A stretch of 61,989 nucleotides of DNA, counting the filler, from Platydemus manokwari (taxonomy: Eukaryota), in the NCBI GenBank assembly GCA_037951405.1. It is 5 parts of 5 records of this genome, joined end to end, with 100 filler letters (N's around TTAATTAATTAA, not from the genome) between each part and the next. Parts side by side here need not be neighbours in the genome. Positions count along the whole stretch, not along the records: positions 52,712 to 61,989 come from JBBMOY011272873.1; 4 more parts are not named here. One strand, written 5' to 3'. Both the position numbers and the translations under genes were made by a program. The notes beneath the pieces were generated by a model that worked only from the letters and a program-made list of their open reading frames with translations, had not been told where the DNA came from and did no database searches. Below are positions 1-61,989 of the stretch, piece by piece. The first letter of the stretch is position 1. Each line of letters starts with the position of its first letter.

Positions 1-311
1 AATTTCACTAAAACTCTGATATTTAAGGATCAATTTAATATTTTTATAAATGTAATATATAATTAATCCAAATTTAAATAGATGACATCATATCAAAAAT
101 AACTGATCAATATCTACATACGTAGATTGATAAAATCGTCGAAAAGACTTTATTAATCTTTTGTTAAATATTAAAATATAATTTACTAATATTATAAATT
201 TTGTGAATTGAAATACACTATTTTCCATGTTCGAATTTAAAATTAATTTAAATTCAATATTATGAAAAAAATTATTGCTTAACTATTGAATCATTATTCT
301 ATTTATAAGCC

Positions 312-575
312 ATGGGACAAAATACTTTCTACATTTCTAATTCAAACGACAATGGATATATGAGAAGCTGCTTATCTTCTCCATTACCGATATATCTCCT
401 GCAAAATTATCCACAAGATAGCTTCGGCCAACCATATTCATTTAAACAAAATGGTAATTTTCAATTTAACAAAAACCAAGCTAAAGTATTTTCAGGAATG
501 CTAGTAATGAACCCTTCGATACCTGATCAATCCAACATACACACTTATCATTCTTGTGTAGTAAATCCAGTATAA
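312..575 (+). CDS. Possible terminal coding exon of an unidentified gene entering from the left edge
   Basis: 87-codon ORF, less AT-rich than its flanks. It is preceded by an acceptor-like tttataag (ending 309) and followed by AATAAA near 594 and 628. No recognisable domain. Confidence 0.3.
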   Translation: MGQNTFYISNSNDNGYMRSCLSSPLPIYLLQNYPQDSFGQPYSFKQNGNFQFNKNQAKVFSGMLVMNPSIPDQSNIHTYHSCVVNPV

Positions 576-695
576 CAGCCAAACAGATGAAAAAATAAAG
601 ACTCGTTTCAAAAACATTTTTGGCTCAAATAAAAAAAAGATACTTTCTGACTGTTTTATTTTAACTAGAGTAAATACAATTAGATAAATGATACA

Positions 696-2352
696 TTAAT
701 TAGAATCCATGGCTTCATCATTATTCATCGCCGATGCTTCATTATCATTTGACCTTTCTTCGGCATCGCTACCACCAGATTTCAAAGATTCTCTTTCACA
801 AGGAGAATTTGATCTACTTTTAGTATTGCTTCTGCTTCTTGACAGGCTGCGATCTCGTTCTCTCGATAAAGATTTTGATTTCACAGAATCATCTTTAACT
901 TTTTCCATTGATCTTGATCTACTTCTTGATTTAGATTGTCTTTCATCTTCACCAGCCCATTTCTAAAACAGACAATAACTACACATCAGAAAAACAATTA
1001 GAATACCTGAACAGGACTTTTCGATTTAGAGTAAGATTTCGGGCTTCTAGATTTTTTACTATGGGATCTTTTTACACTTATTGACCTTCTGCGACTATCC
1101 GAACGTCTTCGGCTGGATGATCTGCGTCGACTTCTTGATCGCTTTCTGCTGGATTTGCTTCTCGATCGACTTCTGGATTTACTCACAGACCTTTTAGATC
1201 TACTACTGCTTCGGCGACGATGAGAAGACCTGGAACGACTTCTAGACTTTCTCTTGGATCCTCCACCGCGATCTTCATAAACTTTCAATTTGTAACCATA
1301 TAATTCGTATCCATCATATTTTTCAATAGCAGATTTCATATCAGAGCTATTGGAAAACTCGACAACGCTAAAAATATGAAATTACATAAATTTAATATAA
1401 AATAAAAATTACCCTTGGTTAGGTCTCAATTTGTGTGCGTCTGCGAAAGTTACTTCGCCAACTTTTCGCATTAGATCTTTCAAGTCCTAAATAAAAAGAA
1501 GATAAAATTGGCCGCGCAGTCCTCCTATCATGTCATAATTCCCAATAAAGTCATCCACGGACCATTAGAGAGCGTCAGTTAAGTGAAATCTGGAGTCAAA
1601 TAAAGCTAATCTTTAGGCTACTGAAATCTTACTGGATCATTTTCATCCACGATCCAATTGCACTCTAATGATCACCTCAATAGGCCCTCCATATAATAAA
1701 GCAACAAAACCACATTTAATCGTCAATTCGCCACCCACTAAATAGTGATTGAGATGCGACCACTGCATTGATGCTAATTTAGAAAATTTTTTTGATAATT
1801 AATTTAGTATTTTAATATTTAATAATGCTTAATCTTTATTATTATTATTTGTTTAATAACTCGTCTTAACTGAACCCTATCTTATGTCTTAAATAATTTT
1901 CTTGAAACTTACTTGCCAACTGACTCTGGATGATAAGTCATCCACAATTATTCTATGCTCTGATCTAATAGGCTTCCTTGAATTGTAGCTGAATATAATA
2001 TAATAATAAAACACACTAATATATAAAGTTAGTATTACCGATCCCGAGATTCTCTGTTATCATATCGATTATTTCTATCTTGACCACGTCCGCCTCTATC
2101 TCCACCACTTCCTCTGTCACCACCAAATCTTGCATTAGAACGGGCCATCTCAACAGTCACTCGATCTCCGTGCAATTTTGTTCCATCCAAATCGTGAATG
2201 GCATCTTCCGCATCTCTTCGATCATCTATTTCCACAAATCCGTAACCATTTTTAATGTCAACACTGCGAATACGTCCGTATTCCCTAAAGAACTTTTTAA
2301 TGTCCCTTTCTTCAACTCTTCTAGGTAAGTTTCCGATATATAAACGTGGCAT
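696..2352 (-). CDS. SRSF4/5/6: Serine/arginine-rich splicing factor, SRSF4/5/6 (SRp55/B52) family; 5 coding exons, 363 aa
   Basis: Exons 2352-2039, 1988-1913, 1486-1413, 1367-1007 and 962-696 join in frame via GT-AG introns. RRM1: RLYIGNL...KNGYGFVE.DDRRDAEDAIHDLDG. Pseudo-RRM2: RIIVDDLSSRVSWQ|DLKDLMRKVGEVTFADAH...GVVEF. A long RS domain follows. A 47-nt 5'UTR intron (2399-2353) ends immediately before the ATG. Confidence 0.95.
1633..1773 (-). other. Candidate poison (PTC-containing) cassette exon in the SWQ|DLKD intron of the SR gene
   Basis: Acceptor ttttctaaattag|CAT at 1774/1773 and donor CCA|gtaaga at 1633/1632. The 141-nt exon reads HQCSGRISITI* (TAG 1740-1738) in the SR frame. It lies in a GC-richer block inside the only long (426 nt) intron. 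Confidence 0.55.
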
Positions 2353-3329
2353 CTACGATAAATAAACAAATAATTTTTCTGAACCAAAACTTTATTTACC
2401 TTAAAATGGCTGTTCCTAATTAATTAATATAACTAAATTTAAACAAACTTAAATTTTAAAATTAAAGTAAAAATTAATTAAATATTTTCTTTTCAAAAAT
2501 TAATTTAATTAAAAAAAGTTCAAACTCAACGTAAATGATCTAACTATAGTACATTTACGTATTTAAATTTCGTATTAAATGTATGAAAATATTCTAGGCT
2601 ATTTTGAATTATGGTCTTTGAATTAATAATAAGACTTTAATATTGACAAGCAATAAAAACGGTCATGTTAAAATGTAATATTGGGTTATGGCTATGAAAA
2701 ATCTCAAACTATGTTATATGTTCTTAGATTTTGTGTATTTTCGTTTTTATTTAAAAGTATTTGAGTTATCAAACTTCTTTAAATTAAATATTTGTCAAAT
2801 CGTATACCCATAATGTTTAAAATAATACGAAGAGATACAAAAATAAGTTATAGTTTGTTGAAATTAGAATACTCCTTGAATTTTTAACATTAGAATAATC
2901 TAATTTCTTCATAATTTCCTTGATTTTTTCGAAATTTATAAGTTGTTCCGCTCATTCAGTTTTATAACATAATTAGTTTTATCAAGATTGTTTTTGAAAT
3001 ATTTTGAAATATCAGGATAAAAGTAAATTATTCTTGGAGATGCTTGTAGTAATATTGGGATTTGGGTAAATGGGATAATTGATTTGTTAATTTTTTGATT
3101 ACTCAAAATAGAAAGCATAATTGTAATTATTTATTTAGCGGAAAATTTATTTCCGTAATTATTTTTTCTCTTTACTAAATCCACAAATATCAACTCAAAT
3201 ATGACTTACCGAGATTTCAATTACAACGGGACTGGTTATAAGTATTCTATTGTGTATTGCTAGCTGGTATCAATTACTTAAGGTTGTCAGTATATGCAAG
3301 GTAGGAGTCTTAAAAATATATTACTGAGA

Positions 3330-6300
3330 ATAGTAGAGATAAAGTTGATATATTTTCGAACTAATCCTATGAGTTAGAGTAATTTGTCGTTATGGAGGTC
3401 CCACCAATATTAATGGTATCGATATTGTTTTAATGTAAAGTTATTTGACATATTCAAAAGAAAGCGACCCACATTTCTTCAAGGTAAGAGTTTGGTGATA
3501 CGCAATTTTTCTACATGGCATAGGGGATTTTTAGGTCAATGATAAATATCTGGCATTTGTTTCTTATAATGAGATCGGTCAAGGATGATAAAGATTTCGG
3601 AAGGTGAATAGTTAATATCAATGTCGATTCCAAGATATCGTAGGTAGTTACCGCGAAGGTCAAGGACCATTGTTTGGTCTTTGACAGACATGCCAGGAAC
3701 AGCAAAGCACTAAGAGAAAACATTACCATCGGTTTCAATTTCAGTGTTGCAGCATTACAGAGTAAAGATTTTTCAGTTCCTATATGAAATAAAAAATATG
3801 TAAATAAAAGAAAATTATTACAGGTTCTTTGAGTAAAAATTAATACTTCAGGCACGACTATGAGACTTAGGAAACATTCCGAAGTCTGTCTTCCTTTTTG
3901 AAGGTTATCCATTTATAAAAGAGGTGTATTTAGATGAAGTCATGAAGAATTTCACAGCTTCAAATGGTTAATAATCGAGAAGAAATAAGTTATATCGGAG
4001 TTGACCGTAACTTTAGATTGAATTTCGGAGTCATAGTTTTGAAAGTTGATGTCGATTTCATATTTTCGAGGTTTTCTGATAGATTATCTGATTTTTGTCC
4101 GCCAAATTAAGATAGTGAAGCGTTTGATTAGGGTGACTTCTCAGTGACCAGAGGAGCAAGTTGAAGTTTTGGTAGTGGAGATAATGATGTCTTATGTTGT
4201 GTTATAAAGACTATTTAAGACCTGAAAAATATGCGAAATTTCTGGTCTTGATTGATGAGAAAGCAAAAAGCATAGGTAATGCTTTGTATACAATAAACAA
4301 GTAGTGAAGGTACAAGAGCAAGTCCTCTGAGCTTCAGTGGATAATTTAAGAAGAGCCGATTTGAGAATTTTTCAACCACACATTCTGAAAACATTTTTAG
4401 AGAATAAGAGTATCTTTTGGTGTTGTCAATGAATATGGGGAAGCATGCCGAGGAGAAAGACGTTGTGTGGATCTGTTGAATTTGGAAATGGAAAGGTAAG
4501 GGTAAATTAAGGAAGATGCTATAAGTTTGAAATTTTTGTGATGGTTGCAAACTGGATTTGAAGATTATTTCAAAGTAGTCAATAGTGAACTTATAAGAAA
4601 CCTTACAAATTCCAGAATTAAAGACGGTTAAAAAACTCCTCCTCTTGGAGCAGAACCGGTTACCATCAAGATTTTTGAGCAACAAACTCTATAATAGGAA
4701 TAAAGCAATACGGTATATAATATAGATTAGTATTTTACAGGTATGGTCTTACTTTGGATCTTCCACCAAATGCCGGGCATATACAGGAATATTGGTTTTC
4801 TGCACTAGATGGTCTTCCACAGTGCGTGAAGTTGAAAATTAAATGATGAATCTTCTCCAATTGATGTGGCTTATAAATCGTCTATGAAATCGTGGTAGCG
4901 AAAATAATGGCAGTAAAATTGTGTTCGTGTAGATTGTGATTACTACCTTATATAGGTAGTGTGAATCACTCGCAGATATTCTCTGCGATTAAATCTAATG
5001 CCAGTGAATATTTATTATTTTTATCGATAGAATTTATTCACTGATGAGAGAAATTCTCTCTTAATAAATTTATTAGACAGAAAATATCTCTCGATTAAAT
5101 TTTATTATTTTATTCTGTGACATTATTTTCATGCCCGAAAATAGATGACAATTTATTTTTCGCTGTTAATTAGCGATATCTCATTACGTCTTGATATTTT
5201 ATTAATTTATTATTTCAGAGAATTTCAACGGGTTTGTACTGGGTGGGTTTATTAATATTATTTTACGTGTATATAAACAATAATTATTATAAATACCAAT
5301 ATTTCAAAGTATTTGTTGCTCAAAATTTTCAAAAATTGTCAAAAAAATACATGCTGATTAAATAAAAATTGATAGAATAAAAAATTAATACACATTTCAT
5401 ACGTATTGCCATGCAAATGTATACACATAATTGTTCCAATGTGAATTAATCGTTATGGATTAATTGTTGGGCCAGAATCCCAACAAGTAGGCAAAAAAGT
5501 GTCATTACCCGAAGGCAGTGATGTTTGAATTCACTGTAAATAGATATGAGTGAAATTTGTAATTCATAACAACAATATGAGTTAAGTGTGAAATAATTGA
5601 TGTTATGAAGTGATGTTGATAGGAAAGTGGTGATTCTATGGACCTTGAGATGGAATCTGAGAAAGAGGAAGCAGTAAGTTTTGTGCATAAGTTACATTTG
5701 GCTGTGCGATGGTATATAAATGTTATGAAATGGGAGTTTGTTGGGTAACCAGCGTATAGTTTTGCCGAAAGGAGAGCGTGAAGAACATCCAATGCCAGAG
5801 TCGGGAGTCGGGTTTAACTTTGTCACGGCCACTGGGTTTCTAAGCGAGTATGATGACATTTGGTAGTAGTTGTGATCCTGATAAGTCAGCGCTAGATGAA
5901 AGTGAGGTTTCTGCCGTTGTTATAATGTCAACAACGTTTTGGGAGCAATTAGTAAAATTTTTGTCTCTTTATTTAAGAATAAGTATAGAAATTTTTCTAC
6001 TTAGCAAGCAAGGATTGGATAATAGATTGAGTGGTATTTGAACATGACTTACAAGCGCATGTTAATAATGTGTATGTATACAAGAGTAAGTGAAATTTAT
6101 CATTTTTAAATGGAGTAAAGAAGCTATTACAGTTAGTTTTGTCATTATCAAGAACAATTGGTCAGTCGCGAAGCAATGTGAAAGGTCAAGTTTCAATTTT
6201 GGATGAATCGGTTTCAAAATATTTGGATATAGAAGTAGGAGATGGATTGGATTATAATTGCTTTTTAATCGATGGGCATTAAAAGAGAATGTAAAATTTC

Positions 6301-8450
6301 AATTACTGGAGTTGTTCAGTGTTGCAATCCATGATTTTTGTGTAGAGTGATATGGATTGAACGTTGAATAAGCATGAAGTGAGAAAAGTGTTGTAGTAAC
6401 TCTTGATATATTGTAGACATCTACATTGAAAGAGTGATAGTAAGAGGTGGTATTTAGGGTGTTTTTGGGGTTCTTTGAATGTGTAAATGAAGGTCATGGT
6501 GATTCAAGGCTAAACAAGTGATCAAGTGTCATTGAGTAGGTTTTACATGTCTCACATGTGCATGCTAAGTAATTTATTAATTTTGAAAATGTGACAAAGT
6601 TGGAGAATAGGTTACAATTCTTTGGTTTACAAGTCTTTTTGACAAGTCTTGTGAATTTTGTGGAGTAGTAGATAGTGAGAGGTTGGTAGTTTTGGACTTG
6701 GTTGTTAAATTGATTTGAAAAGAGAGGTTGTTTTGATGTTATATTAATGAAAGAGTTTGCATTGTGGCGTTTTTGAGATTGGTCAGCATTGTTTGGCATA
6801 GATTTAAAATGATGTACCTAAAAGTAGTGAGGTACACAATATTAAGTATTAATAATTTTTGTTGATTTGTTTTAAATGACGGCAAACAACTATCGAACGA
6901 ATTCAGAAATTGGAAAGAATTCATCTGAAATGGAAAATAGGTATAAGGTTATTAGGAAATTTTTCTTCAAGACTTGTTAAAGACCTAATGAGAAATAATT
7001 CCTACTAGACAAATAAACTCAACCACGAGGACCTATACCAATGTAACAAGTAAGAATATGTCTAAGAAAAGTTTTTGTAATGAAAGAGAAAAGAGAAAAG
7101 TGTCTGTAATCTCAAACTGATGTGTAAGGAGTTCCAAAAAATTATAGAGTCTAGAGAAGGCTGACAGATATATTTTCTCATAAAAATAATAAAAACACCA
7201 GTATAATGACTTATTAGCACTAAGAAATTGTTTGATTATATTCAAACTATTTATTTCTTGTTAGATACGTCTCGAAACATTGATCACAAATCTCAAAAAT
7301 TTCATGTTTGTATTAACCCAAAGGCCGACAATGTTAGAACTAAATAACTAAATAATTAAAATCCTCTAAAATTTTATATATTTGCAATTTCGGAAACTTC
7401 ATTAATAAACCCAAGTATATGTTTGTTACTTGTGGACAGATTCAGAATGGTGATAAATTTAGTATCAGCCAATAGATCAAACTTTATTCTCAATGAGTGG
7501 ATTTAAAGGTATAGTGCTGCAAAACTCATATTCACTATTGAATTTCAGTTTTTAAAGAAGAATAGATTAAAGAATTGTCCGAAAGTATTGATATAAGACA
7601 AAAATTTACCTTCAAATAACCGTAGTAAGCAAAGGAGTTAACTTAAATTGGGATATGATAGTAACAAAACTGGTATTATAGAAACAGTCCTGTTATAAAA
7701 TCATCTTTCAAAATAATTTAAAGCTCAATCATATATCCACTGTTCGACATTGCTTGAAAATAAATTTATATGTATGAGTGGCGGTTAAACGAATCAAAGT
7801 CTGATAATAAGATCATCAAGGAAATAACAATTTGAGGAAGTTTGAGGCAGAATGGAAAAGAAGCCGAATTTTGCTGTAAGATTAGGCTTTAATAAAGAAT
7901 AAACAACACAAGGTAACGAAAAACGAATTCTGATTTAAAGGTAATACAAGAGTTGAATAATGGAGAAAAACTTCAAAAGCAATATAATAGAGAATTTAGA
8001 CAATATCAATAGTTCATGACTATTGATGAATTTGTTTAGAATACTATATATTTTTATTATTGAAAAAGGACTGAAAGAAATCAAGTCTGTGTCGGTAAAA
8101 AAATCAAAGAAAAAATTACAAACATGAACTAGGAAATGATGCCCATATAGACATAATGAAAAAACATGACAGTCTTTATGAATATGAATTAATTTGTGTG
8201 TCATGATTAATCTGACACCAACACAGATGGTAAAGAAATGTCAAGTATCGGGCAATCAACAACAAATAACCAATAAAGGAAAATACCATGCAATGCATTG
8301 CGAAATGTTGATTATAAGTCCAGTCATCCCTGGAAAGCAATATAATAAATAATCTGCATTGTTATGATTTATAATGACTTTGTACCATAGATTTATGAAT
8401 CTAAAGGAGCTCCAGATTTTACTAGTTTTTCAGTAAATTGTTAATTCCAA
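3330..8450 (-). mobile_element. Degenerate REL-endonuclease non-LTR retrotransposon(s), R2/NeSL-like, interrupted by an LTR
   Basis: Frameshifted minus-strand motifs. CCHC knuckle LC.CCNTEIETDGNVFS*C at ~3710-3765. PD-(D/E)xK-like TDLIIRNKCQIFIIDLKIPY at ~3520-3580. WDLHNDKLL*LIG at ~3365-3405. RT-like remnants: LIHKD ~8170, QDC (cf. QGC) ~7690, LKFN ~7545, IYLG ~7415. Cys/His-rich segments at 6400-6570 may be the N-terminus of a second copy. Confidence 0.55.
4595..5485 (-). mobile_element. Truncated LTR, family A copy 1
   Basis: Reverse complement of ~50486-51350 (e.g. cactggcattagatttaatcgcagagaatatctgcgagtgattcacac; TATA-like ctatataagg). Begins TGTTGGGATTCTGGCCC at 5485; the 3' end is lost. 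Confidence 0.8.
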
Positions 8451-11400
8451 TAAGTACATGGGAGAATAATAAAATTTAAAATGTAAATCAATAATATAAT
8501 AAATAATTCGGCTGTAAATTACAATTGTGATTACAAGTTCTATTATAGTTGTTTATACAACAAATTCAATAAAGTAAAATAATTAAAATATTGAATATAA
8601 AAAGCAAAATAAGACAAACAACCAAGCAGGTATTATAAGTATTTTTAATTATGCTTGCTATTGTTTTTGGGATTCTGTTGTGATGGAACTATTTATTATC
8701 GGGAATAATATCTTATGGCCGTGCCCGTAAGAGACCTAATTTGCTGAATAGTTTAAAGATGGTTAAGTGTAATATATCGGCAACCACAGAATTGTCGCTA
8801 AGTTTTAGACTGATTTTATAAAGTTATTTATACTTTAGTTGAACTGGATTCAAGTTTAAGTTCGTAGGGTGTAATTAGTAAATGATAATTAAAATATAAG
8901 TTATAAAAATTTTTATAGAAAAATAAATAAAATTTTATTCAGGATGTTGACATTGGATGTCGTAATAATGATTCACTCAAATGATTTCTTAATAAGTTCT
9001 GGTTTGATCACAATATTTAATTTAAAAGGAATTTCGCAGTAGGCTTTTTAAGATATGAAGGACTGTTTTTCTATAATGATATTTAGTGTAAATTAATTTC
9101 TGTAACCGGTTTCCGAAATAAGATCAACTAATGTGAAATAGCACTGGTTAAATAGTGTTGATTGGATTGTAAATTTCAAATTTCTTCTAAATTGACCTAT
9201 CAGTATCTAGTTTTTATACTAATGTTGCGATTTTTATTAATTTGCCAAGCTGGTTAAGTCTGTTGGAATTTATTTAATCGAAGTGAGTTACGTTCTATTA
9301 ATTCACTGAGTATGTCAAGTTTAATTAAATCCGTATCCAGTTACACGATTATGTTGATTTTTCTTAAGTGTGTCTTTCAATTTGCCAGAGACATTAAAGT
9401 AGCTTCATTTATTACGAAATCTTATTTATAAACGCTTATTTTTTATACATTCGAATTCCTTGTGGTACAATACAGCTCTAATATCACGGCGTAAAAAACT
9501 ATATAAAAAACTTATCTTAGAAGTTGAAGTGCATGCGGGTAAACAACAAAATTATTTACTTTTCTATATTTCATTATCGTATATGTATAATATATTTTAC
9601 TTTTATAATGTCTTGGTTTTTGAATCATAAAATTAGATAATTAATATTTGTTAAATACTGCCATCTCAGGCTAGATATCATTCATCATTATAGTTAATAA
9701 TATTATTGTTAATAGTTCAATGTCATTTCATCACCTTTTGGATGTAATATGAATTTTGTCAATGTTAAAAATCAGTTGTTAACAATTTAATCATAACAAT
9801 AAAATTGAGTAGTAACGGTACCGACCAAGAACAAATCGAAAGTTATAGGATATAGCTTATAAAATAATCATTAACCCCGATCGTGTAACCTTTACACCAC
9901 CACGCATTGCGAGGCTAAAGAATATCAAAATAATAAGTTTACCACACCTGATGCCTTTAATTGAACTCGAGGCTGACTAAGACGTTAATAACTTCAATAA
10001 GAAATTCATCACTAAATAGAATTATTATAATTATATTGAGTAAAAATTAAATAAAGCACGAACGTAACATCTGTAGAATTATCTACACGAATTATTTATA
10101 GATAAAAAATAAAAAGATGATAATACAGTATAGAACATGAAGAAAGATATTATTCAGAAGAATTGATTAAAAAGAAAAGTGCTTGTTTAATAATATATAA
10201 AAATAATATGAAATAATATTTTACAATTAAATCAATCGTTAGAAAAATGAATTTGCTAAAATAACTGACAATATTCAAAACATTTCAAAAATAAACAAAG
10301 TTAAATTAAAACATTTTTATGTAACTCACAGTAATAAATAAAATAAGATGAAAAATGTGCTTATTTTGGTACGTAAAATAAGTGTAAATAATGAGATCTT
10401 TCCACAGCAAGATAAGACAAATATTTACTATTAAAAAATTTTAATATGCCCAGAGAGTAAAATTAGAAAATACATTTGTGAAACTGATTTGAAACGAGTG
10501 AGAGAAATGTCACTGAAAATCGAAACAGAAATCATCATCAACGGTAATACCTGAATCTTTATACTTCAGAGAGTCTAACTTTGTATATTATGCAGTTCAT
10601 ATATTTAAAATCTAATTGAAAGACACCAAAGCTCTTGCACTCTCTCCACGAAAGCTTAATGATTTTTGTAAATTGAATAATTTGATTTAAAATAATTGTA
10701 CTTGTTTTTCGGATTGAATAAATAATTCTAGAACTATTATGTATGTTTTTTCTTAAAATAAATCGAGATTGATCATTTAAGAAATTTTTTTAATATTGTT
10801 AGTTTCCGAATTTATCAATTAAATAGAAGGTTATAGAAATTATTATTTTATATTTAATAACATGCCAAAATAGAACATGTGGAACAAAACGATATTATTC
10901 AAATAACTTCTCGGGGACATAAGATAACAACTAAGTAGAAGTCATAAAATATTTATTGGATTTTAAACATTTTATGAAGACAATTAATAATTTGAGGCTG
11001 TTGACGTCAATAAATCAGAACTGGTGCATATATTGATATCAAAAATAATGATTATCGATGTAACCCTATCATTTCTCAAAACAATGGCAAATATAAAAAT
11101 AATGTATATTAAATCACATAATTTTTGATAAATTTCCACAGATATATTGGTCAGATTAATTTCGAAAACACCGAATTTGATTCTAAATTTGAGAAAAACA
11201 TGGGTTAATAGTATAAAATATTTCATTTTTATGCTTCTTTTAAAATATAAATAAGTATTACGAGCATAATCGTCGAAGGTTAATTGATTTTTAATGAAAT
11301 ATAAATTAAATAATCTAAAATCAAAATTCAACGACGTTTTACAGATTCAGTGACATAATGGTCATTGTTAGCAAATTTATTAGCTATATTGTTTCAACTG

Positions 11401-11586
11401 AAAATTTCCAAAGGTTATTCGAATGTACTTATTTATTAATAGAATAATAGAAGTATTTTCACTTAGTTTCCTAGTCTTGATATCTTACTGTATTATATTT
11501 ATTAAAGTTGTTTAAATAAGTGTTGTAAGCAATTTTATTTTAGAATACTTTTATATTATTGTAATTTTCAACGAAGATATCAATTT

Positions 11587-13352
11587 ATGCTTAAAACTAT
11601 TTTAACTGGTAAGATTTATTATTTAATAAGAAAATATCTACTCTCGATTTATTTTCAGTATTTTTTCTTTTTATTTTAAACATTTCATTATCATACTCGA
11701 TTATTTCAATTATAGAAGAATCAGAAGTGAAAGCCTATTGCAATTTATCTAATCTTATCAGTTTTACAAAAGATTTTGATAACTTTATGAAACATCTACC
11801 AGCAAATGTAACAAAATTAACAATAACATGCGACAATCAAAATATATCATTAAGTTCGAAATCATTTCCGAAAAATTTATCTCTAGATTATTTGCATTTT
11901 AATGGATTTTCAATCACAATGTTACCGGATTCTTTCAAAAATTTGAACAATTTAAAATATTTGGGTTTTAGTAATTGCACATTAAGAAATTTACAAGTGA
12001 ACCCATTCGGTCAATTAAATAATTTAGTTTATCTTAACTTATCATCGAATGCAATAAATGAATATAGTGATTTATTAATACCGTTTTATTCGAAAAATAG
12101 TCAATTAAATCTTTCTAATAATAATATTTCTTTTTTAAAAGAGCACGATTATAGTTATGCATTGAAATTTGTCGATTTAATCGATATTCGCAATAATACT
12201 CTCGCTTGTAATTGTGTTAATAAATGGATTTTTAGTCATAATTTTGATAGTCGTCATTTGAAAATTGATACAAAATCATTAAATAAATGTCTTGTTTCTC
12301 ATTTCAATCATTGCGATGACAATTCCGACCGTTTCAGTGGGAAATTTTCCACCACATTTACGTACCCATTTGCTGATATTGTGCTTGAATGTCCCATCAA
12401 TCGTAGTGTACAGCAATTTGAATATTGGATCAGTCCGCATAGTGATCGGTTCGGAATAAATAATTTTAACCACACAAACATTCTCAATCATGTCAAATTC
12501 ATCATTCAACCGTTATTTATTGAGACAATGATTTCGGTGAATGAGACATCATATTCATTACACATACACAATTTTCGCGGCTATTTCCGAGGTAATTGGA
12601 CTTGTGTAGCGATCGGTTCGACTGGACGATCGATATCGACGATAATCAATGTCGGAATAAAAGTGCGTACAAAGGAAATGTTTGATTTTTCAATAACCAT
12701 AGGCTTTAGTTTTGCAGGCGCATGGTTATTGGTAGCGATCTGTTTAGGATTGATACAGTATTGTAAAGAAACATCGTGTTGTCGACATAAAATCGATTAT
12801 AACAAATCGAGTCTGTTTGAGAAACGTTACGTACAAACGGTCATACCGGTGCCGTTTGTCGATAGCATGTCCGAATCGTCATCGAATGACAGCGATGTCA
12901 ATTGTTCGAAACCGTTGAACCGAACACGATACGATTCACATAATAATGATGTTCAATTGATATTCAAAGATCAGGAATTAGCAGACGAATATGCCCAAAT
13001 GCTTTCACAATTGAAAGAAGCTAGTGAAACCGGTGATGAGAACTTTAAAGATCGTTTGACGACGCTCCGAACTCGATTCAGTATCGATTTCAACAAGATG
13101 AGATTTGAATTGAAACGAGGAATGGAATCGTTGAAGTCGAATAGTTCGGCTGCGGCACACAAATTGCGAAAGAGCGTCGGCCATATGAAAGATCATATGA
13201 AGAGTTTTACGGAATTTTGTGGAACATCATCAATGGCTCAAAGTATTTCCATAGTGGTGATATCAGAAAATCCCAACACAAACGATCCAAACCGATCCAA
13301 TTATTATCACAGTCACGAAAAGAAAGTTTTTCACTTCTTTGAACCTCTGTAA
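11587..13352 (+). CDS. Type I membrane LRR-Ig (LIG family) protein, IGLR-2/LRRN-like; 2 coding exons, 571 aa
   Basis: ATG exon 11587-11608, 50-nt intron (gtaag...ttttcag), then exon 11659-13352. This restores a signal peptide (MLKTILTVFFLFILNISLSYS) that the ORF track misses. LxxLxLxxN repeats, LRR-CT (NTLACNCVNKW), one Ig domain (VLECP...WISP...GNWTCVA), a TM helix (ITIGFSFAGAWLLVAICLGLI) and a helical cytoplasmic tail. Confidence 0.88.
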
Positions 13353-16292
13353 ATGGCTGTAAACCCTTTGTTAGATACTTATCTCTCTTTTTTTGTTATT
13401 CTGATAATAATAATTCGTTGATATTATAATAATAATTATAATTATTATTTACGTAGTTTTAATCAGTTTTTGTTCATTAATTTGACGTGATTCTCATCAA
13501 GTGTGCGTTATTTTTCATTTTGATCACGACTCATTTTTATTGGAAAATTGTACACAGATAAATATAAATAGATGATTTTATTTCTGATTTTTTTTGGTGC
13601 CATGATTTGTCATTAAATATCATTTTTCCCTTTCGTCATTTCCATATTTGGTGATATTGAGTGGGTTGGAAATAGACTTTCAAATCAAACCAGTGATTTT
13701 AGAAATAATTATTGATTTTTGACACTCACCCACTGGAATCCGGATTGTATATTATTGTTATTATATAATCAATTACTGATCTAATGTCGTCCCACATGGT
13801 GGTATTGTGTTATTGTGACAACTCTAATGATTCCAAACAACACAATCTTGTTCGAAGACAAATTAAAATATTAAATTTATTACAACAGATAATGTGTTCT
13901 GATTAATGTGGTGTATGTGGCCAACAGTAAGTTGAAAACAATGAATGAAATCCGATAATTTTTATGTCTGTATATTAATACCATTAAATTAGATTTAAAA
14001 TCGTTTTGGATAAGCCAATAAAGAAATCTACATTTTTCGTCTGTGATCGAATAAAATACATTTTAAAATCTACCTGAAAAACTTCACATTATTTTACACT
14101 TATCAGAATTAATATTTGTTGACATTTTCAACTAATCAATATTCATGATTTTCTTCATTTGAACGATTTAGTGAATGAAAAAAATGTACTTTAAGATCTA
14201 ATAGTACTTTTATTGTTAAATTTCTAAGTCGTCATATGGAATATTATTTTTTAATATCGACTGTAAAGGATTACATGAAAATGTTCTTAAGGAAATTAAA
14301 AAATACATAAGCAACTTTCAACGTTTAAAATTTCGATATCAAAGAAAATTTTTGTTTGCATGTCAATCTGTTTAAAACAGCTGTGGTTGTGGGTAATAAA
14401 AATCTATAGATTATTAATAAAATATTTCATTTGCAGTAAAATTTTTCTACGTCATAAATATTGATTGTAGAATCAAAATAATATAAGTAGTCAATTAAAC
14501 TCATATTTAAAAAAAAAGTTCTAGAATTACATTCAGCTGTCCTACGTAACATTAACAACTTTACTGTTTGTGCATATATTCATAAGAATAAGGAATTGCA
14601 CAGAGTTTATTATCACTTATTATTAATGACAATAACTTGATTTATAAGTGAATATACAAAAATCGATCTCAATTAAGTTACAAATTGAAAATCACCTTAT
14701 ACTGTGATATGACGCAATTTAAAATTTCCTCTCATAATTTAAACTAAATAAACTGAAATATGATTTCGAGTAATTTTAACAATAATAAATTAGATAAATT
14801 TATAGATTGTTTATAATTGTGAAAATCCAGTATCATAAATATTTATCAAACATTTTTTCACTTTCAATTCGCTATAATCTCGTTGTACGATTGAAGAAAA
14901 TGATTTACAATTCATGAATATAAACTTCAAAATTCAGAAAGCACTAAACATCGACTTGAAAACTAATAGTTAGAAGAATTTTTCTTTCTATAATAGGAAT
15001 TTTTTCTCCACAAAGCATGTAATATTTGAAAAAAGTTACCTAATTTTAGAGCAATTAATTAAAGGAAACTAGGCAACGATTCCTAATATTTTTAATTGCA
15101 TCGGAGTATGTATGTTAAAAGTTATGCTACTGGATAAAATGACAAATATTTGTGTAGCAAACAAGTACGAAAAAATCAATGTTGTATTACCAGAACGTTC
15201 TCATTAGCTTATTGGGTTAACATGGAAGAATTGAATTGATTGTCACATGATTTTGATTTTTTCCATTTTGAAAATAAAACAACTATCTTGTTTTAATTCA
15301 TGATCAATATAATTCATTAAAAATAATTTATGAATTTATTAAAAATTTGTTTCGACTTTCGAATCAAATGTGTTATTTTATGGTTAATAATATGATATCG
15401 TATTAATTTCATAGTCAAACGTATCATTAAACCGTGATGCGATTAGTTTGTTTACAAAATAGAAATGCAACCGGTGTTAAAAATAGTAAATTGTGACCTC
15501 AAAATTTATTGTTGTCAGACTAAAAAAGTTATTCTTATATTTGAGAAAATATTGGTTATCGATTAAGTATATTAAAACAAAATTACAATTTTCCTCTAAA
15601 TCTATCAACAGAGTCATTAAATAATTTAATAAAAAATAAATAAAAGAAAATACGTTTATCTATAATTTTTAATTTATTTTTGGAGAACTGTTCAATATCA
15701 GTGTTAGTTAAAAATATTTAAAATCGAATTAATTATTTACTTAAATGCTCATGGCAAAAGAAAGTAAAATAAATTGAAACAGTATTTTATGTTATTATTT
15801 TGCAGACCAATGAATCTTGAAATGAAATACGATTTTAAAAAGAATTGAAGAGGAAAAAAGAATCAAAAGAATTTTTGAAAATATAAAAAAAATAAATAAT
15901 ATTTCGTCAAAAAGTTGTTAATAATACAACATCTTGAAAAAGACTTCTCGTTGACATTTCAATGTTTGCATAAAGATACTGATATATAATTCTATTTATT
16001 ATTTAATGTGCTATTGATAAGAATAAGTACTTTGGTCGGTTAAATGAGACAGTAACGCACTTAATCGAAAATAGAGCCATATATTTATCGTTCGAAGTTT
16101 AAACCAATTGCATGTTGGAATAATTATATTATATCTATCGCTTTTAAATCATAACTTTTCATTAAGGCTTTGCAATTTTATTTTAAATAAAACAATTAAT
16201 TTCAAATCAGTTTAATTGAATATTCGTCGCTGTCATTGAGTAATGAATCTCCATTATTATTGAAATGATTAATTAAGCGACTTTCAAAAATA

Positions 16293-17465
16293 TGTTGGGG
16301 TCTTGACAGTTTTGATCCAACAATTAATTCACAGTGATTATTATTAATTATATCTTAACAACTCTTAGGACATCTGAGTGAAATAGGCTTAAAATATTAC
16401 AATATATTAGTATTTATAATAATTATTATTAATAAATATTTAAAATAATAATATTAGCAAAACCAACCTAGAACAAATCCATTGAAATTTCCTTATATAA
16501 TAAATTTATTTATAAAATAACAATACGCAATATATTATCGCTCACACAAATTCTCTCACAGAATAAAATATTCATTCGATTAAATTTAATCAGAGAGAAT
16601 ATTTCTCTGTACAATAAATTGAATCGAAAAATTTCTCTGTTCAGTAAAAAAATTCCTGTGATAAAATAATAAATTCACTGGCATTAGATTTAATCGCAAA
16701 GAATATATGCGAGTGATTCTCCACTGCTTATATAAGGTAGCAGTTACAATTAACACTGCCATTATTTTTCGAATTACTGAATACGCAGTTACACACCACA
16801 TAGATTGTCATATACGAGAGAAGATACATTATTTTGCAATTCAATCAACGTATTATAGAAGACCATCCAGTGCCGAAGAACGGGATTTCCTATGTGCCCA
16901 GTATTTTACCGGAAGGCCCCAGAGTAAGATTAGTTTGTGTAAAATACTAATATATATATATTATATGTTGTATCGTTTATCTCTTATTATCGAGTTTTCA
17001 CTCAATCACCTTGAAAGGTAAGGGTTCAGCTTCACTAGTAGGAGTGTGTTAACCATCTTTTTATCCAGGAATTGTAAAGGTTTGTTATGGGTTTTTATTT
17101 TTATTTTATTTGTCAATTAATTTGTATCGGCGTCAATTATTAATAAACATTTGTAGTGGCGAGTTTTAGTAATTTATTAAATAGTTATCAAAATAATTGT
17201 CCATTATCACTGATATCACCATAGTTAATAATTTAAATAGGTTATATAATCTGAGAGTGATAGTTAAGATAATTAAGATATAACACGATTGCCACACCTA
17301 TTATATTCATATAATAAGGTTGTACGAGGTGAAGGAACAATAAAATAAGGTAGATTACACCTGTGGCCTTAATCAAGAGGTCATGGAGACTGATTAAGAC
17401 AGTAGTAATATCAAGTAAAATTAAGATTAATAAAACAATTAAATCAATAAGGCCAGGACGTATCA
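16293..17465 (+). mobile_element. Solo LTR, family A copy 2 (Gypsy-like, 4-bp TSD)
   Basis: Starts TGTTGGGG and ends GGCCAGGACGTATCA. Flanked by AATA on both sides (16289-16292 and 17466-17469). Colinear with 50486-51746; internal TATATAAGG and AATAAA. Confidence 0.85.
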
Positions 17466-18199
17466 AATACATATAAATTATTCTGCCATGTAATCTAATC
17501 AGAAGCTTTTTTGATAAAGTTATTTTGATTAGTTATTTATTAAACCATTGCAATCACAACCCTCTTAAAGAATAACTGTCGTATATTTTAATAATGGTTT
17601 AAATTAAATTTCTTCAAACAGCAAAATGAATGCATGTAATCCGACTTTGGATTCAGACTTTATACAAAGTTATTTTTCTATCAGAAACACCTTAGTGTGC
17701 ATTAATATAATACAACAATAAGTTTCGTTAAGCACAAAACAACTTGATAACCTCATATAGCTTACTAAGACTTATTAGCATTACATCATGAGACCACAAA
17801 AATCGACAAGATTAAGTTTTCAGTGAAGTATTCATAAAAAATATTTTAAAAACTAAAATTAATTTAAATCCTGATGAATACTTAGTTGAAATGTTTGTTG
17901 GGATTTGGAACTAATAACAATCTGTAAAAGGGCAATGATATGATAAAAATTGAGTATCGATGCATAAAAGTATTCTGCATGAAATAATATTGAATATGTT
18001 AATGTAAATTTCAGGAAATTCTGCGGTTGATATAAATAAAATACAATATCAATTAAATTTCAAATAATTTTATATAACCAGTTTATACCATCTATTAAAA
18101 TAAAACAACTTAAAAACCCTTTGAAAATTAATCCTACAATAAAAATATCCATAAAAATAATAATGAATAACTTGTTATAAATTATCGCGCACTAAATTA

Positions 18200-20542
18200 A
18201 TTGCCTCCCATTATCGCGTGCAGTGGATAAAATAAGCAGGCAGGATCAAATAAAAAGGCATTCCCTAAATTTAATCACAGGGAATTTATTTCTGCTATAA
18301 GAAATTCCTGTACAATAAATATATATGCACTATATTGAATAAGTATTCGTAGAGAATATCTACAAATGACTCATGGCTACATACATAATATTACGATCCA
18401 GTGGAGGACAAGAACATCAATTGCATAAGGGGTCCGGAATTTTAATATGCTCAGTACACGTACTGGAAAATTCAACATAATAGGTTTAAGTAAGCAACCA
18501 ATAATTTTAAAATCATCATTTATTTATGACAACCGCATATTCATACTATTTATCGGGTTTGATCCCAAAGCTCTTGAAAAAATTGATTTTACTCTTCTCG
18601 GAAGTTTGTTAACCATTAGCTTTTCCAAAAGTTGCACCCAAACTCTGCCGTTTAAGAGTGTTTGGGTATTTGTAAAAATAAATTTTGGTGTCATATTGAT
18701 AAAGGCTTATTTAAAGTAGAATCTTGTTCTAATATTGAAATTGGCAAGTGCCATAGAGTATCATCTCATTTTCAATAAAATTATCACCTTCTGTATCTTT
18801 TGGTAAGGTGCGATCGAGGTAGTTAGAAATTTAAAGTTTAAAAAATAATTATGAATCAATAAAGTAGTGTCTAGAGTCGCTCGTCCCCATCTCCGTACGT
18901 GGATTAGAGCTGATCGAGTCGAAAGAACATAATAATATTAGTTAGTGATTACATGTGGGTCTTTAGAACTCCAGAGTACTGATAAACTCGGACATTATAA
19001 AAAATGTGTCAAAATTAGTTGTAATAATAAAAACCTAAATAAATCAAAGACCCCAAGAAATCAATATATTAATAAATTTGGTCAATACTGTTCAATAATA
19101 TTAATTCAGTTTTCTTTCATTAAAATTGTATAATCTTAATGTTCAAATCTTCCTTATAAGAAGGTGATTTCAAGTAATAAATAAATAGGAGAATTTTATA
19201 AAGAATGTTGAATTGTAAAAATTACTGGAAATCATTTTATTTTTACATGGAAATGTAAAGATGTATGAAATTAAGTACCTCCCACGGTCATAACATTGAC
19301 GTGAAACAAGAGGAAATTCATTATTCCTAAATTTCAAATAAGAAGACGAGATTAAAAATAATGATTAATTTAACGTATTTAGCTGCTTGACCAATTAAAA
19401 ATTCTTAAGGATCAAAAGACTTACAGACATGGACCCTAGGCTTTGGTGAAAAATCAAAAAGTGATTTAAAATCCATTTTCTAAATGAAAATAGTGTTCGT
19501 AAAGCATTGTTGTGTTCTTGTTCGTGATCTTGGTTTAAGACAGTGATTCATTGTGTCGGGAAAGCATAGATAGACTAGTGCTGTACTCAGGTAGTGAGGA
19601 AGACGAAAATGAAAAAATATCCATAACCATCAGTTCATACTGTGCATGGAAGAAGAAAATTAGTGACTCGGAGATGTCAAGATATCAGACCACAAGAAAG
19701 AAGCATGGTCTGATAAACAGGGAATCAGAGAGTTAAATTAAGACCCACAACACTTGGCAGGAAATGCTCAGTTTATAAAAGACCAGGGGAAAGTAAAACC
19801 GGTGCGTGGATTTGGGTACTTGAGATCAGCAGAATTCCCAAAAACAATCTTCAAGTCTTCGAATCCTTCTAATCAAATCAATCCAAAAGACGTTTATAAT
19901 TTATTGACTTAATATTGATTCATTGATCCTTTCTGGACTTAATCCAGAAAGCTTACATAACATTTTTAATAATATTTAAAACAGCTTTAGAGATTAAGAT
20001 GCAATTGGAGAGGTTGTAGTATAAGCTAATAATAATTAGTTTCAGAAAATTTGTTTGAATGGGTCATAACGAGGTCTTGATTTGTGAAAGAGAAAGTTTT
20101 TAGCGTTTTACATAAGCATTTCCCAAGAAAATTTTGTTTCAAGAAAGAACCCAATAATTCTGAAAAGTGTTAAAGATTTCTCTAATTTTTCTAAGCTTTT
20201 AATCAAATAAAATCATGATTCTCTATTGTCATAAGAAACTTCTATCTTGTTGCAGAACTCTCCCATTTTGATAGATGACCTAGATATGAGTATTGTCATA
20301 ATGTTATAGCCCTCCCTCCTATGATTCTAGAGTGTAAATAAAGGATCTCAGATTTTGAAAAACAGTACTTTCAAATTCAGCATGACACTATTACCTCTGG
20401 AAAATATCGAAATAATGAAAATCAAACCAGGAAATTTCGATTTATTTCCGGGAAGCTGTCAGGTAACTAAAAATAATTATCCTTTTATAATAAGAATTGT
20501 CATTTATTTTTAATTAGACTATTATGTCATAAACCTAAAAAT
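18200..20542 (+). mobile_element. Highly decayed LTR-retrotransposon-like remnant
   Basis: 18260-18400 weakly resembles the family A LTR core. 19300-20500 is purine-rich, broken coding-like sequence with a GPY-like stretch (FPGSCQVTK) near 20445. Weak. Confidence 0.25.
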
Positions 20543-20642
20543 NNNNNNNNNNNNNNNNNNNNNNNNNNNNNNNNNNNNNNNNNNNNTTAATTAATTAANN
20601 NNNNNNNNNNNNNNNNNNNNNNNNNNNNNNNNNNNNNNNNNN
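20543..20642. other. Assembly gap with artificial TTAATTAATTAA spacer
   Basis: 44 N + ttaattaattaa + 44 N; the same layout recurs at 29808, 39934 and 52612. Confidence 0.95.
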
Positions 20643-23600
20643 ACATATCATATTTCTCTACTATCAACTGACAATTGGCCATCTCTACATCAATGTTTAT
20701 CCTTGAGATTAGTTTGTAATTTGTGTATCACGTTTTGATTTGATCCTTTGTTTCTCAAGTTTCTATTGGAATTATTGATTTTGTCAATTATATGATGGTT
20801 GAAATGTGGTTAGATAATTCCACCAATATTCGACTCATCACAATACCGAAACTTAGGTTGCGTGGATTAATTCTAGTTATTAATAAATAATTTTAATAAT
20901 TCTAGTTATAAAATAAACAGCAAAATTCTCTTCCCCTACTTGGCATGAACTACCAATTGTTATTTTCAAACAAAAACTTCCTACATTAGGAAGTTAATCT
21001 TATTTTCAATTTTTGAATCATTTAAATAAACCATATTTATCAAATAATTATTTTATATTATTTATTTATTTATTATTTTTACTTAATAATTATTTTCATT
21101 ATTATTCTATTTTAATTTCTTTTTTAATATTACAATTTTTTTAGCATTTATCATTTTAACATTAATTTCTCTCTTTAAATTTAATATTTTAATTAATTTT
21201 CAACCTTAAGCTTTTAGATTAAACTAATTATTAGACTCTTTCAAGATTATTAAAATCTTTATAATTACAATGTATTTTATATTGTGACAATGAAGTGCCC
21301 TGAAAATGCTGAAATATCAGTGTGGGGAACTATTACCTCCGAATTCTGGTGAAAAAGGAAGTCCATGGAGAAATAATTTAGAAGGTCAAATTCCCTTTCG
21401 GGTAATATAAAAATTAATAAAAAAAATAAGAAATTACTCAGAGCTCTTTTGAATTTGATAGCTTGAATATTTTTTATCAAAAATTTAATCTTTAATACTG
21501 TTTTTTGTTACTTTTTGTTTTGTTTACCTCATATTGGTAGTTTATTTTCTTTACTTACTCAATTGTCATGGTAACCAAGTAAGTTTTCATGGCAAATTAT
21601 GAATTGTCATAACTGTTTCTATTTCTATATAGTGTATTTATTCATTATTTATTGTACTTTATTGTTTTATTTAATTTTATCAAATCGGTTGATTTAAGTG
21701 TTTTTTCTAATCATATGTTTTATCATCATTCATTATGTTTAATTAAGAATTATTTTTCAAGATCATAAGTGAGAAATGCTTCGATTAATCGATAAGTCAA
21801 AACTTTTGTTTGAGCTTGTTACATAATTTTATTTTATTACTTGAAGTAAATTTCTAAGCGGCACAAGTTGAGAATTTTTAGAATTGTTTCCTAATCACAT
21901 AAAATTTTTGAGAAGTTACGTTTTGAATGTTTTGAGAGATTTTAAATTGTTTCCTCACAAGTTTAAGTTTTTGAGAGGTTATGTTTTAGCATGAGCTTTA
22001 AATTATTAGATGGATTGAAAGATATTGGTTTTAATAAAGTTTTTGAGATGTTCGACATGTATTTTAATACGAGAAATTGTTTTACCATGAATTATTGAAC
22101 GGAAAATTGTTTTACATAAAATATTGAATTGGCGAAATATTTTTCAGATTTTTGGGAAATATATTTTTTGTTTCCTTTAATAAACAATTCTTTTGCTATT
22201 TTGTATTTTACCGGATGTATCCATCTTTACTTTTATAATTTTTTTGTTTCCTTTTTACTTATTTGTTATAAATTATTTGATTCTTTATTTTTCTTATATA
22301 TATAATCGATGAACCAAAATAGCCAAACATACCCAAATGTTATCTTAGTGCTGAAATTCAAGTGCGTAGAATTAAAGTATGTTTTGAGTGTTTTTGATTG
22401 ACTATTTACATAAATTTTATGATTTTATTCTCTGCCCACCTTTGTGACGTGACATGTTTTGTTCAATCTTTGTTATATCATACTGATCTTTGTTCTTTTT
22501 CACGAAGTGCCTTTGTTTCGGAGATTTTCTTTGTTAAAAATATGCACTGCCTATCTTAAAATTACATTATTGTAATATATAAAGAACATTTATTTATTTT
22601 AATTATATTTAAAAAAATTATTTTTGTATAATTTAATTTACCTTTTTAATATTGTCGAGTAGATCACAAATCAATCAAAATTGCCACAAGAACCAGAGAA
22701 AGAATCCTAAAATGGGTCGATACACACACACCAGATAAACACATTTAATCAATATTTAGAAGCTAAGAATCGACAGGCTCATACTTACAAACGGCAGCAA
22801 GCTCAAATATCCGCGGATTTTAAGCAGATTGTCCACGAACAAATTCAGTAAATGGAAAACGAAAATCCGTGACTTCACGCAGACACACCCGATAGATATA
22901 TGAAAGACGTTGAGTTCCATGAATATCTGTCAGTTTTTTTTGTTAGTAACTTAAGTACTGAGCTTATCTTTGTGTGATTTTTAGTAATCAGTGTTTTTGA
23001 TTACTTTCCATTCTGTCTTGAGTGATTTTCTTTGTGAATTGTGAAAAGATTTACAGTTGTTACGGAAACTTTGATTGTGATATTTTGGTTAATACAATTT
23101 ACAGATTTAAATTGTTTATTGATAGCCCAACAATATATTTAGTCGCGAAATCATATACAAAAGTATCTTATTTCGAGAACATTTATGACATTAATTTATC
23201 CAGAAAATTGATACCATATTGTTAGGCTTTTCTATAAATAAATAAGTAATAAAATAAGTTCGATTGTTATCCCTTTAATAGATTTCAAATTCAAATTCGT
23301 TTAACAAATGCATTTGCCGGTGTTAAATCACATATTTTCAATCAGACTATAATTTTTAACAAATCACGATTACACAGATTTTAACTCAATCTATTAAATT
23401 AAATGTTGCATGTGAAAAACTTAGGAGCATCTTCCTGTTCAAATCCACAATAGATTTTGTTTTATAAACAATTTATTTTATAAACAATAAACATCATTAT
23501 CTGAAATAAAATTAAATTACAAATGAGTTGACAAATGTCATAAAATACAATTATGTGATTTATCGCTCGAAATTCGTCTATTATATGCAATGGATTAAGT

Positions 23601-24716
23601 TAAATCATTAACCCGTGGATATAGATTGTAAAAATCAGGGTTCCGTTTTCTGCACTAAATTCCACATTATTTTGTTCTAATTTTTAATTGTATTACTTTT
23701 CAAATCGGTATATTTAATGTTAAACCCAAGATAATCTTTCTCTTATATATGAAATAATAAGATAAACGTGTAAGTAACAATTAACAGAGAAATATTTTAA
23801 AATTTTTAATAAAATTATAAAACTAAAATCATTTATTATAATTATTAAATATTCAACAATTCAATCTCTTTACATGATCACTATAGAGTTTTCCTTGGCC
23901 ATTTCAAGTACAATATAGCCACTTCAAACACAATAAAAATATTTAATCCTATTTTAAAACTATAAAAACATTTTAATTTAGAAAATGAAATTGTTAATTC
24001 TATCTCTAATCATCTATCAATTGATATTATCAATTTATTTCTCAAAAATCTCTGATTGAGAATTTAAAATTTATGATTGATGAAAAAGGTTCACGTTTTT
24101 ATATTTTAATCTGAAATTTATTTTTCAGAATTTTAGACCGATCTTTAATAATTAACGTCATTATTCAATGATATTTTTTGAAATAAATGCAAAAGAAATT
24201 GAATCGATAATATTTATTTTAATTTTATTTACACAAATCCGTGCTATGTAATACAACCTTTTAAAATTAGTTACGCTATTATTCTTAACAGAAACCCCTA
24301 ATTTCAGTTACTTTCAAAGATCTAATTCGAACTACTTAAAAATTGGTTTTATGTTAAAGTATAAACACGCTTTTAATTCTTTTTCATATTTTCCAATTTG
24401 ATATTTTATATTTATGCTAAATTAAAACATTTCATTATATAAGCAAATTTATTTAATTTTTTTTGCAGTACTCAAATTTGTATACTTGACTCCGGTATAC
24501 GATCGCGATAAATTGTGATTGTTATTCTTTAATCATGATTTAAAACATTTTATTCTACTGATAGTTGTAAGTAGAATTTTTATGAAACTTTTAATTATGA
24601 AAGTATAACCTTTATTTTTAAAACGCTAATACTGTCAAGCTGTTCCTGTATTAGATTAAGCACCATATGGTTGAGTATTTAAAATATAAATCTTTCTGAT
24701 TATTGCTGAACAGCTT

Positions 24717-26483
24717 ATGCCTCGAATTAGTTTGAAAAAATCTTTATTTTGTTTTCCCTTTGCTGCAGGAGTAATATTATTTGTGAAATTTATATTTTAT
24801 AGTGAAACTTTTATCCTGAAACATGTAACAAATGAAGTAATTTTTGAATCACCAGAACCTCCTGCACAAGTTGATTGGGCAGATGTACAATTAATTGAAA
24901 AAGAACTTGCTAGGGTAGGACCAGGTGAACAAGGATTGGGTGTTTACCTAAATTCTAATGAAACGAATAATGTAATGAAGCTTATAAATGTTAATGGATT
25001 TAATGCAATCGTTTCTGATCGAATATCTTTTCATCGAGCAATTAACGACTTGAGAACGCCTACGTGCAAGTCTTTAAAGTATGACAAAATACTCCCTTTG
25101 GCATCAGTTATTATACCATTACATGATGAACATTGGTCGACTCTTTTAAGAACAGTTCATTCAGTTATCAATCGATCACCTCCAAGTCTCCTCAAAGAAT
25201 TAATTCTGGTAGATGATAACAGCACGAAACAGTTTCTTCATAAAGATCTCGATAAATATATTTCTGATAATTTCAAGAAAGTAAGGCTATTGCGTACTGA
25301 AAAACGAGAAGGACTTATTAGAGCCAGAATAATAGGTGCTAAATCGGCGTCTGGAGATATATTAATATTCTTAGATTCTCATTGTGAAGTAGGAATCAAC
25401 TGGTTACCAGCGCTTCTACAACCAATTAAAGATAACTATAAAACAGTTACTTGCCCATTTATCGATGTAATAAATAATGATGATTTTTCCTTACACCCTC
25501 AAGATGAAGGAGCCAGAGGTGCTTTTGATTGGGAATTGAATTATAAAAGAATCCCGCATGTACCAGTAGATAGAAACCATCCTGAACAGCCATTTGAAAG
25601 TCCAATAATGGCCGGCGGATTATTCGCAATCAGTAGACGGTGGTTCTGGGAGCTTTCTGGCTATGACGAAGGCCTGGAGGTATGGGGAGGTGAACAGTAC
25701 GAGTTATCATTCAAAATATGGATGTGCGGGGGACGGATGCTTGATATTCCTTGCTGTAGAATAGGTCATGTATATAGAAAATTTAATCCTTTTGGAGTAC
25801 CAGGTCTAGGAGATTATGTTGCTAAAAATTATAAAAGAATAGCAGAAGTATGGATGGACGAATGGAAAACATTTGTATACAAGAAAAGTCCTCAAAGATA
25901 TTCTGCTATCGGTTACGTCAACGTTACCAAACAAAAATATCTTCGAAAACGATTAAAATGCAAATCTTTTCGATGGTTTTTAGAACATGTAGCTTACGAT
26001 CTTTTGGAGAAATATCCACCCTCTGAACCAGAACCAGTATATAATGGTAAAATTATCTCTGCTGTTGATCCATCTTTATGTATTGATTCGAAATTTGGCA
26101 AGCAAGGTGACCCCTTATCAATTGATAAGTGTATGACTAAAAGAAGTAATCGTAAAAACGGAGAACAAACCTTTCAAATTACGTGGAGATTTGAAATAAG
26201 ACCTACTGGCAGACATGTATGTTTCGATTTTCCCGGTATTGGAATTACTTTGGTTCTTTATAATTGTCATGAAAGTGGTGGTAATCAAAAGTGGATATTC
26301 AATCCAAACACTCGACAAATCATTCATAGAAATTCTCATAAATGCATTGATTCAAAACCACAAAGACTGGAATTGTATATCAATGATTGCAATTCGAATG
26401 AGACCCAGAAATGGAGAATGGAAAATATCGATAAAGAAATAATACAGAACGAATGGAGAGAGAATAGTGAGAAGTTTCAGTAA
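24717..26483 (+). CDS. GALNT10: Polypeptide N-acetylgalactosaminyltransferase, GALNT10/pgant6-like; single coding exon, 588 aa
   Basis: N-terminal TM anchor. GT-A domain: SVIIP.HDEHWSTLLRTVHSV, LVDD, REGLIRAR, FLDSHCE (DxH). Gal/GalNAc-T motif: SPIMAGGLFAI...WGGEQYELSFKIWMCGG. ARGAFDW and GHVYRK are typical of the GALNT10 subgroup. C-terminal ricin-B lectin with CID/QxW repeats. Confidence 0.93.
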   Translation: MPRISLKKSLFCFPFAAGVILFVKFIFYSETFILKHVTNEVIFESPEPPAQVDWADVQLIEKELARVGPGEQGLGVYLNSNETNNVMKLINVNGFNAIVSDRISFHRAINDLRTPTCKSLKYDKILPLASVIIPLHDEHWSTLLRTVHSVINRSPPSLLKELILVDDNSTKQFLHKDLDKYISDNFKKVRLLRTEKREGLIRARIIGAKSASGDILIFLDSHCEVGINWLPALLQPIKDNYKTVTCPFIDVINNDDFSLHPQDEGARGAFDWELNYKRIPHVPVDRNHPEQPFESPIMAGGLFAISRRWFWELSGYDEGLEVWGGEQYELSFKIWMCGGRMLDIPCCRIGHVYRKFNPFGVPGLGDYVAKNYKRIAEVWMDEWKTFVYKKSPQRYSAIGYVNVTKQKYLRKRLKCKSFRWFLEHVAYDLLEKYPPSEPEPVYNGKIISAVDPSLCIDSKFGKQGDPLSIDKCMTKRSNRKNGEQTFQITWRFEIRPTGRHVCFDFPGIGITLVLYNCHESGGNQKWIFNPNTRQIIHRNSHKCIDSKPQRLELYINDCNSNETQKWRMENIDKEIIQNEWRENSEKFQ

Positions 26484-26915
26484 AAATCACTTATTTTAAA
26501 TGATCAATTGATATCGATAAAATCAAAATTTCATGTTCTTGGCTTCTTTATTTTATAATCTTTTAATTTATGATCTATATTTATCGATGGTTTTACATTA
26601 TTAAATTAAGATTATGAGCTGTCTAGCTTGTTGATCCCAAAGCGACTATTATTAATACTAAACATAAGAATTAATCTAATAATTAGAGTTAATTATATGT
26701 TAAACAAAAGTATAAATATTTTTCTTTTGATGTAATTAAATTGATTTATAATAAAATCTTTTAAAAATTATAATTTCATTTGTATTGATTTTTATTAAAA
26801 CTTATTTACAAATTTAATTTTATATTCATTAACAAGGCTGTGCTATTATTCAGTCAAGACTTTAAACTTCCAAAACCATGTAAACTTTAATTAGATATTT
26901 CTATCTAGAGAATTG

Positions 26916-28181
26916 ATGTCTTTCAATATCAAGGAGGTTGTTGACAATTATCTTTGTCCATGTCATTCTTACAGAAATCAATTGGATATGGAAATTATTG
27001 TGAAGAACAAGACCAAATTTACCCAATGCAACCAATGCTCCTACCCGTGGCCATTATTTCACTCGAAGGCTTTACGGGAATGTTTTTCCTGCAAAAGCCA
27101 TTTTAATGAAATCGTTATGGCACCTGAATCGTGTGCTATGACTGAATGCTATTTCTGCGGTGGCCAAATTCCACAGATGGTAATCATTGACCATTATCAA
27201 AAAATCGCATCACTTCATCTATCCAATAACACTGATCTACCTACTCAGAAAGTAGCTATTGCTGATCAATGTAAATCCCACAATTGGAATTATGGTTTTA
27301 TTCGAGGACAATTTGAGAAAAGCTGTAACATTTGTGGAACACACACAATCATTAATGATCATGAAGAGATCTTGTCGCATTCAACGGAGTTTTTAAATTG
27401 TTGTGATTCACCACGAACTGGATTTTCGGCTTTCAGATATTTCAATCTCATTATGCTACAGTGTAACAAGTGCCTTTCCGAAACAGTGGTGACAAAAAAT
27501 CGTACCTTTGAAGAATGGTTATCGATTGGAAAGTGGGGTGCGGGTTTTGTGGAGGTGCAGGTGATGTCCATTAATGATCTCCATGTTGGCGATCATTTGG
27601 TGTACATCAGACAACTTTATGAGCATCATGTCATTGTAGTGTGGGTAAATTATAAAGATGGACGATTTAAAGAAATTGGATTTGGTCGACCATTCAAGAG
27701 CTCTAAATGCGAAGATAAATTATCATTAGAAGGGAAAATTCGTATCTACGATGTTCTGTATAAAACCCTAGTTGATCCGATGGTGGTGATAAATTATTTA
27801 CCTCTAGATTGTTACCATTCTGGACATGTTCTTCAGCGTGCTTTCTCGAGAATTCATGAAGGGGATTATAATTTGATATCAAATAATTGTGAACATTTGG
27901 CAACTTGGTGTAAATATGGAATTTATGAGTGTATTCAGGTGAGAAAAGTTCTCGGAAAATACACTAAGCTTGGCCAAGAGTTAGTTAATACTCTTGTTAT
28001 CCCAAATGTTAAATATGTTTGTGAAAAAATAACCAAAGCAGCCAATGAAGACCAAACAGTTGCTCAAATTCACAATGTCGTTGCATCTCAACAAGAAAAT
28101 ATCAAAGAAAAATTATTTAACACTTTGAATTATATTTGTGGTGAAAAACCGATGACTAAAGAACAAGATCAACAAAAATAA
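26916..28181 (+). CDS. LRAT/NC-domain (HRASLS/PLAAT-like, permuted NlpC/P60) protein with Cys-rich N-terminal CxxC repeats
   Basis: Intact 421-aa ORF (ATG 26916). The C-terminal domain has GDHL...YEHHVIVV and RAFSRI...YNLISNNCEHLATWCKYG (NCEH catalytic motif). The N-terminal ~190 aa contain CPCH, CNQC, CFSC, CYFC, CKSH, CNIC and CNKC. Confidence 0.85.
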   Translation: MSFNIKEVVDNYLCPCHSYRNQLDMEIIVKNKTKFTQCNQCSYPWPLFHSKALRECFSCKSHFNEIVMAPESCAMTECYFCGGQIPQMVIIDHYQKIASLHLSNNTDLPTQKVAIADQCKSHNWNYGFIRGQFEKSCNICGTHTIINDHEEILSHSTEFLNCCDSPRTGFSAFRYFNLIMLQCNKCLSETVVTKNRTFEEWLSIGKWGAGFVEVQVMSINDLHVGDHLVYIRQLYEHHVIVVWVNYKDGRFKEIGFGRPFKSSKCEDKLSLEGKIRIYDVLYKTLVDPMVVINYLPLDCYHSGHVLQRAFSRIHEGDYNLISNNCEHLATWCKYGIYECIQVRKVLGKYTKLGQELVNTLVIPNVKYVCEKITKAANEDQTVAQIHNVVASQQENIKEKLFNTLNYICGEKPMTKEQDQQK

Positions 28182-29807
28182 TTGATAATGGTCACCATTT
28201 GAACCTATTTGTCAAATATATTTTATATTTAAAGATAACCAATTTCTTTGTACGACTGCCAACTACGTTTAACTAATAAAAAATTCCCTATTTTTCTCAT
28301 CAAGATTATAATTATATAAGCAATCTATTCTCCAATTTTGAGCATATGATTTAAAGTTAAACACAATATTATCTAATTATAGTTAATAAAAACAAATATA
28401 GTTGGTAATGATCAATGTACAGCTGATGACTTAGATAAAAATCAGTTTATAGTTGGTAGTAATAATTTTAATAAATAATTATTTAATTTTCGTAATTCGT
28501 CAGTTGAATATTTATTTAAATTAGATTGGTTACAATAAAATTTAATTTTTAAATTACTAACTTTTACTTCAAACTATTTTAAATTAAAATTTGGTGATCA
28601 TTTCGAAAATCATAAATTGTTACTAATTAATTTTTTCTAACATATGTCTAATATTTATTGATTTTCATTTTACATCTGACATTTCGGTAGTATTATAGAA
28701 TTTTTTTAACTACCATTTCTCGGTATTGTACTAAAGTTTTTAAATAAAAATAAAAACTTATAATTTTTCGCCAAAATTTAAAATTCGATTTATTTGTTAA
28801 TTTCCCTATTTCTTTATTCTTTTAGTACAGTTAGTTATGCCATAAAAACAGGCAAAATTTTCACGAAAACCATGGGATAAACCCACAAATGGTCTAGACA
28901 CATAGATTCGTCCCGAATGTACAAATAATCAATCAGATGCTTTGTATATATCAATCCATATATGAAACTATATAATCAATTAGCGCATACTAGCAACGAG
29001 CAATGAACATTGAGAAATGCCAATGCACGACAGACACATGGAAATTTGCTAACAAACTGACGAATGAAAAGTAAATCTTTGAGACATCAAGTGAACGCAC
29101 GTGATAAGCCTATAAAAGTCGTATCTCACGAGCATCTACCAGCCTTTCTTGGTCGGTAACTATTATCTATGTTCCTTTTATGTGACGGTATTTACGGTTA
29201 TTTTCTTTGTTGCTGTTTAACTTTCGTTTGCAGATCCCGCCTTGTGTTGATTATTAATTTGACCATTTGATTATTTGACGATTTGGTTTTCTGTTGGGTC
29301 TACCTGCAGCAGAGCACAAAAAAATACTCAAATGATTCTCCAAAAGATAGTGCTTATTCACTAAGATTTATTGATATAACAAACATTGTACAACGATTCA
29401 GATAAATCAGAAAAAGGACCCATCCCTTAAATATGAGTCGTTAACAATTGGATATCAATGTCGTTATGTTACATATCAATATTCAAATAAAAGTTGTTTA
29501 TGGAGTTTTCGATTAGATTTTGTTTATAAATATAAATCTATCGATTATAAAATAAAATTTCCACCATCTTCATATGCAGTAATAATTGTCTTCAACTATT
29601 CCTAAAATCGAAATCATATTCAAAATCGTATCATTAATCACCGGAATCAATTACATTTATTAGTTATTAGTTAATTTCAACTATTAGAAAAATAATTAAA
29701 ACTAATTAAAGTGATATAATATTAAATGTCGAATAATGAAATGCTTACTATTTACTTTCCTATTACTATTTTCAAGTAGGTGCTAATATAATATTGAAAC
29801 GCAGTAC

Positions 29808-29907
29808 NNNNNNNNNNNNNNNNNNNNNNNNNNNNNNNNNNNNNNNNNNNNTTAATTAATTAANNNNNNNNNNNNNNNNNNNNNNNNNNNNNNNNNNNNN
29901 NNNNNNN
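29808..29907. other. Assembly gap with TTAATTAATTAA spacer
   Basis: 100-bp N-run with central spacer. Confidence 0.95.
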
Positions 29908-32900
29908 TGAGTATTATTATTAATTTTTAATTCTAATTTAATTCTAATTTAATGTAAAATCATATTTGTATAAAATTAAATTTATTTTTTTTACTATTGT
30001 ATTTAAATAGATTATTAGTGTCCTGACTTTTCAGTTTGTTTTTAATGTTTGGTTTATAAAGTAGTAAAAAAATTATTGTTATTGTTTATTATTATTACTA
30101 TTTTTATAATTTAGCGATTGATTTTTAATAATATTTTTATTATTAAAATTATTATTTCATATTATTCTCAAAAATATCGTTAAAAATCCAAAAATCAATA
30201 ATCGCATCTCGTCATTACTGATATAATTGCCTTATAAAACCATACATTAATCCACATATTAATAGCTTCACATCATAAAATACATCAGATGATTAGAAAA
30301 GCTAATTAACACCTCAATTGATAAATTTAATTGACAGATATGACAAATATAAATATAATTTCAACCCAAATAAAAAGATATATGAATGATAATAAATGAT
30401 TTTTCGAAATAATAGTTTTGTGGGAACTAATTTCACGCGAGGAATATCAGAAATAATCACAATAAATCATTGACAAAGTGATCATCTGTTGTTTTAAGAA
30501 TTACCTTTTCAATTCACCAGAAAAGATCTTTAATCAATATGTGATTTATTCGATATTCGATTTGACATCTCTAATAATATCATATCTCAATTAGAATTAT
30601 ATCATAGTCGTCATATAAATAATAATAAAATTATAATAAAATTATAATAATTTCCATGGATTCTTAATTAAGTAAAAAATCTCAAAGTGATTTTAAAACA
30701 TAAATTTGTGATTACATACAACAAAAATTAAACCCTTTTAATATAATCAGAACAGAAGTGCTTTTCATAGATTTGGTCCACAGCCACAGGACAATCTCTC
30801 CGGCTTAATGAATACACCTTTACCGATGTGGTATATGATACAATCGTTGTATTTATTATACAAAACAATAACACACAAAATAAAGCAAATCTACTTTAGC
30901 TTGTAAAGCTAATAATAATCTTTAATGTATTCCTTTTCAAATGTTTCCCCTTCAAACAAATTTCACAGTCTCATTGGCGAAGTATGACAATATTTACTTA
31001 AAATATTATTTAATAAATATATTTTTCCTTTGAAGTACTTTTATTATTTTGGAAGCATATTTTTTCCAATGTTTCGTGTTTAACTTTGAGTTCCCGCTTT
31101 TTATTTACAATGAAATTTCCGTTCATGGAACTTGTGTTTATTTACGGAAATTTTGCTTTATATTTTGCTAATGATTTACTAGTTAGAAGCTACTTTATTT
31201 TTCTAACTGATTTGTCTAGTTTTAATAATTATTTTATAAATCGTTTATCATTTAGCAATATTTCTACTCCTCTGTCTATATGTGTTAAAAGAATAATATT
31301 GGTTATGACCTCAAACATGAAAATAAGACAAAAGAAAGCCATGATCGCAATCATTAATGTCATTTTAGATCTTATCTAACAGATGTCTACTCTAAGCTGA
31401 TCTCTCAGAGAATCTCTAAATGGGAATTATCATGTGTTACTATAGATTGTGATTACAATGACTTTGTCATCATTATAATTAGTTTATTGCTGACAATGAT
31501 CAGAAGTGTAAATAATTAATTATATAATGGGTTCTCAATTCATTTCATAACATCTTAATTTAAAAATATTCGAAATAAAGGAAAATTTATAATGAAATAA
31601 AGAATCTTTTAAAAGATAAATTTAAATTTCAGAATTTATATCAGATGAAAAATTCACCGATTAATGAGCGAAGAAAATTATAAATTTTAGAAAAGAAAAG
31701 AACTTTCTTTACAAGGCAAAGAAACAATGAACAAAATAATAAAAGTTCAAACAAACGTTAAAAAGAAACAAAGCTAAGTGAAGAAAAATAACAAAAGAAA
31801 ACCAAGACCATAAAATTATATAAAATATTAGTCCGAAAGGTAGCATTGTAAATGTCTTAATTTGAGAAAGTTACTTTCATTCAGTTAATAAGCTTTCTGT
31901 TTCTACTCGATAATTGATATTTTAATTTCATTTAAACCATTTAGTTTCACCCTTTGATTCATCTTTTGGATATCTTATTTCATTGGAAAATTATCTTTGA
32001 TTTACCGATAAACGATTATAGTTGTCAACGATTATAAATCATGATCAAAGATTTCAGCTTAAACCATTGTAAAGCAAGAATAAATAATTCAAATCTTTCA
32101 AAGTTTGTCAATCGAAAGTTGTTCACACGATCTCGTGAAAGAGAACTAAATTCGTCAGTATTCTTTGAAATCAATCATCTCTCTTATAACCTTTTAAATT
32201 TATATTGGCTGATATGGAAGCTGTCTTATCCCATGACTTAGGCATCATCCTGTTGAATTGAATTCGGCAAAATCAAAATCTATTTAATTAATCCATACGG
32301 CTATCAGAACTTGTTTTTATTCTATACTATTTTCTCGTAGCGTATCAAATAAACTTTTTTCATTCTAATCTCTAATAATTCGGACTATGCTTGGACTAGT
32401 AAATTGTTTTTTATCTCTAGTTTTTTGTTTACTCTTGCGGAAATATGTGAACTGAAAGATAAATCAACATCATATATGCCTCTATAAATCGTCAATGTAT
32501 CAACGTATTACCAACGATTGATTGGTCAGCGTGATTCTAACGAAATACATTAGACATCGTTCATTAGACCGTTATTTAATGAGATTCAACAGACTCAATC
32601 ACTTGTTATCTTTCTGGTAGGCTATGATAGGCTATTTTAAACTACTTTTTTGTTTTACTGTGTTCGATTAAACAAAAATACTGCATTGATTCGTCTGATA
32701 ATTGTTTTATTATAATATTCATGTTTGCTGTCGGTATAGTTTTACATGAAACAAATTTCTGGATTATTTCGAAGTCGAATTTTTTTTAATGAAACCATAA
32801 TCAAAATAGGTAAATTAACGATAGAAAATGATTTGATATATTGATTTGATTTGAGTATATCACCTGCTTCACAGCATTTTACCCAAAAGCATATTCAATA

Positions 32901-35900
32901 AAATCACTTTCATATGGTCAATTAACCACTTGCTGATGCTTGTTTTTAGAGAGTTTGTTTTTTTTTTTTAATATTAAATTTATTACTTTTACAATTTGAA
33001 GGTTTTTATTTCCTATTCCCAATAGTCTATCTTTCTAGAAAAAATAACAACAATACAATGAACAAATTGTAAGGCTTAATGAAGAATGAGATATTAATAA
33101 AACGATACAAACGATATCCAGTCAAATTTGCGTAGAAACTATAAATCGAAAATCAACATTAAAGTCCGCCACAAAATCAATTCCCAAAATAATGCATCGA
33201 TCAGATTGTGTAAGGATTTTTGGCTTATTGAACTATTGTTTTTCTTGTCTGTGGATGATTTGTATTCGTGATCATTGAGATATTCGGAATCTTTCAGCCT
33301 TAAAATCTCTGAAAAAACATAAATGAATTACAAATTTATTTCTAATCTGTGGAAAAAATGATAGGATTTAAACAAATTGTCAAGAAACACGTCAACGAAA
33401 AATAGTTCACAGAGCTGATGTCAAATTTTAATTAATGCTGTTAAGAAATTTGGAGTATTATATAAATGAAAAAGCAAGTTTTCGTTATTTGTTTTATTGA
33501 AGTAGAGAAAGATCTTTTTGATATGAGGTGGTGATCCTTTTCAGTGATAAAACAATAATAGCACATATCAAGGAACCCATTAAAGACCGGACCCTAGACT
33601 CCATATCCGTACCCTTCTTCCAATGTTAATAAAATAAAGATTTTGCCAGTTGAGGGGTATTAACAGATTAAAAGTTTATAAACCGGTCCATCTTGGTATT
33701 TCTATCTTGTTTAAAATTACGGATTCAGTAAGTTTATTTATTAAATAATATTTTCTTCGTTAAAATAATTGATTAATAAAATTCTTGATTACAATGACTT
33801 ATTTGCTGAGATATATTTAATAAATAATTTAAATAAAAGAGAGAAAAAATGTGAACAATCTACTATCGTAAAGTTTAGAATTGATGAGAGGCAATTATTT
33901 GTTTTACTTCCACAATTGATCGAATTATTTAAATTTGTTTTACTTCAAAGGTCCAATTTCAAATGAAGGAGAAAAAACAACATTTCTTTGTTGCCCCAGT
34001 TCAAAGATATCTTTTAGAAATTATTTTTCTCGTCTGAAATTTTATTTATTTTTTTATCCATTCTGGTTTCGTAGGCCTGGAAAATTCGATATGGTAAATT
34101 ATGAGCTCAAGTAATTTGATCCGTGATGGATATTTTAGTTTTTCCGTGACAAAATATTTTTCATCATTGGGAAAAATATTGGAAATATTTTTGTCTTTAA
34201 TTGAAATTTTCTTTTTCATTTTCTTTTTCTCATTTGATTGTTTCTCGGATTAATTGTCAATTATCTCTCTCTCTCACTGTCTCTGCATAAATCTTTTCTT
34301 ATATGTATAAACCAGGTTAATCTAAATTCGTAGCGTACTAAGCCAAACCAGTATTGAGATAGAAAAAATCGAAGGTTGATATTCACATCATATGTAACCG
34401 TTTCAAAATCATTTCATTTCTTTGGCGATTTTTAAAAGTTATTTCAGTGTTTATTTTGATGTATTTTTAAATTTAATTTTTAGCCGTATGAAGCATGTTG
34501 TAGTGGCTTTTAGTTATTTTAATGCTGTTGGCTTCGTGGTCCTATAACATAATTAATGTTGAATGGGATCAGAAATTAATTAATTCATAACTTGTTCGTT
34601 AATCGATTCGAATTCATGATCACTTTATTATTATTTTGCCATAGTATTTTCTTATTAAAACCAGTCCCGACATTATTGTCAAAGGAATTAACGAAAAATT
34701 TCTAACCATCAAACAAATTTCATCAAATTTCGTATTTTACTTTTAAAAAAATGCCATTAGACCGGGTACATCGTTATATAGTACTGATGCTATTGCGAAA
34801 TTGAATTTTTCTCTCAATTTATTTATGAATTTTTCGATGAAAACCAAAGAAAAAGTGTTTTGATGAATAACTGAAAATTAATTGACAATCTTTTGCTGCA
34901 ATTCGACTTGAAATTAATTTTTTTTATTTCTTTTATTCTTTATTTTTATGGGATCAATCTACAGTGTCAAACGCAATTTTATTTAGGCAAATGTCGACAA
35001 ACGAAAATTGCGATAGTTTAATTTAAGAAGTGGCTACTGTTCTCAGTTACCAAGTCTGTCTCAGAACTTTAATTTGTATGATTACTGCATCTATTAGACA
35101 CATAAATACTAATATTGATTAGAATTTCAAAATGGCAAAGAACTGAATGTAATTTTGCGGGAAATTGATTATTCTATCAGAGTATCTTTCTTCTGTCACA
35201 TGTGTCAACATAAAAGAGTCATTTTGCCATAGCGATATCAGAGAAAATCCTATCACTGCATCTGAACAAATTATTGGAGTGTAACATTTTTTCTGGTAAC
35301 AAAAAGCATGAAAATATTTTCTGTTGGTACTGTTTTATTAAATAATTCATTTCCCACTTTGATTTTATATCCTGACAATTATATTTAATTGTTATCTCTA
35401 TCTTTATTTGTCTTGCTACTACTCATTGTGATCATTTTAATGCTAAAGAATAATTTGTTAAACAGCTCAAAGATATTTTTACATTTTTAGCTCAAATAAT
35501 TATTTTAATTATGGAAATTCATCAGCGATAATTAATGAAAAACGCATTAATTAAATTTAGTAGTTTATCAAGCAAATTTGCGTCTCGATTAATGTAGTTT
35601 GTCTCGAAATATATGAAAACTATATCGAATAAAGTCTGAAATTAATATGTAAATTCTTTAAGTACTTTAAATTAATCAACATAAACTATGGAGAATTAAT
35701 ATTAGAACATACCTATTCCATTGCTCTTAATGTTATTCTCAACCATTCAAATTCCTTTAGGTTCTGATTGACCTTGGAAATCAATAAGGACTTGAACTTT
35801 GAAATTTTAAGATTTTAATTAGGCTCATATCATAATCCATTGCCAATATCTTATGTGATTTTTTATCGATAAAAATTCCTACTCAACAGCAAAACTTCAA

Positions 35901-38012
35901 GTTTACAACCACAGGTTCTAGTTGGCATTCTGTTTCCTTTTCTGATGACTCATTTTGTGCAACCAGAACCCATGTATATAAATATAATTTTCTAATGAAT
36001 TTTTGAACAAGGAATATGGAATGGTGCTCTATTACGTGGATGTCAGTAAATTCTATTAGATGAACGATTTTTACTAGGGTTGTTTTCAAAATATAATGTT
36101 GTTACCAACTTATCTCGAACTGTTCTTAATACAGTTTCAAAGAGTCCATTTGACATGTATCGGGTGATTAATTCTTTCTAAATTTTGAAACGTCTAGCTG
36201 ACTCTATCAGCTTTTCTCAAAAAATTGCTAAATCTGTAAATATTGGTCTACGAAAATCATACCTATAAGTTTAAACATTGATGCTAGAATTGAATATACT
36301 GGTCTTGTATTGTTTGCTAATTAGTACTAGGTTTATGGGCCTGATAAATCTATAAACAATAATTAACAGATACTTGGATTTGATAATGAACTTTCTGAAA
36401 TGATGAGCTTAGACAACGATCGGTTCAAGCGATACAAAATTCTCAAACGGAATCATGATGTTATTGGTTCGACTAATGCGCACCTATCATTATATTCAAA
36501 TTTCATAATTATGTATCCCATTATAATTGTTTTTCAACATATTTGATGATAAGCAAATAATCAGAATATAATCAACCAGTGTGTTATTTCCATTATGACA
36601 TAACATGAAGATATCTTGTTTTGTCCATTCTCAATAAATACTACAGTATTTTGTTAAACAACTATTATTTAAAAAATTGAAAAGTAACTATTTTTCTTGG
36701 TAGATATATTGGACTCTAGCTTCTGCTTACTGTAGCCACTTCAGAACACAAAACTTCATCTCTTAATTAGAGTTTTCCTTTGAAGTTGTTATAGAATTTC
36801 ACTGCGATAGCTTTTATGAACCTTTTAAGCCGTTATTTGGTTTTTAAATCATTTTGATTATTAGGCGTTATCATCCATTTTTATCTCTTATATTACTATT
36901 ACCAGTTTCTTGTTGAAAGAATCCTTTAAAAATGCTTCGAAAGAAAATTGAAGCTGCATTAATTCAATTGTGGCAAAATAATTTCTAGTAAAGAATCAGA
37001 GAATCCACATTTTGAGTTGATATGTTGAATGTTTCCGAATTAAGATACCCGGAGTATCCAATTAGTTGAAAGTCCAAAAATATTATGGAATTTATTTGCT
37101 TATTTTAAAATAACCAACTTAGATAATATTCACACATCGATAACTATTCATAGTTAACATTAACTAACTCAATGCATTTGCAAATTATTTATGCAATAAT
37201 AATAGAATTCACAATAATTGCTCAATGTAACATTTCTGTTTGAAAAGCAATTTCCAATTTTTTCAATATCACCCAGTTAAATTTAAAAGAATTCCCAAAA
37301 CTCATCATTTTTTTATCCAATGTTCATTCAACTAAGAATAAATTAATTTTTTATGATTGTTTAAATATTACATGTAAATATAACCTATTTAAAGATTTAT
37401 GAAGAAAGCAACTTTTGAATAAAAATTATTGTTACGATCGAGTTGTTTGATAAATTTTTTAATCTCGTTAGAGCTTATTTATGTATAAATAAAATTAAAG
37501 TTTTCCATTGGAAACCATTCGGATAAATGGTGGATATCTAAAATTAAAGCTAGGATATTTAAAAACTTTAAGATCTGATTTCAAAAAAATCTATCATTTT
37601 AATTTAAAGCTTATAGAAAATGATATAAAACGATAAGGAACTTATTACCAAAAAAAATAATCAACAACTAGATAACAAATTACTAATGATGAGATTTTTT
37701 GGTTTCGAGAAAAACTGTTAAGATATTAATTATTCGAACATTGATTTAAGTAAATATACGAATAATAAGTTGCAAAGTCGTCAAAAAAAGTCGTGCTACT
37801 CAGCACATAATAAACATAAATGCTTCACTCCAATAAAAATAAAAATCAGCTCAGGACTTGCATTAAATCATCGATTTTTCCAGTTTCGATTGGACTTATC
37901 AATTTTCTATAATCGGGATTGGTTAATCATTACATGTGTACTACTTCTGTGTCCTTTTTCGAATTAGAATCTTCGATTTATACTTTCTATGATTGGCCGA
38001 CTGTTATACATG

Positions 38013-38062
<50 letters not shown>
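38013..38062. repeat. Compound (TA)n(TG)n microsatellite
   Basis: Read directly from the sequence. Confidence 0.95.
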
Positions 38063-38064
<2 letters not shown>

Positions 38065-39778
38065 ACGTCAAAACGAGAGTTCCAAGGTGAACATTCGCAT
38101 TTCTGTGTGATGTTCATCTTTACTGCACATAAGTTTCAAACTAGGTAAATGTAAGACCAAGATTTACCAACCAAGAAATGTACGAGATAAAACTAATAAC
38201 AAATCACTAATATATCCTTAGAATTAACTCATTCTAATAAGTAATACAAAGAATCAGTTTCAATAAAGATTTCCGGGTATTTACAAAATTAATATAATTA
38301 AAATGAACGGTCTTTATTATTCCCTCGATTTCTTTCTTCTTTTTAATCCATTTGGAAACTTGAAAAGCACTGATTGTAACATTGATTTGGAAGGGTGAAG
38401 AAATTATATCCAATTAATTTTTGTTGACTAATTTCAAATTATTTACAATTTATTGATATGGTTATATGAATTCCAGAAAACCTTTGCAAATTTTTTAAAT
38501 ATCACTGAATTAAAACAACCAATTTAATAGATGTTAAGGAAGTTGAATTTTCTTTTAAAAAAGAAATATTTCATTTACAATATAATTCTTTTGCAACTGA
38601 CGTAAAGTACATGCTTTACGTCTGGGTAGTCTTCTTTATTTGGATTTTTATTTTTAATTGTGTTACTGAGCCTTTTGTTGAAATGCATTCCCAAATATAT
38701 ACACTAATATCGAAACAAGGACAGTTATCTGACCAAAATGAAACCAAGCCAAAATATTTTCTGTGGTGATATGTTATATTTTTTCAGGAATTCTTAAGTA
38801 AAATTTTCTGTGTGCTATAATCATCACTGGTCATTGTCTTTAAAAGTCTTGATTTGTCACCTATTCTTTATATTGTGATTATGCTACAACCATTTAAATG
38901 TTCTATTTCTATTTGATTTCCTTGACTTGTCGTTAATTATAATTGTCATTCTAGCAGAGGTTGTTAATTTCTTGGACATAGTTACTTTATGAAATTTCGT
39001 TAAAGTTTGTGCATTGTGATCTTATAAAACATCTTATAAAATAATTACAAATCATAAATATAATTATAAATTTCAAGTAATTGGAGACAAACGATTGCAC
39101 AATCAAATTTTATGTTAAGATATTATTATTAATAAAGCATATTATTTATTTATCAACCCGCTATTTTTTTCCAATTTAGAATACAATTCCTCGAACACTG
39201 TTAAGCATTTTTCCGAATATACTTTCAAAGATTACATTTAATAAATTTAACAAATTTTTATTAATAATAAAATGTTTTACTGAAATAGTATCTAAATTTT
39301 TCAAATTGTTGAAAATCTAAATTTATTATACAATAAATCTCCATTAAAATAACAGATGATAATAGTTCCTTGTAAAATTCTCTGGTATCGATTTGACCAA
39401 ATTGATGGATGACTACATTTATTTAAACAAATTTCGTCGTAAAACACAGGTTTCCAGTATACAATTAGATGAAAGAGTTCACAATCATTTCAAAACAAAA
39501 CTAATAAATTTACTATGAAAACGATTTCCTTAAATCGATACACCTGACTATTGTTTATGAATTGAAATGAATTTGCATAGGCTGAATTTTTTGACACTTC
39601 CCAATGAGTTGGAATTAATTAAATGGGTTTTATAGATCATATTTTTATATATATTATATTGGTGTATATTGAAAACATTTTCTAGTGATCCCTTTGTTAA
39701 ATAACAATTTGATTTTTATCAATAATGAAAATACTTATCATTTATTATCAAAATACAATACGAGAAAGGGACGATAAA

Positions 39779-39883
39779 ACACACACACACACACACTAAT
39801 ACACAAACACAGACGCGCATGCACACACGCACTCGCACACACAGAGATTGAGAGACAGGCACACAGATACACACAGAGACACA
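39779..39883. repeat. Degenerate (CA)n microsatellite
   Basis: acacacac... with interruptions. Confidence 0.9.
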
Positions 39884-39933
39884 TATCACGTTCTTTATTC
39901 TCAAAAAATACATATACATGTACTGATAAGATA

Positions 39934-40033
39934 NNNNNNNNNNNNNNNNNNNNNNNNNNNNNNNNNNNNNNNNNNNNTTAATTAATTAANNNNNNNNNNN
40001 NNNNNNNNNNNNNNNNNNNNNNNNNNNNNNNNN
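39934..40033. other. Assembly gap with TTAATTAATTAA spacer
   Basis: 100-bp N-run with central spacer. Confidence 0.95.
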
Positions 40034-42956
40034 TGTTTAAATGATTTGGTAAAACAAAAACTTTAAACAACTAAAAAACATGAATAACTTTTGACTCAGC
40101 CTAATAATCTTCTAATTGAAGATTTTGAGAACCAATTTGATGAAGTGAGGTTCATTTCAAATGAATCAAACTGGTCTATCATTTTTAAATTCTGTTTGTC
40201 ACCATCATTGATTTTATTTGAGATGAAACAGCTTTCATAGATTAATGAGATATTTCACTTCAGTTATTTATATTTCATTATTTATTTTCTACAATTTTTG
40301 ATTGATATCACATTCTTATGTTTAAAACCAAATATTTTAGTGAAATTTATTTATAAAATCATGGAAATTTTTATGTCTGAATTGTCTTTAACTTTATCAT
40401 TTTATGTTTTGTTGTCAGAGAACCTTTATACTCTGATCACAAAACAATACAATAATAATCTCTGAATCCATTAATAGTTATTTAACTTTTTCAAAACTTT
40501 GATATTTTCAAGATTTTACTTGATGGAAAATATTATTTTTTCCTTCGAGCAATTAGACTATTTCCTTCAATATTCAATTCAATCTAACGAATTCTCTGTG
40601 ATATTCATTTTTCATTATTATGTTTTACAAAAAAATTAAGTTTAACAACAATCAACTTGGCTCTCCAGAATAAAGACAATATTTTGATATTTCCTGGATT
40701 TTTACAAATATTAATCCAAACAACTTTATTTTATTAAATCACTTAAATTGATAGAAAGGGAATCTAAGATTTTTCTGATCGATATAATTGTAATTTTAAT
40801 TGATTCTCAACGATTTCGTAACAAGACAAAAATGTTTTTTGAAGTTTGAATTTTCAATGCCCACATAAGTCAGATAAATTAATGTACAAGATCGAATGAA
40901 AATTTAAGAATCTCGATCTATGGACAACCATGACAATGAAAAAATTAAGGTATTTATATGAACATTAAAAAGTCATTTAAGTTTGATTATCTGATTGACA
41001 ATTGTGTTGGTTTCAAAAGAATTGAAGATTGCAAAAGATTTATTTTCACGACACCTTGCTAATCAGCACTTGTACTACCAACTCCAATAATCATTGAAAA
41101 CAGTCAACAAATGAAATAAAATAAGCATCGTACAAATCGGTTTCCAACTGGCGGTTGGCCATGTTTACATAGTTTTGTACGCTTGAGATTTGTGTGTAAT
41201 TCGTCTGTTAATTTTGTTTGTTAAATTATGAATAAAAATTCATACTCTTAATTCGCCTGATTAATGAATTTGATAAAAAAATACCAATATAATAAAAACC
41301 AATAAGAGCTCATTCTATTGAATAGAACAATGACAACCATAAACAATCATCATAACCCAACACTATTATTAATTTCGATAATGGGAAGGTGAATACTATT
41401 GACCATAAAAAATCTATTAAACACATCTTCAAAAATCTTAAGAACTTCGTTATTTTTTATTTTAAAATTAGATTCTCAAATAAATTAATATTTGATCATC
41501 TATATTAATAATTTAATAAATTAGTTATTTGAGAAACCAGATAACCAAGTAGCTATGCATATTCTTATATTTTACTATAACATATTCTACTTATTATGTT
41601 CTACTTAATATATCCATCATTATTGTAAGAACACTAAATAACAAAATCTGAAAATCAATTATCTACAATTTGATACTAAATTTGTCATGATCAGTTTAGC
41701 AGATAAGCAGTTGTAAAGATTTAAGTCATAAAATATTGCCATTGAGTTAGCATCAGAAATTTGTTTTCGAATTTGCCAATTCAAAATAGATATTTGGAAT
41801 TTAATTCGAAATATAAATGTAAGAAAATTAGTTACTTATAATAGTAAATAATTAAATAGTATTAAAATATTTCTAATAATTGTTCAATTGTCTTGACACT
41901 TGGTCTGCACTAAATTAATTTAAATTTAACTAATTTTAGAATTAATTAACTTTTTTCAATTTTTAACTATTGTGTGTCATTATTATTTCAATAATATTTA
42001 AAGTATAAGATTAACAATACAACGTATATCAGTTGACAAGTCAGATGAAAATATTTGTGATTTAATAGATTAGATTCCTGATAAAACTGTTGACGATCCC
42101 AAAAAATAATATTAGATAGGCTCTTTGCTAGTGTCTTCTTATTTCTTTTATAATAACTAAGTTTTGAGAATGTTCATGCTGTATGTAATGTGAATTTGAT
42201 GTAATGTGAATTTGAATGCAATCTAGTTATATTCAAAATGGCAAACTACAATAGAACTCACATGTTGTGCTACAGTGGGGTCTTCTATAGTAGAACGTAA
42301 CGCATACCTGAATTCAGTACGTTTACGAGATATAAGAAATCTCTATGGTGGGTATAAATGACCAATATAAATACTTCTGTTAAAGCTTTTCTTTGAAATT
42401 CCACCACTACTTTTGAAACGATTTTAAGACAAAAATCTATTGTTTGTAAACATTAATATTTATTTCCCTTTAATTGAAAATTATATATCTTTAATATTTT
42501 TATACAGTTTATATTGTTTTTAAACACACTTTTACTGGAGACGAAGCATCGAAATAAATATTGCTGGACGAAGGCAACAGCTGTTATCAGAGTATCTGTC
42601 TAAAACCTTGTTTGAAAGTATGGCGAGTGAAACGTAACTGAAATTAAGTTGCTATGGAAACCTCAAATAATATTATATATGAAAATATAAAATGAATAAA
42701 ATAAAGCAAATCGGAATAAGAAAATTGATAAATCTAAAAATTATAGTCATGTGGATAATTTCAAAGTTTAGAATAACAATGACACGATCAATTTTACAAA
42801 GATCTCGAAACAACATGAATTTTAAGATTCTAGCCGAAAAATTTTATTGTAAAAATATTGATAAAATTTTAACAGCACATTAAAAATGAATCTAGAACCT
42901 TTATGGAAAAAAAGAAAAAACAATAGTAATATACAAGTGATCTAAACTTAAAACTG

Positions 42957-42957
<1 letters not shown>

Positions 42958-42987
<30 letters not shown>
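42958..42987. repeat. (AAT)n microsatellite just downstream of the TTC14 stop codon
   Basis: Read directly from the sequence. Confidence 0.9.
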
Positions 42988-42988
<1 letters not shown>

Positions 42989-43056
42989 CGAAATCCATAA
43001 TTACAACCAATTGTACAAAAGGAAAAGCTATAATACGCAATACATATCCATATATT

Positions 43057-46000
43057 TCACTGTTTCACATTGTTCTTTAATTTAGAGATGAATTCTTCGA
43101 TCTTCCGAATTTCTTCGTCGGCGGCTTTTAATTTTGAATTTTCCACAACCCTACATATTCAAAAATCGGTAAAAATTCCAAGAGATGATAAGAAATATCA
43201 AGTAAATAAATGGTTCTATATGTGGTTCCTTTATAAACAGTATTAGTTTTATAATTGACAAGATGGCAATAACAAAAGTAAAACTGAAGACACGTTGATA
43301 GCATAAAATCGAAGTAGTTGAAATACTATATGTCAGAGGTAATATCGATTAATTAACCCCCAATTATTCCATATGAATTCATTCATTAAAATGATTGGAT
43401 AAAAATTATTTTGGCAGTACACGACCAAAATTTAACACATTTAAGAACACCTTCATTGTGTATGGCTTGCGTGATCAATAATTTATAATTTTATCAACAC
43501 TAATCACGTATGAAGTGAACAATCAATTGAAATAAATTTTTAATCTGGAAATATAAACGGATATGTGTTGTCAATAAAATGGAGATTCTTGTTGACATTA
43601 ATGATGTGAAATAAATTGAATATCATGGAACATGATGATTGGTCTAAATAGTTTTATCAAATAATCCCAGCAATCGATTCAAATCAAAATTATCAAATAA
43701 TAATAATGGCAATAATAATAATAATGGCAACAATAATAATAATAATGGTAATAATAATAATGGCAATAATAATAATAATAGCAGTAATAATAATAATGAC
43801 AATAATAATAATGGTAATAATAATAATAGCAATATTAATAATATCAGCANNNNNNNNNNNNNNNNNNNNNNNNNNNNNNNNNNNNNNNNNNNNNNNNNNN
43901 NNNNNNNNNNNNNNNNNNNNNNNNNNNNNNNNNNNNNNNNNNNNNNNNNNNNNNNNNNNNNNNNNNNNNNNNNNNNNNNNNNNAATAATGATAATGGCAA
44001 TAATAATAATAATAATCGACAAACCTTGAAATATTGGTTCCGTTTAATTGGCTTACAGGAGCAAGGGTGGTCTGAAAATATAAACAAAGTCATTTGGAAG
44101 CAACAAACCGAGTGCTTGAAATATATATAAATAATATTAAATCAATAAATAGCCTCACTAATATAAATGAAATAAGCATTTAAGATATCAATAATGTTAA
44201 TATAAATGGTGAGAAATGTTCTAAAATCGATAATAAATAATAAATGGAAGTGAAAATAAGAGAGAAATAAATAAAATGATCACAAAACTGATGAACAAGA
44301 GAATAAAAATCAAACTAAATAGATAACGAAGACAATACCAAGTCCTTTGTGTCTGTGACGTTGTCATGGTGATTATGTAAGGATGAATGGTGGTGGTGGT
44401 GATGAGAATAATGGTCCTTCCTCTTGCTAACATCATTTCCAATGTTGTAATGCTTGTTATTTCTGACCACAGGGCTGTGAGATTGACTGAAAGATGACAG
44501 CTGCTTGTCGTCACATTGAAGATTACAATTAATGGACTGGTTAAGATCAATTGATTGCTGATGTTTGGATCGGTTGTCATGGTGATGAGATCTAGATGTT
44601 TGATTTGCGATATCTGGCTGTGATATTGATGATAGAGATGAATTCTTCTTCCGTTTCTTGTATTCAGGTGTAAAAGATGATTGTGAGGATTGTGAATCGA
44701 AACTGCTATCACTGGAAATCCGTCTCTTGCTTGAGGATTTTTTGGATTTCTTGTGTTTCTTCTTTTTCTCTAAAATGAGATCAATTCTTATAATGCAGGA
44801 GAAAATGTGTCAAAATAACCAACGTTGTTTGGTCTTGGTGGATATCAATGATTTCGAGCTGAAAACAGTAAATGCTTATCAATGCCAAACCCACAATAAA
44901 ATCCAAACCAAATCGACAACTCCTCGTCAGATATCACGATGAAATTATTTGGGTTGGAAATATCAGCATTGGAATGATTCTGGATTTCCTTTTCCAAAAC
45001 CATTTGTTTCTTCAATAATATTTCAGCTTCCTTCATCTCACCTTTAGGCAGGCTGTTTTACGTGCGTGAAAAAATCATTAAGCGATAAATCGGCCATCAA
45101 TATGGGGGGCAAAATGGATACCTTTTACTATACGCTAAAACGGTTTTGTTCAAATAAACTGACGCATTCTTGTGATTGGGTTCGATCTTGACAGCCTTTT
45201 CGAGATCTTCAATCGATAATTCAAATGATTTCAATGTAGCTCGGCTGTAATAATTAATCATCAAATATCCATCAAAGCTGTCGAAACAATCGAGTTGACC
45301 AATCAAATAAATGCTTATTAAAGTGGGGAAACCCTATGGAGTTGAAGCGATTAGATTCAGCTTATCGGTTTGCTAAACTCCATCAGTTCCATGTGTGATT
45401 TATTTTCATTTTCAAAATCAGTATAAATATTCATAAACAAAAATCACTCAACCGTGAAACATATTATTCGTCAATAGGATCAAATTGTAATATAATTATT
45501 TTAATCGTTGATCATTGGTTAAAATTAATTATTAAATGATAATTATTAATACACTGATTTATTTTCGACCTATGTTCAATAAATTTAATTCTTTATTTTA
45601 ACAATCATTTTAGACATTTTTCATTGGTTAAAAATAGTACGATAATTTTGATTGGTTAATTTACATTACTATCAAATTCTTCAAATTTAATTATTACTGC
45701 ATTATTTATTGATGAGATATACACAGATATTACACAATTATTCATATAAAAACAAATCTTACAGTGCACCACGAGCAACAAGAGCGTCAACATTGGAGTC
45801 ATTGATAGATAATGCATGGTTATAACATTGAAGCGCTTCATTAAATTTGTTTTGTTTGAAATAATCTACTCCTTTTATTACACTGATCAAACAAATCCGC
45901 ATTAAATATGAGAAATATGACACAAAAATACAAACAATTTTTTAGATTCTTTCATCAACAATGTGTTTCGAAGCATTTTTGCCGTTTCGTCTGGTTTGAT

Positions 46001-47002
46001 TTCAATTCTAAAATGTTAAATTTTCCTTATGGAAAAACAGGCCAATCATATTATACTTGTTGACAACATCCAATAAACTGAAATTGGTGGTTTTCAAACC
46101 ATAGACTTTTAATTTATCGTGTATTTCTAACGAATTTGATAAAGATTGAATTTGAAACATATCATAGAAGAAGTTTGGAGGATGATTATAATCTTTCAAT
46201 TTTCTAATTTTATAATTACTTATTGACAGTTTTCAATAAAATAAACTTACGAGTAATAAGCTGGTAACTTTTCACTAGGAATAATACCCTGTTAATACGT
46301 AATTAATAATCAATTTATTACCATAAACAATATAATTTTAAATAACTAATTATTATTAAAATTTTTATCAAATAATTTCATAATTAGTAATTTAAAATAT
46401 TTAAGACAAATTAACTGAAACTAACTAAATCGATATGCTTAAATTTATTAGCCTTGTTAAGGTGATTCATCGATAATTCAATATTTTCATTTCGTGTAAC
46501 ATTTATAACAATACCTATAATTTAAAATAACCAATGTTTTTAGAAATTAGCTTTACTTTTCACTAAATCCCCACGTCTAAAGGACTGAATTGAACAACCT
46601 GGTAATTCATTTGATGAACACGTTGCCTGGCACATATGTAAAAGAATTTAAGCTAAATTTCAATTCAGCTTACAGGAATTTTTAAATTGTATATATCACG
46701 AATAATTGTACCCATAGTACATATTAAACAAATTTCCAATTTCGACGCTAATATACGAGATATCAATCCAATAACTACATCTCCATTTTTGATATCCTAC
46801 AATATCATATATTATTTAGAAAGGCTATATAATAGACCTCGTAGAACTTATGGATTTTCAGACGATTTGGTATTTGCATAAAATACTCAAATGGATAGGT
46901 ATCAACTAATTGCTGGTTCAAATCAGGAGTATCAACATCCTCGCTCAAACTCGATCGTAAAATTTTTTTGGATTTATCAAATATAGTTGCTAAATTTTGC
47001 AT
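43057..47002 (-). CDS. TTC14: Tetratricopeptide repeat protein 14 (S1-like OB fold + TPRs + low-complexity S/K/H-rich tail); about 14 exons
   Basis: Exons 47002-46838, 46796-46674, 46626-46557, 46514-46426, 46288-46251, 46203-46057, 46007-45936, 45882-45763, 45244-45122, 45052-~44909, 44858-~44824, ~44768-44339, 44071-44025 and 43150-43057. S1-like DIKNGDVVIGLISRI...FRRGDLVK. TPR VIKGVDYFKQNKFNEALQCYNHALSINDSNVDALVARGAL...IEDLEKAVKIEPNHKNASVYL matches TTC14. The junctions at 44.77-44.91 kb are uncertain. Confidence 0.88.
43696..44016. repeat. AAT-based minisatellite, unit about (AAT)4-5 + GGC/GGT/AGC, spanning an N-gap in the last TTC14 intron
   Basis: aataataatggc aataataataataatggc ...; N-run 43850-43983. 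Confidence 0.9.
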
Positions 47003-47662
47003 AATAATGACTTAAAAATCCATTCAAGCAGTAAAAATTAATAAATAACTACTATAATTAAAATGAATATATAAACAAGACATTTAGTTTTTGAATAATC
47101 ATTTTAATTTTGATTTAAAAATTGAGTGAATTATTTGATTCTTGTCAATTTTAAAGATTAAAAAATTTAAAATCATGATTTATTTTATAAAATTGTTTAA
47201 AGTTATTATTTTTATATGAAAAATTTTTAATGTGTTCATTTAAAGAAATTTGTATTAATCTACTAGCTACAAAAAGAAGACTAAAATATCTCTTTTAAGA
47301 GCTATCTACAAATGAATTTTATAAATAAGTTAGTAATTCTTATATATTCTTAAGTTAGGAATTGATATAAAACAATCTCCTTGAACTATTTAATTAATAT
47401 TTTAAAATTATTGTATGAGATTTAATTATAGCTTTTTAAATGAAATAAATTAATATTATTTTGATAATTATTCAAAATTTCCTTTTGATATTTATAATAA
47501 TTCTGAAAATTGCTTGACTCAATTTTTAAAACTTTTCAATATTTTAAAAATTACTAGAGTCACTAAATTTTAAAAGATAAAATGACTTTGTACGACATGG
47601 ACTTGAAAGTTGCGAAGTCAATTTAAAAATTTGTTTAAATATTAACGTCGGCATATTTTGAA
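47003..47662. promoter_or_regulatory. Putative shared bidirectional promoter region of TTC14 and NOC4L
   Basis: At most 660 bp separate the divergent start codons. It may also hide extra 5' NOC4L exons. Confidence 0.45.
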
Positions 47663-49114
47663 ATGATTTCTACTACTGGCAATGCTTTTGATGATTTAAA
47701 AGTAAAATACTTCTAATTTTTAATATCTTAGTTAAAATCTAGGCAATTTTAACAAAAATATTTACAAGCGACAGTGAAGATATAGATATAATTTTGTCTA
47801 AATTCAAGTATTTAGATGTCTGTTATTATGTCATTGGTTATTTGACAAAAGAATTAAGTAGTCCGAAAAGTCAAGTAGGTCTGGCAGTCTAATATACTGA
47901 AATTTCATTCTTTTTGTAGACTCCTGAATTTTATCAGAAAGTCTTTAACATTTTATCGAATCTTTTAATCGATGACTCTCATATAAAATATAGCAACAAA
48001 GAAGCAAAAAGTGATTATTTGAGTTTTATTATAAAACTAACCCTTTATTAGAAAACAAAAAAATCAACATCAAAAATGTGTCACAGTTGTATAGAAAGTT
48101 ATGGTTGAAGTTTTTAAAATCTCCGGTATTTATATTTTTCATTTTAATTTTGCTTAAAATTGAAATTAAATCTTCTAAAAAAAATATATTACAACAATTT
48201 CGAATAAATTTTAAAGTCATTTAACTATTATAGATGCCAGAGCATATCAGACTGGATGCCATTTTAACATTTAGTGATGAAATTTTGGATCAAATTGATG
48301 ACCCGAGTTCATTCTGTGATGTTATGATTACATCCTTTGAGAAGAATCGTGAGTCAGGAATCATTAGTTTTAGAGGGATCTTTAAATTGATGTTGCTTAA
48401 TCAAATGTAGTAATGTTTTGTAGTTACTGAAACATTTTATTTATAATCATATAGGCATTATGAAGAGGTTTATGATGTTCTTTTTGAATATATTACCGAA
48501 GATATTTTCAAATCGCCGTATTGCGCTAGAGTTTTCGATGATCTTGATAGCATCCTCTCTTCTAGGTAATTTAAATCTCAATTATGATTGTTTTAATCGA
48601 AATATGGTAGAACTATGGTACATAGCATTGCATCAAAATTCATTAGGCGTTTGGCTGAATTGACACAATTTGGGGCTCGAACTCATCATATACCAATGCT
48701 GGTGAGACTGATTATTAACTTGTTAAAGAAACATACTGGAACACAGACATTGATCCATGATACAAATAGCCATGGAGATGAACATCATAAGAGTTTATTA
48801 GAGATTAAAGATCTTCAAAACCATTTCGATGGTGAAATTAGAACGCTTGCCCAAGAAATCAATTCCAAATTGAATGACAAAATTGACAACACAAGACCAT
48901 CGAAAAGTATTGAAAGTAAAGAAAAGGTAATTTTGGGAATGTTTTATGGGACGATTATGTGTTGATTTTTTTTAATAATATTCAATTATAGAAAATCGAC
49001 AGTAGTCGTGAAAGAATCAAGAAAGCAGTTGAATCATTAATGGGGAACAATTGCAGTTTACCAGAATTAGATCCGATTGAACATTTTGGAACATGTTCTA
49101 TGGGACTGTTTTAG
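47663..49114 (+). CDS. NOC4L: Nucleolar complex protein 4 homolog (CBF/Mak21 domain); at least 8 exons, 5' end uncertain
   Basis: Exons 47663-47701, 47743-47874, 47920-48010, 48052-48125, 48234-48406, 48455-48565, 48611-48926 and 48992-49114 join in frame (352 aa). Motifs match Noc4: KYLDVCYY, YRKLWLKFL, YEEVYDVL...IFKSPYCARVFDDLDSILSS, IASKFIRRLAEL, IINLLKKH...LIH, SLLEIKDLQNHF. Confidence 0.85.
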
Positions 49115-49849
49115 AAATATATTTACGGTCTTATTTATCTCATGTTTCTGTTTATTGATTTTTATGATGTGCTTGTGTGTGTGTGTTGATTATTAGCAAT
49201 TGTCTATTATAATTGTGTGCTGATACTGGTTAGGTGTTAATTTGAGTTCGAGTATAATTGGATTTCATTTTATATTCGATTATTAAGTTTTAGTAAATGA
49301 GTGGTTTTAATTTGTTCTCTTTCAAAAGTTAACTCTAAACAACCTGGTTTATTTTCACGTCTAAATGTGTTTAAATTTTTTTCGTAATACTCATTGAATC
49401 GATAATATGATTAGGGGGTTATCCATCTATGGATTGTCAGATTTTGCAATAAGTTGATCAAAACAATGTATTTTACAATAGAGCTTTCGCGTCAATTATG
49501 AGGGTGATACACAACATTTCCTGGGAAAAGCAATGAAAGAGAAATATTATGAAAAGAGGAAAAACCGACGTCGGTTAGTATATTTGACACTGAAAAAACG
49601 TTTTTATCAGTTCGTATGGAGATTATAATTGTGCACCTCATGAATATGGATCAGTAATTCCCAAAATTTTCGGGTGTACCGCCTCCTTTTCAGAATAAAT
49701 ATTACTTAGCGCCCCAAACTAACCCATACCAAATTTTTCTAACTTTCAGTAGCAATTTATAAAAAAAATCTTAATTTTACTATCTTTTTCATTAAATATA
49801 TTAAAAAGATATATAAATTAGGTAGGAACAATGCATTTTGAAAGTAAGA

Positions 49850-50190
49850 ACATATTTATTTTACTTAGAATAGATTTTAATACAAAAACTCGAAATTATG
49901 TTAATGAGAAGGGTGAACATGATGTGTTGCTACCAATTTTGTAACATTGGGCTATATTTTCGTCAGAAGTAACCTTAGATCATCTCGATTGACTATCTGC
50001 CAGCGGTTTCTGTTTTTGGTATACAAATTTGACACCGACCCTCTGGATCCTTGCAGCGCCCATTTTGAAAATCACTGATATAGATGAATCAAAATTAATA
50101 ACCAGTTGGTTATTAATAATTGAAGCACTTTCATCCTTTGAACGGACTATGTAATGATACCGTATCTTTGTGTTGTGATTCAAAATCCTT
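49850..50190 (-). mobile_element. Mariner/Tc1-like transposase N-terminal (HTH) fragment
   Basis: IRYHYIVRSKDESASIINNQLV...LADSQSR*SKVTSDENIAQ resembles the mariner HTH plus the D.PRSGRP...T.ENI linker. Degenerate. Confidence 0.4.
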
Positions 50191-50485
50191 ATTAAATTTT
50201 CTTAACTCGTGTCAAAGTCAATCAACAACTTTTTCTGCTCAATATTTACGTTCTACAACTCTCGAAATAAGTTTCAATTTATTTTCAAAAAGAGAAATTT
50301 AGATAACAACCCACCAATCGAAACTTTGTTTACAATCACTTTTATGTGACTGATAAAATTTTATATTTCCAATTCTGATAATTGTGTCAAATAGTTTTGC
50401 CAGTTGTTATCACTTAAACCTAATTTTGAATTGTAAAATTTATATGTATTGTGTGTGTAAAATTTGTGTGTATTTTTCAAAAAAT

Positions 50486-51746
50486 TGTCAGGGTTCTGGC
50501 CCAACATTTAATCCATAACAATCAATTTATATTGGAAAAAATATGTGCGTGACAATACGTATGAAATATGTATTAATTTTTATTGTACCAATTTTTGTTT
50601 AATTAGCATGTATTTTTATGTTTCTACAACTCTTGGATTTTTTTAGCAAAAAACCGTTTAAAATATTGATATTTATAATAATTATTATTTACATATGCGT
50701 AAAATAATAATACCAATTAAATCACCAATAGCAAGAAGATCAAAATTCCCTGAAATAAATTAATTTATAAAATATTGATGCGCAATAAGATATCGCACAT
50801 TAACAGCGACAAATAAATTGTCATCTATTTTCGCGGATGAAAATCATGTCACAGATTAAAATAATCACTCGATTAAATTTAATTGAGAGATATTTGCTCT
50901 GTCTAATAAATTTATTTAGAGGGAATTTCTCTCACCAGTGAATTAATTCTATCGATAAGATAATAAATTCACTGGCATTAGATTTAATGGCTGAAAATAT
51001 CTGCGAGTGATTCACACTGTCTATATAAGGCAGTAATCACGATCAACACTGCCATATAAGAACACAATTACAATTACCCCGTAATTTCACATTTGCATCA
51101 ATTGGAAAGGATTCATCATTTAAAATTTCAATTCGACTCACTGCTGAAGATCATCTGGTGCAGAAGACCAATTCTCCTGTATATGCCCGGCATTTGCTGG
51201 AAGACCCAAAGTAAGACCATAGCTGTAAAATACTGATCGATATTACATTCATATTATCGAGTTTGTTGCTCAAAAATCTTGAAGGTAGTCAGTTTTACTG
51301 CAAGAGTGTGCAGTTTATCAACCGTCATCTTAATTCAGAAGTTGTGAGGTTCGTCTTTAGCGTAATTTGATGTATATAGTGTAGTTTTCATAATCAATCT
51401 GTAACTTTTATTTTAGTTTATGATAATCAGTTGTGTATTGGTGTCATATTTAATAAACATTTGTAGCATTAAATTTTAGTTCTTAACTATATAGGAATTG
51501 TAAAGTCAATTATTCGTAACCATTGTAATATACATAGTTAACAGTTTGAATATGCTTAAGTATTTTGGGACTGATAATTAAGTTAATTAAAATATATCAC
51601 TATTGCCACGCCTATTGTCTTCACACAATAAGGCTGTGCGAGGTGAAGAAACATCAATATAAGGTAGATGACTGATTAAGACAGTAGTGATATCAAATAA
51701 CGTTAAGCTTAGTTAAACAATAAAATTAATAAGTCCGAACGATACA
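50486..51746 (+). mobile_element. Solo LTR, family A copy 3 (Gypsy-like, 4-bp TSD)
   Basis: Starts TGTCAGGGTTCTGGCC and ends CCGAACGATACA. AAAT on both sides (50482-50485 and 51747-51750). Internal CTATATAAGG (~51021) and AATAAA. Homologous to 4595-5485 and 16293-17465. Confidence 0.87.
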
Positions 51747-52540
51747 AAATAATTATTAAACATATTGTGTTGTTATAGTTCTCATTGGTCCTTGAGAGCC
51801 TTGGTAAAATGATTGAAAAAATTATTGTTGATGGAGATGTCTTAGTATCAAAAGCTAATATTATTAGTCGACGTTAATATTAGAAAAATGAATTCTTCAA
51901 TTGTATAAACAATAAACAGATTTCGATAAACTGTGACGCACAGTGCAAACAGATAACTGCTTATATTAGCACGAGAAATATTAGGAAATTCCAAACGGAA
52001 AAGCTATGATGTTGATTAATTTTGATAACATGTTGTTTAAATGCAACATAATATTACTTTATAAAGCTACTTGAAAAATGGATAGAGCATTGAAATATAT
52101 TTATTATTCACATTAGTTTGAAGCCTTCTTCAATGAATAAATGTCACAAAATAAGTAATAACCATCTTACTCAGAAATATTTTCTAAAATATAATTTCGT
52201 CAACTGGATGAATGAATACTTTCAACTTCGTTAATTACAGTTTGATTTTTTCTTTCCATTCTTCACGAATGAAATATTTTGTATTTAGTAACACTGATCA
52301 GCTCACTTTATATACCCATTTTGGTTATACGTGTTTTGTTAAATTTCTTCATTAAATTTTCAGCATATACGGCCAATTTTTCTTATTAAATTTTTAATGT
52401 CATTTTTTTGTTGTTTGTCCATAAACCTGATTAGTTTTTCTTCTCTTATACTCATTTCTGTTTGACAAAGATTTCTTATTTTTTCACTATTTTTTCCTAC
52501 TTAAACTGTCATTAAATAACATTCTCTTATATATTTTATT

Positions 52541-52542
<2 letters not shown>

Positions 52543-52611
<69 letters not shown>
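52543..52611. repeat. (ATT)n microsatellite at a contig end
   Basis: Read directly from the sequence; it runs into the gap 52612-52711. Confidence 0.95.
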
Positions 52612-52711
52612 NNNNNNNNNNNNNNNNNNNNNNNNNNNNNNNNNNNNNNNNNNNNTTAATTAATTAANNNNNNNNNNNNNNNNNNNNNNNNNNNNNNNNN
52701 NNNNNNNNNNN
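52612..52711. other. Assembly gap with TTAATTAATTAA spacer
   Basis: 100-bp N-run with central spacer. Confidence 0.95.
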
Positions 52712-53080
52712 ATTATGATTTAAGAAAATAATTTCTTCACTAATTTATTTTACTCCCTGAGATTAACATTAGAATCTTATGAAATTCAAAATATTGAAAG
52801 CGTTGCTGAAGTATTTGGTTTAATGAATTTTATATTACTAGATAAAGCAGATAAAGAAATCGAAAATTGATCGGTTTGATACTTGATAAAACTAAAGAAG
52901 ATCCAAATAAAGATAATAAAGGTTTTAAAACAAGGAAAGTTTTCGATAATTTAAAACGCACATCCAGATGAATATTTCCTTTCAAACAATTATTTGGATT
53001 TTTCAGAAAGTTGCAATAGATATTAGGTTTACTTTAAATAGAAACATAGAGCAAAAGGAGAAGGACAAATAACTTTGACA
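52712..53080 (+). pseudogene. Polinton-type major capsid (double jelly-roll) fragment
   Basis: ENNFFTNLFYSLRLTLESYEIQNIESVAEVFGLMNFIL, then DKTKEDPNKDNKGFKTRK and LFGF. Compare the Polinton MCP pattern NN...LF..IR..L.G.EI...N.GF..R...LFGF. Confidence 0.6.
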
Positions 53081-53189
53081 TCTTTAGAATTAAGAATGCC
53101 AAACAACCAAAATCATACAATTATAATGGAATAAACAAATCTCAATAAGGAAATAATTAATGAATTTGAAAAAATAATAAACAATATTA

Positions 53190-53515
53190 TAAAAAACAAA
53201 AAGAAGTTGGTTTTTACCTTTATTAGCGGCATCACCGACAATAATAGTGGGTTTAAGTGGTGCAGCAAAAATTGATGGGGGAATGCAACTGTTGTAAATC
53301 AAGAAAAATAAGTTAATAAAAATGATTTAGAAATTAGTAAATTAGCGGAAGAATTGAAAGAAACAAAACAAGGAAATACTGGATCTAAAGGATCTAGCAT
53401 CAATATAAATCCTAATGAAGGGTTTTATATGATTTCATAAAAATACTATATATGAAAAATTAGCATTTCTAAAATAGGTTAAAGATGAAGGAATTTATTT
53501 GCCACCATATGATAA
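53190..53515 (+). pseudogene. Polinton/adintovirus core-like protein (GGFLP / 'cupiennin'-type) fragment
   Basis: WFLPLLAASPTIIVGLSGAAKIDGG(fs)ATVVNQ ... KDEGIYLPPY. Compare GGFLP...GLSA...GG.A..VN...G.GLYL.P. Confidence 0.5.
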
Positions 53516-53574
53516 GTAAATTCTAGGTTAAAAAATTAGCAGATTTCCCTTAGAAGAAAAGTTGTAATAAGAAA

Positions 53575-54170
53575 TATAGTACATTGATAATATCTGCTGG
53601 CAAAAAATCATAATGGAGATTTATGCTTTTATTTCCCTTGAAATTAGATTAAATATTTGAATATGAAATTGGTTTAATATCGATAAGTGTTTATAATTCT
53701 ATTTATAATATAAATGGTAGTAACAATGAATTTAAATACGAGCAAAAACATCATAAAATTCCATCAGATGCACGAGAAATTCCAGACATTAATGAAAAAA
53801 TTAAAAAAAGGGTTAACCCCTTATAATTTTGATAACATAGTACAAGGAAATAAAAATAAAAATTCATTATACAATATTTATATAGAACTTGAGGAAGCAA
53901 CATTAAATGCAATGTAATGACGAAAGGAAATATAAAATTTATGAATTTAGGATCTTTATTAGGATTTGATAATAATAATATGGTATATGTTTCTGGATCT
54001 CATTTAGATGAAAATGAAATAAATATCGATGAGCTTATGTTAATAAATGTTGAATGTTCAATAACTTATGGAGAACAAATATTAATTTCTAGTATCAAAT
54101 TATATATATTTGATGATTATGGGATCTCACCAACTAAAGAAGTTTATGAATTACCTAGATAGAAATATAT
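53575..54170 (+). pseudogene. Polinton-type minor capsid (penton) pseudogene
   Basis: EYEIGLISISVYNSIYNINGSNNEFKYE..KIPSDAREIPDINEKI (fs) IELEEATL (fs) LGSLLGF...HLDENEINIDELMLINVECSITYG...ISPTKEVYELPR. This follows the penton pattern YNS..NI...NN.F.Y / IP.G.YEI.DIN / LLGF / VEC.I..G. Confidence 0.68.
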
Positions 54171-54539
54171 TGCATGTATTTTGTGATAATATTCCTTGTA
54201 GCACGCAGCGCAAAGCAAGAAGTTCTAATCTCCAGAGATTCTCAACAAGTATTCAAATTTTTCTAATTCATCACTTTCTTGTAATTGGATTGAGGATATC
54301 TCGGTTGAGGACTATCAAATATTCTAATATCAGCAAACGTGTGTTGAAAACATTTATGTTCTTTTACATTGGAAAATAAATCTGAAAAGCGATTAAACAG
54401 AAAAATAGTTCATTAATTGTTTATTTAAAATATTCTTTGAAATGTTTATTTACTGATAACAGATGAAAATAATAAAAAAAACGGAAAACTGTTTAATGTG
54501 TTGGTTTTACAGAAAGTCGATTATGAAACTGATTGAGAA

Positions 54540-55400
54540 TATGTATAAGAGAATTTTGCATGAGGTCTTCTGGTTAAAAATAAATTGAGAAATTTAAACA
54601 AAACATAGTTCGTCTGTAAATCTAAACAATTTCAATGTTTTATGAAGAAATTTTCAGTTTAAATGCATTATAAAAATTTTTTTAAAATGTTTAATTTCTA
54701 CCTTATAATTAAATAATTGTTTCAGATAGATATCATTTACGAAATATTATTTTGTGGTATATGATGGAGTTAATGCGAAGTGACTTGAAAAAGCTGATGT
54801 ATTTTTTGTGGAAAGATGAAATGAATGCACCAGAAATTGAGAAGAAGATTAACTACATGCTTGGCACCGGTACTGTGTCTGTGAAAAACTGCCAGCGAAT
54901 AATTTCAAAATTCTGTTTTGGTAATTTCGTCGATGATAGTGAAGAGCCAAGTGGACGAACATTGGTTGAAAATGACGTAGAAAAGAGGAAACAAATTTGA
55001 AAATTTCAATTTACTCCACGATAACCGTCTACCGCATACGGCACTTGTAACTCAAAATAAGTTTGTTGAGATCTGTTTTACGGCAATACTGCATCCACCC
55101 TGTTCTCCAGACCTTGGCACTTCACGCTGTTTTCTCGTATGCAAAATTCATTCCGTGGGAAAACTTATCACTCCGCTAAAGAGATTAAAGATTATTTGGA
55201 AAAAAGGTTGTTCAATTCAAAAGCTGCGGTATTCTATGAAAACCGCATAAAACAACTTCCAGAACGCTGGTAAAGTGTGTGGAACTTAAAAGTGACCATT
55301 TTCAACATTTCAGATTTACAGACGAATGATGTTTTGCTTATATTTCTCAATTTTTAAAAATATAGAAAATATCGGACAAAAATTTCGTTCCAATCCCATA
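54540..55400 (+). mobile_element. Internally deleted mariner (DD34D-type) element nested in the Polinton relic
   Basis: HTH ORF 54752-55000 (APEIEKKIN..LG..TVSVKNCQR...F..GNF..D.E.PSGR). Then HDN (55017), HPPCSPDL (55073) and IKQLPERW*. Inverted repeats 54582-54626 / 55309-55354; TA at both putative ends. Confidence 0.85.
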
Positions 55401-55849
55401 TTCTAATCAATAAATGTAGCAAATTATTTTTGTTCTAAAGTGTTACATTATTCCAATTCTAACAGTGATTGTTTATCATTTCTATGAAATTAATTTATAA
55501 ATTTATATGCTCATAATCGATTAAGTTCTCTTTTGTAAGGATTTTTTAATTTACAAAACAATTTTATTCCAATATTCGAGTACCACAGAAATTCAATTAA
55601 AATCTAAACACAGCATTGTCATATTTTTCATAAAACTCTTAACAACATAAGAAAATTTGTTTGAAATCTCAAACAAAAAATTATCTACGAGATGTCAGTT
55701 ACCAAAATACACTATCTTTAATTAGACAGAATGATAATTTCAATAAAGTTTATATTTTCAAAATTGTTTTCTTCTACCAGTTATGTATGGCTCTCTGTTG
55801 CGTATGTGTTCCTTAATGTTGATATTTATAAACATCGTTATTGATAAAT

Positions 55850-57600
55850 AAGTGCTATTTTGTAATTCTTCTTCATTTTGTTATCATGTTAATTATTGAT
55901 TATAACGGGATTTGCGAATATTTGATAGGCTGACATGTTTAATTGCTTTGTATGAGCCCATTGATTATGATGAATTATGTTACCCATTTTTCTGAATTTT
56001 AATTTTAATCTCTAACTTTACATTCAACAGTAAATTCTAAATAAATTTTCATTCATCGAAAACATTACATCATAAACGAGCCTATATAGCAATATTCTCT
56101 ACTGTTATGATTAGAAATCTTTGTTACTAATATCGATATTTGGAAAGCTTTTAACATTAACTACCAGAGAATGATTCAATTTCTAATAGCAACGCACGGT
56201 TTTTCATGACCGTTTTTGAACTTCACAACATTTATAAAATTAACGATAAGGATTTATTCGAATCCAAGCATTTATAATTATATGGCCAAGATGTAACTGA
56301 TAAATTTCTTAATACAATTGAAGAAATTAATAAAAAATTAACAGATGTAAAACATTATGTATGAGCTATAAATGATAAATGAACAAGTAACATGAAAATG
56401 AAACATGAGGATGAAATAAATTTCAAAAAATTGGTTTTAATACAAAACAGGATTGGTAACAGTGTCAGTCTACGACCATAACATTGGAAAATATTGAAGT
56501 GCCTCAAGGAACAATTGTAATTTAAATAATAAATAACAACGTTTTATCTTCATTCTTTCCTATTTTCGTATTGAAAGCAATTATTATTTACATTTTTACT
56601 GAAATCAATAAAATTTTCCAAATATATAAAAGAGAGGTAGAACTCTTTTACAGATGAAAAATATTAAATGTTTTAAACATAATAATTTAAAAATATTTTG
56701 TAATTATTATACTTAATCTTATTTGATTTATAAATCTCACAGACATAAAATACAGATATCCACAGGTGATTATATTTGATGGGATTTTAATGAGTCTGAT
56801 GAAATACAAAATATAAAAGCATTATTTACCAGTGATAAATTTTATTCTAAATAAACTGAAAAAGTTGTAAGTGAATAAGAATATCAATTAGAGTATCAAA
56901 ATTATATTGATCGGAAATTTAAATATTTTAAAGAATTTATGATTGATTATATGAAATTAGATATTTTGATATTATGAAATTATTTGGTCAATATGCAAGA
57001 TATCAGTGTAGATATTTATATTTGAGGACATTATTTATATAGACTTTGTGTCTTTTATACTATTCGATACCTGATGATTGTTATTTCTATACATGACTGA
57101 GATGAAAAAAATATCCAATGTGGAAGTATTATATACATTATAGTGATTGTAATAGTTTATAAAATGAATATTATTTAGATGAACATGAAACTTTAAATAA
57201 TGTATAAAACGAAATATTTTAATTTAAAGATGGAAAACCTTCAGCAAAATTTAACTGATTCCAGACAATATTGTGTTTAATAAGAAAATCAAACACAGCT
57301 CATTGAATTCTTATCAGTTAGTTGCTCAGAAAATGTGGGATTATTAAAAGAAATTTAAAAGCAAAACACCATAAATTTGCTGCATATATTAAAATTTTGA
57401 ATGGTGTTCAAGAAATGAAGATTGTTAACATGGTGTAATCAGAAGAAATACAAATGATAAACTAAAACAAATCGATAATTGATAAAGAAACCATGACGTG
57501 CATCAAAGCCAGAAATCAGCACATATCTAAATCTTTAAGAGTTTATGCTTTCAACGAGAAGGATCATAGCTATTGAAGGAACATAAAATTGAGCAAATAC
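55850..57600 (+). pseudogene. Protein-primed family B DNA polymerase pseudogene (Polinton type)
   Basis: YGQDVTDKFLNTIEEINKKL (~56280). DHNIGKY*SASRNNCNLN (56474; cf. DH.TGKYRGAAH..CNL). DKFYSK*TEKVVSE*EY (~56835). KEFMIDYMKLDILIL (~56930). ENVGLLKE (~57330). MTCIKARNQHISK...AFNEK (~57493; cf. IRS..H...LS..DDKR). Confidence 0.7.
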
Positions 57601-57749
57601 AATAAGTTGTAATAGATGTTAACATCAAGAATAACATTTAAAGAACTACTATATGAAATTTTCAAAGTATAATCAGTATAAGCTTGGATATCAAGAACAC
57701 ACACAATCAATGTGAGTTGGAGATGTCGAAATGAGTGATAACAGTTTCA

Positions 57750-59230
57750 GAAACTTACAAATAAATTTAGATTAAACAGCTAAATAGAATACTAAAACTT
57801 AAAAGTTGTAATTTCAGAAGAATGTGTAGATTAAACTCAATATGATAGGTCTACACTCATCAGAATTGTGTAAGCATAAATAGTAATATTAGGATGTACA
57901 ATATAAGTAGAACGTATTATAATAATACAATACGCACACATGATTATTAAAACTATTATTGAATATAAATTATCAGTAAAATGATAATAAAATACAAATA
58001 ATAATAAAAGTTATAAGTTTTGTAACTAAAATTAATGCATAAGTTTATAAAGAAGGAATTGAGAAGGAGAAAGAAACGGCGATAAATGCTAAAAGAATGT
58101 AGCATGGTTAGATAAAATATAATAAAGCGTTTGTTAGACACAGATGGAGGAAAGAAAGTTATTAAGATAACTGGAGTATATTAAAATATAAAATACTGAA
58201 AAACGTTTGCGTTGTGCAGATAATAATAAAATAAGTAATATTTGTAATGTAGCATTAAAAAGATCAGCAGGAATAAAGCAAATAATTTATATTTTATTGT
58301 GAATTGAATTCAATAATAATAGAGCGAATAAACCCTGAATGCTACAGTACAAAATAAAATTAACATCAGTCCACTAGAAGTCATATTTGCTAAATCACAT
58401 ATAGATCAAAGCAGCGTGCCAATGGTTAAGTGGATATATAGGAAATGAAAGAAGCCTTACTGATAAACATAAGAAATAATAAAGCAGAAATTTAAGTCAG
58501 TTGATAAATTAATGCTGAAAAATTATATATTGGTTATTGTGAGACTTGACCTTATTTTAATTAGTAGTTATATTTAATATATTTACCGTATCTTCTATAT
58601 TAGGTATTGGAATCGCTTGTCCTGCTATTAAATTTAACTATCTGAAATGAAAACACAATCTAATATTTTTCTTTTTATCTTCCAAATAAAAACAAGTGGA
58701 GTATTCGATGACAGGTTTTATTCTCTTATGATGTAATTTTCCACGCATTCTTGTTTGCTTCATCTTTCTTTAATTCCAGAGTTCACAGGTTGCCTCTATA
58801 GATTGATATTCATTGGATTATATCATTCGTTATAATTTTGTGTCTCACTAATTTTATACAGCCAATAATCAGCCATGAATACATTCCTGTTATTATTAAT
58901 AATATCAGGTAACCAATAATCTTCCTTTAGTTTCAGACATTATTTACATTTCTCAAATCTGACTTCATTATTATTGATCTTTCTTAATTCAGCTGTTATC
59001 TCGCAAATGAATATGCATCTTTCTTTTTCTTTATACATTTTTTTATTTAAAAATTTCTTGTTCCAGAATAACTTTATTCCAAATATTCTTTGAAATTTAA
59101 TTGCAGGCTACGATTTGTTAAGATATGATTTAGACAGCTCCAAATGTTACCTTGTTTGTTTGTATTCCCACTTCAATCTTAGTCAATCCCTGACCACGTG
59201 AGTCCGTGTAGCCAAATATATATCAAAATG
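57750..59230. mobile_element. Probable LINE/RTE-like reverse transcriptase scraps (+ at ~57.75-58.5 kb, - at ~58.6-59.2 kb)
   Basis: Strand-skewed, broken coding-like sequence with only faint RT-like motifs. Confidence 0.22.
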
Positions 59231-61989
59231 AATTTTCAGCTCTATTGTTATTCTAATTATTTATGACTGCGGAGATATGAATGAAAAATCAATAATACAC
59301 AATAAAATGATTTATTGGTTTAAAATTTTTTATTATGAGTTTAAATCAAATATATTCGCAGAACCATTTCTTCAAATGGAGTTTATATAATCTAATATCA
59401 TGAAATCTTTGAGAGCACATGAGGAAGCGATAAAATAATTATGTAAACTACCACTATTTTAAAAAGGACATATCGAAACGAATTGAAACGCCAAGACACA
59501 AAATTATATTTTATTACAATTTAATTTATGAAATTGAAATCGAAAATATTTCAGAAATCCTCACGTGCCACTTTATTAATTCATTGAAATTTAAAGAGTT
59601 CAAAATGACAAACAATATGACAAGAAATAACTCAGAGGTGGTGTTGTCAGTTGTAACATTAAACATGCTCTTTGTTTGCAAAAAGCATGTTTTGAATTTC
59701 TTGATTTTTTTTGCGGATATTTTAGAATTTTAAGAAAATAAAATATTCTGGGGATTGCAGTGCCTTAATGAGACAATTTCAGCATTTAAATGGTACATTA
59801 TAAGCAGTCTGTTATGGAGTATAAATCAATTATCGAGTTGGAATTCAGTTTATTTAATGACAATTTGATTTAAAATATTTATTTAGTATTAAAGCCAGTT
59901 ACATATTGTCAGTAGATAATTTTTAAAATATTTTTAAAAATTAATTAATAGCCTCATTAAAAATAAAAATATTTTTTAGTATTATCAGTAGATAAATTTA
60001 GAAATTAATGATATTGTATTAATAGCCCTATTAAAAATAATAATATAATCAATAATAATATTATGTTTTCATCCTTATTTCATATCACAATTGCCTTTAT
60101 TAATGCTTAAGTATGTCGATATAAAACAGACGAATATAAAAAAAATATTGAATTTATAAAAAATTTTTAATGATCTATTCAATAATATTTATAAAGATTT
60201 TCTCGTTGTCACAGGCAATGACTTCAGAAATCTATATTTATGAAGTTGTTTATAATCATTAATTAAATATTATCGTCATCATTACGCTATGCATCGATAA
60301 TAATTACACCAACGTTTGCATTTCTTATTCGAATTTAATTTTCAAAATTTTACATCTCATATTTCATTGAATTTATTGGAACCTGTTCTTATATTTTCTA
60401 AATACTGGCTTGTTAAACAAGGAGGGAAAAGGTTTTGGTATTTGCATGTCACAGAATGTTAAATAATCAATATTTATCCATTATTTTTACATAAAAATTA
60501 GTGTTTCCTAGGGTTCGATTAATAACGGAGATTGTGAAATTACTATCATTCGGCAGACACTAACGAGACTATTGGTGCTTATTGCTATTTCTAACAATGA
60601 TATGATTTTTGTATGATTTTCTATTCTCGTAATCTAAGGTGTCTAATAGGGACAAAGCATAGTTTTTAAACCAAGTTCCTTTTATAATCACAACACTTCT
60701 ATCTGATTATTTGAATTTATAAATTTAATTTTTTTAAATTATAAATCAAGTCTGTTAACTACAGACATGCTTGATAACATTATTGCTTATTTTTATAAAA
60801 TAATTGCGAAAATATCGAGTATTTCTTAATTTGTTTCTGACATTAAAGGGGCTCTCACTAATTTTCAATAAATTGGAATTCGATCTACTTTTTTAATTTT
60901 TTCAAATAATCAAATTTTAGGAGATTTTGAAACTCTAGTCTATTTAATATTTGATTTCAAACAATTAAAATTCTTCTTAAGTACTTAAATAAAAAATTCA
61001 AAATATTTTTAATCAATATGATTAAATTAACTAAATAGAATTTTGCAATACACTCAACAAATTTTAAATTTTATTTTAGAACTTCTTTCCTTAACTTTAA
61101 CCAATAATTGTGGTAAACATTTTGTTTATGGAGTATTTTAAAATTAAGTATATGCTTGATCAAAATTCAAGAAACATCTCTCTTGAAACTCAAACGGATA
61201 ATTATTTATTTTTTATATTGAAATTGTGTTGTATTAAAATATTGAACTTGAAATCGAACAATTAAGACCGTTATTAACAATTACAACTCATTAGTGTCGA
61301 TAAAACTATAACAATATAATCAATAACAGTTTAAACCACAGTAATTTTTAAAAATATTTTTCAAACCCAGTTTTGAATAAAAATCTCCAGCAATTAGGAC
61401 AAATCGATTCGATTATAAAAACCAAAAATTATTTCCATTGGTAAAACCCATAAAGTATTTTATTATTCATACATGCTACTATTAATTATCAATAGATAAT
61501 TTTGCAAATACTAATTAGCATGAATTTACAAACCTATAACAAATTCAAACAATGGTCAGAGTTAAATTAAATTAAATATGGTCAAATTAAGAAAAGGGGT
61601 TCCTTTGACATAATTTTAATGTAGTTGTTTTTCGTGTAATATTTATTTGAAAATTTTTTTTATAATGATATTTTTTTCATATCTTGACTTAAAATTCAAT
61701 TTTGGATAAAACAATTAAAATCGCTAAATTCTAATAGAAAAACAACACTCACTAATTAATATCGATTCAGTCGTTTGAGTATAAATGTCTCGGTTATCTT
61801 GATTGTTACACCTGAACTTTGAAATAGAAAAGAGAAGATATCAAGAGTAAAAAGACAACTCGTTTCCATCAATGTTTTATTATATTTTTAAAATTACACC
61901 GTTTGTTTTTTTTAATATTTAAACAAATCTCATTTTTTATCTAACTTCCCCCTCCCGTTGTTTTTGAGATCCTTTTTAGCCACTCAATT

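Follow-up and report, generated by a model that had tools for sequence, protein, structure and literature searches.

Broken pieces of five Polinton/Maverick genes, probably the remainder of one decayed element, in an animal genome assembly

Background

The window analysed in this work, a stretch of DNA of 61,989 nucleotides, is AT-rich and contains animal-type genes with short introns. Between 52.7 and 57.5 kb it also carries scraps of virus-like coding sequence. This raises the question whether these scraps descend from one virion-encoding element, to which family such an element belonged and in what state it is now.

For vertebrates, 3,511 Maverick loci have been reported, of which 96% are degraded (PMC8097293), and Polinton polymerases of one other class are reported from 30 phyla (PMC10748475). 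In the definition of Beta adintoviruses, the polymerase shares less than 30% identity with the pfam03175 type; the same source bins them with Polinton group 1 (PMC8502044). Decayed relics of such kind have been described (PMC8502044, PMC8097293).

A first-pass annotation, made from the sequence alone, had named remnants of a major capsid protein, a GGFLP-type pX protein, a penton, a mariner and a polymerase, in this order and on one strand. All of them are present, and each except the mariner scored above its shuffled controls. We consider it highly probable that the bases 52.7-57.5 kb contain, on one strand, the broken remains of five Polinton/Maverick genes with a mariner between them, and that these are likely what remains of one element which integrated in the germ line of an animal host and then decayed without selection. 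The fossil is the descendant of a virion-encoding element, itself no longer intact.

Methods

The evidence of this study comes from profiles of natural relatives and not from Pfam on single frames. A penton alignment fetched six metagenome loci; further loci were obtained with a degenerate polymerase motif pattern, and 20 of these further loci encode one polymerase family. A search with the polymerase of locus L008 listed 120 relatives. The polymerase profile was made from 42 sequences, including roughly a quarter of these 120. Window sequence was scored by frameshift-tolerant alignment and compared with shuffles of 6-base blocks.

Results

The identity of the penton (minor capsid) remnant at 53566-54075 on the plus strand is secure, because database matches, a fold comparison and tblastn agree. 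With one frame of the window (53641-57240) as query, phmmer against 1.84 billion proteins yielded 26 matches at E <= 0.001 (best E 4e-14), all 26 on the first 176 residues and most of them about 245 residues long. The predicted model of the penton relative P0002 (pLDDT 91) was matched best by the mavirus penton 6g41 (E 1.5e-9), followed by adenovirus penton bases. By tblastn, 60 of the 62 fetched proteins matched the window. The penton profile scored 97.7 bits as compared to a shuffle maximum of 20.7 (0/200 shuffles), covering profile positions 12-180 of 251, with most of the last third missing. The single-jelly-roll penton (PX) of Polintons/Mavericks is hence represented. Pfam gave a match above cut-off in none of 10 penton relatives scanned.

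Two further virion genes lie upstream on the same strand. The major capsid protein remnant at 52724-53101 (+) covers profile positions 83-228 of 433; its start is lost in a gap and its second half is absent before the next gene. The capsid profile reached 39.6 bits against a shuffle maximum of 21.5 (0/200 shuffles). The best capsid match of the fossil is the capsid of locus L002, which belongs to the double-jelly-roll family PF21738 of Pfam (E 4.5e-28) and aligned with 52724-53007 by tblastn (E 1e-7, 43% over 46 amino acids); a double-jelly-roll major capsid (PY), as found in Polintons/Mavericks, is present in remnant form. At 53211-53386 (+) lies a remnant of a pX-like core protein (GG-FLPLL), whose aligned part contains one frameshift and one stop. 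It scored 24.8 bits as compared to a shuffle maximum of 18.9 (0/200 shuffles, in a repeat 0/100). The pX relative encoded by L002 resembles Adeno_PX (PF05829) at E 9e-4, under the curated cut-off.

Directly after the truncated penton, a scrap of 19 codons with the motif FD.YG..P was found at 54097-54153 (+), which resembles an adenain-like cysteine protease (24.4 bits, 0/300 shuffles). A protease had gone unseen in the first-pass annotation. The adenovirus-like cysteine protease of Polintons/Mavericks is represented by this scrap only, and the scrap lacks the catalytic residues. Read as the tail of the penton, 54097-54153 scored 14.3 bits, reached by 23/200 shuffles. Among the protease relatives, L026 matched Peptidase_C5 at E 0.009, under the cut-off, and L001 and L008 matched nothing. 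In L001 and L004 the penton is followed by the protease, an order which fits the junction in the fossil being a deletion joint, as is likely.

The virion genes are followed by an internally shortened and broken mariner at 54582-55353 (+). It was recognised by terminal inverted repeats of 45 bases (54582-54626 and 55309-55353, 89% alike) and by a Pfam match of a single frame to HTH_48 (Mos1) below cut-off (E 3.6e-4). Inspection of its ends revealed no clear target-site duplication.

To the right of the mariner lies a remnant of a protein-primed family B polymerase, its firm part at 56284-56974 (+). This comprises an endonuclease-VII-like region with the motif DH..GKY......CNL, which the first-pass annotation had also named and which lies inside the block 56444-56557, and a later stretch of the exonuclease domain (profile positions 493-580 and 699-751 of 1237). 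Tested in place, 56284-56557 scored 31.4 bits and 56816-56974 scored 26.7 bits, each with 0/200 shuffles. The colinear chain of blocks reached 57.8 bits, whereas 150 shuffles gave at most 31.2 and 38 host tiles at most 39.0; the best single block (27.6 bits) is near the best of 60 shuffles (26.6) and the best of 22 host tiles (26.9). The firm part also matched L022 by tblastx (E 8e-4). With the intact polymerases of L008 and L009 as plain tblastn queries, the remnant in the window was not recovered at E 0.02.

The rest of the polymerase is less well preserved. A weaker part at 57130-57447 (+), with the motif A region and a C-terminal stretch, lies after 56975, and its score is reached by 4/200 shuffles. 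The bases 55360-56283, to which the first 492 profile positions including the OTU region would correspond, are at chance level (57/200 shuffles). The length of about 1.7 kb given earlier for the polymerase was accordingly overstated, while its two firm blocks stand. Motifs B and C were not found, the score of 15.3 bits equalling the shuffle mean of 15.3; if the weaker downstream blocks are right, about 50 bases are left where 235 codons of the motif B/C region are expected. The block 55864-55890 was dropped as chance (37/100 shuffles), and the last block of the chain, 58043-58099, was set aside as probably chance too.

According to the predicted model of the L008 polymerase (pLDDT 89.5), the polymerase family of the relatives is protein-primed, because this model matched phi29 polymerase best (E 4e-17), with matches to other polymerases of family B no better than about 4e-7. 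The polymerase expected of a Polinton/Maverick is in this way represented, as a remnant only. A PDB sequence search and PHROGs named none of the intact relative polymerases as a polymerase. DNA_pol_B_2 (PF03175) was found in none of three intact relatives, Endonuclease_7 in all three, and a single one of the 120 listed relatives of the L008 polymerase carries PF03175. The first-pass annotation had made its reading depend on matches to DNA_pol_B_2 or jelly-roll capsid profiles. The DNA_pol_B_2 test is ill-posed and would mislead, because this polymerase class is mostly without such a match: it would reject a true finding, as the three intact relatives demonstrate. Pfam scans are blind to this class, since no family matches the penton or this polymerase type. 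A Pfam scan of single frames of the window, in which stops were replaced by X, matched neither capsid nor polymerase families and showed only the helix-turn-helix of the mariner, below cut-off. A word-based protein search and a viral-contig scan with the window penton gave nothing, nor did blastn against phages.

Taken with the profiles of natural relatives, a Polinton/adintovirus origin, as proposed in the first-pass annotation, is supported for each gene named (major capsid, pX, penton and polymerase); the relatives behind these profiles had been gathered with the penton of the window itself and with the polymerase motif pattern as starting points, and the scoring covered this virus family alone.

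The element is heavily decayed. In 506 aligned codons there are 9 stops, in addition to frameshifts and truncations, and open reading frames for the core genes, as an intact virion-forming element would have, are lacking. In simulations, 5% and 10% of neutral change produced 1.2% and 2.4% of stops, respectively, from which we estimate a decay of this copy of roughly 5-10% or more; this is a lower bound, because the blocks were picked by alignment. It had been claimed that all genes are frameshifted. All five are indeed broken or truncated, but the penton keeps largely to a single frame, interrupted by stops and by one brief excursion. As it stands, the fossil is capable of neither a virion nor a working polymerase. 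Breaks of this kind might also be short spliceosomal introns or recoded stop codons in a living element, as host introns measure about 45-65 bases (by eye) and TAA makes up 7 of the 9 stops in the aligned blocks. However, the stops fall within aligned blocks, the genes are no longer than those of relatives and mostly shorter (capsid span 378 as compared to 438 bases expected, polymerase span 1584 as compared to 2208), and long host reading frames end in TAA in three of three cases without an internal stop. On these grounds introns and recoding were rejected, and the probability of a living element is next to negligible.

Whether the decayed pieces derive from one element or from several bears on the part right of the mariner. 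From the protease scrap to the start of the firm polymerase part, about 2.1 kb are mariner or unassigned, the gene order of the window matches none of 16 mapped relative loci, and no examined relative locus links this penton clade to a polymerase, as would suit two separate Polinton insertions, virion genes to the left and polymerase to the right, or a rearranged copy. Yet all pieces share a single strand and a single base composition (G+C 0.245-0.248, equal to the right flank with 0.249, the rest of the window having 0.28). Moreover, the gene order of the relatives itself varies widely, and in L008 and L018 the polymerase adjoins the protease. Two insertions or a rearrangement are therefore quite improbable, and we prefer one element as the source of all five genes.

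This one element runs into a gap at 52612-52711, two N runs around a 12-base spacer, which we read as a scaffold gap and which hides the left part; a TTA microsatellite stands just before it. Gaps built in the same way are seen at 20543, 29808 and 39934. From 52712 to the window end at 61989 the sequence is free of gaps. The remnant lies on this gap-free piece, and its germ-line integration in this host is likely. The start of the fossil right at a gap that follows a microsatellite, and the failure to find a host gene between 52712 and the window end, so that host genes are joined only across the gap, would also be expected if a real fossil from the DNA of another organism (co-sequenced host, prey or contaminant) had been scaffolded in by error. 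Its G+C of 0.25 is however close to the 0.28 of the rest of the window, and we regard foreign origin as very improbable as compared to integration in the host. Rfam gave no match in the window, and three host reading frames were absent from the collection by exact look-up. Of the public runs, one holds 77% of the sampled words of the window, with no RNA holder listed; this run lends no independent support because it may be the source itself.

Integrase, packaging ATPase and terminal inverted repeats, missing from the first-pass annotation, were not found here either, in a search that is weak at this decay. Profiles for integrase, ATPase, PZ-like and other accessory proteins did not rise above chance on either strand across the whole window. 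The best rve integrase score was 21.9 bits and lies inside a host gene, a control gene decayed by 30% scoring about 17; for the ATPase, a control decayed by 30% was usually found (mean 32 bits), one decayed by 40% was not. The search speaks only weakly for an absence of the two genes, because decayed controls fall to chance at 30% (integrase) and 40% (ATPase). No sequence left of the gap gave an inverted match to the right flank, and no 6-base target duplication of the element was seen, the left end being unseen in both cases. The end motifs (AG)n and (AGT)n each turn up 9-16 times at dispersed places in the window. An undetected integrase might speak for a Polinton-like virus or another mid-size DNA virus without rve integrase, captured by chance repair. 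But rve is encoded by L002, of the same penton clade, and by the majority of those polymerase-bearing loci whose length suffices to reveal it; in addition, the search for an integrase becomes insensitive at 30% decay and the left end is in the gap, which leaves such a capture extremely improbable next to a decayed Polinton/Maverick.

In a tree of 55 penton rows, drawn from a sample gathered with the penton of the window itself and without eight near-duplicate proteins, the fossil was sister to P0001 (100/94), then to P0003 (97/92). It falls within a group of 30 rows which also holds L001-L003, so that the fossil shares its penton clade with L001-L003, P0001 and P0003. The gene set of L002 comprises an rve integrase, a double-jelly-roll capsid, a pX-like protein, a packaging ATPase and a penton. 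Unlike in the fossil, its capsid gene is on the opposite strand, and its pX is separated from the penton by ATPase and PZ. L001-L004, which are AT-rich Polinton contigs, have open frames where the fossil is broken, at an amino-acid identity of about 30-60%. No confirmed relative came from scans of viral contigs with the penton alignment A3, the L002 integrase or the L002 capsid, nor from a scan of genome contigs with A3.

Discussion

The fossil is a further copy of a well-described family, in which decayed Mavericks are common. In common with Polintons/Mavericks as described (PMC4028283, PMC8097293) it has the double-jelly-roll major capsid, the penton, the adenovirus-like protease and the protein-primed polymerase B. 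It differs in measuring only about 4.7 kb including the mariner, and in that integrase, ATPase, PZ, terminal repeats and a 6-base target duplication were not seen. Decayed copies with stops, frameshifts and insertions and without visible terminal repeats are nonetheless the vertebrate majority (96%) in the published survey, and the fossil resembles these.

From sequence comparison the fossil likely belongs to the Beta/group 1 polymerase class, because the intact relatives of this class match Endonuclease_7 and not DNA_pol_B_2, and because of the definition in PMC8502044. A polymerase without pfam03175 match, by which Beta adintoviruses are recognised, was seen in the intact relatives and not in the remnant itself. 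The fossil would resemble Beta adintoviruses as described there in this polymerase class, in its pX-like core gene and in its animal-type host. For the N-terminal OTU region of Beta adintoviruses no signal above chance was obtained.

The anatomy of the locus and the known family suggest the following history. The ancestor would have been an element of about 15-20 kb, copied by its own protein-primed polymerase and inserted by an rve integrase. It would have encoded the capsid set, namely a double-jelly-roll major capsid, penton, pX core protein, maturation protease and packaging ATPase. After insertion, point changes and deletions may have accumulated, by which the second half of the capsid gene was lost. 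Deletion would also have brought the penton up against the middle part of the protease gene; the B and C motifs of the polymerase were likely deleted as well. The mariner probably landed in the element afterwards and then decayed itself.

A single dead copy more, in a family found across animals, has little weight in itself. If the host lineage is one without a recorded Polinton, the fossil would extend the range of Polintons and tie a clade of host-unnamed assemblies to an animal. We consider it doubtful that the fossil represents an undescribed Polinton lineage, so far present only in assemblies without a named host (P0001, P0003, L001-L003), in a small-genome animal group without reported Polintons and with intact capsid-encoding copies persisting in that genome. 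The Maverick/adintovirus relics of human chromosomes 7 and 8, which according to the sources (PMC8502044, PMC9683012) have been dated by orthology whereas the fossil is without a known orthologue, are like the fossil highly disrupted and recognisable only via alignment to intact relatives.

Unassigned stretches and a probable deletion joint of the Polinton remnant

Two stretches inside the decayed Polinton remnant, 54160-54580 and 55355-56280, have no gene assigned. Against the polymerase profile, built from the protein-primed family B polymerases of Polinton relatives, neither stretch matched its first half, and comparison with the rest of the window gave nothing beyond short AT-rich matches. 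At the joint between penton and protease (window 54085-54153), a short D..G word is compatible with the penton tail and with the protease motif alike. As this word is common to both, a deletion joining penton to protease may have exploited the similarity, being mediated by sequence alike in the two genes.

Related loci in other assemblies

A motif search of the prokaryote genome collection gave 18 matches (L010-L027), all 18 encoding a Polinton-type polymerase, which in several of them is adjoined by integrase or capsid genes. These loci are likely eukaryotic contigs misplaced by binning into metagenome-assembled genomes. In L002, a metagenome Polinton locus of the penton clade to which the remnant belongs, positions 61-2075 encode a phospholipase A2-like domain with the integrase fused behind it. 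The next frame, of 201 residues and on the opposite strand, had no match in Pfam; by eye it looks like an HNH nuclease.

Host genes and dispersed repeat

Host genes in the window are compact and of animal type, with a G+C content of about 27%. They encode an SR-type splicing factor (1000-2352), a leucine-rich-repeat membrane protein (11613-13352), a GalNAc transferase (24690-26483) and a CBF/Mak21 protein (47900-49100); two of these four are single long frames, and introns, read by eye, measure about 45-65 bases. An open frame of 428 codons (26895-28181) has a long, cysteine-rich N-terminal part, behind which lies an LRAT/NC domain (Pfam E 3.5e-11).

A dispersed repeat, likely an old host transposon, is present in the window in three copies of 0.9-1.2 kb (4593-5486, 16401-17454 and 50485-51736). 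No terminal inverted repeats were found, hairpins being short and internal only. The copies are 65-77% alike, and one of the three is inverted.
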